DNA of 64,000 bases from Gammaproteobacteria bacterium. GTDB lineage: Bacteria; Pseudomonadota; Gammaproteobacteria; Eutrophobiales; Eutrophobiaceae. Position 1 is the first letter of the stretch, and every line of letters starts with the position of its first letter. The position numbers and the translations under genes are program-made. The stretch spans positions 224,001 to 288,000 of the forward strand of contig CBDCTH010000004.1 of the NCBI GenBank assembly GCA_965222155.1, read 5' to 3'. The notes under the pieces were generated by a model. That model was not told the origin of the DNA. It saw only the letters and a program-made list of their open reading frames with translations, and made no database searches. Shown one piece after another: positions 1 to 64,000 of this stretch.

Positions 1-57
1 ATTTTGAGCGCGTGGCTGACAAAACCAAGCCGCTGTAATCGCCTGTAAGCGATTTAA

Positions 58-157
58 GGGAACCTCTAATAATAGACATTTTTCGATACACAGGGTCGCT
101 AACTTATTGAAATCATTGACCGCTAATATATCAATTTGTGAATAAATAGAGGTTCCC
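58..157. mobile_element. 100-bp MITE with terminal inverted repeats and TTAA target-site duplication
   Basis: Ends GGGAACCTCTA (58-68) and TAGAGGTTCCC (147-157); TTAA on both flanks (54-57, 158-161); no ORF inside. Confidence 0.75.
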
Positions 158-627
158 TTAATTTGACTACCCTCTTGTCCTGCTATTGTCTGATTCGGGC
201 TAATTCGCCGGACTGGATGCCGGGGCCGCGAGGCAGAATCCGATCCAGGCATTCGTCACGCACGCGCCCGGCGGATGCAATCGGTGGCAGGCCGCGACGC
301 GCACGCTACGCTTCTTCAATCTCCAATTTTCTACCCGTCTCAGTGCCTGACAATGGGCGGACAGGCCATAATGGACAGGTTATCACCGTACCGGCAGCAG
401 TCATGGCCTGGCCGGGATACAGTCGCGCCGGGGGGATTTACCGGACGCTGCCATGCCGGAAAATCTGCCTGAAGAGCCACAACGTATAAGGTAACGAATG
501 GTTATCCGGCGGCCCGGCGTTGGCGTCCAGTGAGCCGCATTCGGTGGTGTTCGCATCATGGGAAGACGCGCAAGACGAAGCACGCTGGCGGCTATGCGAT
601 TGGCCGCGTGCGCGTGGTGATTATCGG

Positions 628-715
628 AAAGCATGAATAGATGCTCAGCACGCTCGCGCTCGGAGATAAAGTCTGAGCGGCGGGTAGAGGGCTTTACTGT
701 CCGCGCTGGGTGAGT
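628..715 (-). pseudogene. Degenerate second copy of the MmeI-like gene 3' end
   Basis: Minus strand reads RRSDFISERERAEHLFML, versus RRSGFASERERVEHLFML at about 3329-3389; the DNA aligns by eye. Confidence 0.65.
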
Positions 716-869
716 TGAATTTTCGCGATGTCGTCGGATGTGATAGATGGATGCGCGGGGGGAAATGCCCCTTTTCTCTACTGGCGGTCTGGGAGGTCGT
801 GTGTTACTGACTGTATTATCACGTGATCTCTATTACCCCCAACTTGAGGAGAAAATCATGAGTTTAGCA

Positions 870-985
870 GCAGTTCCCGCTAACTCCCGTGAGCTGGGGC
901 ATCCTGTCCTCGTGGAGGGCGAGACGCCCTCCCTCCCAGGGGAAATGCCCGTGACTCCTGGGGGACAGATTTAAATCTGTCCCCT
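870..985. repeat. Composite REP-like repeat (GAGGGC hairpin plus GGGGACAGATTTAAATCTGTCCCC palindrome)
   Basis: Near-identical copies at 13680-13795 and 26704-26822; partial copies at 6820-6862, 38308-38332, 50723-50748, 52944-52960. Confidence 0.85.
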
Positions 986-1129
986 CCACACAAGAACAGT
1001 ATGCGGGGGACACTCAAGCAGGCCGGGTGGAGTGATACGAGACGGGCGGAGATTCTATCTGGACAGTCCTTATAACAGATATAAAAAAGTATGCGGTTGC
1101 CCTGGTCTCGTCATTCCGGCGCAGGCCGT

Positions 1130-1362
1130 CAAGAATAGAAAACCAGCTGTATAACTCAGTGCGTCATTCCGGCGCAGGCCGGAATCCAGTTAACAAACCA
1201 ACCTTCTACCATAAGGAACCGTCTTTTTCGACTGGATTTGCATCCTACGCTCCGTTGACGGCACATCCCCCTGCTTACAGCCTGCAGGGGCAGGCTATGT
1301 GCCACTACTCGGCCTGCGCCGGAATGACGATAACCCGGATTCTAAAGTATGCGTTCGCCCTG
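1130..1362. mobile_element. MITE/REPIN-like repeat with GTCATTCCGGCGCAGGCCGGAATCCAG hairpins, carrying a 28-nt insert at 1269-1296
   Basis: Reverse-complement match to 49035-49240, which lacks the insert. Confidence 0.75.
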
Positions 1363-1531
1363 ACCACGTTAATCTGCCCGGTATGGTTCAAATCCGGCGT
1401 GAGCGAGCGATAACCTACCCTATACAAGGGTAAACCATGGTTCATTGCTATGGAGTAAGGCACTACAAACAGACAGAATGCGCCTTGAATGCCCGTTTCA
1501 AATCTCTAACGCGGGATTGGGGTTTAGGAAT

Positions 1532-1548
1532 TGATTGCAATGCAATCA
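1532..1548. promoter_or_regulatory. Putative FitA/VapB autorepression operator
   Basis: Perfect inverted repeat TGATTGCA-a-TGCAATCA about 45 nt upstream of the RHH antitoxin start. Confidence 0.5.
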
Positions 1549-1591
1549 TCATGTAGTATCTTGGATGTTTAATCTCGATAGAGGCATGGTT

Positions 1592-1837
1592 ATGGCAAGC
1601 ATCACAATTCGCAATCTGGATGATAAGGTAAAGACACGTCTGAGGATACGCGCAGCCGGACACGGGCGCTCGATGGAAGAGGAGGCTCGCCTCATACTGG
1701 CCGAGGTGGTCGAGCAGGAATTGGCGCCCGAGAAAGGATTCGGGACAGCGCTGCATGAACTCTTCAAACCTCTTGGCGGTGTTGAACTGAAGTTGCCGCC
1801 TCGCGAGCCGATGCGGGATCCACCCCCGTTTGAGTAG
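1592..1837 (+). CDS. FitA-like ribbon-helix-helix antitoxin
   Basis: MASITIRNLDDKVKTRLRIRAAGHGRSMEEEAR signature; directly upstream of a PIN toxin. Confidence 0.9.
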   Translation: MASITIRNLDDKVKTRLRIRAAGHGRSMEEEARLILAEVVEQELAPEKGFGTALHELFKPLGGVELKLPPREPMRDPPPFE

Positions 1838-1844
1838 TTCGGCA

Positions 1845-2267
1845 ATGTTCATTCTTGATACCAATATCGTCTCAGAGGTGATGCGTAATATCCCAAGTCC
1901 GGAAGTTATGGCCTGGCTGGATGAGCGTCCCATACACGACTTATACGTGACCGCCGTGACTCAAGCAGAAATTCTCACCGGTATAGCATTCCTGCCTGAG
2001 GGTAGACGGCGAAGCGAACTTACCAAAGCAACCGAGCATGCTTTTAACAGTCTGTTTAATGGACGATTGCTACCTTTCGACAGTGCGGCCGCACATACTT
2101 ACGCAGAAATTGTTTCAGCCCGTCGCAGTGCCGGGCGACCGATATCTCAGTTTGACGGACAGATTGCTGCGATAGCACGGTCGAGAAATATGGCTGTCGC
2201 AACGCGCAATGTGGCGGATTACGGAGGTTGCAGCATCACTGTCATTAACCCATGGAGCGACAGATGA
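1845..2267 (+). CDS. vapC: VapC/FitB PIN-domain toxin
   Basis: ILDTNIVSE, FDGQIAAIA and ATRNVADY PIN motifs. Confidence 0.92.
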   Translation: MFILDTNIVSEVMRNIPSPEVMAWLDERPIHDLYVTAVTQAEILTGIAFLPEGRRRSELTKATEHAFNSLFNGRLLPFDSAAAHTYAEIVSARRSAGRPISQFDGQIAAIARSRNMAVATRNVADYGGCSITVINPWSDR

Positions 2268-2428
2268 ATACTGCGGTTGTCAAGGATGCTGAAACCTGTA
2301 AAAAAATGACGGCATTGGCAGCGTATGCCGAAAGTGTACAAAGTATCAGGCAGGCCATACCCGAACAAGGACGGCCGCTGAAGGAATTCACCACTGAGTT
2401 TGAAGCCAGGAACGGTATTACTCGTTGA
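2264..2428 (+). pseudogene. C-terminal remnant of a Phd/YefM-like antitoxin (54 codons)
   Basis: MNTAVVKDAETCKKMTALAAYAESVQSIRQAIPEQGRPLKEFTTEFEARNGITR resembles Phd C-halves; the N-terminal DNA-binding part is absent. Confidence 0.45.
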
Positions 2429-2887
2429 ATTATGTTGTGGGTGTTGGGGTCGGACCTCTATAACTATTTGTTTTAATTCAATATATATTCCATTTTTGAC
2501 TATTTTTCCCGTTTAAAACACCTATTTTGCTGTCAAAAACGGAGTTTTAACAGTTCAACGCCCCCTAATAGTATGACCCGCTTGATAAATCGCGGTTTGC
2601 TCATGCAGTACTACGATGGGTGGTGTGGCGGATGGGATCCAGCAGAAGGAGATGATTGGCTCCGAGTGACTCCCCCTAACTTCCCGATTTACCCCATGAA
2701 AACCGCCGTTTAAGCGTATAATAGCGCATATCCCATGAGTTTTTTTCTTTATTATTAATAAGTTGTGTCAGATTTATCTGGTCTGACCCCATTCATCCAT
2801 TCATCGTACTACTTCTTCGTACTACTTCTTGCCCTGTTTCTCACTTGTCGGTTATACTTTAAGGCACTAGACAATCGAGGAGAATCC

Positions 2888-3097
2888 GTGCAATTAACAG
2901 CTGTATTGACCCCGGCAACGGAAGGTGGCTTTATCGCCATGAATCCTGAAACCGGAACTCATACACAAGGCGATTCGGTTGAAGAAGCACTTGCCAACCT
3001 GCAAGAAGCAACCGAGCTTTATCTTGAAGAATTTCCTTTGGAGATCTGCGGCAAATCGCTGTTAACGACAATTGAGGTTATGGCTTATACCTCCTGA
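2888..3097 (+). CDS. hicB: HicB-family antitoxin
   Basis: GTG start after GAGGAG; EGGFIAMNPETGTHTQGDSVEEALANLQEATELYLE. Confidence 0.88.
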   Translation: MQLTAVLTPATEGGFIAMNPETGTHTQGDSVEEALANLQEATELYLEEFPLEICGKSLLTTIEVMAYTS

Positions 3098-3311
3098 TTT
3101 ACCCCACCTCTCCGGCAAAGAAACCGTCCGAATTCTCAAAAAGCTTGGATTTGTCGTTGTTCGTCAGCGGGGCAGCCATATTATCATGCGCTGCGGGTCA
3201 ACAGGTTGTGTAGTCCCTAATCATCGAGAGATAAAAGTTGGAACTTTAGCAGGTATTCTTAAACAGGCAGGTGTTACAAGAGAAGATTTTTTAGCGGCCC
3301 ACTTCAAGTAG
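3072..3311 (+). CDS. hicA: HicA-family mRNA interferase toxin (start codon uncertain)
   Basis: LSGKETVRILKKLGF-RQRGSH-VVPNH-GTLAGILKQAG; the expected start position 3087 is ATA. Confidence 0.85.
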   Translation: MRLWLIPPDLPHLSGKETVRILKKLGFVVVRQRGSHIIMRCGSTGCVVPNHREIKVGTLAGILKQAGVTREDFLAAHFK

Positions 3312-6121
3312 CGAGCACATCTTCTCATAAAGCATGAACAGGTGCTCGACACGTTCGCGTTCAGAGGCGAACCCTGAACGACGATAGAGCCGGTCCACAG
3401 CGCGGTCGAGAGCTTGGTGCGCCCGGCGCAGGTTGGGTGGCATGAGGTCAGGGTCGTAAAGTTCGGCCAGTGTTGCGTTTGAGTGGACAGCGCGGGTGTC
3501 TAGCACGGCTTGTGCAAGCGGCTCCAACTTCGATAGGTCTGCGCTTCCCTTCCCAAATCCGGGTGGTGTTGGGAAGGTGTTGTAGACGAGACCGATGGAG
3601 TAGCGGTAGTCGCTCTTGAGCCGCCCGCCGATATGGCGCAGCCAGGCCATGTGCATGGCCGAGGTCAACAACGCGAAATCGGACAGGGTGGCGTTTTCCA
3701 GAACGTGGACGAGGTTGCTAGGAATGGTGGGCGGCTCCAGCCACCCAATAGGCGTATACTCGCGCCGCTCCGAACTGACCCCGGGAACGATCAGAAAAGG
3801 CGCGGTGGGAAGAACATTTACATGGTAGAGTGTTGGTGTTGCCGCCAGCTTTTGCGTGGAGGCGCTCTGGCTGGCTTCCCGGTACGAACGGACCGCGGCG
3901 ATACGTTCCCGCACACGCGGCATCCGCACTAGAGCGTCCGGCGGTGCGTCATGCATGGCGAGTATCCAGCGCTCGCCGCCTTGCAGATATTCGCGGGCGC
4001 CGACAAACGGGTGCAGGTATGGCGCGGCATCTGCTTCAGTTTCCAGAAACGCTGTTCGCTCTTTCGGGCTGAAAATGAAATACCCGCCGTCTATGGGTTT
4101 GGAACCGATAATCAGCTTCCCCATCCCGTTGATCGGCCTGCTTTCCTCACGCACCGTCAGGTGTGGGTCTATAAGCCCGCCAGCATCGAACAGGTAAGGC
4201 GAGAGAATGGCATGACTGGTTTCCTCCGGCGCGCCGTTGATGTCAGGATAGCTGAACAGTCGCCTGTTTGCCTTTGCATTTTCCTGTTTGTCCAGACCGA
4301 TAATTACGACGTGGACATGAGCCTTGCCCCGCGCATCCGACCCCCAGGCAAAGGTACGATGCGCAAAGGCAATCTCCAGCTTGCAACGGTCGTACAGGAT
4401 AGGCCAGAGTTGTCCCACTTGCTCACCCTGGGTGAATGAATTGGTTGAAACAAAGCCAATATGGGCTTTACTCGTCTGAACATACTCTCCTGCCTTGATA
4501 AACCAAGCGGTCACGTAGTCAAGCGTGCCGCCGGTTTTTCCCAGTGCCGCGATCTTCCGCACCTGCGCGCGCTGCTCCGGTGAGCACGACGAGAGGGTTT
4601 CCCTGGCGTCGAGGCGATCTTCCGCACCTGCGCGCGCTGCTCCGGTGTCTGGAACTTGGCTCCTACGAAGGGCGGATTGCCGAACACGAAGGAACACTCT
4701 TGCGCCGGCAGCAATTCCTCCCAATCGATCTCCAACGCGTCGCCGTGGACGATATGCGGCGCCGTCTGTAACGGGATGCGTGCGTAAATCTGGCCGAACT
4801 CCAGACTGAGCCGGTTGTTCATGATGTGGTCCATCATCCACAGCGCGGTTTCCGCAATGCGAACCGGAAATTCATTCAACTCAATACCATAGAACTGGTC
4901 GACGTCAATTTGTGACAGGTCTTGTGCCAGGGCGTCCGTTTGTCCGCTCTGGTGGATTTCCTTCAGCACCTCCATTTCCAGTGTACGCAATTCCCGGTAG
5001 GCGATGATGAGGAAGTTGCCGCAGCCGCAGGCCGGATCAAAGAAACACATCTGTCCCAGTTTTTTCTGGAACCGTTGAAGTTCGGAGAGACGGCGACTGT
5101 CTTTGCGTGATTCCAGACGAGCAAACTCGGCCCGCAGGTCGTCCATGAACAGCGGCTCAATCACTTTCAGGATGTTCTTCTCGGTCGTATAGTGCGCGCC
5201 TTGCGCACGGCGTTGTTTCGGCTCCATGATTGACTGGAACAGGGCGCCAAAGATGGCGGGTGAAATGTTTGACCAGTCGAAGTGGCAGGCATCAAGCAGC
5301 GCCCTGCGCATGGCCGCATCAAAGGCGGGAATACGTAACGGCCCGTCGAACAGGTCGCCGTTGATATAGGGAAACCGGATCAGGTCTTCGTCGCGGGTTT
5401 GCTGGCGTTCGTCTTCGGGCGTGTCAAGCACCTGGAACAGTTCTATGAGCCGGGCGCCGGTATCCGAACCATCTTCTCCTGTACGGGTTTCGAGAAAGTC
5501 GAGGAAGATATCGCGCGGCTCGAAGATGCCGGTATCATCGGCGAACAGGCAGAAGACGATTCGTACCAGGAAACGTTCCAGGTCGTGGCCGCGGTAACCG
5601 GACTCGTAGAGTGCATCATGTAACCGCCCAACCAGTTCGGCAGCCCGGATATTCACCGGGTCCTGGTCGCGGAAGGTGCGGCGCTGCACGCCGAGGATGA
5701 AGCCAAATGCTTCCACGTGTTCAGGCAGGTCATTGAGTGGAAAGGCGACAGTCTTTCGCTCATCCAGGTCATGCAGCTCGAAACTCTGAAAGTCGCTGAC
5801 CAGGATGTAACGTGGTCGCTCACTCTCTTTCACGGCGTCGAAGTATTCACCGGCCTGGTCGTAAGCGTCAGCGAGATCGCGACCTGCGCTCTTCTGCTCG
5901 ACGAGCAACACCCCCGGCCAGAACAGGTCGATAAATCCCGAGTGGTTGTCCAGCTTTTTCACGTGCTGTTCGTAGCGCGCGACCGAGCGACGCTTGACCC
6001 CGAATATCTCAAAGAAGTCGTTATAGAAGCTCTGGGTATCACTACGCTCGCGCACCGTGTTCCACCACTCTCGCCCAAAGGCGGCGGCGCGTACACGAAC
6101 TTCATTCCAGGAAAGGCGCAT
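3291..6121 (-). pseudogene. MmeI-like type IIL restriction-modification enzyme, frameshifted by a 65-nt insertion
   Basis: N-terminal nuclease FIDLFWPGVLLVEQKS, motif I FDPACGCGNF, motif IV GNPPF, C-terminal LAELYDPDLMPPNLRRAHQALD; split into ORFs 6121-4511 and 4841-3291. Confidence 0.9.
4549..4647. repeat. 34-nt perfect direct repeat flanking a 31-nt unique insert
   Basis: GCGATCTTCCGCACCTGCGCGCGCTGCTCCGGTG at 4549-4582 and 4614-4647; insert AGCACGACGAGAGGGTTTCCCTGGCGTCGAG. Confidence 0.95.
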
Positions 6122-6261
6122 CAGTTTTCACCACTCGATGGGCGTTGATTATACCAGTTATGCCCAAGCGCCAGGACGCTCCGCGTCAAGTCGCTTTTAC
6201 GCCTTCATTGAAACCTACAATGGTCATGATCTTGGTTATCTCCTCATTGAGCAGGGCTTAG

Positions 6262-6378
6262 CCCGGATTTCGCATCAAGCGCAGTCTGTAATGACGGGAT
6301 ATTGAGAATATTACCATAACTTATTGACAGCACATTGACGTTTCCGATAGAAGCTAGCGACCTGGTGAGAAATCCGGG
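6262..6378. mobile_element. 117-bp MITE, CCCGGATTTC family, TTAG TSD
   Basis: TIRs CCCGGATTTC / GAAATCCGGG; TTAG at 6258-6261 and 6379-6382. Confidence 0.85.
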
Positions 6379-6707
6379 TTAGCCAGGATACATGGTAAAA
6401 CCCGCCCGAGTCCCGATGGAACACCAAGCCATACTGTACTCGAACACCTACAGGATCTTCGTACCGTGGCCCTGTTAAACCGTGCCGGGATATGGCAGTC
6501 AACTCAACCCCGCATCTTAGCTGAAATGCGCAGCCGTCAGCGAGAGGATGCTCGAAAGCTCAAGGAATTCCGCCAAAGCGTGGTGAAAGTGCGCACTCGC
6601 GCTGACCAGCCTCTCAACCTGAACAGTGCATCGAACAAAGAGCTTCAGCGAATCCCCGGTATCGGCCCGAAAACGGTAGAGGCTATCACGCCTTACGTTA
6701 CGATAAG

Positions 6708-6891
6708 GTAACTTCTCAATAACCTCGTGCATAAGGTATATTGCGCACCCCGAGAGCTGAAGGCGCCGGGTTATTCAGAAGTGACGGCGATACCATTTAT
6801 TATTCATTGCCCGGAACGAGGGCATCTTGCCCTCGTCGAGGGCGGGACGCCCTCGCTCCCAGGTAAATGTATGGGGTTATTGAGAAGTTAC
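6708..6891. mobile_element. 184-bp MITE with 17-bp TIR and 8-bp TSD, containing a REP hairpin
   Basis: GTAACTTCTCAATAACC / GGTTATTGAGAAGTTAC; ACGATAAG at 6700-6707 and 6892-6899. Confidence 0.88.
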
Positions 6892-7003
6892 ACGATAAGG
6901 ACTGAATAATCACTGTCCCCGAAGACCGGAGCTGGCTATATATCAGCAACATTCGGTGGGAAATCCGGGTTAATACTGTAAAATTAAGTTCGAGGCAACG
7001 TAA

Positions 7004-7204
7004 ATGAATACTACAAAAGATATTGAGAAAGCCGTTGTATTGTTGTCAAAATCGGAATTAACCAGATTTCGTATCTGGTTCACCGAGTTTGATTCGGAGA
7101 ATTGGGACATGCAAATAGAGACTGACGTAGACTGCGGTCACCTTGAAAAGTTAGGGCAAGCCGCATTGAAAGCACACAGCGACAAAAAGACGATAGAAAT
7201 TTGA
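7004..7204 (+). CDS. Putative antitoxin partner of the ParE-like toxin
   Basis: IEKAV-LS-ELTRFRIWF-WDMQIETD-GHLEKL pattern; overlaps the downstream toxin start. Confidence 0.7.
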   Translation: MNTTKDIEKAVVLLSKSELTRFRIWFTEFDSENWDMQIETDVDCGHLEKLGQAALKAHSDKKTIEI

Positions 7205-7455
7205 GACATTACGCGACCCCCGGGTTTTGGGAAATTTTTGATAAATTGCCTGGGCACGTGCAAGATACTGCCCGAAAGAACTATACCTTGTTAAAAGAAA
7301 ATCCGCGACACAACTCTTTACGATTCAAAAAAATAAAGAACTTCCGCTCTGTCAGGGTTGGTTTAAATTACAGAGCACTCGGCATCGAATCAAACTCGGA
7401 TATAGTTTGGTTTTGGATAGGAAGTCATGCCGATTATGATAAGCTCATCAGTTGA
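7201..7455 (+). CDS. ParE/RelE-like toxin
   Basis: FWEIFDKLP-LLKENPRHNSLRFKK-SVRVGLNYRALG-WFWIGSHADYDKL. Confidence 0.8.
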   Translation: MRHYATPGFWEIFDKLPGHVQDTARKNYTLLKENPRHNSLRFKKIKNFRSVRVGLNYRALGIESNSDIVWFWIGSHADYDKLIS

Positions 7456-7748
7456 CGAAACGTTAAAAACTTTGCCGCGCTGTTCCTTAAATTACACTTT
7501 CATTATGGCCAGACAATAACTACAACACGCTTAAAAAATAATGCTTTCGATGAGCAATTGGAGAGTTTTCTGCCCGCGAACTTTGACAAAGAAAAAGAAC
7601 AAATAGTGAAAACAGGTATCAGAGATGGGGAAAATTATGTTGGATTTGATACTCAGGGAGAGTGTTGACAGGCGATGATCTGCATACTATTGTGCTACTG
7701 CCTGGTAACTACCAGGCACTACTTGGAATAGATGGATATGGAGAGAAT

Positions 7749-7920
7749 CATGAACTACGAACTCATTACCATAATCACTACTATTGTGCTGGCTTGGGGG
7801 TCGTTGGCTTGGTCTATATGGTCAAGCCACAAGGACATTCACAAAGACATCGGTGAGTTAAGAGAACGTATGGCCCGCCTGCAGGGTATGTTTGAGGGAT
7901 TCACCGGCAGGCCGCAGTAG
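7749..7920 (+). CDS. Small protein with one TM segment and a coiled-coil tail (start approximate)
   Basis: GGAGAG RBS; MNYELITIITTIVLAWGSLAWSIW-IGELRERMARLQGMFEGF. Confidence 0.5.
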
Positions 7921-7958
7921 TTACACCGGACTGGAATGGCCTTGACCTGACAGGAAGA

Positions 7959-9326
7959 TCAGGCGCCCTCGATATCAAAATCATCCAGTTTGACCTCGCG
8001 CATGGTGGCCCGGTGGTATTTATCCTCCCGGGGTAACGGTACGGTGGCATCGATACCCAGCCGCGTCCACTTGTCGTTCTCCACCATGGGGTTCAGGCGG
8101 TGGCCGATGGAGTCGGGGATGGGCAACAAGTCCCGGTCGAAGCGGCAGCGGGTCTGTACCGCCCAGTCCACATCCGCCAGGCTGAAGATGTCCACGTCCG
8201 TATCCACCACGGTGACCGTTTTCACAAAAGCGAGAGAAACAAAAGCGGCCATGATGGCGTTGCGCTGGCTACCCTCGTGCTTCTTGTCAATCTGCACCAC
8301 CAGGTGGTAGGGCACGCTGCCGTCGGAGAAATGTACCGCCGTCACCTCCGGCACCAGGCTGTGAATTTTATCGTAAGCCCCGGCGCCGGCGATGAGGCCG
8401 TAGGCGTTGTAGACTTCCTTGCCGGAAAGGATGGAATGGAAGATCGGTTGCCGGCGCCGGGTGATAGCGGAGACTTCGAACACCCAGCGGTCATCGACGC
8501 CGGCGTAGTAGCCCGTCACCTCTGCGTAAGGGCCTTCCGGTTCCCTGACATTGGGTAGTATTTTCCCTTCAATGACGAACTGGGCATCGGCCCAGGCCTC
8601 CACCCCCACGGTCTGCGCCTGGATTAACCTGACCGGCGCGCCGTGCATCTGGCAGGCAATACCGATTTCATCCATCTCCATCGGCGCTGCGGAGGCCGGC
8701 GCTGCGGCCGCCATGCTCATGGCATAGTCCGCCCCGTTGTTGACGGTGAGTTCCAGGGGCTGTCCCCTGGCCTCGGCCCGTTTGAAATAGTCCATTAAAT
8801 GGCCCAGTTCCTCCAGCAACAGGGTAAAGCGGTTTTTCCCCGTCACCATCATGCGATGGATGGACAGGTTGCGCACCCCCGTGTCAGGGTCTTTGGCGAT
8901 GACGACACTGGAAGTCAGGTAAGAGCCGCCGTCTCCTTCGGCATGGTGCGGTATCGGCAAGGTGTAAAGGTCAGGGTCGGTCTCGACTACCTCATTGGCC
9001 GGGCCTTGTTTTATCACCACGGGCTCGATGGGGTTTCGGCGCCAGGCGCGGATATCGTCGGCCAGCGCGAACGGCAGCCGGGCGCTGGTGGTTTGAAAAA
9101 ACTTCGCCAGAAAGTCGCGGTTCCAGTACAGGCCGATCAGCACCGGATACTCCCGGCCCTTGACGTTCTCGAACAACACGGCTTTGCCGCCCTCGAATTT
9201 ACGGGCAATCCCGGCCAGTTCAAAGTCGGGGTCGACTGCGCTCTTCACCCGGATTAAATGGTTGTGCCGCTGCAGGAATTCAACATAGGATTGCAGGTCG
9301 ATAAGCTTGCGTTTCGCCAGGTCCAT
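7959..9326 (-). CDS. UbiD-family prFMN-dependent (de)carboxylase
   Basis: KAVLFENVKG, KDPDTGVRNLSIHR, EPEGPYAEVTGYY, VVDTDVD, RLGIDAT. Confidence 0.9.
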   Translation of the reverse strand: MDLAKRKLIDLQSYVEFLQRHNHLIRVKSAVDPDFELAGIARKFEGGKAVLFENVKGREYPVLIGLYWNRDFLAKFFQTTSARLPFALADDIRAWRRNPIEPVVIKQGPANEVVETDPDLYTLPIPHHAEGDGGSYLTSSVVIAKDPDTGVRNLSIHRMMVTGKNRFTLLLEELGHLMDYFKRAEARGQPLELTVNNGADYAMSMAAAAPASAAPMEMDEIGIACQMHGAPVRLIQAQTVGVEAWADAQFVIEGKILPNVREPEGPYAEVTGYYAGVDDRWVFEVSAITRRRQPIFHSILSGKEVYNAYGLIAGAGAYDKIHSLVPEVTAVHFSDGSVPYHLVVQIDKKHEGSQRNAIMAAFVSLAFVKTVTVVDTDVDIFSLADVDWAVQTRCRFDRDLLPIPDSIGHRLNPMVENDKWTRLGIDATVPLPREDKYHRATMREVKLDDFDIEGA

Positions 9327-9451
9327 GATTGTTCTCAGTAAAGTTTCAGTTCATATCAATATTGCCGGTCATCAGTTCGCCCGTCAACCTTACATTCCGG
9401 GGTCAAGTGCTCGTCGCCCGCAACGAGCGCAGAATGCCCCGGGGCCGCGCC

Positions 9452-9979
9452 TTACAATCCCATGTACTTCGACTTCAGGCGCACGTAATATTCCGCGGCA
9501 AAGTCCAGGTAGGCCAGTTCTTCGTTTGTCAGCTTACGCACCTGGCGCGCCGGCGTCCCTACGTAGAGGTAACCGCTTTCAAGCACCTTCCCCGGTGACA
9601 CCAGGCTGCCGGCCCCGACGATCGTATCGGATTCGACCACGGCCTTGTCCAGGATAATCGAAGACATGCCGATTAAGCAGCGGTCCTTGATGGTACAGCC
9701 GTGCAGCATGACCTTGTGACCAACGGTCACGTTATCACCGACGCGCAACGGGTCGCCGCCGGGATTATGTTCATCATCATGGTTGACGTGCAGCACCGAT
9801 CCGTCCTGTATGCTGGTCCGGTTGCCGATGGTGATGGTGTTGACATCCCCCCGGATCACCGTCGTGGGCCAGACCGAGGAGTCTTCTCCTATCCTGACGT
9901 TGCCGATGACGACGGCCGTCTCATCGATAAAGGTGGATGCTGCAATGGCAGGTGTGATACCCTCAAACGTTCTGATCAT
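9452..9979 (-). CDS. Gamma carbonic anhydrase family protein (YrdA-like)
   Basis: Hexapeptide repeats; IRGDVN, IQDGSVLH, VTVGHKVMLHGC. Confidence 0.92.
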   Translation of the reverse strand: MIRTFEGITPAIAASTFIDETAVVIGNVRIGEDSSVWPTTVIRGDVNTITIGNRTSIQDGSVLHVNHDDEHNPGGDPLRVGDNVTVGHKVMLHGCTIKDRCLIGMSSIILDKAVVESDTIVGAGSLVSPGKVLESGYLYVGTPARQVRKLTNEELAYLDFAAEYYVRLKSKYMGL

Positions 9980-10051
9980 TATAATTTTCTGATTGTTATT
10001 GAAACTGCCGGTCACGTCCCTGACCGGGGTGTGATTACCGATCATATTAAC

Positions 10052-10376
10052 ATGCCTGACAGCTTGTATAGTCATACTCTGTTTATCGCCGCTGCGGTTT
10101 TTATAAGCTGCCGGTTGCTCATACCGGTCACGGGCCTGACGCTTGACGAAATGACGGCAGCGCCGTCCTTTACCCATAATACTGAGGGTGAGTGGTTGAA
10201 TTCCGCGCCACGATTTTTCCTACTGGTGCGCTCTGGGTAACCATTACTGGCCGTCATTCCATGTTTTTGACAAGCAAGGCAGGCTGCGCGCAACATTTTA
10301 TGGTGAGACCCACGAGGGAGACCGGCAGGCCAGGAATATTGAGGCAATCATCCAGGATCTGCTGACCGAGTCCTGA
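10052..10376 (+). pseudogene. Redoxin (TlpA/DipZ-like) with an internal deletion
   Basis: APSFTH-EWLNSAP joined out of frame to DFSYW-NHYWPSFHVFDKQGRLR-GETHEGD; the CxxC core is missing. Confidence 0.6.
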
Positions 10377-10404
10377 CCCGAATTTCTCAAGAATAATAAC
10401 CCCC

Positions 10405-11730
10405 ATGTCCAAAGCAAGTATCAGGCAACTCATCGATGAGAAACCCATCAGCGGTTTGCAGTTACGGGTCGTGTTCGGCTGTTTTGCCCTGAACATGCTG
10501 GATGGGTTCGACGTACTGGCCATTGCCTTTACCGCGCCCACCATCTCCCAGGAATGGCAACTGACGCCTTATGTGCTTGGTATTATTTTCAGCGCCGGCC
10601 TCATCGGCATGACTCTGGGTGCGGCGTTTATTGCCCCGTACACCGACGTCATCGGCCGGCGCGCGATGATATTGTTATCGCTGATCGCCATCGGCGTCAG
10701 CATGGCCTTGACCGGCATGACCACAAACGCCACACAGTTGATCATCATGCGGATCATTACGGGGCTGGGCATCGGCAGCATTCTTGCCAGTCTCACCAGC
10801 CTGGTTGCCGAATACACCCCGGCCAGGAAGCGCAGCCTGATGGTGGGTTTTATGCAGGTAGGTTATCCCCTGGGCGCCACCCTTGGTGGGTTTGCCGCGG
10901 TCTGGCTGATCCAGCAATCCGGCTGGTCGGCGGTATTTTATTGCGGCAGCATCCTGTCGTTTGCCGCGGCTATCTTTACTTATTATTTACTGCCTGAATC
11001 CATGGAATTTCTTTCCTCCCGGCAACCCGCGGGCGCCATGGACAAGATAAACCGGATCCTGGCCCGCATGGACTGGCCGCAATTGCAGGCCATGCCTGAG
11101 GCGCCGGCAGTCGCGCTAAAGCCGTCCGTCAGGCAGATATTGACTCCCGAATATCGAAACTGGACTTTACTGCTATGGGCCGGTTTTTTCATGGCGTTCC
11201 TGACCCTGTATTTCCTGTTCAGTTGGGTACCCAAGATTACTGTGGACGCCGGGCTGCCGGTGGATAAGGGGATCTACATCGGGACGGCGTTGAATTTCGG
11301 CGCGTTCATCGGAGGCACCTCACTGGGTTACCTGTCTGACCGGTTCGGGGTACGCCCCTTGATCATCTGGTTTTTTACCGGCGGCGTCATCTTCATGACA
11401 ATATTCGGATTTTCGCCGGCTGAGGTGGAGTTGCTGCTGGTATTAGCCTTCCTGATAGGCTTCTGCGTACTGGGCGGCTTTGTCGGTTTTTATATCTCAG
11501 CCGCGTGTCTGTACCATACGGAGATTCGCACGACCGGCGTAGGCTGGAGCATCGGCGCGGGACGGACCGGCGCGATCATCGGCCCTTACCTGGGTGGCGT
11601 GTTTATTGATGTGGGCTTCCCGTCGAGCGTGAATTTCATCATCTTTGCCATCCCGCTTGTCCTGGCTTGTGTCGCGATATACCTGTTGCGAGCGCCCCAA
11701 CTGGAGCCGGGTTATACAGTACAACATTAG
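10405..11730 (+). CDS. Aromatic acid:H+ symporter family MFS transporter (PcaK/BenK-like)
   Basis: LDGFDVLAIAFTAP, DVIGRR, AEYTP, IRTTGVGWSIGAGRTGAI. Confidence 0.9.
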   Translation: MSKASIRQLIDEKPISGLQLRVVFGCFALNMLDGFDVLAIAFTAPTISQEWQLTPYVLGIIFSAGLIGMTLGAAFIAPYTDVIGRRAMILLSLIAIGVSMALTGMTTNATQLIIMRIITGLGIGSILASLTSLVAEYTPARKRSLMVGFMQVGYPLGATLGGFAAVWLIQQSGWSAVFYCGSILSFAAAIFTYYLLPESMEFLSSRQPAGAMDKINRILARMDWPQLQAMPEAPAVALKPSVRQILTPEYRNWTLLLWAGFFMAFLTLYFLFSWVPKITVDAGLPVDKGIYIGTALNFGAFIGGTSLGYLSDRFGVRPLIIWFFTGGVIFMTIFGFSPAEVELLLVLAFLIGFCVLGGFVGFYISAACLYHTEIRTTGVGWSIGAGRTGAIIGPYLGGVFIDVGFPSSVNFIIFAIPLVLACVAIYLLRAPQLEPGYTVQH

Positions 11731-11805
11731 CCCGGATTTCTCACCAGGTCGCTGGTTGCTATCTCGATATTTGGGGTTAGAGTAAAAATACAGTCAGTTT
11801 GGCAA
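11731..11805. repeat. Single CCCGGATTTCTCACCAGG MITE end abutting a GGGGTYAGAGTAAAAAT REP end
   Basis: Matches the reverse complement of 6345-6378 and matches 24043-24075. Confidence 0.6.
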
Positions 11806-11815
11806 AACGCCACGA

Positions 11816-12652
11816 TCATCCCGAAATAATCGTATTACCCAACGTGCCGATGGCCTCCAGTTCCACCTCGACCCTGTCACCTGGGGACATGAAAAGCTGC
11901 GGCTTCCGTTTATAGCCGACCCCGCCGGGGGTGCCGGAGGCGATGATATCGCCGGGTTCCAGGGTGGTGAACGTGGAAAGGTAGGCCAGGAGTACGGGAA
12001 TGGGGAACAGCATCAGGTCCGTTGTCGTGCTTTGCACCGTTGTGCCGTTCAGACGGGTTTCAAGCCGGTAACCGGCATTGGGGTCCGGTATTTCCCCGGC
12101 AGGGATCATCCAGGGGCCACAGGCGCCGGAGCCGTCAAAGTTTTTGCCCGGGATGTACTGTGTTGTATGGTTCTGGTAATCACGCATCGTCCCGTCCATG
12201 AAACAACTGTAGCCGGCGACGTGGTCAAGCGCCTGTTCGGGACGGATGCGCCGGCCCGGTTTGCCGATAATGACGGCCAGTTCGCCTTCATAATCGAACT
12301 TGTCACTTTCCCCTGGTTTGAGCAGGGCCTGGCCATGGCCCGAGACCGAGGCAGGGAAGCGGGTAAAGATAAGCGGGTATGTTGTCTTTGCCCCACCCAT
12401 TTCATCCCGGTGCGCGGCGTAATTCTGGCCGACGCAGAGGATGCGGGACGGGTCCGGAATGGGCGGCAGGAAGGTGATTTCGTCCAGCGCCACTTTTTTG
12501 CCCGTTGCGGCGGCACCAGCGCAGGCCGCCAGGTTGTGCTTGCGGATAGCGGCTTTCAGGGAGGGTTCACAATGGCTCAGGTTCGCTATGACCGCGCCAT
12601 CCACCAGGCCCCAGCCCGGTTTGTTATTGTGCAGGTAAGAGACGAAACGCAT
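11816..12652 (-). CDS. Fumarylacetoacetate hydrolase family protein
   Basis: CVGQNY, DYEGELAVIIGK, GKNFD, LEPGDIIASGTPGGVG. Confidence 0.92.
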   Translation of the reverse strand: MRFVSYLHNNKPGWGLVDGAVIANLSHCEPSLKAAIRKHNLAACAGAAATGKKVALDEITFLPPIPDPSRILCVGQNYAAHRDEMGGAKTTYPLIFTRFPASVSGHGQALLKPGESDKFDYEGELAVIIGKPGRRIRPEQALDHVAGYSCFMDGTMRDYQNHTTQYIPGKNFDGSGACGPWMIPAGEIPDPNAGYRLETRLNGTTVQSTTTDLMLFPIPVLLAYLSTFTTLEPGDIIASGTPGGVGYKRKPQLFMSPGDRVEVELEAIGTLGNTIISG

Positions 12653-12653
12653 G

Positions 12654-13661
12654 TCAGCTTTCAGTCCTGACGGTTCGAAAGCCTATATGCGCGGCACCCA
12701 GTGTGGTTTCCTGTGGATGCTTGGCGGCAGGCCGGTAACGCCGGCAATAATTTTCCGCACATAGATAGGATCCGCCCTTGATTACCTTGACCGGCACCCC
12801 GGGTTGGCGCGGATCATGGCCTGTCGTCCCAGCGGGCGCCTGTTGCGAGTTCACCGGGTAATACCAGTCATCAACCCACTCCCACACGTTACCGATCATA
12901 TCGTACAGGCCGTAACCGTTGGCGGGGAAACAACCTGTCGGAGCGGTAGCGAGGAAGTTATCTTCATTGTCGTTCATTACCGGGAATACCCCTTGCCAGG
13001 TGTTGGCCTGGTGTTTCCCGTCAACCAGGTACTCGTTGCCCCAGGCGAAATAGGCCTTATCCAGGCCGCCCCGGGCCGCGTACTCCCACTGCGCCTCCGT
13101 CGGCAGATCATGCCCCAGCCAGTCTGCAAAAGCCCGGCCGTCCTGGTAGGTGATATGCACGACGGGATGATCATCCCGGCCTTCGATTGAACTGCCGGGC
13201 CCGGCCGGTTCCCGCCAGTAGGCCCCGGGGACGAAACGCCACCACTGTGTCAGCTTGCCGGCTGAGTCCGTGGGCATGACAAATATGACGGAACCGGGTT
13301 GCAGCAGGGCAGGATCAATGTCCGGAAAGTCATTCGGGTGCGGCCGGCGTTCCGCCACGGTGACGTAACCGGTCGCCTTGACGAATTCGCCGAACCTCGC
13401 ATTGGTCACTTCATACCTGTCGATCCAGAAGCCGTCGACCTCCATTTCCTGCGGCGGTCCTTCTTCGGGATAAAAATCTGCCGCGCCTTTGGTGAAACTG
13501 CCGCCTTCGATCCAGACCATATCGTCCTGTCCCGCCGGTTTGTTGCAGCTTGCCTGTGAGTGAGGCGCGTCACTCACTATTCGCCTGCCGTCCATGGCTG
13601 CAAAATACCCCAGCAGGGCGACGACCCCCAGGATGAATGCGATGAGCAGGGATTTCTTCAT
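12654..13661 (-). CDS. Formylglycine-generating enzyme (SUMF1/FGE) family protein
   Basis: LPTEAQWEYAARGG, GLYDMIGNVWEW, KGGSYLCAENYCRRYRPA, HIGFR. Confidence 0.92.
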   Translation of the reverse strand: MKKSLLIAFILGVVALLGYFAAMDGRRIVSDAPHSQASCNKPAGQDDMVWIEGGSFTKGAADFYPEEGPPQEMEVDGFWIDRYEVTNARFGEFVKATGYVTVAERRPHPNDFPDIDPALLQPGSVIFVMPTDSAGKLTQWWRFVPGAYWREPAGPGSSIEGRDDHPVVHITYQDGRAFADWLGHDLPTEAQWEYAARGGLDKAYFAWGNEYLVDGKHQANTWQGVFPVMNDNEDNFLATAPTGCFPANGYGLYDMIGNVWEWVDDWYYPVNSQQAPAGTTGHDPRQPGVPVKVIKGGSYLCAENYCRRYRPAAKHPQETTLGAAHIGFRTVRTES

Positions 13662-13679
13662 CGAATCATATTACCACAA

Positions 13680-13795
13680 GTGCTCCCGCTAACTCCCGGG
13701 AGCGAGGGCATCCTGCCCTCGTGGAGGGCGAGACGCCCTCCCTCCCAGTGAAACATGCCCCAGGACTCCTGGGGACAGATTTAAATCTGTCCCTC
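13680..13795. repeat. Composite REP-like repeat copy
   Basis: Matches 870-985 and 26704-26822. Confidence 0.85.
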
Positions 13796-13939
13796 CCCCT
13801 GTCTTTCGGCAAACATCACTGTATTGACCTCGATGTAGCGGGAGCACCTGATACCATTATTCAGTTTGTAATCAGCTTCATTCGATAATATACTTCCGAG
13901 CATATTTTTATCGACAATTTTCAAGGAGGAAAACCTGCT

Positions 13940-14185
13940 ATGGGCATGATCATTTCGGAAGTTTATGATGCGTTAATTGATGCCGGCGCAGCGGAAGGCA
14001 AGGCGATAGCGGCAGCCTCGGTACTGTTACCACAAAACATGATTGAAACTTCATTGAACAATATTGAAACCCGGTTAACTCATATTGAGGAATCCGTTGA
14101 TCACATGAAGCTCAATTTAGCCATTTTGAGTTATATTTACGGCCCTGTAACAGTGGGCCTGCTTATCAAACTGGCTTTTTTCTGA
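13940..14185 (+). CDS. Small coiled-coil protein with C-terminal TM helix
   Basis: AGGAGG RBS; ISEVYDALIDAGAAEGKAIAAA N-terminus, heptad middle, hydrophobic tail. Confidence 0.65.
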   Translation: MGMIISEVYDALIDAGAAEGKAIAAASVLLPQNMIETSLNNIETRLTHIEESVDHMKLNLAILSYIYGPVTVGLLIKLAFF

Positions 14186-14203
14186 TTCTTTTCCCATTCC
14201 GAC

Positions 14204-15085
14204 ATGCCCTACAAGCTCGTTTTACTGGAAACGGCCAGGAAACTTGCCGAACAACACGATTTTGACGGGGCATCCTTAAGGGAAGCCATCCCTTACCTGG
14301 AGGCCTTCCAGGGGAAGAAGTTTGTCCTCAAGATCGGCGGTTCGGTGTTGCAGGATGAACGCCTGATACCCTCACTGGTGAGCGATGTCGTGTTCCTGAA
14401 GCGCCTGGATATCAATGTCATCCTCGTTCACGGCGGCGCCCGGCAACTGGACCGCCACATGCAATCGCGGGGGATGGAACCGAGCAAGCTGGACGGACTG
14501 CGGGTGACTACCCTGGAAGTCCTGGAACTGGCGAACGAGGTATTCTTGGAAATCAGCTATAAAATCAGGGACGCGGTCGCCAATCGGGGGTACCGGGGCA
14601 TCATATTCGACCGTTCCAGCGGCCTGGTTTGTTCCCGGCGGAAACACGCCGACCTGGGTTACGTTGGTGAACCGGTGCGCGTGGATACGTCTCTGCTGGA
14701 ACAATTACCAACAGAAGCCGTTCCAATCGTCACGGCGATAACCTCGGGGGAGGAACCCCGGGAACCCGGTTACAACGTCAATGCCGATGAAGTGGCCAGC
14801 GCCATCGCCCAGGAGATCAAGGCAGAAAAACTGATCCTGATGACCGATGAGGACGGGGTGAAGGACGGCCGCGGCGATTTGTTGCCGTCGCTCACGCAGC
14901 GACAGGCGGAAGCCCTCATCGAAGCAGGGGTAATTTATGGCGGTATGATTCCCAAGGTGCAAGCCTGCCTGGAGCCGCTGCAACACGGCGTAAAAAAGTC
15001 CCATATCATCAAGGGAGAGGCCGATTCCTTTATCAATGAGATCCTGACCGATGCCGGCGTCGGCACGGAATTCATCCTGGAATAG
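14204..15085 (+). CDS. argB: Acetylglutamate kinase
   Basis: VLKIGGS, VHGG, GLRVT, YNVNAD, GGMIPKV. Confidence 0.9.
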   Translation: MPYKLVLLETARKLAEQHDFDGASLREAIPYLEAFQGKKFVLKIGGSVLQDERLIPSLVSDVVFLKRLDINVILVHGGARQLDRHMQSRGMEPSKLDGLRVTTLEVLELANEVFLEISYKIRDAVANRGYRGIIFDRSSGLVCSRRKHADLGYVGEPVRVDTSLLEQLPTEAVPIVTAITSGEEPREPGYNVNADEVASAIAQEIKAEKLILMTDEDGVKDGRGDLLPSLTQRQAEALIEAGVIYGGMIPKVQACLEPLQHGVKKSHIIKGEADSFINEILTDAGVGTEFILE

Positions 15086-15273
15086 CTGAAAATCGGGCAC
15101 TGTCCCCGGTTCCTTTCTGTTTCCCGGTTTTCTGAGGTTTCCTTCGAATTGGCCAATTATATGGCCAAATATTCAATTATTTCTTGACGAATATAATTTT
15201 ATGTTCTATAAAACATAGAGTTATTAAATTTATAACCGGCCAACAAAGTGGCCAAAATATTGGTTATACAGGA

Positions 15274-16485
15274 ATGGTTACGACAAGTCACGATTTTACG
15301 CCGTTTATTCCAGGCGATGAAGCATTAAACGAGTCTGAGCTACCGGATTTAGTGATGTCAATGGTGCGGGCTGATGCAAAACTGGCTGGCTGTTTGTCAG
15401 AGGTGACGAAGGAAACGATTCGTCAATATATGGCAGTCGTAAACTCATATTATTCCAACCTGATTGAGGGTAACCATACCCACCCACATGAAATCCGTGC
15501 TGCGCAAAGAGGTGAGTATCATGATGATCCCTTAAAAAGAGATTTACAGGTAGAATCCGTTGCACATATCCATGTTCAGAACTGGATAAAGCAGCAAGAC
15601 TTTGACCAGGATTCAATATATTCATGCGATTTTTTGAAAGCTGTTCATAGAGAGTTTTATGTACAACTCCCTGAGCATATGCTGGAAATCAAAGATGAAG
15701 AGGGAAAATTAAAAGGTAAGATAGTACCGGGAGAATGGCGTACCGACCCTGTCAAAGTAGGCTTGCATGTCCCGCCGTATGCGGACCATCTGGATTCACT
15801 AATGCAGCAGTTTTGTGAGATATACCATCCCGGCAAGTATAGCGGGGACAGGAAATATATCGCGCTTATGTCTGCACATCACAGATTTGTCTGGATTCAT
15901 CCGTTTCTTGATGGTAATGGAAGAGTTGTCAGGTTATTTACCGACGCGGCGCTGTCCGGTCTTGGACTGAACAGTGTAGGGGTGTGGTGTATCAGTCGTG
16001 GTTTAGCCAGAACGATGAATGATTACAAGACTTTACTGGCACGGGCGGATTTCGCTCGACAAGGTGTCCATGATGGCCGTGGCCTGTTAAGCCAGGAGAA
16101 CCTGGTGGACTTTTGCCGATACATGCTTGTTGCGGCAATTGATCAGATTAAGTATATAACCGGCTTACTTGAACTGGGACAAATGCAAAAAAGAATATCA
16201 AGATACATACAAGCGCGAAATGATCTTCGTGTGCCGGCAATCAGCGCCGAAATCAAGGAAGCGGCTTCACTTGTCCTGTATCACGCTTTCATCAATGGTG
16301 AACTGGAGCGTCAAATGGCTTATGAACTGTGCGGGATGCCGGATCGTAGCGCACGCAGATTACTTGCTCAATTAAAGGATGAAGGCTTGTTAACAGAAAC
16401 ATCTTCACGGTCACCGTTCAAGTGGTCCATACCTGAACATGCGGAACCCTGGTATTTCCCTCAATTAGTACCGGGACAAGTATAG
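15274..16485 (+). CDS. Fic family protein with C-terminal HTH-like region
   Basis: NSYYSNLIEG and HPFLDGNGR motifs. Confidence 0.92.
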   Translation: MVTTSHDFTPFIPGDEALNESELPDLVMSMVRADAKLAGCLSEVTKETIRQYMAVVNSYYSNLIEGNHTHPHEIRAAQRGEYHDDPLKRDLQVESVAHIHVQNWIKQQDFDQDSIYSCDFLKAVHREFYVQLPEHMLEIKDEEGKLKGKIVPGEWRTDPVKVGLHVPPYADHLDSLMQQFCEIYHPGKYSGDRKYIALMSAHHRFVWIHPFLDGNGRVVRLFTDAALSGLGLNSVGVWCISRGLARTMNDYKTLLARADFARQGVHDGRGLLSQENLVDFCRYMLVAAIDQIKYITGLLELGQMQKRISRYIQARNDLRVPAISAEIKEAASLVLYHAFINGELERQMAYELCGMPDRSARRLLAQLKDEGLLTETSSRSPFKWSIPEHAEPWYFPQLVPGQV

Positions 16486-16549
16486 CTGCTGGTATAAACG
16501 GGATAGACCATAGACGGGGACGGCCCCTGTTATTTTGGGCGTCGATTTG

Positions 16550-17389
16550 TTATGTGATCGCATCCGGCGGATAATCAGCCGGGTCGAACGCCGGTTCGGG
16601 GAAGCGGGGATCCATGTCTTCCAGGGTATCGACTAGCAGGCGGCTGATTACCAGGTTGCGAAACCAGCGGTTTTCCGCAGGGATCACGTACCAGGGCGCA
16701 TAAGAAGTCGAGCAGCGCCGCAGCATGTGGTGATAGGCTTCCACGTAGTCATCCCAGCGCTCCCGGTCGCGCAAGTCGTCCGGGACAAATTTCCAGTGTT
16801 TATCAGGGCGGCGCAGCCGTCGTTTCAGCCGTTTGAGCTGGTAGTCTTTGGATATGTGCAGCATCACCTTGACGATACGCGTACCGTGGTCGGTCAGCAT
16901 TTTTTCAAAGTCATTGATATGCCCGTAGCGTTTCTCGATGAGGTCGGGCGGCGCCCAGCCGTAGACACGCACGATCAATACGTCTTCGTAATGGGAACGG
17001 TTGAAGACGCCGATGCTGCCTTTTCGTGGCGCGTGAGAGTGGATGCGCCAGAGGAAATCACGCGCCATTTCCGCGTGGTTCGGTGACTTGAAGTTCGTCA
17101 CCCGGCAGGCCTGGGGATTCAGCGGCGCCATCACGTGGCGAATGGTGCTGTCCTTGCCGGCAGTGTCCATGGCCTGCAGCACCAGCAGCAGCGATTGCTT
17201 TGACTCGGCAAAAAGCCGTTGTTGCAGTTCATCGAGACGCTTTTGCAGCATCGCAAGCTGTTCTCCCACTTCCTGCTTGACCTGCCCTTTGACCAGTCCC
17301 TGAGTATCACCTGGATCAATATCCGTCAGTGAAAATGAACCGTCCTGGGGTACGCGGTATTTTGAATAATCCAATGAAAAGCCAGCCAT
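16550..17389 (-). CDS. ppk2: Polyphosphate kinase 2 family
   Basis: LQAMDTAGKDSTI, FNRSHYEDVL, APWYVIPA. Confidence 0.92.
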   Translation of the reverse strand: MAGFSLDYSKYRVPQDGSFSLTDIDPGDTQGLVKGQVKQEVGEQLAMLQKRLDELQQRLFAESKQSLLLVLQAMDTAGKDSTIRHVMAPLNPQACRVTNFKSPNHAEMARDFLWRIHSHAPRKGSIGVFNRSHYEDVLIVRVYGWAPPDLIEKRYGHINDFEKMLTDHGTRIVKVMLHISKDYQLKRLKRRLRRPDKHWKFVPDDLRDRERWDDYVEAYHHMLRRCSTSYAPWYVIPAENRWFRNLVISRLLVDTLEDMDPRFPEPAFDPADYPPDAIT

Positions 17390-17515
17390 GTATCACTCCC
17401 GGGATGTTATTTGCAAACCGGCAATACGATAGCATTATAACCGCTGAATAACCAACGGCGCCGGGCGCTGTACCCCCATATCAGGATTGTTGATTGAAAT
17501 GTGTGTTAATCTTCC

Positions 17516-17538
17516 TTAGTATTTGCATGAAATACTAA
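17516..17538. promoter_or_regulatory. Putative operator upstream of the hpa cluster
   Basis: Perfect inverted repeat TTAGTATTT-N5-AAATACTAA in the divergent ppk2/hpaH intergenic region. Confidence 0.45.
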
Positions 17539-17596
17539 ACCTCCCGTATGTGCTACAACTTGCAACCTGCCTGTCGAGGGCAGTTGACGCCATAAC

Positions 17597-18400
17597 ATGC
17601 TGAACGATTTACAGACCACCAAAGCCGCTGAAGCCATCCATGCGGCGGAAACAAATCACCGGCAGGCACGGGCAATAACCCTTGAACATCCTGACATGAG
17701 CCTGGATGACGCCTACCGGATCCAGGCAAAATGGATGGCAATCAAACAGGCTGAAGGGCGTGAAATCAGAGGATACAAGATCGGCCTGACCTCGCGTGCG
17801 ATGCAGGTGGTCATGCACATCGACGAGCCGGATTACGGTACCTTGCTGGATGACATGTTTTTTGCAGACGGCGCCGAGATAGAGGCCGCGAAATTTACCG
17901 ATCCCAGGATAGAGGTCGAGTTGGCGTTTATCCTGAAGGACAGGCTGGCGGGTGAGAACGTGACCGTCGCCGACGTGCTAAATGCAACGGATTACGTGGT
18001 GCCGGCCCTGGAACTGATCGCGGCCCGCACCTACCGGGTTGATCCGGATAGCGGTTACGTGCGCAGGATACAGGACACCATTGCCGATAACGCTGCCGGC
18101 GCCGGCGTCATCATGGGAGGACAACGTATCAAACCCGATAGTATGGATCTGCGCTGGTGCGGCGCCCTGCTTTACCGGAATGGCGTGGTGGAAGAGACCG
18201 GTCTGGCCGCGGGCGTGCTGGATCATCCTGCCAACGGGATAGCCTGGATCGCAAAACGCTTTGCGCCCCACGGTATCGCGCTGGAACCCGGCCAGGTACT
18301 GCTGTCAGGTTCGTTCACCCGGCCCGTGCTTGCCCGTCCGGGCGATGCGTTCCGGGCCGATTACGGGAAACTGGGAAGTATCGATTGCCGCTTCGGGTAA
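17597..18400 (+). CDS. hpaH: 2-oxo-hept-4-ene-1,7-dioate hydratase
   Basis: KIGLTSRAMQ, EPDYG, RIEVELAF, DTIADNAA, LSGSFTRP; cluster context. Confidence 0.92.
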   Translation: MLNDLQTTKAAEAIHAAETNHRQARAITLEHPDMSLDDAYRIQAKWMAIKQAEGREIRGYKIGLTSRAMQVVMHIDEPDYGTLLDDMFFADGAEIEAAKFTDPRIEVELAFILKDRLAGENVTVADVLNATDYVVPALELIAARTYRVDPDSGYVRRIQDTIADNAAGAGVIMGGQRIKPDSMDLRWCGALLYRNGVVEETGLAAGVLDHPANGIAWIAKRFAPHGIALEPGQVLLSGSFTRPVLARPGDAFRADYGKLGSIDCRFG

Positions 18401-18419
18401 CGAATATTTGATGTGCACC

Positions 18420-18551
18420 TTCCCTGGCACACACCCTACGGGCGTCCTTCGGACGTCCAAATCCGCTCCTGGCGGATTTGTGGGGTCAGAGTAATAATAC
18501 GGCCGGGTCAGCAATGTGTTGATTTATGGTTGCGCATTTTTACTCTGACCC
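18420..18551. repeat. Intergenic hairpin repeat plus REPIN-like GGGGTCAGAGTAA...TTACTCTGACCC element
   Basis: CAAATCCGCTCCTGGCGGATTTG hairpin; same ends as 24043-24115. Confidence 0.7.
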
Positions 18552-18611
18552 GAAATACCCTGTGCCTTCTGTGGACAGAGATTGTTAAAAAATATAATAC
18601 AGGAGAGATGA

Positions 18612-19397
18612 ATGGAATTACCCATTAACCGCCTGAAACAGGCCCTGGCTGCCGGCCGGACGCAATACGGTCTGTGGCTGGGTTTGCCGGACACCACCTG
18701 CGCCGAGATCTGTGCCATTGCCGGCTTTGACTGGCTGGTCATCGACGCGGAGCATGGTCCTTTCGACCTGCCTGCGGTGCTTGGCCATTTACGGACTATT
18801 GCAGCGTACGACGTAGCGGCTGCCGTACGTCCGGTATCTGATGATCGCAATGTATTGAAACAACTCCTGGATACGGGAGCACAGACCCTGGTAGTGCCGA
18901 TGATCGAATCAGCTGAACAGGCGGCAGAGCTGGTACGGTCAGTGCGCTACCCGCCGGCCGGGGTGCGCGGTCTTGGCACATCCCTGGCCAGGGCGGCGCG
19001 CTGGGGCAGGATACCCGGATACCTGCACAACGCGAACGAGCAGATCTGCCTGATCGTGCAGGTAGAGACCCTACGCGCGGTACAGGCATTACCCGGCATA
19101 CTGGAAGTCGACGGTGTCGACGGCGTATTCGTCGGGCCGTCCGATCTGTCTGCTTCCATGGGCCATATCGGCAATGCACGCCACCCGGACGTCGTCAAGG
19201 TGATCCGGGAGATCCTGCAAAAGACCCGCGCCGCAGGCAAGGCCGCGGGTATTCTCGTCATTGATCCGGCCCAGGCCCAGGAATACCGGGACTGCGGCGC
19301 AAATATGATCGGTATCGGCACGGATACCTTGCTGCTTGCCAACAGCGCTCAGCAACTTGCCGACAGTGTAAAAAGCGGGAAAGCCTCCAGTCAGTGA
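18612..19397 (+). CDS. hpaI: 4-hydroxy-2-oxoheptanedioate aldolase
   Basis: DWLVIDAEHGP, QLLDTGAQTLVVPM, FVGPSDLSASMG. Confidence 0.92.
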   Translation: MELPINRLKQALAAGRTQYGLWLGLPDTTCAEICAIAGFDWLVIDAEHGPFDLPAVLGHLRTIAAYDVAAAVRPVSDDRNVLKQLLDTGAQTLVVPMIESAEQAAELVRSVRYPPAGVRGLGTSLARAARWGRIPGYLHNANEQICLIVQVETLRAVQALPGILEVDGVDGVFVGPSDLSASMGHIGNARHPDVVKVIREILQKTRAAGKAAGILVIDPAQAQEYRDCGANMIGIGTDTLLLANSAQQLADSVKSGKASSQ

Positions 19398-20161
19398 AGA
19401 AAATCCGGATTAACGCGGACGGCGTGCTGCGGGATGCCGCGCTTGATGGGCAAGGTCGTATCCTCATGGACGGCATGACCGTGGGGCTGGAAGAAACCAG
19501 CTTATTGCCCGTCACCGATCAACCCGTGATCTGCACCGCACTGAATTACACCTCCCATTACGCCCGGCATGAAGACGCTTTTCATCAACCACCGTACAAA
19601 AAACCGCCTCAGCAACCCGTATTTTTTATCAAGCCTCCAAATACGCTGGCGGGACACTTGAGCGAGGTGCCGTGCCCGGGCTACGTGGACCATATTTACA
19701 CCGGGGCGGGACTGGCTTTCGTGGTCGGCCGGATGGCTTCCCGCGTCAAACGGGAACAAGCGTTTGACCATGTCAGCGGTTATACCATCTTCAATGACTT
19801 CAGCCTTGCCGAGGACAGTTATTTCAGGCCGCCCATCACCAGCAAGTGCCTTGACGGGTCCGGCCCGGTAGGGCCATATATCGTTGACCGGGAGGAAGTC
19901 ACCAACCTCCATAATCTCACAATAAAAACAGTTGTGAACGGGGAGTTAAGGCAAGCGGCCTCCAGCGCAGACCTGAGGCTCGATATCCCCACCATTATCG
20001 AAGCCCTGACCGAATTTATGACCCTGCAGCCAGGCATGGTTGTGGTGAGCGGGTTTCCCGCCGAGCGTATTGCAGTAAAACCGGGAGATCAAGTCATGGT
20101 CGAGATCGAGCAGATCGGTTCGCTGGTGAACCGGATAGTTAACGACTCGAATGAACAGTGA
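19394..20161 (+). CDS. hpaG: HpaG N-terminal-type FAH subunit
   Basis: PPYKKPPQQPVFFIKPPNT, YFRPPITSKCLDG. Confidence 0.85.
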   Translation: MKKIRINADGVLRDAALDGQGRILMDGMTVGLEETSLLPVTDQPVICTALNYTSHYARHEDAFHQPPYKKPPQQPVFFIKPPNTLAGHLSEVPCPGYVDHIYTGAGLAFVVGRMASRVKREQAFDHVSGYTIFNDFSLAEDSYFRPPITSKCLDGSGPVGPYIVDREEVTNLHNLTIKTVVNGELRQAASSADLRLDIPTIIEALTEFMTLQPGMVVVSGFPAERIAVKPGDQVMVEIEQIGSLVNRIVNDSNEQ

Positions 20162-20388
20162 GACAGGTTAGGATGGCATTTTTAAGACACGCTGTGAATA
20201 CATCCATGTACGTTCATTGCGCCCATCCCCCTGCTCAACTCCATACAGAGCTTGCCCCTGCGGTTGTAAGCAGGGGGGCAGGCTCTGGGCGCAACCCTTC
20301 GGGTGGCTTACGCTGTGCAAATCGTCATTTGCACAGCGTAAGCCGTCCCTGGCTGGCGACGGTCTTAAAAATGCCATCCCAACCTGTC
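20162..20388. mobile_element. MITE with about 27-bp TIRs containing doubly nested mini-hairpins
   Basis: GACAGGTTAGGATGGCATTTTTAAGAC / GTCTTAAAAATGCCATCCCAACCTGTC. Confidence 0.8.
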
Positions 20389-20422
20389 AACGTGCTGTTA
20401 GGTATGCGTTGTTATTAATTAT

Positions 20423-21205
20423 ATGAAAACAGCAAGGGTAAGAATCGATAACCGGATACACCAGGTCAGCGTGAATGACGATTACAGCGTCATCAGCGCG
20501 GATGGCAGGACCTGGCAGGAGGATGATGTGACATGGCTGCCACCGGAACACGGCACTGTCTTCGCGCTGGGTTTGAATTACGTGGACCATGCGGCTGAAC
20601 TGTCATTTAAAGCGCCAGAGGAACCCTTGCTGTTCTTGAAAACGCCAAACACCTTTGTCGGGCACAGGCAGCGCAGCTACCGGCCTGATAATGTCGATTA
20701 TATGCACTATGAGGCGGAACTGGTCGTGGTGATCGGTAAAACGGCCCGTAAGGTGAAACAACGGGATGCCATGGATTACGTGGGCGGATATACCTTGTGT
20801 AATGATTACGCGGTGCGGGATTACCTGGAAAATTATTATCGGCCGAACCTGCGGGTTAAATGTCATGATTCCCTGTCCCCCCTGGGGCCGTATATCGTCG
20901 ACAGGGATGATATTGACGACCCCCATGATTTGAGGCTCCGTACCCAGGTCAACGGCGAGTTGCGCCAGGAGGGGAGCACACGGGACATGGTATTCAGAAT
21001 TCCTTTTTTGATCGAATACCTGTCGGCATTCATGACCCTGCAGCCGGGCGACATGATTTCAACCGGCACACCGAAAGGGCTTGCTGACGTGCAACCGGGC
21101 GATGAAGTGGTGATAGAAGTTGAACAGGTGGGCCGATTGATCAATTATGTGATCAGCGAGCAGGAATATTATGCAGGATCAGACAATCATGAGCGGACAA
21201 TTTAA
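20423..21205 (+). CDS. hpaG: HpaG C-terminal-type FAH subunit (isomerase/decarboxylase)
   Basis: FALGLNY, MHYEAEL, RDYLENYYRPNLRVK, TGTPKG. Confidence 0.9.
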   Translation: MKTARVRIDNRIHQVSVNDDYSVISADGRTWQEDDVTWLPPEHGTVFALGLNYVDHAAELSFKAPEEPLLFLKTPNTFVGHRQRSYRPDNVDYMHYEAELVVVIGKTARKVKQRDAMDYVGGYTLCNDYAVRDYLENYYRPNLRVKCHDSLSPLGPYIVDRDDIDDPHDLRLRTQVNGELRQEGSTRDMVFRIPFLIEYLSAFMTLQPGDMISTGTPKGLADVQPGDEVVIEVEQVGRLINYVISEQEYYAGSDNHERTI

Positions 21206-22709
21206 AGAAAACGTTAAAAAGGCTGAGAGCTATTTAAAACGTTTCAAGGATAACGTGACGGCTCATCATGTGAACGGGGAAGCCTGCCGGGGCGATTCAG
21301 GTAAAACTTTTGAAAATCTGACGCCGGTGGATAATACGCCGATCGGCGCCATTGCCGAAGGTTCAGCCAGCGATATTGATCTTGCCTGCCGCGCGGCCCG
21401 GGACGCGTTTCCCGACTGGTCCCGTAGCCCCGCCAAACAGCGCAGGAAAATCCTCAACCACTTTGCCGACCTGGTCGAACAGCGGGCGGAGGAGATCGCC
21501 CTGGTGGAAAGCATGGATTGTGGTCAGCCGATTCGCTTCATGCGGGCGGCCGCGGCGCGCGGCGCGGAGAATTTTCGTTTCTTTGCCGATAAGGCCCCGG
21601 AGGCGGGCAACGGCCTGTCATTGCACCAGGATGAGCACCTGAATTATACAAAGCGCACACCGATCGGCCCGGTAGGCGTGATCACGCCGTGGAACACGCC
21701 GTTCATGTTGTCCACCTGGAAGATCGCGCCGGCCCTGGCGGCCGGATGTACCGTTATGCACAAGCCGGCCGAATTCAGTCCCCTGTCGGCCATGATCCTG
21801 GCGGAAATAAGCAAGGAGGCCGGTTTGCCGGACGGAGTATGGAACACCGTTAACGGGTTCGGTGAGATCGCAGGGAAAGCATTGACCGAGCATCCCGCCA
21901 TCAAGGCCATCGGCTTTGTGGGGGAAACGCTGACCGGTACCCGTATCATGAGTCAGGGATCGGCCACCCTGAAAAGAATACACGTCGAACTGGGGGGCAA
22001 GAACCCCGTCATCGTCTTCGATGACGCGGATTTCGATCGCGCCCTGGATGCCGTGGTGTTCATGATCTACAGCCTGAACGGACAGCGCTGTACCTCCAGC
22101 AGCCGCCTGTTGATACAACGCGATATTGCTGATCGGTTTCTGGCTGCGTTGGAACAGCGGGTCAACAAGATCAAGGTGGGTCACCCGCTGGACCCGGCTA
22201 CGGAGATTGGACCGTTGATTCATTCGAGCCACCTGGAAAAGGTGATGAGTTACGTGGATGCGGCGCGTCAGGAACACGCTTCGCTTGCCGCGGGAGGTGT
22301 ATTGGTGAGTGATCTCGGCCCCGGCAATTATCTCCGGCCCACCTTGTTTACCGATGCCACGAACGACATGAAGATTGCGCGGGAAGAGATATTCGGCCCG
22401 GTGCTGACGGCGATTCCCTTTGCCACGGAACAGGAGGCAGTAACCCTGGCCAACGATACCCCGTATGGTCTGGCGGGTTACGTCTGGACCAATGACGCCG
22501 GCCGCGGGATTCGCATGGCGGAGGCCCTGGAAGCCGGTATGGTCTGGGTGAATTCGGAGAATAACCGCAACCTGCCTTCGCCCTTCGGCGGCATGAAGCA
22601 AAGCGGCATAGGCCGCGATGGCGGCGACTACAGTTTTGATTTTTACATGGAAACCAAAAACGTGTGTATAGCTCATGGTACGCACAGAATCCCGGTTTTG
22701 GGGAGGTAA
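21189..22709 (+). CDS. hpaE: 5-carboxymethyl-2-hydroxymuconate semialdehyde dehydrogenase
   Basis: ITPWNTPFMLSTWK, ELGGKNP, YSLNGQRCTSSSR, EEIFGPV. Confidence 0.93.
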   Translation: MSGQFKENVKKAESYLKRFKDNVTAHHVNGEACRGDSGKTFENLTPVDNTPIGAIAEGSASDIDLACRAARDAFPDWSRSPAKQRRKILNHFADLVEQRAEEIALVESMDCGQPIRFMRAAAARGAENFRFFADKAPEAGNGLSLHQDEHLNYTKRTPIGPVGVITPWNTPFMLSTWKIAPALAAGCTVMHKPAEFSPLSAMILAEISKEAGLPDGVWNTVNGFGEIAGKALTEHPAIKAIGFVGETLTGTRIMSQGSATLKRIHVELGGKNPVIVFDDADFDRALDAVVFMIYSLNGQRCTSSSRLLIQRDIADRFLAALEQRVNKIKVGHPLDPATEIGPLIHSSHLEKVMSYVDAARQEHASLAAGGVLVSDLGPGNYLRPTLFTDATNDMKIAREEIFGPVLTAIPFATEQEAVTLANDTPYGLAGYVWTNDAGRGIRMAEALEAGMVWVNSENNRNLPSPFGGMKQSGIGRDGGDYSFDFYMETKNVCIAHGTHRIPVLGR

Positions 22710-22782
22710 TGAGGCATGTGTCATACCGGACAGGGATTGTCCGGTATCCAATAACAGGGATGTGCTTGCAGGGGAGGAAAGA

Positions 22783-23631
22783 ATGGGTGAAATCGTATTA
22801 GCCGCGAAAATAACGCATGTGCCGTCCATGTACCTGTCGGAAATGCCCGGTCCTCACCAGGGTTGCCGGGAGGACGCCATTGAAGGCCACCGTGAGCTCA
22901 GTCGCCGCGCCCGGGAGCGGGGCGCGGATACGGCGCTTGTATTCGACGTGCACTGGCTGGTGAACAGCGGTTACCACATCAACAGCGGCGAGCATTTCGA
23001 AGGGGTGTATACCAGCCATGAGCTGCCCCACTTCATCAAGGACATGGCCTATGAGTATGACGGCAACCCCGCTCTGGGCGACCTGATTGCCGAGTGCGCC
23101 AATGCCCGGGGGATCAATACCCGTTCACACCACATTGAGAGTCTGGCCCTTGAGTACGGCACCCTGGTGCCGATGCGCTACATGAACCGGGACCGGCACT
23201 TCAAGGTGGTATCGGTTGCGGCCTGGTGCGCCTGGCACGACCTGAACGATTCCAGGATCTTCGGCGAGGCGGTGAAAACCGCCATCGAAAAAAGTGACAG
23301 CAAGGTCATGGTATTGGCCAGCGGGTCCTTGTCCCACCGTTTCAACGACAACTCCAACGCCGGCGACAGGATATTCCAGATCAGCGACGAATTTTACCAG
23401 CAGATGGACCTGCGCGTGGTGGATTTATGGAAACAGGGAGATTTCAAGACGTTTACGGAGATGTTCCACGAGTACGCCTACCGCTGTCATGGCGAGGGCT
23501 GGATGCATGATACCGCGATGCTGCTGGGCCTGCTGGGCTGGGATGCCTATGACAAGCCGGTGGAAGTCATCAGTGATTATTTTCCCAGTTCCGGCACCGG
23601 CCAGATCAATGCGGAATTTCCGGTAAACTGA
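22783..23631 (+). CDS. hpaD: 3,4-dihydroxyphenylacetate 2,3-dioxygenase
   Basis: AAKITHVPSMYLSE, HWLVN, LEYGTLVPMRYMN, SGSLSHRF. Confidence 0.95.
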   Translation: MGEIVLAAKITHVPSMYLSEMPGPHQGCREDAIEGHRELSRRARERGADTALVFDVHWLVNSGYHINSGEHFEGVYTSHELPHFIKDMAYEYDGNPALGDLIAECANARGINTRSHHIESLALEYGTLVPMRYMNRDRHFKVVSVAAWCAWHDLNDSRIFGEAVKTAIEKSDSKVMVLASGSLSHRFNDNSNAGDRIFQISDEFYQQMDLRVVDLWKQGDFKTFTEMFHEYAYRCHGEGWMHDTAMLLGLLGWDAYDKPVEVISDYFPSSGTGQINAEFPVN

Positions 23632-23654
23632 TTTGAACAAGACCGGAGCGTGAT

Positions 23655-24056
23655 ATGCCCCATTTCATCCTGGAATATTCAGCCAATATCAAAGACGACC
23701 TGGACCTGGACGGTTTATTCAAGGCCCTGCATGAAACCGCCCTGGGAACGGGCGTCTTTCCCCTGGGCGGCATCCGGTTTCGCGCCGTCCGTTGTGATGA
23801 TTACCTGATCGCAGACGCCGATGCGCAAAACGCTTTTGTGCATTTAACCGCCAAGATAGGTCGTCGGCGGGAGCCTGATGTCAGGCAGGTTGTTGCAGAG
23901 AAGATATTCAATACCCTGGTCGGGTATCTGGATGCCCTTTACCAGCAACGGCCTTTGGCCATCTCTTTTGAACTGACCGAACTGACCATGGGGCTGAGTT
24001 TCAGAAAGAACAACATCCACGAGAAGATAAAGCAGGGATATTTGGGGTCAGAGTAA
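23655..24056 (+). CDS. hpaF: 5-carboxymethyl-2-hydroxymuconate isomerase
   Basis: N-terminal Pro MPHFILEYSAN, FPLGGIRFRA, KNNIH. Confidence 0.92.
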   Translation: MPHFILEYSANIKDDLDLDGLFKALHETALGTGVFPLGGIRFRAVRCDDYLIADADAQNAFVHLTAKIGRRREPDVRQVVAEKIFNTLVGYLDALYQQRPLAISFELTELTMGLSFRKNNIHEKIKQGYLGSE

Positions 24057-24116
24057 AAATACAGTCAGTTTGGCAAGTGCTAGTGGCTTGTTGTAGAGTA
24101 TTTTTACTCTGACCCC
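24043..24116. repeat. REPIN-like element supplying the hpaF 3' end
   Basis: GGGGTCAGAGTAAAAATAC...GTATTTTTACTCTGACCCC inverted ends. Confidence 0.75.
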
Positions 24117-24147
24117 AGATATCCTTACCCGATTAATACAAATCGAT

Positions 24148-24882
24148 ATGTCGTTGATTGAACCGGTAGCAATCCTGATCGTATTCGGGTCGTTTTTCGC
24201 ATCGTTCATCAGCGCGACCTTTGCGGTGGGGGGCGGCTTCATCATGCTTGCCATCCTCTCAAGCGCATTGCCGATTACCTCGGCGGTGCCGTTGCACAGC
24301 TGGATGATGCTGGGCCTGTCACTGGGCAGGTTCTGGTATTTCCGTAAAGAAATAAACTGGCAGATCGTGATACCGTTTATACTGGGCGCCTGTATCGGTG
24401 TGTTTGCCGGGGGCCGGGTCTATTTTGATCTATCGGAATTTCTGCTGAGCCTGGTCATCGGCGTCCTGATCCTGGGCGCGGTCTGGATGCCGCAACAGGT
24501 AAGGTGGGGGTCGCAGCTTCCCACGCCGTTTTTCTGGGTCGGCATTATTCATTCTTTCATTTCAACCCTGTTTTCATTCGGCGGTTTGTTTCAGCCCCTG
24601 ATGCTGCGCGCGGCATTATCCAAGCTGCAAATCGTGGGGACGCTTTCAGCAGGCCTGTTGCTCATGAATATTCTCAAGCTGAGCGCGTACAGTTATTACG
24701 GGTTTGATTACAGCCGCTATTACAGCGTTATCCTTGCTGCCGTTCTTGTTGCTATCCCCGGCGCATTCCTGGGGAAAAAGGTGTTGCATCAAATCCCCGA
24801 AGACAAATTCAGGCTTATATTCAAGATCATCATGACATGCTTTGCCTTGAGATTATTCTACCGGGCCTGGATTCTCCTCTGA
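24148..24882 (+). CDS. TauE/SafE sulfite exporter family membrane protein
   Basis: About 8 TM segments; FAVGGG motif. Confidence 0.8.
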   Translation: MSLIEPVAILIVFGSFFASFISATFAVGGGFIMLAILSSALPITSAVPLHSWMMLGLSLGRFWYFRKEINWQIVIPFILGACIGVFAGGRVYFDLSEFLLSLVIGVLILGAVWMPQQVRWGSQLPTPFFWVGIIHSFISTLFSFGGLFQPLMLRAALSKLQIVGTLSAGLLLMNILKLSAYSYYGFDYSRYYSVILAAVLVAIPGAFLGKKVLHQIPEDKFRLIFKIIMTCFALRLFYRAWILL

Positions 24883-24932
24883 GGGACTCAACGCATTCAG
24901 TAATCGTGTTATCGGGGGGCATATTTCCCTCC

Positions 24933-25931
24933 TTAAATCACAGTAATCTGGCTCGATTTACAACTCACCCATACCGAGTCGCCAAGTTGCAGGCCCAGCT
25001 CTTCCAGTGCCCTCCTGGTAATCACGACGTTGAACATCACGTCCGATTTGATCTTCAGGTGAATCTCTCCATTGACCGAGCTCATTATTGTGACCGTACC
25101 GAAAAAGTTGTTGCGCATGCTGGATGACAGGCGCTCCGTGGAAATAACGAGATGCCTGGGATCGATGAACAGTTTATGGCCTGATTTGACGCTTTCCGGC
25201 ACCATGAACCGCGCCTTGCCGCTGATGAACGTGCTGTCATTCACGTCCACAGTCCCGCTGAACAGGTTCCCGGATGAAACCGGATAGGCCCGGCCATTGA
25301 TCAGGTTGAGAGTATTATCGGACAATGACTGCGCCCGCAGCCGGTCATGGGTGCTGAAGATTATCGTTTTCGCCTGATCCGCCCGTTGCCCGGCTATCCA
25401 GTCTTCGATTTCATGGACGGTGACTTCATCCAGGTAGGTGAACGGTTCATCCATGATAATCACCTCAGGTTGCAGCGCCAGGGCCCGGGCCAGCGCCACC
25501 TTTTGTATCTCACCCCCGGATAACCTGCCGGCGTCACGATCCAGCAGCGCGCCCAGACCTAGTTCATCGGCAAGGGTGTCAACGGCAGCATTGATAACAG
25601 TGTGCTGTTCGCCGCGGAATTTCAGTCCCAGACCGATGTTATCCCTGACGGACATTTTCATCAGGTAGGGTTTTTGCTGTACGTAGCCGACCTGGCGCCG
25701 CAGCAGGGCGCTGTTCATCCCTGAAGTGGGCTCGCCGCGGAACAGTATACTGCCCACATCGGGTTGTCGCAGGAAGGCCAGTATGTCGAACAGCGTGCTT
25801 TTACCGGAGCCGTTAGGTCCGACTACTGCCGTTACCCGATTGCGATCGATATGAAGTTCCTCCAGTTCCAGTACTTTCCGTTTTGAGTAGGAGAATGCCA
25901 GACCGGAGATTTGATACAGGCCTTCCATCAA
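24933..25931 (-). CDS. tupC: Tungstate/molybdate ABC ATP-binding subunit with TOBE domain
   Basis: GPNGSGKST, LSGGE, MDEP, SSMRN-TOBE. Confidence 0.82.
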   Translation of the reverse strand: MMEGLYQISGLAFSYSKRKVLELEELHIDRNRVTAVVGPNGSGKSTLFDILAFLRQPDVGSILFRGEPTSGMNSALLRRQVGYVQQKPYLMKMSVRDNIGLGLKFRGEQHTVINAAVDTLADELGLGALLDRDAGRLSGGEIQKVALARALALQPEVIIMDEPFTYLDEVTVHEIEDWIAGQRADQAKTIIFSTHDRLRAQSLSDNTLNLINGRAYPVSSGNLFSGTVDVNDSTFISGKARFMVPESVKSGHKLFIDPRHLVISTERLSSSMRNNFFGTVTIMSSVNGEIHLKIKSDVMFNVVITRRALEELGLQLGDSVWVSCKSSQITVI

Positions 25932-26617
25932 CCCATGGACTGGAAACGTTGCACGATGAAATTCACCAGGAAGGCCGTAACCAGTAATAATATTCCCAGA
26001 GCCAGGGCGAACTCGAATTCACCTTTGCTGGCCTCCAATGCGATTGCCGTCGTCATGGTGCGGGTAAAACCTTCTATGTTGCCCCCCAGCATCATGGCAA
26101 TGCCTACCTCGCCTATAGCTCGGCCGAAGCCGGCCACCAGGGCGGCCGCCAGGGCAAACTTCACTTCGTTCAGGTACATTGCCCCCTGCTGCAGGGTGGA
26201 TGCGCCCAGGGCCTGGCTGGTGGGCAGCAGGCGCGGGTCGGCGCTGGATGCCGCGGCGATGGAGAGGTTCCAGATTATGGGCAATATCAACAATGTCTGG
26301 CCGATGATGATGGCACCGGTCGTATACAGCAGCCCCAGGTCGCCCAGGACCCCCTTCCGGGTCAGCAGGCCGTATAACAGCAGGCCCACCACCACCGTCG
26401 GCAGGGCCATCAGGGTATTCAGTACCTGTTGCAGCAGGCGCTTGCCGGGAAAGTCCCGCAATACGACCAGGATACCCAGGGGGATCCCTGCCAGCGCGGC
26501 CAGCGTGACCGCAACCATGGAAATGTGTAACGAGGTCCAGACTACCGTATAGACTTCCCGGTCAAAACTGAATATGAGCGTCAAGGCAGCGCTGGTCGCC
26601 GCGGAAAAATAGTCCAT
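25928..26617 (-). CDS. tupB: Tungstate ABC permease
   Basis: NTLMALPTVVVGL, FGRAIGEVG, GGNIEGFTRTMTTAIALE. Confidence 0.88.
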   Translation of the reverse strand: MDYFSAATSAALTLIFSFDREVYTVVWTSLHISMVAVTLAALAGIPLGILVVLRDFPGKRLLQQVLNTLMALPTVVVGLLLYGLLTRKGVLGDLGLLYTTGAIIIGQTLLILPIIWNLSIAAASSADPRLLPTSQALGASTLQQGAMYLNEVKFALAAALVAGFGRAIGEVGIAMMLGGNIEGFTRTMTTAIALEASKGEFEFALALGILLLVTAFLVNFIVQRFQSMG

Positions 26618-26703
26618 GTGATAGGATTATACACCCATCTATCGACAGCATTCGGACCCGACCCGGAGGTCTGGTTCGGTATACAGAGGGAGAACGTGAT
26701 TCT

Positions 26704-26822
26704 GCAGCAGTTCCCGCTAACTCTAGGGATCGAGGGCATCCTGCCCTCGTGGAGGGCGAGACGCCCTCCCTCCCAGGGAAACAGGCCCCGTGACTCCTGG
26801 GGACAGATTTAAATCTGTCCCC
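26704..26822. repeat. Composite REP-like repeat copy
   Basis: Matches 870-985 and 13680-13795. Confidence 0.85.
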
Positions 26823-26967
26823 TGTGTCTTGTTGACATCGATTTAGCGGTAACACCTGAAATAACTACTGGATCGTGGATTTTAGGAAAGAAGGCGGTAT
26901 ATACTTCTCCGTATACTGTACATATTGAGAGAGTAATGTCAGCCAGTATTATAAAAGAAGGCTTCTG

Positions 26968-28059
26968 TTGTATACGAGCCGGGAGATTCCCTTGAGTAAC
27001 AGTATAACCGTAAATGAAGAAGTCGAGCGTGTGAGGGCGATGGAGAATGCTGCCGGTTTAAACGAAAGGACAACGCAAACGGCTATTGTCCTGCCAATCT
27101 TCAGGGCGCTAGGTTGGAATACGGCTGACCCTGATGAAGTTACCTTTGAACAACCGGTTGCGGGACACCTGAGAGGTAGCGTAGACATTGTCTTAATTTC
27201 AAGGGAAAAGCCACTGGTGCTCATTGAAACAAAAGCGCCGTCTCAAAGTCTGGACGCAGAAAAAAATCGAAACCAGTTGTTTGATTATTGCCGGATGATG
27301 GATGTATCTCTGGGTGTACTGACAAACGGCGTCGAATGGCGTTTTTATCTTGGCGGGGGAAGCGCGGAATTACATTTAGCGGAAGTGTTCGACCTCATCA
27401 AGGATCAGCCGCTGGAATGTGTTCTGAAGCTCGAGCGTCTTTTGAGTAGAGACAAGGTTTCGGATGAAGGCGCTTACACCTACGCGAAAAAGGCATGGTT
27501 CAGACGGACTTTGGTCCAGGCATGGGACAGGCTGCTCTCCAGTGGCGATAAAGGACTGAAATCACGGCTGAGAAAAGCAGTTAAAGAGTCAACCGGGGTG
27601 GATATACCCGGCTTGGAAGTTGAGGACTTTCTTAAGCAGCAAGCGATTTCATCGTCTGAACAGGTCCTGGTGGGACAGGAAAATGCCGAGCGAGCCAGCA
27701 CGCCACCACCTTCTCCGGACCCCGGTCGCAGTAAACACCCCAAGCCGACTCACGTAGTTGTATTTGGAAGACGAGTGGAAGTGAAAAGTTGGAAAGAAGC
27801 CATGCTGGTCTTTTTGTCTGAAGCATATAAGGACAATCCTGATTCGTTCCAGGCACTGGTGGAGCATCAGTCTTATCTTGTACAAAGTTCAGTGCCGCCC
27901 GGGAAGTTCAGGCGGGCGGTACAGATTGCACAATCAGATTTATGGATAAACGTGGATTATAACGGGAAAAACATGGTGAGGATTTGCCGTGATGTACAGA
28001 AATTACTGGGTCTGACCGAGGATACGCTGAACTTTTTTCACCAGGATAAACTGCTGTAG
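26968..28059 (+). CDS. HsdR-N-like PD-(D/E)xK nuclease with a C-terminal putative DNA-reader domain
   Basis: NERTTQ-LPIFRALGW-E-VDIVL-IETK-GVLTNGVEWRFY; Pro-rich linker; VFGRRVEVKSWKEAM C-domain; start uncertain. Confidence 0.72.
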   Translation: MYTSREIPLSNSITVNEEVERVRAMENAAGLNERTTQTAIVLPIFRALGWNTADPDEVTFEQPVAGHLRGSVDIVLISREKPLVLIETKAPSQSLDAEKNRNQLFDYCRMMDVSLGVLTNGVEWRFYLGGGSAELHLAEVFDLIKDQPLECVLKLERLLSRDKVSDEGAYTYAKKAWFRRTLVQAWDRLLSSGDKGLKSRLRKAVKESTGVDIPGLEVEDFLKQQAISSSEQVLVGQENAERASTPPPSPDPGRSKHPKPTHVVVFGRRVEVKSWKEAMLVFLSEAYKDNPDSFQALVEHQSYLVQSSVPPGKFRRAVQIAQSDLWINVDYNGKNMVRICRDVQKLLGLTEDTLNFFHQDKLL

Positions 28060-28061
28060 AA

Positions 28062-28268
28062 AGTTTAATCGAGAATTTCGGACAACCCGACGCCACCGCT
28101 TACCGCAATCCTACCGTTGCGGAGGCCATGAAAAATATGGGCTTTATGCAGCGGTTCGGAATCGGTATCGTTACGGCGAGGAAGGCGCTGGAAGAAAATG
28201 GCAATCCGCCGCCCGAATTCACAATAGAAGAGACCTTCATTTTCGTTAAGATAAAGAAACGACAATGA
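28062..28268 (+). pseudogene. C-terminal remnant of an AlbA_2/RecG-C (HATPase_c_4)-type protein
   Basis: ENFGQPDATAYRNPTVAEAMKNMGFMQRFGIGI-LEENGNPPPEF; stop overlaps the ParA ATG. Confidence 0.65.
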
Positions 28269-29242
28269 AGACTATCGCATTTTTCAACAACAAAGGCGGC
28301 GTGGGGAAGACCTCGCTAGTCTATCACCTTGCCTGGATGTTCAATGAACTGGGAGCGCGCGTCATCGCAGCCGACTTCGACCCCCAGGCCAATCTAAGTG
28401 GAATGTTTCTGAATGAAAGCAGGCTTGAGCAATTATGGGACAAGGAAAACGGGAAAACTGTGGATGGTGATATTGCCCCTTTATTCAAAAGGACGGGAGA
28501 CATTGCCACAGAACCTCACATTGAGCAGATTGGAGAGCGGATCGGCCTGCTAGTCGGCGACCTTGCCCTTTCCAACCGTGAAGGAGAACTTTCGGAGCAG
28601 TGGTCGAAGTGTCTGGATGGGAAAGAACGGGCTTTTCGCGTGACGACTGCCTTTGCGCGACTGATAGCCAGCGCACACGAGACGTTCGAGGCAGACCTGA
28701 CATTGATAGACGTCGGGCCGAACCTGGGGGCCATCAACCGCGCCGCGTTGATAGCCAGCGACCATGTGGTTATCCCGCTTGCACCCGACCTGTTCTCGCT
28801 ACAAGGCTTGGGGAACGTGGGGCCGACGTTGAAGGATTGGCGAACAGCATGGGGCAAACGCATTGAAGAAAAGCCGGAAGACTTGGACATCAATCTACCC
28901 GGGGGCAACATGAAACCGCTCGGCTATATCGTCATGCGACACTCCGCCAGGCTGGACCGTCCGGTAAAAGCATTTCTGAGATGGATTGCAAAGATTCCAG
29001 CAGAATACAGACGGGCTGTCCTGGCACATGACGATCCTGCGACACCGGCAATTGACGATGACGAATATCTCCTGGCGCACTTGAAAGATTACCGTTCACT
29101 TATGCCTATGGCACAGGAAGCGAACAAGCCCATGTTCATGCTGAAGCCGGCCGACGGCGTTATCGGCGCACAGCAAAATGCTGCCAGGAGTTGCTACAAC
29201 GATTTTCGCGCTCTGGCGAAAAAAATCATTCATAAGCTCTAG
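28265..29242 (+). CDS. Orphan ParA/Soj-family ATPase
   Basis: FNNKGGVGKT deviant Walker A, DFDPQANLS, IDVGPNLGAINR; no parB nearby. Confidence 0.88.
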   Translation: MKTIAFFNNKGGVGKTSLVYHLAWMFNELGARVIAADFDPQANLSGMFLNESRLEQLWDKENGKTVDGDIAPLFKRTGDIATEPHIEQIGERIGLLVGDLALSNREGELSEQWSKCLDGKERAFRVTTAFARLIASAHETFEADLTLIDVGPNLGAINRAALIASDHVVIPLAPDLFSLQGLGNVGPTLKDWRTAWGKRIEEKPEDLDINLPGGNMKPLGYIVMRHSARLDRPVKAFLRWIAKIPAEYRRAVLAHDDPATPAIDDDEYLLAHLKDYRSLMPMAQEANKPMFMLKPADGVIGAQQNAARSCYNDFRALAKKIIHKL

Positions 29243-29578
29243 CCCGCATATCTCACCAATCCGCTTGGAGGTAGACTGAAACTTGTGTGCTATCAAATAG
29301 TTACCTGGTTAATTCGGGTCATGGCATCATCACACACTGCGCTTGATGCGTTCATTGTGTCCGTCCTTGGACGCAACCCTGTGGGCGGCTGTCGCCGTGC
29401 AAATCGGCTGTCCTGCCGATTTGTCTCGCTTGTCTTTTGGCTGCCAGTGGGCACATGCTTCCTCAACCATAGCTACGGCTATGCTTTCGGTCCCCGTATC
29501 AAGTACGGGGCAGGCTCCGGCGCCCACTGGCAGCCAAAATCCTGTGCGATCATCACATCAATTGGTGAGATATCCGGG
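29243..29578. mobile_element. 336-bp MITE, CCCGGATTTC family, CTAG TSD, with nested hairpins
   Basis: CCCGCATATCTCACCAAT / ATTGGTGAGATATCCGGG; CTAG at 29239-29242 and 29579-29582. Confidence 0.85.
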
Positions 29579-29642
29579 CTAGTCCTGAGAGAGGACGACG
29601 GGAGGGGTTCTTATCAACAACGCCAGATACTTTTTGCACTAC

Positions 29643-29990
29643 CTATTTTATCGCCAGGGCCAGTATCGCAACCAGTAACGCGACCAGTGCCAAGACAAAA
29701 ACAAAAGTAGAACGTTGCAGAACCTGCTGCAGGGAGCCGGCCAGCGCTTCATTCTGCTTGGCCAGTTGTTCTATGAGTTTGACCTGTTCAACGTTGGCTT
29801 CATCCGTTGCGTCAAGGCGCGCCTCCAACCTGCCGATGACTTTTCCCAGGTTATCCGTGGTAACCGGTTCGGCCTCATATTCGCCGGGAGCTTCTTTTTT
29901 CCGATTACTGATTAAATTGATTAATTTGCCTGCGCCTTGAATGATCATGGGCGCGGAATTAAGGATCGTACCGATCGTAGTCGGGCTCAT
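29643..29990 (-). CDS. Hypothetical coiled-coil protein with C-terminal TM anchor
   Basis: ORF with heptads and a hydrophobic C-terminus. Confidence 0.65.
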   Translation of the reverse strand: MSPTTIGTILNSAPMIIQGAGKLINLISNRKKEAPGEYEAEPVTTDNLGKVIGRLEARLDATDEANVEQVKLIEQLAKQNEALAGSLQQVLQRSTFVFVLALVALLVAILALAIK

Positions 29991-30113
29991 GAATTTTTTA
30001 ATCACTGTGATCTTCACGTACTGAAATAATGCCGGCAATCCCCGCTGCCTGGGTGTTGCGGGCTGTTTGTCTGTTCCGAGGGCGCTCTCCGGCCCGTCCC
30101 GCGCGCGTTTGCG

Positions 30114-30141
30114 CTTGAAAAATTTTATCTCATCCCCATTT
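30114..30141 (+). promoter_or_regulatory. Sigma32 (RpoH) heat-shock promoter
   Basis: CTTGAAA-N13-CCCCATTT upstream of the Hsp20 pair. Confidence 0.85.
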
Positions 30142-30193
30142 ATTCTACCAGTGGCACATATTAACTCGTAAACATAATTCTGGAGGTGTAAAC

Positions 30194-30619
30194 ATGGTCA
30201 GATTATTTACAAATCCGATTGACAGTCTTTTAACCTTGCAAAAAGCCCTGTCGGACACGATGACGAACGACTGGTTCGGTTCAGGGCTCAGCAGCCGCGG
30301 CGGGTTTCCGCCTATCAATATATTCCAGGCGGACGGAGAATACGCGATTATTGCAGAACTGCCCGGCGTCAACAGGAAGGATATTGATATCGACGTCCAG
30401 CGCAACCGCGTCAGGGTTTCAGGAAAAAAGCAGGTGGACTATGGCGAAGGAGCAAGCGTACACCGGCGCGAGCGGCAAACGGGCGCGTTCGACCGTACCT
30501 TTGCCACGCCGTTTGAGATAGACGCAGAGCAGGTCAAGGCGGAATACTGTGACGGCATCCTCGCTTTGTCCCTGCCCCGGGCCGAGCAGGATAAGCCCCG
30601 TTCCATCAATATTTCCTGA
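30194..30619 (+). CDS. Hsp20/alpha-crystallin small heat-shock protein
   Basis: FPPINIF, AELPGV, RRERQTGAFDR, AEYCDGILALSLPR. Confidence 0.92.
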   Translation: MVRLFTNPIDSLLTLQKALSDTMTNDWFGSGLSSRGGFPPINIFQADGEYAIIAELPGVNRKDIDIDVQRNRVRVSGKKQVDYGEGASVHRRERQTGAFDRTFATPFEIDAEQVKAEYCDGILALSLPRAEQDKPRSINIS

Positions 30620-30663
30620 ACTTTTTAAGCGAACTTTTAGCCATTCACAGGCAGGAGGTTGTC

Positions 30664-31062
30664 ATGTCAGAGAATCAAGATTTAACTCCGCAGGAGAAGA
30701 AAGAGCTGGATGCAAAAGAAGAGAAGACCTATGCCGGAAAATTTTATTTGCCCGGTACGGATATCTTCGAAACCGGTGATGCGATCACCATGGCAATGGA
30801 AATGCCCGGTGTAAGCAAAGAGAGTATTGATATCAAGCTGGAGAAGCGCCGGCTTTCGGTGCAGGGCCATATTGATTTCAATAGTTATGAAAACTTCAAG
30901 CCGGTCTATACGGAATACAACGTCGGCCACTACAGCCGCAGTTTTGCCCTGTCCAGTGAGATCGACACGGATAATATTAATGCCAGTGTTGCCGACGGCG
31001 TGTTGACCCTGGTGCTGCCGAAAGCCAGGGAAACCCAGCTCAGGAAGATCCAGGTCAACTGA
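30664..31062 (+). CDS. Hsp20/alpha-crystallin small heat-shock protein
   Basis: TDIFET, EMPGV, YSRSFAL, ADGVLTLVLPK. Confidence 0.92.
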   Translation: MSENQDLTPQEKKELDAKEEKTYAGKFYLPGTDIFETGDAITMAMEMPGVSKESIDIKLEKRRLSVQGHIDFNSYENFKPVYTEYNVGHYSRSFALSSEIDTDNINASVADGVLTLVLPKARETQLRKIQVN

Positions 31063-31097
31063 GGAACAGGCTGACTGGCGGCGGCAGCTAAACCGGA

Positions 31098-31127
31098 ACG
31101 CAGAGACGCACTGGTGCGTCTCTGCGT
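31098..31127 (+). terminator. Strong hairpin after the Hsp20 pair (possible terminator or REP)
   Basis: ACGCAGAGACGCAC-tg-GTGCGTCTCTGCGT; no clear U-tract. Confidence 0.4.
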
Positions 31128-31224
31128 ATCTTGCGGCCGTTCCAGCCGGCGTTTTTCGGGAACCCTGACGCGCCGTTTAATTATTTTACAAAGGATATCC
31201 GTTTATCCGTACAATAACCGGTAA

Positions 31225-32187
31225 ATGTCAAACAGATCCGAGATTCTCCGACTTAAATCATTCATCTCCCGGCATATCATAGGCCAGCAGAAACTGGTGG
31301 AAAGACTGCTGATGGCCTTACTCGCTGATGGACATCTACTGGTTGAGGGCGCACCAGGCCTGGCCAAGACCCGGGCCATCAAAGTCCTGGGTGACGGCAT
31401 CAAAGCGGATTTTCACCGGGTTCAATTCACGCCTGACCTGCTGCCCGCAGACTTGACCGGTACCGAGATCTACCGCCCCCAGGATGGCACTTTCCAGTTC
31501 CAGCGCGGTCCTCTGTTTCATAACCTGATCCTGGCAGACGAAGTAAACCGGGCGCCGGCAAAAGTCCAGTCGGCATTGCTGGAAGCAATGGCCGAGAGGC
31601 AGATCACCGTCGGCAGGGAAACCTACCCGTTGCCGCAACTGTACCTGGTCATGGCAACGCAAAACCCCATCGAGCAGGAAGGCACCTATCCTTTGCCGGA
31701 GGCGCAGCTTGACCGGTTTCTGTTACACGTCGAGATTACCTACCCGGAAGCGGAAGACGAACTGGCAATCCTGGAACTGGCCAGGCGGGAGGCCCGGCAA
31801 GGTTATGACCCGACGGAATTATCACCCGTGACCCAGGAGGCCGTGTTTGCTGCCCGTAACGAGGCGTTGGATACCTACATGGCCGGGAACCTTGAGCAGT
31901 ACCTGATCCAGGTGGTGCTGGCGACACGCAACCCGGGCGCTTATGGTGACGACCTTGCCCAGTGGCTGCAGTACGGGGCCAGCCCCCGCGCAACCATCGC
32001 CCTGGACCGTTGCGCCCGCGTGCACGCCTGGCTGAATGACAAGGATTTTGTCGGGCCGGAAGACGTGCAGGCAGTGGTCTATGACGTACTTCGCCACCGC
32101 CTGATATTGAACTACGAAGCGGAAGCCGAAGGGATCACCACGGACCGCGTGATCGGTGAACTGATTACCCGCATCGCAGTACCCTGA
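31225..32187 (+). CDS. moxR: MoxR-family AAA+ ATPase
   Basis: EGAPGLAKT, QFTPDLLPAD, ADEVNRAPAKVQSALLE, YPLPEAQLDRF. Confidence 0.95.
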   Translation: MSNRSEILRLKSFISRHIIGQQKLVERLLMALLADGHLLVEGAPGLAKTRAIKVLGDGIKADFHRVQFTPDLLPADLTGTEIYRPQDGTFQFQRGPLFHNLILADEVNRAPAKVQSALLEAMAERQITVGRETYPLPQLYLVMATQNPIEQEGTYPLPEAQLDRFLLHVEITYPEAEDELAILELARREARQGYDPTELSPVTQEAVFAARNEALDTYMAGNLEQYLIQVVLATRNPGAYGDDLAQWLQYGASPRATIALDRCARVHAWLNDKDFVGPEDVQAVVYDVLRHRLILNYEAEAEGITTDRVIGELITRIAVP

Positions 32188-32305
32188 GGGCAGAGTGAAA
32201 CACAGGACGTCATTCCGGCGAATGCCGGAATCCAGTCAGATAAAGCACCTTGACCACGGCTTACAACATGCCGGGGTAGGTATAAGCGGCTCATTTTGAT
32301 CAGAT

Positions 32306-33292
32306 ATGCAGGCCAACATCTCCAATGCCGTTACTGATCCGGTACGGGTATCCGTACCGACCCTGGTCGGGTTGAATCGGCAGGCGGCCTCGATCCGGCT
32401 GGGCAGCGGCAGGATACTCTCCAGGCAAAGTGGTGATTACCAGTCTCCGTTCCGCGGGCGCGGCATGGAGTTTGATGAGTCAAGGCTATATCAGCCCGGA
32501 GATGATATCCGCAATATAGACTGGCGGGTGACGGCCAGAACCGGCAAGACCCATACCAAGCTGTTTCGGGAAGAGCGCGAGCGCCCGGTATTTGTCTGGA
32601 TAGATTTACGCGGGGCCATGCATTTCGCCACGCGCGGCAGGTATAAATCAGTTCTGGCCGCGCAACTGGCCGCCTTGATTGCCTGGAGCGCCTTGCATAA
32701 TGGCGATCGGGTAGGGGGAGTGGTTTTTTCCGAGGAGGAACATCATGAGTTAAGACCCCAGCGCGGCAAAACCGCGGTATTACGCCTGATCAACAGGATA
32801 GTCAACGACGCCGGCTGGGCACATCCGGCGCCTTCCGCAAGCGCTAACCAGTCACTTGAACATGCCTTGCAGCGCCTGCGCCGGGTGGCGCGGCCGGGCA
32901 GCCTGATTTTTTTAATCAGTGACTTCCGCCACCTGGACGCCCAGGCGGAGATAACCCTGAACCGGCTGTGCCTGCATAATGAAGTCGCCTTGCTGTTTGT
33001 TTATGATCAACTTGAACAGGCATTGCCTCCACCCGGACGCTACAAGGTAAGTGACGGCAATCGGGAGTTCCTGGTGGATACAACGGATAATCACCTGGTC
33101 GCGCAATACCGCCGGCAGTTTCAAGAGCGCCAGGACCGGTTACGGCAGCTTTCCAGGTCAAACCGGATGATTTTACTCCCGTGCAGAACCGACGCCGAAC
33201 CGCTGTCGCTATTGCTCGACGGCTTGAAGTCCAGCGGCCGAAAGACAGAAGACGCCAGCCCGAAGCCGGAGGAAAAAGGACAGTGGGCATAA
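32306..33292 (+). CDS. DUF58 domain protein
   Basis: RGRGMEFDESRLYQPGDDIRNIDWRVTAR. Confidence 0.93.
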   Translation: MQANISNAVTDPVRVSVPTLVGLNRQAASIRLGSGRILSRQSGDYQSPFRGRGMEFDESRLYQPGDDIRNIDWRVTARTGKTHTKLFREERERPVFVWIDLRGAMHFATRGRYKSVLAAQLAALIAWSALHNGDRVGGVVFSEEEHHELRPQRGKTAVLRLINRIVNDAGWAHPAPSASANQSLEHALQRLRRVARPGSLIFLISDFRHLDAQAEITLNRLCLHNEVALLFVYDQLEQALPPPGRYKVSDGNREFLVDTTDNHLVAQYRRQFQERQDRLRQLSRSNRMILLPCRTDAEPLSLLLDGLKSSGRKTEDASPKPEEKGQWA

Positions 33293-33296
33293 TACG

Positions 33297-33845
33297 ATGC
33301 AGCCCGCCTCATTAAATCCGGATCCTGCTACATTGCCGCTCAGGGAAATTCATCTCCCCGAGAGTATTGGCTGGTGGCCGCCGGCGCCGGGGTGGTGGAT
33401 CCTGCCCGGACTCGTGTTGCTGGTGGCAGCCGTGACCTGGTATTGCCAGCTCCTGTACCAGCGCCGCAAGTATTCCGCCATTAACATGGCAAGAAAGGAG
33501 CTGGCCGAGATCAAGTCACGCTATGCCGCTGACCGCGATGCCAGGCACTGTGTCCGGTCTGTTTCCGGTCTATTGAGACGGCTGTGTATCAGTGTATTCC
33601 CCAGGACCGAGAGCGCCGGGTTGACCGGCGCCGAATGGCTGGCATTCTTGCGGGGGGCCGCACAATCTGAAGCCGGAGGAGGGGAGTCACGGGACGGAGG
33701 GCAAAAAACAGGTGATGAAAGATTGCAGCACATAGGCAAGCTGCTGCTTGAAGCCCCGTATCGCCAACAGGTCGTTGAGGAAGACGTCGATTCCTTGATT
33801 GGCTTCTGCTCGGACTGGATTGGCTCACTGGCCGGGAGAAAATAA
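33297..33845 (+). CDS. DUF4381 domain protein
   Basis: LREIHLPESIGWWPPAPGWW, LTGAEWLAFL. Confidence 0.88.
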   Translation: MQPASLNPDPATLPLREIHLPESIGWWPPAPGWWILPGLVLLVAAVTWYCQLLYQRRKYSAINMARKELAEIKSRYAADRDARHCVRSVSGLLRRLCISVFPRTESAGLTGAEWLAFLRGAAQSEAGGGESRDGGQKTGDERLQHIGKLLLEAPYRQQVVEEDVDSLIGFCSDWIGSLAGRK

Positions 33846-34822
33846 TGATTGCTTTCGAATGGCCCTGGTTAATCCTGTTGTTGCCGCTGCCGTATTTCAT
33901 TTACCGCTACGCGCGTCCCTGCAACGTCGCCGGGAAATCTGCCCTGCGGGTGCCTTTCCTGGATGACTTCGTCGAGGCTGAACCGGACGTCGCGAGCAAA
34001 ACTCGTCCCTGGCCCTTATGGATTGCGCTTATCGCCTGGTGCCTGCTGATTTTCTCCGCCATGCGGCCGCAATGGCTGGGCGACCTGCTTGAAGTTCCCA
34101 TCACCGGCCGGGAACTCATGCTGGCGGTTGATTTGTCCGGCAGCATGGAGCAGCAGGACTTCGCCCAGGGAGGCAGGAGAATTGACCGGCTTACTGCGAC
34201 AAAACTGGTTGCCGGTGATTTTATCGAGCGCCGAATTGGCGACCGGATCGGCCTGATCCTGTTCGGCGAGCAGGCTTATTTGCAGGCGCCCCTGACATTT
34301 GATCGTGAAACGGTCAGGACCTTGTTGTCCGAGGCCGTAATCGGACTTGCCGGGAAATCGACCGCTATCGGCGATGCCATCGGCTTGGCGGTAAAACGCT
34401 TACGCGAGCGCGATGAAAGCCAGCGTGTTCTGGTCCTGTTGACGGATGGCGCGAATACGGCCGGTGTCGTTGACCCGGTTTCCGCGGCTGAACTGGCGGG
34501 CCGCGAGGGATTGAAGATTTATACTATCGGCATAGGCGCCACTGAACTGGTTGAACGCAGCCTGTTCGGCGCCAGGAGGATTAACCCGTCTGCAGACCTT
34601 GACGAGACGGTCCTGAAGGAGATTGCCAACCTGACCGGCGGCGCCTATTTCCGCGCCCGCGACCTGGACGAGTTGGAACAGATATACGCATTGATCGATG
34701 AACTGGAACCCGTTGAACAGGACCCGAAGAAGTTCAGGCCGCAGAAATCCCTTTATTACTGGCCCCTGGCCGCGGCATTATTGCTCGGCGCCTTATTGGG
34801 GCTTATGAAAATACGCATGTGA
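33845..34822 (+). CDS. VWA domain protein (BatA-like)
   Basis: MIDAS DLSGS, TAIGDAIG, LLTDGANT. Confidence 0.92.
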   Translation: MIAFEWPWLILLLPLPYFIYRYARPCNVAGKSALRVPFLDDFVEAEPDVASKTRPWPLWIALIAWCLLIFSAMRPQWLGDLLEVPITGRELMLAVDLSGSMEQQDFAQGGRRIDRLTATKLVAGDFIERRIGDRIGLILFGEQAYLQAPLTFDRETVRTLLSEAVIGLAGKSTAIGDAIGLAVKRLRERDESQRVLVLLTDGANTAGVVDPVSAAELAGREGLKIYTIGIGATELVERSLFGARRINPSADLDETVLKEIANLTGGAYFRARDLDELEQIYALIDELEPVEQDPKKFRPQKSLYYWPLAAALLLGALLGLMKIRM

Positions 34823-36579
34823 CCGTCATGGATATGGAATTATTTCACTTTTTACGGCCACAGTGGTTTTTTGCCTTGCTGCCCCTGGCGCTTCTGCTCT
34901 GGTTCATGTTTTTCAGGAAGGGGGCGGAGAGCAACTGGGAAGCGCTGGTCGACGAACCGTTACTGCCGCATATATTGATCAAGGGTGTGCGCAGCACGCA
35001 GCGCGTTGCGCTCATTTCCAGCGCAGCAGGCGGGTTGCTGGGTATTATTGCACTGGCGGGTCCGGCATGGGAGAAACTGCCGCAACCCGTGTTCACGGTG
35101 CAGGATGCCCTGGTTATCGCCCTGGACCTCACACGTTCCATGGATGCGCCTGACGTGTCTCCCAGCAGGCTGGAACGGGCTCGCTACAAAATCCGGGATA
35201 TTCTGGATCAACGGCAGGAAGGGCAGACTGCTTTGCTGGTCTATACCGGGGAAGCCTTTACGGTCACACCGCTGACCGACGATGGCGCAACCATCAAGTC
35301 GCAATTGAAGGCGCTGGATACCAATATCATGCCGGTAACCGGCAATCGGACCGACAGGGCGCTTGACAAGTCACTGGACCTGCTCAAACAGGCAGGCATG
35401 GGACGCGGCCATGTCTTGCTGATCACCGATGACGCGGACCCGGACAGTGCGCAAGAAAGTGTACGCCGACTGCGTAATGAGGGTTATCAACTTTCCATTC
35501 TGGGCGTAGGCACACGCCACGGCGCGCCTGTGTTGTTGCCGGATGGTGGTTTCCTGAAGGGGAAAGACGGTGAGATCGTCATCCCCGTCCTGGATGAGGA
35601 CGCATTGCGCCGGCTTGCTTCATCAGGCGCAGGAATTTATGTCCGATTGACAAAAGACGATCAGGACATCAGCCTGTTGACCGGGAATTTCTCCGCGGCC
35701 CAACCCGACACTGAGCAGGCCGGCGCCGGGATAACGGCGGATGTCTGGCGCGAACAAGGCCCCTGGCTGGTGTTGTGTCTACTTCCTCTGGCTACCCTGC
35801 TGTTCCGGCGCGGCTATATTTTTGTATTGGCGTTGGTGCTGCTTCCCCCGGCGGGTCCGGTTCACGCACTGGACTGGGAGGGTCTATGGTTGCGTAACGA
35901 TCAACAGGGACAGCGGGCGATGGATGCCCGGGACTATGCGACTGCGGCTGAATTGTTCGATGACCCCGCCTGGAAAGCGGCCGCGCAACACCGCTCCGGA
36001 AATTATCAGGCGGCCCTCGATATCCTGGAACAACTCGATGACACGGAAAGCAATTATAACAGGGGGAACGCACTGGCCCGCCTGGGACGTTACCAGGAGG
36101 CCATCGCAGCTTATGACAAAATCCTGGCTGAACTACCGGATCATGCCGATGCAAAATTCAACCGGGAATTACTGGAGCAGGAACTGGAACGACAGCAACA
36201 GCAACAACAGGAGCAGGAACAACAGGATCAGCAGAACCAGGGGCAACAGGACAGACAACAGGCCGGGCAGGAACAGCAAGAACAGTCCCAATCCCGGCAG
36301 GATGAGGCTCAGCAGGAGCAGGCAGAGCGAAATGAAAGGTCGGAACAGGATAGACAAGAACAGGCTCAACGACAGGAGCAAAATGAACAAGGGAAGCAAC
36401 AACAGGATAGGGAAGCTGAGCAGCAAGTCGCGCAAAGCGACGATATGAAGACTGCCGAGGAGCAACAGGCCACGGAACAATGGCTGCGCCGAATTCCAGA
36501 CGACCCCTCAGGGCTGCTCAGGCGAAAGTTCCGCTATCAGTACCAGCAACGCAACTACGAGGCCAATCAGGATGAATAA
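34819..36579 (+). CDS. VWA + TPR protein with Gln-rich linker (BatB/C-like)
   Basis: DLTRSM, YNRGNALAR, QWLRRIPDDPSGLLRRKF. Confidence 0.9.
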   Translation: MTVMDMELFHFLRPQWFFALLPLALLLWFMFFRKGAESNWEALVDEPLLPHILIKGVRSTQRVALISSAAGGLLGIIALAGPAWEKLPQPVFTVQDALVIALDLTRSMDAPDVSPSRLERARYKIRDILDQRQEGQTALLVYTGEAFTVTPLTDDGATIKSQLKALDTNIMPVTGNRTDRALDKSLDLLKQAGMGRGHVLLITDDADPDSAQESVRRLRNEGYQLSILGVGTRHGAPVLLPDGGFLKGKDGEIVIPVLDEDALRRLASSGAGIYVRLTKDDQDISLLTGNFSAAQPDTEQAGAGITADVWREQGPWLVLCLLPLATLLFRRGYIFVLALVLLPPAGPVHALDWEGLWLRNDQQGQRAMDARDYATAAELFDDPAWKAAAQHRSGNYQAALDILEQLDDTESNYNRGNALARLGRYQEAIAAYDKILAELPDHADAKFNRELLEQELERQQQQQQEQEQQDQQNQGQQDRQQAGQEQQEQSQSRQDEAQQEQAERNERSEQDRQEQAQRQEQNEQGKQQQDREAEQQVAQSDDMKTAEEQQATEQWLRRIPDDPSGLLRRKFRYQYQQRNYEANQDE

Positions 36580-38293
36580 ATCTGGTAATATCTTCGGGCT
36601 GGTCATAGTGACTGTCCTGGCGCTGTTTCCCGGTTTCTCCGGCGCCGCAACCATTACCGTCAAAACCGATCGGAACCCGGCTGTATTACAGGAATCCTTC
36701 CAGTTGGTATTTGAAGCTGCCGGAAGCGTGGATGGCGATCCCGATTTTTCTCCGTTGGAAAAAGACTTTCAGGTGCTGTCCACCAGCACCAGTACCAGCA
36801 TGAGTATCGTCAACACAAAAATCACCCGCACCAAACAATGGCGACTGACCGTATTGCCGCTGAATACTGGCAACCTGGTTATCCCTGCCATTTCTTTCGG
36901 CAAGGATATAAGTCCACAAACGCCATTGACGGTCAAACAGGCCGCAACCGGTTCGACAGATCAGGCCTCGCGGGACATATATCTGGAAGTCGAGGTGGTC
37001 CCTGAGTCGGCTTATGTCCAAGCCGAATTGATTTATACCGTAAAACTGTATCGCGCGATCGCCACATCCAACGAGACCTTATCCGAACCGGAACTGAGCC
37101 AGGGGAGCGCAATTATTGAACCGCTGGATGCGGACAGGAGTTATGACCTCTTCATTGAAGGCAGGCGCTATGCCGTCTTTGAAAGGCGCTACGGTATCTA
37201 TCCCCAGGTCAGCGGGACCTTGCTGCTCAAGCCGGTCCGGTTTCAGGCGCAGGTGTCGGCAACCTCATCCTTCAGTCTCGATCCGTTCGGAGCCAGGACA
37301 AATACGCTGGTAAGACAATCGGAACCGGTACGGCTGGAGATCAAACCGGTCTCCGGCGCCTACCAGAGCGGACACTGGCTGCCCGCGACTGACGTGAAGA
37401 TAACCGAGAAGTGGTCAAAAAACCCGCTTGAGTTGTTGCCCAATGAACCGGTGACCCGTACCCTCACGCTTAGCGCGCAGGGTTTGACCGCCAGCCAGTT
37501 GCCGGAAATGCAGGAACAACTCCCCGCAGACTTCAAGCAATATCCCGATATACCGGTGCTGAAAAACCAGCAGGCCGCTATCGGAATAACAGGGATAAGA
37601 CAGCAAAAGAACGCCATTATCCCGGCGCGGGCGGGTGAATTTACCTTGCCGGGGATCTCTCTGCCCTGGTGGAATAGCGAGACGCAGACCATGGAAAATG
37701 CAGTTTTACCCGAACGGCGCGTACAGGTAGCGGCGGTTGAATCGGAGGCAGCTATCGAGGCGCCGGACTTGCCTGCGCTTGATTTGGATACGGCGGACCC
37801 TGGACAGACAGTCCCGGACGCCGCGCAGACTGCCACAGCCGAAGACACGGCCCCTCCCGACGTTTCGCTCTGGCAATGGCTTACCTGCATCCTGGCGGTA
37901 ACCTGGGTCATCACTCTCGTATATATACTGAACAATAGAAGACGCCCGCGGCCTGTGACCCCGCAGACGCATACAGGAGATATTAACGAGGCGCTGAAAG
38001 CCCTTAAACGGGCCTGTCAGGACAATGACCCGCAACGGGCAAAAGCGGCTTTGTTACGCTGGGCAAAGGCGCGCGCAAGCGGAGCGCCGGTCACCAGCCT
38101 GGGCGACCTGGAACAACACAGCAGTGAGAAACTGGCTGCGGAAATCCGCGATCTGTCGCGCCGGCTTTATTCCCGTGCGACAGACCCCTGGCGCGGCGAA
38201 CCATTGTGGCAGGCATTTTTGCAGGAGCGCAAAACTGCCGATACGGAAACAGCGCTGACCCGCGGCAACCTGGAGCCACTATTTCGTCTGTAG
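36572..38293 (+). CDS. BatD family protein
   Basis: Signal peptide, PDFSPLEKDF, WLPA, PWW; operon context. Confidence 0.88.
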   Translation: MNKSGNIFGLVIVTVLALFPGFSGAATITVKTDRNPAVLQESFQLVFEAAGSVDGDPDFSPLEKDFQVLSTSTSTSMSIVNTKITRTKQWRLTVLPLNTGNLVIPAISFGKDISPQTPLTVKQAATGSTDQASRDIYLEVEVVPESAYVQAELIYTVKLYRAIATSNETLSEPELSQGSAIIEPLDADRSYDLFIEGRRYAVFERRYGIYPQVSGTLLLKPVRFQAQVSATSSFSLDPFGARTNTLVRQSEPVRLEIKPVSGAYQSGHWLPATDVKITEKWSKNPLELLPNEPVTRTLTLSAQGLTASQLPEMQEQLPADFKQYPDIPVLKNQQAAIGITGIRQQKNAIIPARAGEFTLPGISLPWWNSETQTMENAVLPERRVQVAAVESEAAIEAPDLPALDLDTADPGQTVPDAAQTATAEDTAPPDVSLWQWLTCILAVTWVITLVYILNNRRRPRPVTPQTHTGDINEALKALKRACQDNDPQRAKAALLRWAKARASGAPVTSLGDLEQHSSEKLAAEIRDLSRRLYSRATDPWRGEPLWQAFLQERKTADTETALTRGNLEPLFRL

Positions 38294-38365
38294 TCAGGGG
38301 ACAAACAGGGGACAGATTTAAAATCTGTCCCCAAATATACAAATATACATACTGTCTATCACTCC

Positions 38366-39166
38366 TCACAGTTTGACAAACTTCATGGTCATCCTGTCGC
38401 TTTCGCCTATGGCGGTGTATTTTGCCCTGTCCTTCTCACCCAGGCGGTACGTGGGAGGCAGGGTCCAGACGCCCTCCGGATAATCCTTGGTGTCTTTTGG
38501 GTTGGCATTGGTTTCCGATTTTTTCACCAGTTCAAAGCCCATGCCTTCCAGCAGTCCGATCAGGTAACTTTCAGGCACGTAGCCGAGTTCGGCGCTTTCC
38601 TTGGCATCGCTCCCGGGTTCGGCCCGGTGCTGGACCACGCCCAGAGTCCCGCCGGGCTTGAGCACCCGGTAAAGTGAACGGTATATGTCTTCCACAGCGC
38701 CGGAACGGATCCAGTTGTGGGTATTGCGAAACGTCAGCACCACGTCGAAACCGGCATCCTCGAAGTTCTCCAGGTATGCCTCACCCTGGAACACGCCGAG
38801 TACGACCTTGCCGTAAATCTCCGGTTCGCCGTCAAATTTTTCCACAAGTTTGTTATGAATGCTGCGCAGGTACTCAACGGAATGTTCATGGCCGAAACTG
38901 GCGACCGCGAGCAGGCCGTCATCTTTCAGGTACGGGGCCAGTATCTCTGTATACCAGCCGCCGCCGGGCAGGATTTCAAGCACGCGCATATCCGGCTTGA
39001 TGCCGAAGAACGACAGGGTTTCCTTGGGATGGCGATAGACGTCCCTGGCTACGTTTTTCGCATCCCGTTGTGATCCTGAGATGACCGCGTCCAGCGGGTC
39101 CGGGCCGTTTTCGGCACATCCTGAAACCACAACCGTGAACAACAAGAAACTGATTACACTTCGCAC
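38366..39166 (-). CDS. Predicted lipoprotein class I SAM-dependent methyltransferase
   Basis: RDVYRHPKETLSFFG, EILPGGGWYT, LTFRNTHNW, IGESDRM. Confidence 0.88.
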   Translation of the reverse strand: MRSVISFLLFTVVVSGCAENGPDPLDAVISGSQRDAKNVARDVYRHPKETLSFFGIKPDMRVLEILPGGGWYTEILAPYLKDDGLLAVASFGHEHSVEYLRSIHNKLVEKFDGEPEIYGKVVLGVFQGEAYLENFEDAGFDVVLTFRNTHNWIRSGAVEDIYRSLYRVLKPGGTLGVVQHRAEPGSDAKESAELGYVPESYLIGLLEGMGFELVKKSETNANPKDTKDYPEGVWTLPPTYRLGEKDRAKYTAIGESDRMTMKFVKL

Positions 39167-39268
39167 AATTTTTTCTCCTATAGTATTGACGCCATCTAAA
39201 CGTTACTATGACTTTGTTAAAGGACAAGTCAGGTTGCGATCCATATTTAATATGCCAACCAGTTTCTG

Positions 39269-40108
39269 TTACTCCAAATTTTCTCTGGAGAAATAGTTCT
39301 CTGAAATTCCCGCTTTTTTTGGTGTGGGATATGTCTCTATATCCGGCATCTCATCCTTTTTCAAATATTTCCTTGCATCTTTGGTAAATACGGTAACCAT
39401 GCCACTGGCAGCACATCTAATGCCCACTGGACGAGTTGTAGTCATGTTTTTATTACTTCCTGTGACTCCATGCCAAGGTTCCCCGCGTAATCCCTGCCAT
39501 TGAGCGAGGTAGAACAATGAACCGAATTGGCGAGTCGGTGGAGGTAAGGTGTCAATACCTCCAGGCCAATTTAAACCCGGTAATTCCCCGTTTTCAGCAC
39601 GACCAGCAAGTTCCAGATTTGTTTCTTTTAATTGTAACCCTATTGAGTGACAAATTTTCAGCGTATCTCCTGTGCTTATTTGTTTCCCCGAGAGATAGTT
39701 CTTACTATCCCCGGTAAACACTACAAGCCAACCTGTACGGGTACACATAAGAGGTATTTCCTGTGAGGGCGTTATATCCAGGTCTTTACCCGACAACCCT
39801 TGTAATTGAGCAAGATAGTACAAAGTGCCGTATTTCGCATTCAGCTCTTTATTTTTCTTGATGTCTTTTGCGTGCTTGCTGTTAATATCAATAAATTCGC
39901 TTATGCCACCAGCCCAGTTTAAGGTAGGCAATTGGCCATTCAGTGCTCTGCGGACGACCTCTGGTTTATTTCGGTGCCATTCTCGTCCGTTTTCCCAGCA
40001 GGTAATTAATCCGCCGTCATCACCATTCCAACGTTCATCGTAGGACAGTTCCCCCCGGTTCGGTTCTGAAAATTTTCTAGTGACTCGCTGTAATGCAGGA
40101 AGACTCAT
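39269..40108 (-). CDS. Hypothetical protein made of two tandem copies of an unrecognised domain
   Basis: ALNGQLPTLNWAGGI/AENGELPGLNWPGGI; YGTLYYLAQLQGLSG/FGSLFYLAQWQGLRG; CTRTGWLVVFTGD/CAASGMVTVFTKD. Confidence 0.75.
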   Translation of the reverse strand: MSLPALQRVTRKFSEPNRGELSYDERWNGDDGGLITCWENGREWHRNKPEVVRRALNGQLPTLNWAGGISEFIDINSKHAKDIKKNKELNAKYGTLYYLAQLQGLSGKDLDITPSQEIPLMCTRTGWLVVFTGDSKNYLSGKQISTGDTLKICHSIGLQLKETNLELAGRAENGELPGLNWPGGIDTLPPPTRQFGSLFYLAQWQGLRGEPWHGVTGSNKNMTTTRPVGIRCAASGMVTVFTKDARKYLKKDEMPDIETYPTPKKAGISENYFSRENLE

Positions 40109-40142
40109 ATGACGATATTCTGTGCTTCATTGATCTTTCGGG

Positions 40143-41180
40143 TTATTTCTGCTGTGCTTTCTTTGCTGCCAGGGTTTGTAGGGGAACAGGTGGTTGATGG
40201 TTGGCTACCAGTGAGAGAAAATCCGTCTCGCTGATGATTTTTATATCGTGTCCCCCTGAAATTAACTCTTCAGCTTTAATATGTTTACTGCTTTTTCCCG
40301 AAGATGATTTAATTGCAGAATTTTTTTGAATTCCGCTGACTAAAATTGTTGTTTTCTTGGAAACGGAAGTACTAACCTTACAGCCCATAAATGATGCGTA
40401 AATTGCGGCCTCAGCGCGAGGCATTTGTAATTCTCCTGTGAACACGAGTACCTCTCCGAAATGTTCTCCATCAGGATTACCTTCTCTCCTGAGAGGTTCA
40501 TATGTTTGTCTTTCCCGCTTTTTCCTGTGGAAATTATTTTTCTCGAATATGCGCAGCCAGTATTCTATATCGACATGTTTTTCACGACAGGCTGCAAGTG
40601 TAATCTCTGCCGCAGCTACTGCATCCTCCAATGCATCGTGATGCCTGAATTCATATCCAATGTAATGTGCCACGTTTTTAAGTCCATATCCCCGCTGACC
40701 AAATTTCTCCGCCCATGCACGACGTACTACCTTGGCGCTGTCCAGCCAATAGACTTGTAATTGGTCCTGTCCGTATTTATCCATAGATGTTTCAAAGGCG
40801 CTACGGTCGAAGCTGGTATGTGATACCAGCACCTGACCCCGAAGGCGTTGTCGTAGTTCCTCCCGGACTTCTGGCAAGGTCGGAGACTCTTGAACCTGCT
40901 TTGCTGTGATGCCGTGTATGCCGATATTGAAATCGTCAAATTCATCTTCGGGGTCTACCAATGTACTCCAGCGGTCATTAATCTGGCCATCAACAACATG
41001 AGCTATTCCAATCTGACATATGGTTGAACGATCACTATTAGCAGTTTCAACATCCACGGCATTAAATGTCATCCCGCATCCAGCCACATCTTCCAGGGAC
41101 AACCCCTGTTTGCCTCTGTTTTCACGCAGGTTTGTAATGGTGGTATCAGGGTCATTGAGTTGGAATTTAATGCTAATCAT
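40143..41180 (-). CDS. DEDDh (DnaQ-like) 3'-5' exonuclease with C-terminal BRCT domain (alternative start 41072)
   Basis: VDVETAN, SHTSFD, HHDALEDA, VLVFTGEL-VSKKTTILV. Confidence 0.9.
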   Translation of the reverse strand: MISIKFQLNDPDTTITNLRENRGKQGLSLEDVAGCGMTFNAVDVETANSDRSTICQIGIAHVVDGQINDRWSTLVDPEDEFDDFNIGIHGITAKQVQESPTLPEVREELRQRLRGQVLVSHTSFDRSAFETSMDKYGQDQLQVYWLDSAKVVRRAWAEKFGQRGYGLKNVAHYIGYEFRHHDALEDAVAAAEITLAACREKHVDIEYWLRIFEKNNFHRKKRERQTYEPLRREGNPDGEHFGEVLVFTGELQMPRAEAAIYASFMGCKVSTSVSKKTTILVSGIQKNSAIKSSSGKSSKHIKAEELISGGHDIKIISETDFLSLVANHQPPVPLQTLAAKKAQQK

Positions 41181-41273
41181 TGTAAATATTTCTAATACAT
41201 TTCAATATGTTTGGTGACACTGAAAAATAACATAGCAAATGAATACATTTGTAAATTGCGAAGTTATATAAAA

Positions 41274-41981
41274 TCACATATCAGCATATTGTGCATATGC
41301 ATCTGACTCCAATCTGTTTTTTCTAATTCCTGATCGTGACCAGTGTTGGTCTATTTCCTGAATAAAGGAGGGGCGCACCAGTTTTGCCCTCTTTACCAGC
41401 CAGTTATCACTCTCATATCTGATGCATATACCCTCTGCCGGTTGGTCGCCGAGTTTTGACTTCGCAAGTAACAACTTAATTTCGTCGAGAGTAAAGCGGC
41501 CGCGGGCAAGTAAGGGAACATGTTCAACACCTATTTCCCGCAACAACTCATCGCGCCGATTGACAGCCAGAAAATTATCGGTTTGTTTATCATAAACATC
41601 AAAACCCAGAAACCAGTCAGGCAGCCAGTCGTACTTAACAGAATGCTGGGCATAACACCATTCTCCAAACAGGATATAGCGCTCACTGATTATATCGAAA
41701 AAAGTTTCCGTTCTAGGAGCTAACCAGCCGGCCAGACTTTTCCATTGACCTGAGCCAGGGAGACGCAGGTAGTCGCCTCTGTTTTGAGCGCGAATATTCC
41801 CATCGGAATCAAACGAGATGCCAAGATTAGCTCCATCCACTTTTTCTTCAATAATGAGTTCGTGTTGCAGGAATTCATCACGCTCAGATTTTGACATGAC
41901 CTTATCACCCCTCACTGACATGTCTTCGAGCACCGTCAAGTGAGAGGTGGAGGGATACTTGAAGAAATCAGACGATTTCAT
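41274..41981 (-). CDS. RNA ligase family nucleotidyltransferase
   Basis: KYPSTSHL, motif I EEKVDGAN, LFGEW, FDVYD, EGICIR, RAKLV. Confidence 0.85.
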   Translation of the reverse strand: MKSSDFFKYPSTSHLTVLEDMSVRGDKVMSKSERDEFLQHELIIEEKVDGANLGISFDSDGNIRAQNRGDYLRLPGSGQWKSLAGWLAPRTETFFDIISERYILFGEWCYAQHSVKYDWLPDWFLGFDVYDKQTDNFLAVNRRDELLREIGVEHVPLLARGRFTLDEIKLLLAKSKLGDQPAEGICIRYESDNWLVKRAKLVRPSFIQEIDQHWSRSGIRKNRLESDAYAQYADM

Positions 41982-42517
41982 TGCTTCATCTTTTTTGGAT
42001 ATTTTTCTTTAACATAGTCAGGGCAAAGGAAGCGAACATCAATACCAACTTCTGACAAAGCATCCTTCCAACCCCACCACTTGCTGTCTGTTGCTTGAAA
42101 GATCGGCGGTTTTTGAGTGTCATAATGCGCGTTAGCCACTGCTACGAACTTTCGATCATCTGTATCAAAGTTTTCCAGATCATCATGTTCGGGAAATTCT
42201 TTATACGTGTATTTTAGGCGGTGAATTGAAATGCGTGCGACTTTATCGCGGTACCATTGATAGTCATGGACCCATTTCATAAACTTGTCTCCCAGCCCAG
42301 GCGCTCCCTTATAAGAGAGGTATCTGGAGTATTCTTCAACTATTTCTCCGGTGTCATCAATGACCAAGCCACCATTCTTGCAAACATGGTCAATGACTTT
42401 AACGCAGGCGTTTATACAGTCCAACGAAATACCGTTATTTACATCATAGCTGGTTGCAAGATTGGCAACTTTCGGAACGTTGGTATCAATCACACACTTA
42501 TCAGGGAGATCGTTCAT
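41978..42517 (-). CDS. PIN-like nuclease
   Basis: VIDTNV, EIVEEY, DTDDRKFVAVA and ATDSK acidic PIN pattern. Confidence 0.7.
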   Translation of the reverse strand: MNDLPDKCVIDTNVPKVANLATSYDVNNGISLDCINACVKVIDHVCKNGGLVIDDTGEIVEEYSRYLSYKGAPGLGDKFMKWVHDYQWYRDKVARISIHRLKYTYKEFPEHDDLENFDTDDRKFVAVANAHYDTQKPPIFQATDSKWWGWKDALSEVGIDVRFLCPDYVKEKYPKKMKQ

Positions 42518-43923
42518 TCATCTCCGGTTGCAGCAGCAGATTCCTGTTCCAACCGCCTCTGCACAGCCCATTTTGCCTGTTCCGTAATATCTCCCATCTC
42601 ATCCCCGAAAAAGTGATTCGGCCAATTTCGAATGTTGCCAAAAGGATCAATTTTTAATGGCTCCAGGATTGGTCGTGCGCCGGAGGTATTTGCGAAATAG
42701 GCCGATACTTCGTCCTCTGATATTATTTCCTCGGCGATACGTCGTTGTAGTCGCCTGAGGAAATGTTCAGAATGAGTCTCTATAATCAGTTGAATGTTTC
42801 TGGCTGAATAATTTTCGCGTGATTTTATTACATCAATCATCACATCTGCCAATGCCGATTGAGCTCTGGGATGGAGATGAATCTCCGGTTGCTCCATAAT
42901 GATGATCGAACCGGGTGGAGCATAGAAACACTGCACGAGTACAGGGAGCACTTGGGAAATACCGAAACCGACATCCGGAAGATCCACCCAGTCTGTCGAA
43001 AGCTTGGTCCTGAGCTTCACCTCATACTCCTGTCGTAGTTCAGAAATGGGCTTGATCTCAAATTCATCAATTAATTCCATCTCCTTGAGCTTTAACGCGA
43101 TAATCTCTTCAAGAAACATATTCCACTTATTGGGCCCGGGACTGATTTTGCGCCCTCTAGCCGCTATAATGGCTGCTACAGTATATTCGCCCGTGAATCC
43201 CACACTATCCGGTTTTGTCCCAGACCAAGCATACAGCCGTTCGGCTTTTGTACGTAGTGGGCCGAGATAGTAAAGCGACCGGAACAATCTTTCGTGCTGC
43301 AAGTTCAAATCTTGAACAAAATCAGCATTTTGATAGTAAGCAACTACTTCGTCAGGAAATCCATAAAAGCGAAGGGGGGCGCCCAGAGGCCAAGCGCGAC
43401 CCCTTTTGCGTATCAATATATCCGGGTCAGGCGTAATCTCATATTCTGACTTGGCCTCAGGTGTACGTTTCATTTCAATGATTAAATTGATTTTATCGTT
43501 TTCATGTAACTCGTATTTAAGATTGTTCACAAGCGGTGTCGGTACGCGCTGATTTTTTTCAAGCTCAACTTCGGCTTGAAAATCTAATTCAACTCCAGAA
43601 AATGTATCCCCTGAAATTGGATCTTTGAATCTCAAAGTATCCAATGATGACCATCTGTACTTAAACTCTATTCTTTCTGTTGGGTCACGCCCATATACCA
43701 TCTTCTGGAAAGAACCGAGTTGTACTACTGAGTCTTTTCCGCCCGGATAAAATACGGTTCTTCGGTCAGATGAATCAGCCGTTTGTTTCAACATCATTAG
43801 GAACTGACCTATACTAGATTTACCGGAACTGTTGGCGCCAAAAAACAGAGTAATTGGGGCCAGACGAATATCGCCAGTATCCTTCCAAGCCTTGAAATTT
43901 TGAATTCGTAAACTTTTGAGCAT
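42514..43923 (-). CDS. ABC-type ATPase (AAA_15/AAA_21 with DUF3696-like C-terminus)
   Basis: GANSSGKSS, VGFGISQVLP, MEQPEIHLHP, ETHSEH, GNIRNWP-FFGD. Confidence 0.9.
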   Translation of the reverse strand: MLKSLRIQNFKAWKDTGDIRLAPITLFFGANSSGKSSIGQFLMMLKQTADSSDRRTVFYPGGKDSVVQLGSFQKMVYGRDPTERIEFKYRWSSLDTLRFKDPISGDTFSGVELDFQAEVELEKNQRVPTPLVNNLKYELHENDKINLIIEMKRTPEAKSEYEITPDPDILIRKRGRAWPLGAPLRFYGFPDEVVAYYQNADFVQDLNLQHERLFRSLYYLGPLRTKAERLYAWSGTKPDSVGFTGEYTVAAIIAARGRKISPGPNKWNMFLEEIIALKLKEMELIDEFEIKPISELRQEYEVKLRTKLSTDWVDLPDVGFGISQVLPVLVQCFYAPPGSIIIMEQPEIHLHPRAQSALADVMIDVIKSRENYSARNIQLIIETHSEHFLRRLQRRIAEEIISEDEVSAYFANTSGARPILEPLKIDPFGNIRNWPNHFFGDEMGDITEQAKWAVQRRLEQESAAATGDE

Positions 43924-43954
43924 TTTACTATTCTATAAGTTGTGATAACGGGAC

Positions 43955-44269
43955 CTATAAGTTGCCTGTAGCAATCCAGCGATACTTTACTATGTCAATT
44001 GTATCATCCTCTGAGAAAACGATGCCCTCCGCTTCAAGCAAGATCCGTTGCATGTAATGTCCTTCCGAGCCGCTGCGCAGGCTGATCATGCCCTGGCTGT
44101 TGATGATCCTGTGCCAGGGTATCGCGCTGTCGCCGGACAGGGCCGCCATGGCGTAGCCCACCTGCCGTGCTGAGCATTTCCCCGCCAGCCCGGCTATCTG
44201 GCCGTAAGTGGCAACCTTTCCTTCCGGGACCCGGCGCACCCATTCATAGATTCTGTCATAAACGCTCAT
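43955..44269 (-). CDS. Alkyltransferase-like protein (Atl/YbaZ)
   Basis: GKVATYGQIA, ARQVG, PWHRI (Trp in place of the catalytic Cys). Confidence 0.9.
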   Translation of the reverse strand: MSVYDRIYEWVRRVPEGKVATYGQIAGLAGKCSARQVGYAMAALSGDSAIPWHRIINSQGMISLRSGSEGHYMQRILLEAEGIVFSEDDTIDIVKYRWIATGNL

Positions 44270-44570
44270 TAAACCTGTCTATCCGGGTTACCTGCACCTG
44301 GTAGTCGGCGTACCACTTTGAGCGCCCCAGTTCCTGGGCCGTCCGGTGTTCCGGGTGCGCTTTCCAGGCCTTGACGGCGTCGAGACTTTCCCAGTAGGAA
44401 ATGGTGATCTCGCGCCTTCCTTCCATATTGTGGTATTTGCCGATATAACCGGGCTGTTCCTGAACCAGTTCATTCATCCTTTGCGCCATATCCGCATAAC
44501 CGGTCACGTCGGCAGCCATTTCTGCGGTGAATACCACCGCGTAATAGCTGTCATCCTTATCTCTCATCAT
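44256..44570 (-). CDS. Antibiotic biosynthesis monooxygenase family protein
   Basis: YYAVVF, QPGYIG, ISYWESLDAVKAWK-EH-QELGR-WY. Confidence 0.88.
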   Translation of the reverse strand: MMRDKDDSYYAVVFTAEMAADVTGYADMAQRMNELVQEQPGYIGKYHNMEGRREITISYWESLDAVKAWKAHPEHRTAQELGRSKWYADYQVQVTRIDRFNERL

Positions 44571-46002
44571 CTCGTAACCGGCTTGCCGTTTCCGTAATCA
44601 ACTGCCATGCTTGTTGGACGTGTTCCAGCTCGGTGCGGGTCTGGCCGATGCAGATGCGGATGACAAAGCGTTCGTTCAGCTTCGTATGGGTGAGGAAAAT
44701 ATCGCCGCTTTCGTTGAGTTCATCCATGATCTTCCTGTTCAGTTCATCGCTGCCGCGATGGCGCAGGCAGACCAGGTTGAACGGCGCCGGCGCGACGATT
44801 TCAAAATGTTTATCGGCCTCGATCCACTCAACCAGTTGCCGGGTCAATTCGATATGCCGGCGTATATGGTATTGCAGGCCTTCGACACCGTAATAGCGCA
44901 ATACGAACCAGAGCTTGAGCGCGCGGAAGCGGCGGCCCAGCGGCACCTGCCAGTCACGGTAATCAAACACCGCGCCGCTTTCCGTCGCCTCATTAAGCAG
45001 GTATTCGGGCAGGATGGACAAGGCGTTGATCAACGCGGCCCGGTCGGCCACCCAGAAGCAACTGCAATCGAAATTGGTGAACATCCATTTATGGGGATTG
45101 AAGCAATAACTGTCGGCGTATTCAATGCCGTCATGGAGATAACGGTATTCAGGGCATATTGCCGCCGTGCCCGACATGGCCGCGTCCACATGGAACCACA
45201 GGCCTTCGTCAGCGCAGATCGTGCCGATTGCAGCAATCGGATCGAGCGCGTTGGATGAAGTGGTGCCCAAAGTAGCGCAGACAAAGATGGGGCGCAGCCC
45301 GGCGGCCTTGTCGGCCTTGATCTGCGCAGCCAGTTTGCCTGCGTCCAGGGCAAAGTTCTCATCGACTGCAACCTGGCGCAGGTTGGCGCGCCCCAGGCCG
45401 GCTATGCCCATGGCTTTTTCCAGGGAGGAATGGGTTTGTGTGGAGCAGTATGCGACCTGTTTACCATCACAGCCTTCCCGGTTTGTACGCAGGCCGGAGT
45501 CTCTCTCACGCGCCGCGAGCAGGGCGCACAGGATGGCGCTGGAAGCAGTGTCCTGGATCACGCCGCCGCCGTTACCCTTTGAACGGTACTTGTCCGGCAG
45601 TGCCAACAGGTCTGCCAGCCAGTCCAGCACCCGGGTTTCCAGTTCCGTACAGGCGGGACTGGTCGACCATAACATCCCCTGCACCCCGAGACCGGATGAC
45701 AGCAGGTCGCCCAAAATGGCAGGCCCCGAGGTATTGGCGGGGAAATAGGCATGGAAGTGAGGGGATTGCCAATGGGTGACGCCGGGCAGGATTTTATCCT
45801 CGACATCCCGGATAATTTCCGCAAAATCTTCGCCTTGTACAGGTACGGCACTGGCCAGGGAGTCCCCGATCTCACCGGGTTTTACGGAGGAAAGAATGGG
45901 AAAGCGGTCTACTTTTTCATAGTAATCTGCTATCCAGTCGATCATCTCCTTGCCATGGCGGCGGAAATCTTCCACCGACATGTGATAACTTCGTTCACTC
46001 AT
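44557..46002 (-). CDS. PLP-dependent aromatic L-amino acid decarboxylase (DOPA/tyrosine decarboxylase-like)
   Basis: [42 protein letters not shown]. Confidence 0.92.
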
Positions 46003-47674
46003 CGGTAACGCAACCGAGCGAGGCTGACTTCACGCTCTTGATATATTTGTACAGGGTGCCGCGCTTCGCCTTGTACTGGGGCATTATCCAGTCTGCCTTG
46101 CGTTGCGCCAGTTCGTCATCGGACAGGTCCACGTTTATCTGGTTGTGTTCGGCATTGATTGTGATTAAATCACCGGTTTTGATCAAGGCAATGGGACCGC
46201 CTTCCTGGGCTTCCGGCACTACGTGGCCGATGATAAACCCGTGGGACCCGCCGGAAAACCGGCCATCGGTGATCATGGCAACGTCATTACCCAGTCCTGC
46301 GCCCATGATGGCGGATGTCGGGGTCAGCATTTCCGGCATCCCCGGCCCGCCCTTGGGACCCTCGTAACGGATCACGACCACGTCGCCTTTTTCAATCCGG
46401 TCCTGTTCCAGCGCCGCCAGCATGTCTTCTTCCGAGTCAAATACCCTGGCTGGGCCGCTGAACACTTCCCCTTCCTTGCCGGTGATCTTCGCCACCGCGC
46501 CGCCGGGCGCCAGGTTGCCCTTCAGGATGCGGATATGGCCGTTGGCCTTGAACGGTTTGTCCAGCGGCCGGAGAATGTCCTGCCCTTCACTCAGTGCCGG
46601 CGCATCAGCCAGGTTTTCAGCGATGGTCTTTCCCGTCACCGTCATGCAATCGCCATCGATCATGCCGTTTTCCAGCAGGAACTTCATCACCGCCGGTACG
46701 CCGCCGACCTTGTGCAGGTCCTGCATCACGTAGCGGCCGCTGGGCTTCAGGTCGGCCAGGTAGGGGGTACGGTCGCTGACTGCCTGGAAGTCATCGATAC
46801 CCAGTGCCACATCCACGGACCGGGCCATGGCGATCAGGTGCATTACCGCGTTGGTGGAGCCGCCGAGCACGGTGACGAGGACCATGGCATTTTCAAAAGC
46901 GGCGCGCGTCATGATATCCCGCGGCTTGAGGTCCAGTTCAAGGAGTTTTTTGACGGCGGCCCCAGCCTGGATGCATTCGTCCAGCTTCTGCGGATCCACT
47001 GCCGGCGTTGACGAACTGTAGGGCAACGACATGCCCAGCGCCTCTATTGCCGAGGCCATGGTGTTGGCCGTGTACATGCCGCTACAGGCGCCGGGACCCG
47101 GACAGGCCGAACGCACGATGGCGTTGCGGTCTCGTTCGTCAATCCGGCCCGAGATGAATTCGCCGTAGCTCTGGAACGCGGAGATGATGTCCACCTTGTT
47201 GCCCTGGTGATAACCCGGCTTGATGGCACCGCCGTAAATCATGAGGGAAGGACGGTTCAGGCGGCCCATGGCCATGATGCAGCCGGGCATGTTCTTGTCA
47301 CACCCCGGGATTGAAACATTGGCGTCGTACCATTGCGCGCACATGATGGTTTCGATGGAATCTGCAATGAGGTCCCGGGATTGCAGGGAAAAACTCATGC
47401 CTTCCGTGCCCATGGATATGGCATCGCTTACGCCGACGGTGTTAAAGCGCATACCAATCAGATCCTGGGCCTCCACCCCTTCCTTGACCCTGGCAGCCAG
47501 GTCCAGCAGGTGCATATTGCAGGTATTTCCTTCGAACCAGACACTGGCAATGCCCACTTGGGGCTTGGCCATGTCCTTTTCGGTCATACCGGTACCGTAG
47601 AGCATGGCCTGTGAGGCGCCCTGTGATTTCTCCTGGGTCACCCTTGCGCTGTAACGGTTTAATTGTTCAGTCAT
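45995..47674 (-). CDS. ilvD: Dihydroxy-acid dehydratase
   Basis: [30 protein letters not shown]. Confidence 0.96.
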
Positions 47675-47866
47675 TATATTTTTCCCATAACTATGAATTG
47701 AATACAGGCATTTTTATCCGGGTCGCTGGCGGTAAAAGTGCCCCCTGCTTTGAATAATGAGTATAGCGGACGGAAAACATCTATTTAGTGTTATCATCTG
47801 AGATAATCCCTGTCCCTGCATGCTTTAAGCAGGGATGCGTAATCTGCGGATAAATTCAAGGCTTAT

Positions 47867-49018
47867 ATGATAACACTACCCGCATTCAAAGAGTCTTTTG
47901 CCGCGCTGGTGGGAGCGCCTTCAGTGAGCAGCATAGACCCGCGCCATGACCAGAGTAATCTTCCCGTGGCGGACCTGCTGGCAAACTGGTTTGCCGACCT
48001 GGGTTTTGCCGTTGAGACGGTGCCGGTCAACAGCAGTGCGGACAAGGCCAACCTGATCGCGAGCCTGGGCGTCGGCGCCGGCGGCCTGGTCTTGTCGGGC
48101 CATACCGATACGGTGCCCTACACCGAGTCCGCCTGGCGCCAGGATCCCTTCAGGTTGACGGAAAGAGACGGGCGCTTTTACGGCCTGGGCACATCGGACA
48201 TGAAGTGTTTTTTCCCTATCGTGATGCAGGTGTTGCTGTCCCTGGACCTGAAAAAGATCAAGCGCCCCCTTATCCTGCTGGCAACCTGCGATGAAGAAAG
48301 CACCATGGCCGGCGCCAAGGCCCTGGTGGATGCAAACAGGGGTCTGGGGCGCTACGCACTCATCGGCGAACCGACGGGTTTAAAACCCGTCATCATGCAC
48401 AAAGGGGTGATGATCGAGACCATTACCCTCAAGGGCAAGGCCGGACATGCCAGTAATCCGTCCCTGGGCAACAATGCCATGGAAGGTATGTATGAAGTCA
48501 TGCAGACCCTGCTCGATTGGCGCAGTCGCCTGCAGCAGGAGTTCTCCAACGGAAACTTCGATGTGCCGGTCCCGACCTTGAACTTTGGCAGTATTCACGG
48601 CGGCGACAGTCCTAACCGGATCTGCGCCGAGTGTGAGCTCAAGATCGACCTCAGGTTATTGCCGCGCATGCACATCGGTGAGGTTCGACAACAGTTGCGC
48701 CGGACGGTGACACAGGCGCTCGCCGGGAGCGGCCTGACCGTGGAGTTCGATGAGGTATTTCCCGGGACGCCCCCCATGGAAACCGATCCTCTGAGTGAGA
48801 TCGTCACCGTGGCGGAGAGACTGACCGGACATGCCGCCGGGCCCGTCAATTTCGGCACGGAAGGGCCGTACCTGAATTCTCTCGGCATGGACACGGTCGT
48901 GCTGGGACCGGGGGATATCGACCAGGCTCACCAGGCCAATGAATATATCGAGCAGAAACGCATTCGGCCCATGCAGGACCTGCTGAAAAAGATGATTACC
49001 CATTTCTGCCTGTCATGA
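47867..49018 (+). CDS. argE: Acetylornithine deacetylase
   Basis: LSGHTDTVP, DMK, DEE, IGEPT, AHQANE. Confidence 0.93.
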   Translation: MITLPAFKESFAALVGAPSVSSIDPRHDQSNLPVADLLANWFADLGFAVETVPVNSSADKANLIASLGVGAGGLVLSGHTDTVPYTESAWRQDPFRLTERDGRFYGLGTSDMKCFFPIVMQVLLSLDLKKIKRPLILLATCDEESTMAGAKALVDANRGLGRYALIGEPTGLKPVIMHKGVMIETITLKGKAGHASNPSLGNNAMEGMYEVMQTLLDWRSRLQQEFSNGNFDVPVPTLNFGSIHGGDSPNRICAECELKIDLRLLPRMHIGEVRQQLRRTVTQALAGSGLTVEFDEVFPGTPPMETDPLSEIVTVAERLTGHAAGPVNFGTEGPYLNSLGMDTVVLGPGDIDQAHQANEYIEQKRIRPMQDLLKKMITHFCLS

Positions 49019-49034
49019 TCTGTCATACCAACCT

Positions 49035-49271
49035 CAGGGCGAACGCACACGTTAGAATCCAGGTTATCTTCGTTCCGGCGCAGGCCGAGTAGTGGCACAT
49101 GGATGTGCCGTCAACGGAGCGTAGGATGCAAATCCAGTCGAAAAAAACGCTTCCTTATGGTAAAAAGTTCGTTTGTTCGCTGGATTCAGGCCTGCGTCGG
49201 CATGGCGGACTGAGTTTTACGGTTGGTTTTCTGTCCTCAGAGGCAGAAGCTGAAAGTATGCGTTTGCCCAG
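49035..49271. mobile_element. MITE/REPIN-like element between argE and argA
   Basis: Imperfect TIRs CAGGGCGAACGCA / TGCGTTTGCCCAG; homologous to 1130-1362. Confidence 0.72.
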
Positions 49272-49321
49272 ATACCAACCTGTCATGACTGGATATTATC
49301 TTTATTTTCTGAGATGAAGGT

Positions 49322-50635
49322 ATGGACAAAACACAATTCGTAAGCTGGTTCCGGTCAGCTACGCCTTACATCCGCATCCACCGCGGCAGGACATTCGTTG
49401 CGCAGGTCAGTGACAGTATGCTTCACAGCGCTGGCTTTACTTCGCTGGTCCACGACGTGGCCCTGCTTACCAGCCTGGGCATCCGGCTGGTGCTGGTATT
49501 CGGTGCCCGCGCGTCCATAGAGGCCCGCCTGAATGAGAGGGGGGTGGATTCCAGCTATCACAACGGCATACGCGCCACCGACCCGGACACCATGGAAGCG
49601 GTCAAGACGGCTGCCGGACGGCTGCTGCTAAAACTGCAAGCCGGGCTGTCCATGGGGCTTGGCAACAGTCCCATGTCCAATGCGCAAATCAGGGTGAACA
49701 CGGGAAATTATGTTTCTGCAAGACCCCTGGGCGTGATCGATGGAGTGGATTATCAGCTCACTGGCGCCATCCGCTCTATCGACGGAGAGGCTATTGCCCA
49801 CAAGCTCGATAAGGGCGAAATCGTAGTCTTGCCTCCGTTGGGTTATTCTGTGACCGGAGAGGTCTATAATTTATCAGCGCTGGCCCTGGCGTCCGAGGTG
49901 GCAGTGGCTGTGCGTGCGGACAAACTGATTTATTTAATGGAAGAGGGCGCTCAGTCCGCAGTGATGGATGGCCGACAGGTCAACCAGTTGAACCGGGAAA
50001 ATGCCCGGGAGTTGTTGAGCCGGACTGATGAACATTCGGATGGTTATCATTACCTGAAACACGCGCTGGACGCCTGCGTCAACGGTGTTCAACGCGCACA
50101 CCTGCTTAATCGGGGGGAAGACGGCGCCATATTGAACGAACTGTTCACCCGGGACGGCGCCGGGCTGATGATTTCCACCTCTGCCTATGATGTGACGCGT
50201 AAAGCAGTCACTGATGATATCGGCGCTATCCTGGATTTGATCGATCCCCATGAGCAACAGGGCGCCTTGGTAAAACGCTCCAGGGAGAAACTGGAGTTGG
50301 AGGCGGATCACTTTACTATCCTGGTCCGGGATAGCGTCATCATCGGCTGCGTCGGCCTGTATCCCTTTCCCGATGACGGGATGGGAGAAGTGGCCTGCCT
50401 GGTGGTACACCCGGATTACCAGGATGCCGGTCACGGCAACCAGTTGCTTGACGAAGTGGAGAAAGAGGCACAACGCCAGGAGCTGGACAGCCTGTTTGTG
50501 CTGACCACCCAGGCCCAGCACTGGTTTCTCGAGCGGGGTTTCCATGAAGCCTCACTGGAGAACCTGCCCATGGCAAAACAGAGCTTGTACAACTATCAGC
50601 GCAACTCCAAAATCCTGGTCAAGCACCTGAAATAA
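49322..50635 (+). CDS. argA: Amino-acid N-acetyltransferase
   Basis: WFRSATPYI-HRGRTFV, ELFTRDG, C-terminal GNAT, YNYQRNSK. Confidence 0.95.
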   Translation: MDKTQFVSWFRSATPYIRIHRGRTFVAQVSDSMLHSAGFTSLVHDVALLTSLGIRLVLVFGARASIEARLNERGVDSSYHNGIRATDPDTMEAVKTAAGRLLLKLQAGLSMGLGNSPMSNAQIRVNTGNYVSARPLGVIDGVDYQLTGAIRSIDGEAIAHKLDKGEIVVLPPLGYSVTGEVYNLSALALASEVAVAVRADKLIYLMEEGAQSAVMDGRQVNQLNRENARELLSRTDEHSDGYHYLKHALDACVNGVQRAHLLNRGEDGAILNELFTRDGAGLMISTSAYDVTRKAVTDDIGAILDLIDPHEQQGALVKRSREKLELEADHFTILVRDSVIIGCVGLYPFPDDGMGEVACLVVHPDYQDAGHGNQLLDEVEKEAQRQELDSLFVLTTQAQHWFLERGFHEASLENLPMAKQSLYNYQRNSKILVKHLK

Positions 50636-50648
50636 CACGCACAAGGTT

Positions 50649-50748
50649 CCCTCTCCCCCGCAGGGAGAGGGACAGGGTGAGGGGGAGAACCAACCGGGTA
50701 CAGGGACAGCTTCGACCAGCGCCGGGGACAGATTTAAAATCTGTCCCC
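50649..50748. repeat. CCCTCTCCC..GGGAGAGGG hairpin repeat plus GGGGACAGATTTAAAATCTGTCCCC palindrome
   Basis: Palindromes read directly; the second matches the window-wide family. Confidence 0.7.
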
Positions 50749-50766
50749 TTCGTCCCCTTCAAATAC

Positions 50767-51588
50767 TCACTCCACTGGGCCGACTTCCGTCATACTCCCA
50801 TCAGGATGGAGTTTCATGATCATGTTGTTTTCCACGATGATCGCATCGAAGCCCAGCCGGCGCTTTCTATCCAGCTCTTTGGCAACGGCATAGTCCAGAA
50901 CTTGCCCGATGAATTCCGAGTCCACGTCTTCTATACGACGCTTGGCGGGTGGCTCATATACGACGCCATCCAGCTCATAGGCTTCACGTTCCTCTTTCAC
51001 TTCAATTTGACCGGTCATGTTTGCTTGTCTTCTCATCACGTCAAACAGTTCGCTGTTTATCACTATAACATCTTCTCCTGTCTGCCGGAAAATAAGCCGT
51101 CTGGACCTCGTCGAATTGTCAAAACATTCTACTTCAGTACACAGGGGCGCGTAAAATATCAGCAGATTTTCCAAGGATCTGAGATAACGCCTGCGAATAT
51201 CCTGTTCGGGAATACCATGCCCGCCTTGTTGTACCCTCTGCCTGACCCGGTTTAATGATGCCTCCACACCGGGCAACCAGAGATAAATGAGATTAACGCA
51301 CCAACCGTCTTCCAGCATACGGCGCACTCTTGATAAATGAGACTTGCCGGAGAGAGTAGTCTCAAAAGCAAAATTTTCTCTTTTCCCGATTGATCGCGCA
51401 ATTTCCCATAAAAACAATTTCCCGGCCTCAAGCAGCTTTTCCTCCGCTCTAAGTGGAGCAAGGCCGGCAGCAATCATATCGGCATTAAGGAAAACACGGC
51501 AATCAATCAGCGGCAGGTACTTCAGCGCAAAGGTAGTTTTCCCAGCCCCGTTAGGCCCGGCTATGATTGTGCAAGTTGGTTTACTCAT
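50767..51588 (-). CDS. Zeta-toxin-like P-loop ATPase fused to a short C-terminal partner domain
   Basis: IIAGPNGAGKTT, NADMIA, FETTLSG, RVQQGGH; tail AVAKELDRKRRLG. Confidence 0.85.
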   Translation of the reverse strand: MSKPTCTIIAGPNGAGKTTFALKYLPLIDCRVFLNADMIAAGLAPLRAEEKLLEAGKLFLWEIARSIGKRENFAFETTLSGKSHLSRVRRMLEDGWCVNLIYLWLPGVEASLNRVRQRVQQGGHGIPEQDIRRRYLRSLENLLIFYAPLCTEVECFDNSTRSRRLIFRQTGEDVIVINSELFDVMRRQANMTGQIEVKEEREAYELDGVVYEPPAKRRIEDVDSEFIGQVLDYAVAKELDRKRRLGFDAIIVENNMIMKLHPDGSMTEVGPVE

Positions 51589-51713
51589 TTTAAAATCAAT
51601 CGAGTCTGACCCCATTGATTCCATTGATTTCCTAACAATACAAATAGAAAAATTAAATTTTTCTATTTAAAAGTGGTATTGTGTGGTAGATCGTTCCCTA
51701 AAGGTACACAAAC

Positions 51714-51863
51714 ATGGTCATGATCAAAAAAACCAAACCGCGCGGGCGGCCTGTCGAAAACGTGATCCCGCTGATTGACGCAAAGCCTGAAGATGTTGCC
51801 GCTGCCATTATGCAGTCCCAGCCTAAGAAAGGCTGGGAATACCTAAAGCAGAAAAGTGGTTAA
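51714..51863 (+). CDS. 49-aa small protein of the type seen beside IS1595-family transposases
   Basis: MVMIKKTKPRGRPVENVIPLIDAKPEDVAAAIMQSQPKKGWEYLKQKSG; association recalled, not verified. Confidence 0.45.
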   Translation: MVMIKKTKPRGRPVENVIPLIDAKPEDVAAAIMQSQPKKGWEYLKQKSG

Positions 51864-52205
51864 ACTGGTTTTTGCCTAGTGTTCAGACAGCCGGTAGAGA
51901 TTTTCTGGTAAAAATCAGAACTATTGACAATACTTTTGTCAAAATGCTTATATATCCAAATTATTTTTATAATTAACTTAAAGAGAGGTGAGGAGCACGG
52001 GCATGTTAAGACAAGCTTCTGTGCGGCGACAGAGTGCCGGATTATTTTTTCAACGAAGTAGTAGGTCAGCTATCGAAGCTTGATGATCTGCCCTATCCTG
52101 ATATAACCAGACAACTAAAATTTACAAATCCAGACAAAGAGTAATTGTCTACAGATAATGTAATAGCAAGCAAAAGTCTGGTGCTTGCTTAATTTGGCAT
52201 AACGG

Positions 52206-52487
52206 ATGTGGCTATATAATATTTTTATGAAAACGTCTAAAAAAAGTCGGTGGTTTTTCGCCTTTAAAGAAAGCGATGTAGTACATGAGTTAAAACTGAT
52301 CGACGGGATGTCTATAATTGATCAGATGGGAGTTCATCACATTTTAACCCCTGATGAAGCTTATAGGGAATACACAAAGAATTTAAAAAGATATTTCACA
52401 AATAGTGTGAATACGGTTGAAAAATCAACAGGAGTCGAATTTCCTCCTAGCAAGGAAAGAGCCAGCATACATGAATATAAAAAATGA
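52206..52487 (+). CDS. Hypothetical protein (AT-rich)
   Basis: ORF overlapping the start of the DUF2335-like gene. Confidence 0.45.
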   Translation: MWLYNIFMKTSKKSRWFFAFKESDVVHELKLIDGMSIIDQMGVHHILTPDEAYREYTKNLKRYFTNSVNTVEKSTGVEFPPSKERASIHEYKK

Positions 52488-52884
52488 CGAACTTGTAGAA
52501 CAATCTACACAGGAAGTTGTAGAGGGGGATTTAGAAACACAAAGGGAAGAACAATCACAAAATCAAATTGTTGGCTATAGTGGCCCACTTCCAGATGCCG
52601 AAAGTTTCAGAAGATACGAGAATGTTTTGCCTGGAGCTGCTGATCGAATTCTAACAATGGCAGAAAAGGAACAGCAAAGACACATGGAAAGCCAAAACCA
52701 ATTTACCAAATTAGAAGAAAAATGAATTTCAACTGTTAAAACAGTGAGTATTTTGACGCTTTTGGTTTCTGCTTACGCAATGTATTTAGGTCATGGATGG
52801 ATAGCAATAACAGGCCTTGGAGTTTCTTTGCTTGCCGCAATAAGTCGTTTCTTTCTTCTTAAAATTAGAATGGACAAAGACTAA
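52471..52884 (+). pseudogene. DUF2335-like membrane protein with an in-frame TGA
   Basis: YSGPLP-YENVLPGAADRILTMAEKEQ; stop at 52723-52725, then two TM segments continue in frame. Confidence 0.75.
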
Positions 52885-52920
52885 TATTTACTGCCTAAGC
52901 AGCAAACCTTTCATTTCAAT

Positions 52921-52943
52921 GGGTAATATTGTATATAAGTCCC
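52921..52943. mobile_element. Possible IS1595-family terminal repeat (single end)
   Basis: GGGTAATATTGTATATAAGTCCC abutting half of a REP palindrome (ATTTAAATCTGTCCCC). Confidence 0.4.
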
Positions 52944-52971
52944 ATTTAAATCTGTCCCCGGCAAATACTCA

Positions 52972-53273
52972 CTACACCGGACCAATCTCCGTCCTGCTCC
53001 CGTCAGGATGAAGTCGTATGGTGGTATTGTTTTCCACGATAACCGCATCAAAGCCGAGCCGGCGCTTTCTGTCCAGCTTTTTGGCAACGGCATATCCCAG
53101 AACTTGCAGAATAAATTCCGTGTCCACGTCTTCTATACGGCGCTTAGCGGGTCGCTCATAAATCCTGCCAGCCACCTCATAGACTTCACGTCATTCTTTC
53201 ACTTCAGTTTGTCCGGCGTAGTTTTCCCCACCCCGTTAGGCCCGGCTATGATTGTGCAAGTTGGTTTACTCAT
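52972..53273 (-). pseudogene. Internally deleted duplicate of the zeta-like gene
   Basis: MSKPTCTIIAGPNGVGKTT joined to YERPAKRRIEDVDTEF-AVAKKLDRKRRLGFD; near-identical to both ends of 50767-51588. Confidence 0.85.
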
Positions 53274-53275
53274 TT

Positions 53276-54337
53276 TTAAAGTCTGTCACTGACAAAACAG
53301 GGTTTGAATGCCGGGGTCGACTCTTCCCTGAACCCCGCATCGGCATGGATGATAAAATATGCTGCCAGTCCGTTTTGTCTTGCCAGTTCAAGGCCCTGTT
53401 CCGGGCCCAGCACAAGCAGGCCTGTCGCCCACGCGTCGGCCAGCATGGTTGATGTGTGCAACACCGTCACCGAGGCAAGGCCATGGGTGACCGGATGGCC
53501 CGTGCGCGGGTCGATCGTATGTGAATAGCGGGCCCCGTCTTTCTCGAAATAATTCCGGTAATCACCCGAGGTCGCCATGGCCATGTTCTCCAGTTTGATG
53601 ATTTTCCGCACGGCACGAGATCCGGCAACGGGTTTTTCAATCCCGATTTGCCAGGGTCCATTTTTGTCGTTTACGCCCCGGGCGCGAATTTCCCCGCCGA
53701 TTTCCACCAGGTAGTTGTCTAGTTGTATCCGCTCCAGGTAGTCGGCGATCTCATCCACACCATAACCCTTTGCGATAGCGGAAAGATCGATATACATTCC
53801 GGCAGCCGCTTTTTTCAGGTTAGAAGCTGCGGGGTCAAGTTGCAGTTTTTGATAACCAACCAGGCGTAAAGCCGTATCGATCTGCTCCTCCTCCGGGACA
53901 GTGAAATCCTGTTCCGGGCCGAACCCCCACAGGTTGACCAGGGGGCCGACGCTGACATCAAACGCACCCCGCGTTAATCGGCTCAGCTCCCTTGCGGTCT
54001 GTAACACGTGCATCAGGGATGCGCTTACGGAGAGCCAATCGGTACTATCAGTATTGTTTATCCAGGATAGTTCCGACTTGGACAGGTAGCTGGACATCTC
54101 CAGGTTGACCTTGTTGAGAATAGCGTCGAATTGCGCCTGCAAATGCTGCCTTGAATGCGGTTGCGTCGCACCATAAATCATCACGGAATAGGTCGTCCCC
54201 ATCGTCAGCCCGGTAAATTCATGCATCTGCTCCGGCCGCTCCGACTGGCATGCAGACAGGCAGAGGAAGCAGATAAGGGATAACAGAACAGGGCGAATCG
54301 GGGTCATTTCAGAGTCGGAGGTTGCCCCTGTAGTCAT
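53276..54337 (-). CDS. apbE: FAD:protein FMN transferase lipoprotein
   Basis: TMGTTY, DLSAIAKGY, ATSGDYRNY, SHTIDPRTG. Confidence 0.95.
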   Translation of the reverse strand: MTTGATSDSEMTPIRPVLLSLICFLCLSACQSERPEQMHEFTGLTMGTTYSVMIYGATQPHSRQHLQAQFDAILNKVNLEMSSYLSKSELSWINNTDSTDWLSVSASLMHVLQTARELSRLTRGAFDVSVGPLVNLWGFGPEQDFTVPEEEQIDTALRLVGYQKLQLDPAASNLKKAAAGMYIDLSAIAKGYGVDEIADYLERIQLDNYLVEIGGEIRARGVNDKNGPWQIGIEKPVAGSRAVRKIIKLENMAMATSGDYRNYFEKDGARYSHTIDPRTGHPVTHGLASVTVLHTSTMLADAWATGLLVLGPEQGLELARQNGLAAYFIIHADAGFREESTPAFKPCFVSDRL

Positions 54338-54374
54338 TCATTTATCCTCCGAATACTGCAACGGGATGATCCCA

Positions 54375-56144
54375 TCACATTATGGCGGTTCCCTGTTCCC
54401 TCTCCTCCATTCCCTGATCGTGTGCCGGCATCGAATGCCGGAAATAAGGAATAACCGGTTCAATATCGCCACTCAGGTTCTTGTTCTTGACGCCGTTCCA
54501 GTAATCAGCCGTGAGCAGGTCGCCGTGGACTTCCAGGAACAGGGCGCGCAAACCGGGTTCCATGGATAAAAATTTGATGAACTCTTCCGGGAAAATATCG
54601 TTTTTGTTGACGTGGAACCAGACATCCGAACGCATCAGGTCTTCGTCATCATCACTGTCCGGGATGTCGCGGAAATCGCATTCCGTTACCAGCGCCACTT
54701 CATCGTAATCATAGAAAACAACCCGCCGGTGGCGGGTCACGCCGAAGTTTTTCAGCAACAGGTCGCCGGGGAAGATATTGGTATTGGCCAGGTCCTTGAT
54801 GGTCTGCCCGTAATCCAGTATGACCTCGTTGGCATTGGCGCGACCGGCTTCCCTCAGGTACAGGTTCAATGGCCGTACCCGGCGCTCGATATAGACGTGG
54901 TCGATAATTAATTGATCCTTCTCAACACGCACGGTTCCGGCCGCTTCGCTGAGCAGTTCTTCCAGCAAATCATCACCGAAGCGGTTTAACGGGAATTCCA
55001 GGTTGCGGAATACCTGGGTATCGATTAAACGGCCGGCCCGATCATGGCGGGAGACCAGCTTGTATTTATTTTGCACCTCCTCCCTGTTGATGGTTTTCGG
55101 ATAACCGAAATTGTCCCGGATAATTTTAAATACCAGATCATAAGAGGGTAATGTGAATACCAGCATCACCAGGCCCTTATCGCCTTCGGCATGCACGAAC
55201 TTGTCATCCGTGTTTTCCAGGTGGTGCGAAAAGATGCGGTAGCGCTCGGTCTTGCCCTGGCGCAACCTGCCCAATACCGTGTACAACTCGTCAATGGGCT
55301 TGGCCGGCAGGATGGAATGCAGGAAATGCACCGCGCCGATTACGGAATGCGGGTTGGCAAAATAATAGGACCGGGTATAACTGAATACGATACTGACTTC
55401 TTCCTCGGACAACAGCACTGCGTCCACCTCGATGCCGTCGCCAGAATTTTTCAGGGCGATAATGATAGGGTTAACGTGGTCTTGCTGTATGGTACGGCCG
55501 ATTAAATAGGCCCGGGCTGATTGAAAAAACGCCGAGTCGATAAATTCAAACCTGAGAAATTCACCATATTGGCGCAGGTGCCCCTGGTAATAGCGCTGGA
55601 TTTCCTGGCTGATGGTCCTGGATTCCGCAGTAATATTTTTAAAGGGTACCTTGAAGGCAAAATCATCAAGAATATTTTTGAATGTCTTGCTCAGTGAACC
55701 CCAGTAGGGATAGCGGTTCAGGGTCAGCGTCTCCAGCGGGTTAAAACCTTCATCCGGCGCCGAGGAAACAAATTCGATCTCCGAGTCGATGCCCACCGTA
55801 TCAAAGATGCGCCGGGTTATGGAATTGAAGAACGTCTTCATGAAACCGGCGTCAGGCACGTTATACAGCCGTTCACCAAAATATCCCCGCGTACTGTGCC
55901 AGAGCTTGCGATCGATTACTCTTGGACCCAGATTTTTCCGCAACGAGATAACGATGCGGCGCACGGATTTTTCATAGAGTTCGACCCGTTCGGCTATGTC
56001 CTGATGATGCCCACCCCAGTCCTGATGCTCAAAACGCCGCCGGGCGCGCTCCGTAATACGGGTGAAATTCTCGTTATATTTCAGGAATCCTTCGTAGATA
56101 AACTCCGAGATGCGCGCAATGGTCTGTTTTCGCTGCTCTGACAT
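54375..56144 (-). CDS. aceK: Isocitrate dehydrogenase kinase/phosphatase
   Basis: KTFFNS, GLVMLVFTLPSY, HDRAGRL, NIFPGDLLLKNFGVTRHRRVVFYDYDE. Confidence 0.95.
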   Translation of the reverse strand: MSEQRKQTIARISEFIYEGFLKYNENFTRITERARRRFEHQDWGGHHQDIAERVELYEKSVRRIVISLRKNLGPRVIDRKLWHSTRGYFGERLYNVPDAGFMKTFFNSITRRIFDTVGIDSEIEFVSSAPDEGFNPLETLTLNRYPYWGSLSKTFKNILDDFAFKVPFKNITAESRTISQEIQRYYQGHLRQYGEFLRFEFIDSAFFQSARAYLIGRTIQQDHVNPIIIALKNSGDGIEVDAVLLSEEEVSIVFSYTRSYYFANPHSVIGAVHFLHSILPAKPIDELYTVLGRLRQGKTERYRIFSHHLENTDDKFVHAEGDKGLVMLVFTLPSYDLVFKIIRDNFGYPKTINREEVQNKYKLVSRHDRAGRLIDTQVFRNLEFPLNRFGDDLLEELLSEAAGTVRVEKDQLIIDHVYIERRVRPLNLYLREAGRANANEVILDYGQTIKDLANTNIFPGDLLLKNFGVTRHRRVVFYDYDEVALVTECDFRDIPDSDDDEDLMRSDVWFHVNKNDIFPEEFIKFLSMEPGLRALFLEVHGDLLTADYWNGVKNKNLSGDIEPVIPYFRHSMPAHDQGMEEREQGTAIM

Positions 56145-56156
56145 TGGTACGGTCAG

Positions 56157-56498
56157 CCCGGATTTCTCACCAGGTGATGCGATGATTGCGCCGGATTTTT
56201 TGCGTCAGCGGGTGCCTGCGACCGAAAGCATAGCCGTAGCTATGGTTAAGGGACAAATCGTCAGGACAGACAATTTGCACGGCGACAGCCGCCCGCAGGG
56301 TTGCGCCCCAGAGCCTGCCCCTGTATGGAGTTGAGCAGGGGGATGGGCGCAATGAACACGTGCCCGCTGGCGCAAAAAAGACAAGCAAGGGCGCATCAAG
56401 CGTAGTTTGTTTTAGTGACATCATCGACATGTTATCGTAACTCATTGTCAGCAAACAAGGTATCAGATGGCAATAAGCGGCCTGGTGAGAAATCCGGG
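56157..56498. mobile_element. 342-bp MITE, CCCGGATTTC family, with nested hairpins
   Basis: CCCGGATTTCTCACCAGG / CCTGGTGAGAAATCCGGG; interior partly homologous (reverse) to 29243-29578; abuts the icd stop. Confidence 0.85.
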
Positions 56499-57794
56499 CT
56501 ACATATTTGCGATTAATGCCTGGCCGAACTCGCTGCAACTGACTTTATTTGCGCCCTCCATTAACCGGGCAAAGTCATAGGTGACTGTCTTGGAGCATAT
56601 CGTATTATCCATACCGGATATGACAAGGTCTGCAGCTTCCGTCCAGCCCAGGTAGCGCAGCATCATCTCACCGGAGAGCACCAGGGAGCCCGGGTTGACC
56701 TTGTCCTGGTTGGCATACTTGGGCGCGGTGCCGTGAGTCGCCTCGAATACGGCATGACCGGTGTCATAGTTGATGTTACCCCCGGGCGCTATGCCGATAC
56801 CGCCGACCTGTGCTGCCAATGCATCGGACAGGTAATCACCGTTCAGGTTCATGGTGGCAATCACATCGAATTCCCTGGGTCGGGTCAATACCTGTTGCAG
56901 GGTAATATCGGCAATGGCGTCCTTGATCAGTATTTTTCCGCCGACCAGCGCTTCCTCCTGTTCCTGGTTGGCTGCCTCTGCTCCTTTTGCCGAGCGGGTG
57001 CGTTCCCATTGATCCCAGGTATAGGTCTGGTCAGCGAAGGAGTCCTCCGCTAACGCATAGCCCCAGTTACGGAACGCGCCTTCGGTGTATTTCATGATGT
57101 TGCCCTTGTGTACAAATGTCACGCTCTTGCGCTTATTATCCAGCGCGTACTGGATTGCAGCCTTGACCAGGCGCTCCGTCCCCTCCCGGGAGATCGGCTT
57201 GATGCCGATACCCGTGGTCTCCGGAAAGCGAATTTTCCGGTAATAGTTGGGAAATGCATCCTGCAGTAATTCCAGAAATTTCCGGTTCTCTTCCGTCCCT
57301 TGTTCAAACTCTATACCAGCATAGATGTCTTCGGTGTTTTCCCGGAATATGACCATGTCCACGAGTTGCGGGTTTTTTGTCGGCGAGGGTACGCCCTGAA
57401 ACCAGCGCACCGGACGCAGGCAGACATAAAGATCAAGGATCTGGCGCAGGGCGACGTTCAGGGACCGAATACCGCCGCCGATGGGAGTGGTCAGCGGGCC
57501 CTTGATGGCAACCAGGTATTCCCGGCAGCGGTCCAGGGTCTCGTCCGGTAGCCAGGATCCGGTCAGTTCATTGGCTTTTTCACCGGCATAAACTTCCAGC
57601 CAGTGAATTTCCCGTTGACCGTTATAGGCCTTGGCTACCGCCGCATCAAGTACCTGCCGGGTCGCCCGCCAGACGTCAGGACCGATACCGTCTCCTTCAA
57701 TAAATGGTATTACCGGGTGATCCGGTACTTGCAGTCGTCCATTCTCAATAGTGATTTTTTCCCCTTCGGGGGGTATCGAAAGCGCTGTGGCCAC
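56499..57794 (-). CDS. icd: NADP-dependent isocitrate dehydrogenase
   Basis: [41 protein letters not shown]. Confidence 0.97.
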
Positions 57795-57893
57795 GTTAAA
57801 TCTCCATGTTTGGTGAATTTTTGCAATAGCTTACCATATCTCTTACTTGCTGAGCAGTTGACAGCGCCGGTGAGCAGGGCGGAAAGAGGGATA

Positions 57894-58265
57894 TTATTTC
57901 GGATAGTACCTGACGTTTTTTAAATCCTTGAAATCTGCATCCTGTGTCCACACCAGGGCCTCATATCTGCGCGCCGTCGCGTAAATAATGCTATCAGCCA
58001 AGGGCAGTTTGCATTCAACTCCGAAATAAGCCGCATCCACTGCTAACCCCTCATTCAGAGGAACAACCTTCCCTTGTTCCATATGCGCAATGGCTCGCAG
58101 GGCTGCCTCCTCACCTCGTTGACGCAGAATATTCTTAAAAACCTCAGTTAAGGTAATACTGGGTACCAGCAGCTCTTCCAATCTTCCAATCGGATCGGCA
58201 AAAGATCGTGAATTTTTATCGTTGGCAAAATAGGACAACCATCCCGACGAATCGACTACATTCAT
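57894..58265 (-). CDS. vapC: VapC PIN-domain toxin
   Basis: VVDSSGW, LADSIIYATA, WTQDADF. Confidence 0.92.
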   Translation of the reverse strand: MNVVDSSGWLSYFANDKNSRSFADPIGRLEELLVPSITLTEVFKNILRQRGEEAALRAIAHMEQGKVVPLNEGLAVDAAYFGVECKLPLADSIIYATARRYEALVWTQDADFKDLKNVRYYPK

Positions 58266-58468
58266 AGCCGATCTTTGTCGCGTTCTACACTTGTATCAAT
58301 GCCTTTCAGGAAGCCTCTCAAGTTCTCCATTGGCTCTATCGGAATAAGCTGTATCCGCTTTCGGTAACTGAGCATCTGAACTTTCTGTCCGGAGACGATT
58401 CCGCTTGACTCCCTGATTTCTTTAGGAATTACAATTTGGTACTTAGGTGAAACGGTAACAGTAGTCAT
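58262..58468 (-). CDS. vapB: AbrB/MazE-type antitoxin
   Basis: VTVSPKYQIVIPKEIRE; ATGA overlap with the toxin. Confidence 0.9.
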   Translation of the reverse strand: MTTVTVSPKYQIVIPKEIRESSGIVSGQKVQMLSYRKRIQLIPIEPMENLRGFLKGIDTSVERDKDRL

Positions 58469-58500
58469 GGGTAATTCTTCATCGATAGAGATATCATTTT

Positions 58501-58529
58501 ACAATAATACCATCGATGTATCCTGTCAA
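58501..58529 (-). promoter_or_regulatory. Sigma70-type promoter of vapBC with a CATCGATG palindrome
   Basis: Minus strand TTGACA-N17-TATTGT; ATCGAT repeated at about 58481 and 58512. Confidence 0.5.
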
Positions 58530-58718
58530 GACTCAGTAGAATGATAAATTAATCAGGTCAACAAACCGGGCATGACTTTAAGATGGCACTGACAGTACCG
58601 TAGCGGGATGAGTCTATATAGTCCCATAAACGGACTCAGCGCGCTGCCTGCCGCACTTGCCGAAAAAACACCAGCGCATCAGAAACATAATCGCCGTGAT
58701 GGGCAAGGCACGCCAGTT

Positions 58719-59183
58719 TTATTGCTCTAATACCCCTTCAGCTTCGTCTTCCAGCATTGGGCCGATGACTTCCATGGGCCAAGGGGCTTCAGCGAATACG
58801 CCGGCCGCGTGCATGGGCAGCGCGGGGGCCTTGGGGGCAGTGTCAAATAACCGGTAAATCGCCTCCATTCCCAGCCCGAACACGACCCGGCGGATATTGG
58901 CCCAGACGATGGCGCCGGCGCACATGGGGCAGGGTTCGCCGCTGGCATACAGGGTGAACGTCTTTAGCTGATCGGGTTTAAATTTCCTGGACGCAACCCG
59001 GATCAGGTTCATTTCCGCGTGCGCGGTGACATCGTTGTCGGTGACCACCGAGTTCTGCGCCGCCAGTACGGGTGTGCCGTCCGTATCGACCAGCAATGCG
59101 CCGAACGCATGATTGCCGCGTTCCCGCGCGCGTTCGGCTTCCTTGAAGGCAATGCGCAGGTAATGTTTATCTACATTCTTCAT
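58719..59183 (-). CDS. Nucleoside/guanine deaminase family (CDA fold)
   Basis: AHAE and EPCPMC zinc motifs. Confidence 0.9.
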   Translation of the reverse strand: MKNVDKHYLRIAFKEAERARERGNHAFGALLVDTDGTPVLAAQNSVVTDNDVTAHAEMNLIRVASRKFKPDQLKTFTLYASGEPCPMCAGAIVWANIRRVVFGLGMEAIYRLFDTAPKAPALPMHAAGVFAEAPWPMEVIGPMLEDEAEGVLEQ

Positions 59184-59221
59184 CCGGCCGTATATATATT
59201 ACTTATCTGCGGTAATCTGCG

Positions 59222-59880
59222 TCATCTGCGGATAAAAATCTGATCATGCAGGAACGGGTCGCCCCGCATGGCAGTCTCCGTGTCCAGCAGGATGCCGCAA
59301 GCCGGACAGCCGAACGAACGCAACACCGCTTCCCCACCACTGGAATAAGGGTCTCCCAGTGTCTGCATGGGGGTTTCCTGCACACTGGCGGCATCCTTCC
59401 AGTCACTGCCCGTATCGGCTAATGCCTGTCCGCAGTGTTTGCAGGAGACGTGCGCGCTTGTGACCAGAACGGGTTTCATTCCGTTTTTTCTCTGCGACAG
59501 CAGGGCAGCCCTTTTTTTGTCTGTGAGAAGCGGGTCAGGCTCTCCCGTCCCCGCGTCCATGACGACTCCGTAGACGGTTTCTGCAAATTCCGCGGAAGTC
59601 AGGCCGTTGTGTACGTCGCGGCCCACCTCTTCCGGCGGTCGCAGCAGGGGGTCGCCGTAACCGCCGCCGCCATTCCAGCGCACGTACAGGGCGTCGTTAC
59701 CCATTAACGGAAACACCCCCCAGTCAACGCTTTGTTGTTCGCCTGCCATGGGCTCTGTCCGGGCCGGCGGTGCGCTGTTGCCCGGTTGCGGTTCACTGTT
59801 CTTAATCCAGAAGTAGGCGTTGGACGAGCCGGGAAAGCCGCCGGCAGCGTGCAGTTCACGATAGTGCCTTCCGGCGCGAT
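59222..59880 (-). pseudogene. Hydantoinase B/oxoprolinase C-terminal remnant fused to an acetone-carboxylase-gamma-like Zn domain
   Basis: IAPEGTIVNC, GGGGYGDPLLR-V-DV-YGVV, CKHC...CPACGILLDTE; most of the gene is deleted. Confidence 0.7.
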
Positions 59881-60096
59881 CATGGTTTCGGTGTGTTCGA
59901 TTCCTTCAATCCGGATCATGCGGTTGGTCACCATATCGGCTATGGCCTCATTAGTCTCTACTCACAGGATGCTGACGATATCGTAGCTGTCGCCCACGGA
60001 GTAAACCTCGGAAAATTCCGCCAGTTCAGCCAGGGCTTCGGCGACCTCATTGATCCTGCCGTGATGGGTATTGATTAACACGATTGCTGTAACCAT
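59875..60096 (-). pseudogene. Lrp/AsnC ligand-binding-domain protein with an internal stop and lost C-terminus
   Basis: MVTAIVLIN-INEVAEALAE-SEVYSVGDSYDIVSIL*VETNE-IEGIEHTETMIA. Confidence 0.75.
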
Positions 60097-60124
60097 TTAA
60101 ATCACCTGTCGCTAAGTGCGTATC

Positions 60125-61756
60125 TTATTGGTGTAATGCCCGCAGTTTGTTTCTCTGGATCTTGCCGGTCTGTGTTTTTGGCAGCGCCGCTATGAATTCT
60201 ATCACCCTCGGGTACTTGTAAGGGGCAATGGATTGCTTGACAAACTCCTGCAGTTCGCCAACCAGTCGCTCCGATGCCTGATACCCCCCGGCTAATACGA
60301 TAAATGCCTTGATGAGCATGCCCCGCGCTTCATTCGGTATCCCGATGACACCGCATTCACTGACGGCTGCGTGGGGCAACAGGGCCGCCTCCACTTCCGC
60401 TCCGGAGATGTTGTAACCCGAAGAGATAATCATGTCATCCGTACGCCCCTGGTACCACACATAGCCGTCTTCATCCATGGTGCAGACGTCCCCGGTCAGG
60501 TTCCAGCCGTTAACCACGTAATTTTTTTGCCGTTCATCGGCCAGGTATTTACAGCCTGTCGGGCCTTTTACTGCCAGACGGCCCAGTGTGCCCGGAGCTA
60601 CAGGCTGGTTGTCATCACCCAGAATGCAGGCCCGGTAACCGGTTATCGCCTTGCCCGATGCTCCCGGACGGATATCATCACCCGCAGCGGAAACAAAGAC
60701 GTGGATCATTTCGGTCGAACCGAAGAAATCAAGCATTTTGATCCCGGTTGCCGCCAGCCACTCCCGGTAAGTAGGCAGGGGGAGCTTTTCGCCCGCGCTA
60801 GCGGTTTTTTTCAAACTGCTCAAGTCAAAATCATCGATGTGATTAAGGATAGCGTGGTAAGCAGTCGGCGCAGTTGCACAAAGGGTTGCCTTGAACGCGC
60901 CAATCGCCCTGGCCAGTTCCAGTGGCGGGGTTGCTTCCAGGAGCACCACACTGGCGCCGGCATACAGGGGCATACCTACAAGCATCCCCAGGCCAAAGGT
61001 GAATGCAATCGGCGGGCTGCCGATGAATATATCAGTGGGCTCCGGTTTGACGACGTATGAATTACCGCAGATGCACATAGCCAGGATGTCGCGGTGGAAA
61101 TGAATCGTGCCTTTGGGCGCGCCCGTAGTGCCGCTGGTGAAGGCGATGATGGCGGGGTCGTCACTGGCCGTATCAACAGGGGTGAAGGTGGTTTCCTTGG
61201 TGGCCATGAGCCGCTCCAGTTCTGCTGCGGCGCCGGCCTTCCCGGAGCCGTTGAACTGCATGATACGTTGTATAAATGGACTGGATTCCGTGGCTGCGGA
61301 CAGGTCGTCAACAAGTCGTTTATCGCACAATGCGAACTGGGCCTGCGCCTTGTTGATGATCGGTTCCAGATCCCGTTTGCGCAGCAGAGGCATGGTGGCG
61401 ACGGCTACCCCGCCGGCTTTTATCACGCCGAACCAGCAGGCAACCAGCATCGGGTTGTTGGCGGACCGCAGCAGGACGCGGTTGCCCGGCTGCAGGCCCA
61501 GGTCATCTACCAGCACCCGGGCAATCCGGTTGGATCTTTCGTACAGGTCCCGGTAACTCCAGGTCTCGTTGGGTGTCAGGATGGCATTATTGGGGCCGTA
61601 TCCTGCGGCAATTTTTTTATCAAGCAACTCTGCTGCGCTGTTCATACGCGCAGGGAACTGTAACTCGTCGGTGGTAAACAGGAATTCAGGTAATTGTTGC
61701 GCCGGGGGCAGGTTGTCCCTGACGAAAGTATCGACATGGCTGGTATGATTATTCAC
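60125..61756 (-). CDS. 2-aminobenzoate/benzoate-CoA ligase family
   Basis: HVDTFVRDNLPP, FTSGTTGAPKG, GSTEMIHVF, APYKYPR, TGKIQR. Confidence 0.88.
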   Translation of the reverse strand: MNNHTSHVDTFVRDNLPPAQQLPEFLFTTDELQFPARMNSAAELLDKKIAAGYGPNNAILTPNETWSYRDLYERSNRIARVLVDDLGLQPGNRVLLRSANNPMLVACWFGVIKAGGVAVATMPLLRKRDLEPIINKAQAQFALCDKRLVDDLSAATESSPFIQRIMQFNGSGKAGAAAELERLMATKETTFTPVDTASDDPAIIAFTSGTTGAPKGTIHFHRDILAMCICGNSYVVKPEPTDIFIGSPPIAFTFGLGMLVGMPLYAGASVVLLEATPPLELARAIGAFKATLCATAPTAYHAILNHIDDFDLSSLKKTASAGEKLPLPTYREWLAATGIKMLDFFGSTEMIHVFVSAAGDDIRPGASGKAITGYRACILGDDNQPVAPGTLGRLAVKGPTGCKYLADERQKNYVVNGWNLTGDVCTMDEDGYVWYQGRTDDMIISSGYNISGAEVEAALLPHAAVSECGVIGIPNEARGMLIKAFIVLAGGYQASERLVGELQEFVKQSIAPYKYPRVIEFIAALPKTQTGKIQRNKLRALHQ

Positions 61757-61869
61757 GTTCTATCTCAAGCAGGCGCTTGCAAATTTCACCAATACATATT
61801 ATTAACCTGTAATGGTTAACTCGTAAAGCGTACTTTAACCGAACGCCTCCACAACAGAATGACACCTCC

Positions 61870-62293
61870 ATGGCATTTAAACTCCCCGACGGCACTGAAC
61901 TGAAACGGCTGGCCGCTGGCCCGATACCTTGAGATCTATCAGGGCCGCTACTATGCCAGGGCAAAGAACCTGGTGCGCAAACTGCGGGCAAGCTATGACA
62001 AGCCGTTACGGGAGTATGACCTGTTGCTGATGCCCACCCTGGTCGACACGGCCACTGAGAACCCGAAGTCACAGCAGCACGCAAGCGCTGAGGAGATAAT
62101 GCACACCGCATTCGGCAATACGCTGAACACCTGCCAGTTCAACGCTACCGGACACCCCGCCATCTCAATCCCCTGCGGCCAGAGCAACGGCCTGCCGGTG
62201 GGCCTGATGTTGGTAGGCCGGTATTATGCGGAAAAGACCATTTACCAAGCGGCCCATGCCTTCGAGCAATCGACAGATTGGCGGGAGAGATAA
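61870..62293 (+). pseudogene. Amidase with the central catalytic region deleted
   Basis: N-terminus MAFKLPDGTELKRLAA joined out of frame to GRYYARAKNL-YDLLLMPT-NTCQFNATGHPAISIPCG-LPVGLMLVG. Confidence 0.78.
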
Positions 62294-62524
62294 TCAGTAC
62301 AGACGGCACAGTCTACTAAATTGGTAATTCAAAGAGAACCGGCCCAACATCACTCCAATCGAAAATCCGCGATGCGTAATTATGGAATATGCAGGGGTTA
62401 TCCAGTTCCACTATAGAATTCTGACTAGTTTGAAAATGAGACGGATTGTATAAAATCTATCAGCCAAGATGGTATATTGATTTTAACTTTTCTGTTATTA
62501 AGTTAAATACACGAAATTACCGCC

Positions 62525-63453
62525 ATGTCTGATCTATATCCAGTTATTGAGATCCAGCCGGAATGGGTTCGTGACCCAGAGGAAATGGGAAGCAAGAAGA
62601 AGTTCTGGTATCGAGTTCCCGGGGGTTATTGGGTGAATACTGGCTTTTCAAATATCCCCGGGCAAAAACAGGGGAGCATTGGGCGGAGAAGATTGCTGCC
62701 GAAGTTGCGAAATTCCTGGATATTGAATGTGCTAAAGTGGAATTGGCACTATTTGCAGAAGAGCAAGGATCGGTGACGAAAGCGTTTACAGGTCTCGGTC
62801 AGGAATTGGTCCATGGGAATCAGATGTTGGCAGTGGTCGTTTACGGCTACGACTCTGAGGCAAAATATTGGCACTCCAGTCATACCCTGGCGAATATCAT
62901 GAAGGTTATGGATCGTGTTTTTGGAGGTAGTGAAAATGCTGAGGACATTGACATTGTAAAGAGCGAAGCTGTACTGAAAGCAAAACGTCGGATCGCAGAG
63001 TATGTGGTCTTGGACGCGTTAATTGGTAACGTAGATCGTCACCACGAGAACTGGGGAATACTTCGTAGACAGGTAAACGATCACTGGGAGGATTTCGTAG
63101 CTCCTTCGTTCGATCATGCATCCTCTTTGGGCCGGGAGCTTCATGATACTAAACGAGACATGTACTTGGCAAAGAATCGTGTCGGCGACTATGCCGAAAG
63201 AGGACACGGCGCGATTTACTGGTCGGAGGATAGCAAACGTGGTCCTAGCCCGCTGGGACTTGTGCGACAGGCAGTCAATTCTTATCCGGATATTTTCCGT
63301 CCGGTTAAGGCAAAGCTCGAAAAGTTGGATGTGAAAGCTATGGAGGAAAGCGTAGAGCGCACACCGGATGGGTGGATGTCATCACCTGCCAGAGAGTTTG
63401 CTATCGCATTGATGTGTTATAATTTTCAACAGTTACAGGATCTATTTCAATGA
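62525..63453 (+). pseudogene. HipA/CtkA-like kinase with a 1-nt frameshift in a G5 run
   Basis: EEMGSKKKFW | WLFK-TGEHWAEK, DALIGNVDRHHENWG, APSFDHASSLG; adding one G at 62621-62625 fuses the ORFs. Confidence 0.8.
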
Positions 63454-64000
63454 GTGCGAAGACCTTATTTCTGGCTTGGCAGGACAGCGATCCCAGCACG
63501 GCATGGTTTCCGGTGGGACAGTTGGATGCGGACGTTAAAGATTCTTCGTATCGTTTCCGCTATATCGGGGGAGCGAAGCGAGCACAAGAGAAAGCCGGGT
63601 TTCCTCTGCTCATCGAATTTCCCTCACTGGATGAAGATTACCAATCCTCGGAGTTGTTCCCGCTGTTTCAAAACCGGGTGATGAATAGGAAAAGGCCAGA
63701 CTTTGCCGACTATCTGGAAAGTCTTGACCTTTCCGAAGAGGTAGACCCAATTGAGATTCTATCAGTAAATGGAGGACAACGAGTAACGGACTCTTATGAG
63801 GTTTTTCCGAAAATCGAGAAGGACGAAACTGGATGCTTCACTTGTCGGTTCTTTCTGCACGGTTGGCGGCGTGTAAGTGACGCTGCCCAGGAACGAATTA
63901 GTCGTTTGGAGTCAGGAGAAAAACTTTATCTGACACTGGAATTGACTAATCCAGCGACTGGATTGGCAGTGCAAATTCAGACAGAAGACTACTATATGAT
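63450..64000 (+). CDS. HIRAN-domain partner protein of the HipA-like kinase (runs off window end)
   Basis: ATGA overlap; MSAKTLFLAWQD-WFPVGQL-YRFRY-ELFPLFQNRVM-RPDF-TDSYEVFP-FFLHG. Confidence 0.8.
   Translation, partial: MSAKTLFLAWQDSDPSTAWFPVGQLDADVKDSSYRFRYIGGAKRAQEKAGFPLLIEFPSLDEDYQSSELFPLFQNRVMNRKRPDFADYLESLDLSEEVDPIEILSVNGGQRVTDSYEVFPKIEKDETGCFTCRFFLHGWRRVSDAAQERISRLESGEKLYLTLELTNPATGLAVQIQTEDYYM

Follow-up and report, generated by a model that had tools for sequence, protein, structure and literature searches.

The locus poses two questions: (i) whether its three genes make up a known defence system and (ii) why a gene for an RNA ligase should directly follow a gene for a putative RNase. 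The window analysed is a 64,000-nucleotide stretch of a contig from a gammaproteobacterium of the family Eutrophobiaceae. Its minus strand encodes an ABC-type ATPase of 469 aa with a C-terminal DUF3696 tail (42514..43923; Pfam, PADLOC PDLC04148), a VapC-like PIN-domain protein of 179 aa (41978..42517; PADLOC PDLC04147, AF2 and VIA-align), and a stand-alone ATP-dependent RNA-ligase nucleotidyltransferase domain of 235 aa (41274..41981; PF09414, motifs and Foldseek). As the original prediction had it, the genes are co-oriented and linked by 4-nt overlaps. At both junctions the TGA stop of the upstream gene overlaps the next ATG, giving ATGA (GAATGAACG and CAATGAAAT).

The AT-richer block in which the trio was said to lie is readily seen. 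GC content is 0.40-0.47 in every 500-bp interval between 39000 and 43999, versus 0.52-0.62 to either side. This low-GC stretch extends from ~39200 to 43950 and is longer than the trio, also taking in genes for a DEDDh exonuclease with a BRCT domain (40143-41180) and for a 279-aa protein with no assigned family (39269-40108). A protein atlas search returned no usable match for the latter. The two flanks that had been named were both located: a gene for an Atl-like protein (PF01035, 43955-44269) upstream of the ATPase gene, and a methyltransferase gene (38366-39166) on the other side of the block.

Insertion between these flanks, also part of the prediction, can be read from related genomes. Among the 12 same-genus genomes compared, the methyltransferase and atl genes are only 36-166 bp apart in five (G002, G006, G008, G010, and G011) and 585 bp apart in another (G012). 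The trio alone lies between them in G005, and the five-gene block lies between them in G001 and G007. The site is unreadable in G003, G004, and G009, where the two flanks match at separate places or no match to the methyltransferase was found. Empty, trio-only, and five-gene states thus occur at one site within one genus, and the three genes move together.

The exonuclease and the 279-aa protein were considered as parts of the system and rejected. Their genes lie with the trio in just 3 of 80 genome loci, are missing from G005, which has the trio, and are present without it in G003. Scans of positions 39000-44400 found fewer promoter-like and terminator-like sites than expected (8 versus 9.5 and 4 versus 5.1, respectively), and none could be used. 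A look for expression covered 24 runs, none of them RNA data that hold the block.

The first gene of the trio encodes an ABC ATPase, as predicted, with Pfam matches to AAA_15 (7.8e-26), AAA_21 (4.3e-21), and DUF3696 (4.3e-09). PADLOC model PDLC04148 ('HEC-03B') matches at 1.3e-123 and 411.5 bits, with residues 1-461 aligned to profile positions 1-456 of 458. The Walker A motif (GANSSGKSS) and the H-loop (ETHSEH) are conserved across the 131 members of the ATPase family, as is an invariant E344-Q345-P-E347-x-HLHP in which E-Q occupies the position of D-E in canonical ABC ATPases. This natural E-Q Walker B suggests that the ATPase may work via ATP binding rather than fast hydrolysis. We infer that it is the sensor or switch subunit of the HEC-03 family.

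The 179-aa protein encoded by the second gene has no Pfam match, and matches PADLOC model PDLC04147 ('HEC-03A') at 2.6e-34 (residues 8-169 on profile positions 3-155 of 159). The AF2 model has a pLDDT of 91.9 and a pTM of 0.89. Foldseek comparison of the model with the PDB returned nothing at E ≤0.001, the best match being the RRP44 PIN domain (0.023), so the fold was settled with VIA-align. VapC11 (6a7v_A) aligned with a Z of 9.0 and an rmsd of 3.1 over 125 residues, VapC15 aligned with the same Z, and PIN domains account for almost all of the top 41 rows. The PIN fold proposed from the letters alone was therefore borne out. Six acidic residues (D11, D54, E62, D118, D121, and D144) are conserved with or without the ligase: each is found in 96 or 97 of the 97 ligase-bearing loci and in 42 or 43 of the 43 that have no ligase. 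The protein is presumed to be the RNase effector, and the basis for suggesting RNA as its target is its similarity to the VapC fold. Although its closest structural relatives are VapC toxins, the locus differs from VapBC in having no VapB gene; instead the gene for the 469-aa ATPase lies upstream of the PIN gene, with the 4-nt overlap. In the available text of the preprint that describes HEC-03 (10.1101/2024.01.29.577857), the authors also note an ABC ATPase as the upstream partner of the PIN protein and compare the latter with VapC.

Addressing the first question, these two matches revise the view that the trio is not a named system. The ATPase-PIN pair corresponds to HEC-03 (Hma-embedded candidate 03) of Payne et al. 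(bioRxiv 10.1101/2024.01.29.577857), which is included in PADLOC-DB 2.0 and is reported to be phage-protective. The A and B labels of the PADLOC models are reversed relative to those of Payne et al. As far as the available text of the preprint goes, one representative, consisting of an ABC ATPase and a VapC-like PIN protein, lowered plaquing in E. coli with both genes required, and was toxic when induced (10.1101/2024.01.29.577857). A 2026 preprint, in its available part, calls the mechanism undescribed.

The trio shares with HEC-03 the order of ATPase then PIN, strong full-length matches of both proteins to the PADLOC models, and relatives that are embedded in methylase/helicase systems, as is the published system. 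It differs in composition. Published HEC-03 has two genes, and the word 'ligase' is absent from the main text (10.1101/2024.01.29.577857), whereas the trio adds a third, overlapping RNA ligase gene. A match to a described system, which the original prediction had named as counting against it, was thus found for the ATPase and the PIN protein and not for the ligase. Judged by profile matches, the ATPase-PIN core is the already known HEC-03, and the trio is a ligase-bearing three-gene variant of it. The HEC-03 models score 465-564 bits (ATPase) and 105-133 bits (PIN) on a ligase-less clade, versus 414-433 and 97-107 bits on the ligase-bearing clade and 411.5 and 116.6 bits on the window proteins. 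On these scores the window belongs to a sister clade of the one from which the models derive. A literature search found no ATPase-PIN-ligase trio and no mention of 'DUF3696' with 'RNA ligase', although an earlier mention in comparative genomics is possible.

Other systems resemble parts of the trio. The ATPase matches the NsnB model of Menshen (3.6e-62) and, as Menshen is described in the available text, shares the NsnB architecture of an ABC ATPase with a DUF3696 tail and a non-canonical Walker B. That text describes AF3 models in which the DUF3696 tail of NsnB lies on the PIN-like domain of NsnC (PMC12065111). NsnC likewise starts with a PIN-like domain, but that domain is without catalytic acids and is followed by a C-terminal nuclease (PMC12065111), whereas the 179-aa protein consists of one PIN domain in which acids of the D-E-D-D type are conserved. 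NsnA (ParB-DUF262) has no counterpart beside the ATPase gene, where the upstream neighbour is atl, with no DUF262 among the eight proteins scanned, and the word 'ligase' occurs 0 times in the available text of the Menshen paper (PMC12065111). PARIS, OLD, Gabija, and Septu share with the trio the logic of a sensor ABC ATPase and a nuclease effector, and the ATPase has partial matches to AriA (2.8e-29, best stretch 285-389) and also to GajA models. However, their effectors are Toprim, HNH, or other nucleases rather than PIN domains, and an RNA ligase is not part of the descriptions consulted. No neighbour in the locus has the Toprim/DUF4435 match expected of AriB of PARIS, which, in the part of its description available, cuts tRNA and leaves 3'-OH/5'-phosphate ends (PMC12409363).

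The second question turns on the third gene. Its product matches PF09414 (RNA_ligase) at 8.9e-34 over residues 41-201 and PHROG 24030 ('RNA ligase') at 2.7e-24, and no PADLOC 2.0 model matches it at E 0.01. Five nucleotidyltransferase motifs are conserved in 90 ligase sequences: I, K47-x-D49-G50 (V48 here); III, L104-FGEW108; IIIa, F127-D128; IV, E183-G184; and V, R198-x-K200. The original observation that Walker A, the H-loop, the PIN acids, and ligase motif I look intact is thus supported by conservation across the family. The AF2 model (pLDDT 87.5) is a single domain. It has 67 Foldseek matches at E ≤0.001, including REL1 (1xdn, 6.3e-08), Pab1020 (2vug, 6.3e-08), NgrRnl (5cot, 7.5e-08), and T4 Rnl2 (2hvr, 9.6e-08), each with a probability of 1.00. 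Similarity to solved ligases at the sequence level is weak (best E 0.0025). Together the Pfam and Foldseek matches agree with the annotation as an RNA ligase.

This protein has its adenylyltransferase fold and all five of the motifs listed above in common with Rnl2 (T4 Rnl2 and REL1), Rnl3 (Pab1020 and MthRnl), and Rnl5 (NgrRnl) ligases. However, the trio ligase is the catalytic domain alone, at 235 aa versus 317-389 aa for these targets, and lacks the Rnl2 C-domain, the Rnl3 dimerisation and C-domains, and the Rnl5 N-terminal OB domain. Outside its PF09414 match it has just short ends. In T4 Rnl2, the extra domain is required for the RNA-adenylylation step. As a bare nucleotidyltransferase domain, the trio ligase may be unable to seal breaks on its own. 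Complex prediction for the PIN protein and the ligase, run without controls, gave ipSAE values of 0.00 and 0.00 (mark 0.32), which carry no weight either way on binding.

Conservation of the ligase beside ATPase-PIN homologues had been set beforehand as the first of the tests on which the prediction could fail, and the ligase is widely conserved there. We surveyed 165 loci, 164 of them with a usable PIN match; 143 were assessable, and 21 have <500 nt after the PIN gene. A ligase gene directly follows the PIN gene in 97 of the 143 assessable loci, in many phyla. It is displaced by an insertion in 1 locus, is a remnant or cut copy in 2, and is absent from 43. Adjacent, co-oriented genes with the ATPase first occur in 79 of 80 genome loci and in 78 of 80 metagenome loci, the latter from a scan made with an 11-row alignment. 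The ATPase and PIN genes share an NTGA stop/start overlap in 119 of 159 loci, as do the PIN and ligase genes in 85 of 97. Recurrence of the gene order in 97 of 143 loci excludes chance adjacency.

The loci with a ligase group in a single clade, in which it has seldom been lost. In the ATPase tree this clade has 88 rows, of which 82 have the ligase, 4 are nested and ligase-less, and 2 are undecidable; its sister clade of 40 rows includes 27 that are ligase-less, 12 that are not assessable, and 1 with a ligase. The ligase label changes 6 times on the tree versus a mean of 37.6 when shuffled, and none of 500 shuffles was as low. The ligase also co-diverges with both partners: over 77 loci, pairwise distances correlate at r 0.85 for ATPase and ligase and r 0.84 for PIN and ligase, with r 0.88 for ATPase and PIN. 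On plasmids of Aeromonas, Azotobacter, Tistrella, and Rhodococcus, where PIN identity is just 34-41%, the genes are annotated as 'DUF3696 protein - hypothetical - RNA ligase family protein'. The best nine plasmid matches to the ligase (44-48% identity) are all in PIN-holding records, and the trio was read in four of them.

These patterns bear on the idea that the ligase is independent one-gene cargo that travels with HEC-03, serving for example in general RNA repair against foreign ribotoxins. Distant ligase relatives (≤34% identity) do occur in other contexts, some adjoining an unrelated AAA ATPase of ~380 aa, and ATPase-PIN pairs exist and persist without the ligase. Against this stand the frequent overlap of the ligase start with the PIN stop, a gene order constant across many phyla, the co-divergence, the PIN-holding records of the nine plasmid matches, and the insertion of the trio as a unit in G005. 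We consider independent cargo highly improbable.

The ligase nevertheless does not appear to be an obligate antidote to the PIN protein. HEC-03 works with two genes and the sister clade is ligase-less. In addition, five loci from which the ligase was lost (L054, L089, L125, L147, and L069) retain full-length ATPase matches and all six PIN acidic residues, as expected if the PIN protein can be tolerated without a ligase.

The reading that we prefer, and to which we give about an even chance, is that the trio is one mobile anti-phage module in which the ligase reseals PIN-made RNA breaks as an accessory repair arm. The ATPase would be the sensor or switch and would probably hold the PIN protein through its DUF3696 tail, by analogy with the Menshen models. 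On a phage cue the VapC-like nuclease would be released or activated, and would cut cellular and/or phage RNA to leave 3'-OH and 5'-phosphate ends. The co-translated ligase could join such ends without an end-healing enzyme, and resealing might reduce the harm that leaky activity does to the host cell, or help survivors to recover. We infer the ATPase-PIN contact, the RNA target, the end chemistry, and the repair role of the ligase alike. As general background, two-metal-ion nucleases leave 5'-phosphate and 3'-OH ends, and ATP-dependent RNA ligases of the Rnl families join such ends. Undoing the cut of an effector during infection seems counter-productive unless it is regulated, and we found no regulator.

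Precedents for ligation in this setting differ from the trio in who owns the ligase. As described in the available sources, PrrC/RloC and T4 Pnkp-Rnl1 also combine an ABC-ATPase-linked RNase in abortive defence with RNA ligation as a counter-move. There, however, it is the phage that supplies the ligase, which depends on end-healing, whereas the ligase of the trio is host-encoded and its nuclease is a separate PIN protein. Pnkp1-Rnl-Hen1 and RtcB/RtcA, as far as the available descriptions go, resemble the trio in tying a host RNA ligase to ribotoxin damage, but repair damage done by others, whereas the nuclease of the trio is in the same operon. No end-healing kinase-phosphatase, Hen1, or RtcB/RtcA was identified among the proteins of the low-GC block.

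Alternatively, the ligase could be a co-effector through which the damage becomes permanent or can no longer be mended by phage enzymes. Several routes could lead there: resealing after a short excision, joining of wrong ends, circularisation of fragments, or 5'-adenylylated ends. The composition of the third slot suggests an effector-type position, since an HNH_2 endonuclease takes the place of the ligase on plasmids of Acinetobacter soli; this is more in keeping with an interchangeable, effector-like position than with one reserved for repair. That the ligase is accessory and not needed to tolerate the PIN protein is also compatible with a co-effector. Phages themselves carry relatives of the minimal ligase (274 phage records, ≤32% identity), so simple ligatable breaks should be easy for a phage to repair. 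RloC is reported to excise the wobble nucleotide, and phage enzymes that repair tRNA act against PrrC, according to the available part of PMC2610378.

Gene fusions might also link the nuclease and the ligase in one effector. Among longer proteins we identified just three fused forms, namely a PIN-ligase, an ATPase-PIN, and a PIN-GltX-like protein. With one sequence for each, they are too thin to serve as Rosetta-stone evidence. The database protein P0272 joins the C-terminal half of a PIN domain and a complete ligase in one frame. However, this one sequence starts inside the PIN domain and may have been truncated where a contig ends, and a frameshift could have produced the fusion artificially. 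A PIN domain of the VapC type has one active site and there is no sign of two cuts, plain resealing fits the chemistry equally well, and altered RNA products are not in evidence. On balance we regard a co-effector role as unlikely, while giving it some weight. We hold it to be improbable that PIN and ligase form a cut-and-rejoin machine that rewrites RNA as the immune effector. In such a machine the PIN protein would open an RNA or remove a short stretch of it, for example in an anticodon loop or rRNA, and the ligase would seal the shortened or mis-joined molecule. If true, an excise-and-seal lesion without free ends, irreversible by phage RNA-repair enzymes, would be in use across many bacterial phyla.

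The surroundings of the module agree with the defence context that had been proposed on the strength of the sequence and that the HEC-03 matches also support. Defence-type neighbours (methylase, SNF2 helicase, PglZ, TOTE, GmrSD, OLD-like, or AIPR) occur in 14 of the 21 ligase-bearing loci sampled; 5 of the 21 have a large N6_N4 methylase upstream, and 8 have an SNF2 helicase downstream. The idea that ligase-bearing modules stand alone and that only ligase-less ones are embedded in defence systems was rejected on the neighbours of these 21 loci.

The module often has a DNA methylase on one side and an SNF2 helicase on the other, which could also point to DNA or RNA-DNA hybrids as the target. 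The PIN protein would then nick phage replication or transcription intermediates, and a nick-sealing ligase would protect or restore host molecules. The ligase model is no worse a match to the nick-sealing NgrRnl and T4 Rnl2 than to other ligases, and in one lineage the ligase gives way to HNH, typically a DNA nuclease. However, the best structural matches of the PIN protein are VapC RNases, to which the HEC-03 authors, in the available text, also liken it; PF09414 is an RNA-ligase family; and DNA ligase structures match the ligase model less well (T4 DNA ligase 2.0e-04 and ligase IV 3.1e-04, versus ~1e-07 for RNA ligases). We consider a DNA or hybrid target very unlikely.

Overall, a large and widespread part of the HEC-03 family carries an RNA ligase with intact catalytic motifs, tightly coupled to the PIN gene. 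The presence of a ligase beside the PIN protein is a strong hint that the PIN substrate is RNA with ligatable 3'-OH/5'-phosphate ends. Two-gene HEC-03 annotation misses this third component, for which PADLOC 2.0 has no matching model. RNA ligation in phage-host conflict has so far been known mainly as the response of the phage (T4 Pnkp/Rnl1) or from repair systems that stand alone (Pnkp-Hen1, RtcB). A host immune module with both an RNase and an RNA ligase is a testable case, and any role of the ligase, be it damage control, recovery, or an unrepairable lesion, would add a new principle of abortive infection.

The locus consists of three minus-strand genes that encode an ABC ATPase (469 aa; 42514-43923), a PIN-domain protein (179 aa; 41978-42517), and an RNA ligase (235 aa; 41274-41981). 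The ORF listing confirmed all three genes as originally predicted, and both the ATPase/PIN and PIN/ligase junctions read as ATGA, so that the start of each following gene shares bases with the stop codon of the one before. The proposed flanks were also identified: an Atl-like gene (atl, 43955-44269; PF01035) on one side and a methyltransferase gene (38366-39166) on the other. The GC content is 0.40-0.47 in all 500-bp windows over 39000-43999 and 0.52-0.62 outside. The predicted AT-richer block is therefore real, but it extends beyond the trio and also houses two other minus-strand genes, for a BRCT-containing DEDDh exonuclease (40143-41180; RNase_T 2.8e-20, BRCT 7.6e-05) and a 279-aa protein without an assigned family (39269-40108; ORF listing).

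The ATPase contains Pfam domains AAA_15, AAA_21, and a C-terminal DUF3696, and matches the PADLOC model PDLC04148 (HEC-03B) over its full length (1.3e-123). The 179-aa protein matches PDLC04147 (HEC-03A; 2.6e-34); no family was assigned to it in Pfam, NCBIfam, or PHROG scans. The preprint of Payne et al. describes HEC-03 as an ABC ATPase and a VapC-like PIN-domain protein embedded in Hma systems; in E. coli, it lowered phage plaquing, required both genes, and was toxic with IPTG (bioRxiv 10.1101/2024.01.29.577857). The same preprint designates the ATPase A and the PIN protein B, opposite to the PADLOC labels (bioRxiv 10.1101/2024.01.29.577857). The mechanism is still termed undescribed in a 2026 preprint. 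Thus, although the trio was initially not recognized as a named system, its ATPase-PIN core already has a name. HEC-03 as published is described with two genes, whereas this locus adds an overlapping RNA ligase gene as a third, and the trio is very probably a three-gene variant of HEC-03. The word "ligase" occurs 0 times in the main text of the HEC-03 preprint and 0 times in the paper on Menshen, the NsnABC defence system. No paper searched combines DUF3696 with "RNA ligase," and broader literature searches likewise found no ligase as a conserved third gene, although comparative-genomics papers may already mention one.

The PIN fold anticipated for the 179-aa protein was borne out by structural comparison. 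An AlphaFold2 model (25 sequences; pLDDT 91.9, pTM 0.89) gave a weak Foldseek result against the PDB (best E 0.023, to a PIN domain), and almost all of the first 41 VIA-align matches among 48,161 chains are PIN domains, led by VapC11 (6a7v_A; Z 9.0, rmsd 3.1 over 125 residues) and VapC15 (Z 9.0). Residues D11, D54, E62, Y63, D118, D121, and D144 (window numbering) are kept in an alignment of 33 representatives with 23-38% identity, and ligase-bearing (96-97 of 97) and ligase-less loci (42-43 of 43) alike have them. Given these retained active-site residues, the PIN protein looks catalytically active, in contrast to Menshen NsnC, whose PIN-like domains are described as inactive. At Walker B, the ATPase (residues 340-352) reads IIIM-E-Q-P-E-I-HLHP, and the E-Q is invariant in 131 of 131 family ATPases, where canonical ABC ATPases have D-E. 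Engineered E-to-Q changes in other ABC ATPases trap the ATP-bound state. The invariant E-Q suggests that the ATPase would work as an ATP-bound switch rather than as a fast hydrolase or motor. The Menshen ATPase NsnB is reported to carry E-N at this site.

The third protein is an RNA ligase by Pfam (PF09414, 8.9e-34) and by a PHROG match ("RNA ligase"); no PADLOC model matches it at E 0.01. Shared by 90 family ligases are motifs I (K47-x-D49-G50), III (LFGEW), IIIa (FD), IV (EG), and V (R198-x-K200). Structural matches of its model (pLDDT 87.5) to REL1, Pab1020, NgrRnl, and T4 Rnl2 (E 6e-08 to 1e-07) fall on the adenylyltransferase domains of these enzymes. Those enzymes carry accessory domains, whereas the ligase here is the catalytic domain alone. 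Relatives with at most 32% identity are encoded in 274 phage records, most commonly from Staphylococcus (184) and Bacillus (55) phages and including jumbo phages; among 20 listed phage matches, 19 span at least 85% of the 235 residues. The PIN protein had no match in phage records. More distant ligase relatives (~31% identity, ~285 aa) on Pseudomonas aeruginosa and Variovorax plasmids (L171 and L173) adjoin an unrelated "AAA family ATPase" (~380 aa), which looks like a different ligase-ATPase pair.

Scanning a PIN alignment against 185,579 species genomes yielded 204 relatives; the 80 best were kept and come from many phyla. Among these best 80 of 204, the ATPase lies upstream in 79/80 and tblastn found a ligase relative downstream in 76/80. 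A closer look at the same 80 placed the ligase directly adjacent to PIN in 74; elsewhere it is displaced by an inserted gene (L065), reduced to a remnant (L069), cut by a contig end (L007), absent (L052 and L054), or not assessable (L077). A metagenome scan seeded with distant PIN proteins gave 525 relatives; of the 80 kept, 19 have a ligase and 40 lack it, 20 could not be assessed, and 1 gave no usable PIN match. The original prediction had named conservation of the ligase beside ATPase-PIN homologues as a test, and the ligase is adjacent in 97 of 143 pooled assessable loci (43 have none), a proportion that is not a population frequency because the two scans were deliberately seeded in different clades. 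The next gene in ligase-less loci encodes a DNA methylase, a HEPN-DUF499 ATPase, an SNF2 helicase, or an unrelated protein, but never a ligase. Stop/start overlaps of the form NTGA join ATPase to PIN in 119/159 loci and PIN to ligase in 85/97.

Annotated plasmids gave 12 PIN matches (34-41% identity), and those of Aeromonas, Azotobacter, Tistrella, and Rhodococcus carry the series [quoted passage not shown] Every record among the nine best plasmid matches to the ligase (44-48% identity) also has the PIN gene; matches beyond these fall to 34% identity or less. On an Acinetobacter soli plasmid (CP119202.1), an HNH_2 endonuclease (5526-6284; 252 aa; PF13391, 5.7e-12) directly follows PIN in place of the ligase; the ATPase annotation there is split in two, and upstream lies an N-6 DNA methylase. 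The third gene position may be a swappable slot. Separately, four database proteins, each a single sequence, are rare fusions: the C-terminal half of PIN with a complete ligase in one frame (P0272, 336 aa), full PIN with a Glu/Gln-tRNA-synthetase-like protein (P0270, 734 aa), and ATPase parts with PIN (P0271 and P0203). Errors in assembly or gene calling could account for any of these. In one locus (L038), a second ATPase with AAA_15 and DUF3696 (1309-3210; 634 aa) and then a family-less 363-aa protein lie directly upstream of a ligase-bearing trio; these may be two stacked DUF3696 systems.

In a FastTree phylogeny of 131 ATPases labeled by ligase presence, one clade of 88 holds the ligase-bearing loci: 82 have the ligase, 4 nested members lack it, and 2 could not be scored. 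In a second clade of 40, a single member has the ligase, 27 lack it, and 12 could not be scored; three deep plasmid branches are likewise ligase-bearing. The label changes 6 times on the tree, versus a mean of 37.6 when shuffled. Proteins of the ligase-less clade reach higher scores against the PADLOC HEC-03 models (ATPase 465-564 bits, PIN 105-133) than those of the ligase-bearing clade (414-433 and 97-107; window proteins 411.5 and 116.6), placing the modeled HEC-03 in the ligase-less sister clade, to which the phage-tested HEC-03 probably also belongs. Pairwise distances among the three proteins correlate across 77 loci (r 0.88, 0.85, and 0.84; Mantel p 0.001), which shows inheritance as one unit and does not speak to physical contact.

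We compared the insertion site in 12 same-genus genomes, three of which (G003, G004, and G009) were unreadable there. Methyltransferase and atl are separated by 36-166 bp in 5/12 genomes and by 585 bp in a sixth; between them, G005 has ligase, PIN, and ATPase alone, and G001 and G007 have a five-gene block. The gap is a variable integration spot in the genus, empty in 5-6 of 12 genomes. The exonuclease and 279-aa genes occur elsewhere in G003 without the trio, and accompany it in only 3/80 genome loci (best 80 of 204). The trio alone in G005 and the pair without it in G003 indicate that the trio is a discrete insertion unit; the pair forms a module of its own within the low-GC block. The exonuclease matches the PADLOC candidate PDC-S48 (6.6e-32). 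At E 0.01, neither Pfam nor PADLOC nor NCBIfam assigns the 279-aa protein to a family; it has no match in the Atlas and a weak one in PHROG (0.0032), and by eye it contains an internal duplication (...LNWAGGI...LYYLAQLQGL... and ...LNWPGGI...LFYLAQWQGL...).

Defence-type surroundings were found in 14/21 sampled ligase-bearing loci, so the trio is itself often embedded in larger systems. A methylase (~940-1000 aa) lies upstream in 5 of the 21 and an SNF2 helicase (~950-995 aa) downstream in 8; other neighbors include PglZ (2 loci), AEP-TOTE (2 loci), GmrSD, an OLD-like ATPase, and AIPR. With such neighbors at ligase-bearing loci, we rejected the idea that embedding is limited to ligase-less forms.

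Regarding mechanism, NsnB has the same ATPase-DUF3696 build, and in AF3 models it binds the NsnC PIN-like domain via DUF3696 (PMC12065111). By analogy, the ATPase would contact PIN through DUF3696. PIN nucleases are metal-dependent, and ATP-dependent RNA ligases join 3'-OH and 5'-phosphate ends. Cleavage by two-metal-ion nucleases yields 5'-phosphate and 3'-OH ends, which has been confirmed for the PARIS effector AriB (PMC12409363). PIN cuts would leave the same ends for the ligase to join directly, which would explain the absence of an accompanying kinase or phosphatase. An obligate antidote is argued against by five ligase-losing loci that retain intact ATPase and PIN genes, and by the reported activity of two-gene HEC-03 (bioRxiv 10.1101/2024.01.29.577857). 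The main rival is that the ligase is a co-effector that makes damage permanent, for which the HNH_2 replacement in Acinetobacter soli, the many phages with minimal ligases of this kind (274 records), and the reported precedent of nucleotide excision by RloC (PMC2610378) all speak. We favor the scheme in which the ligase would act in repair or damage control after PIN cleavage, and give it, taken as a whole, an even chance.
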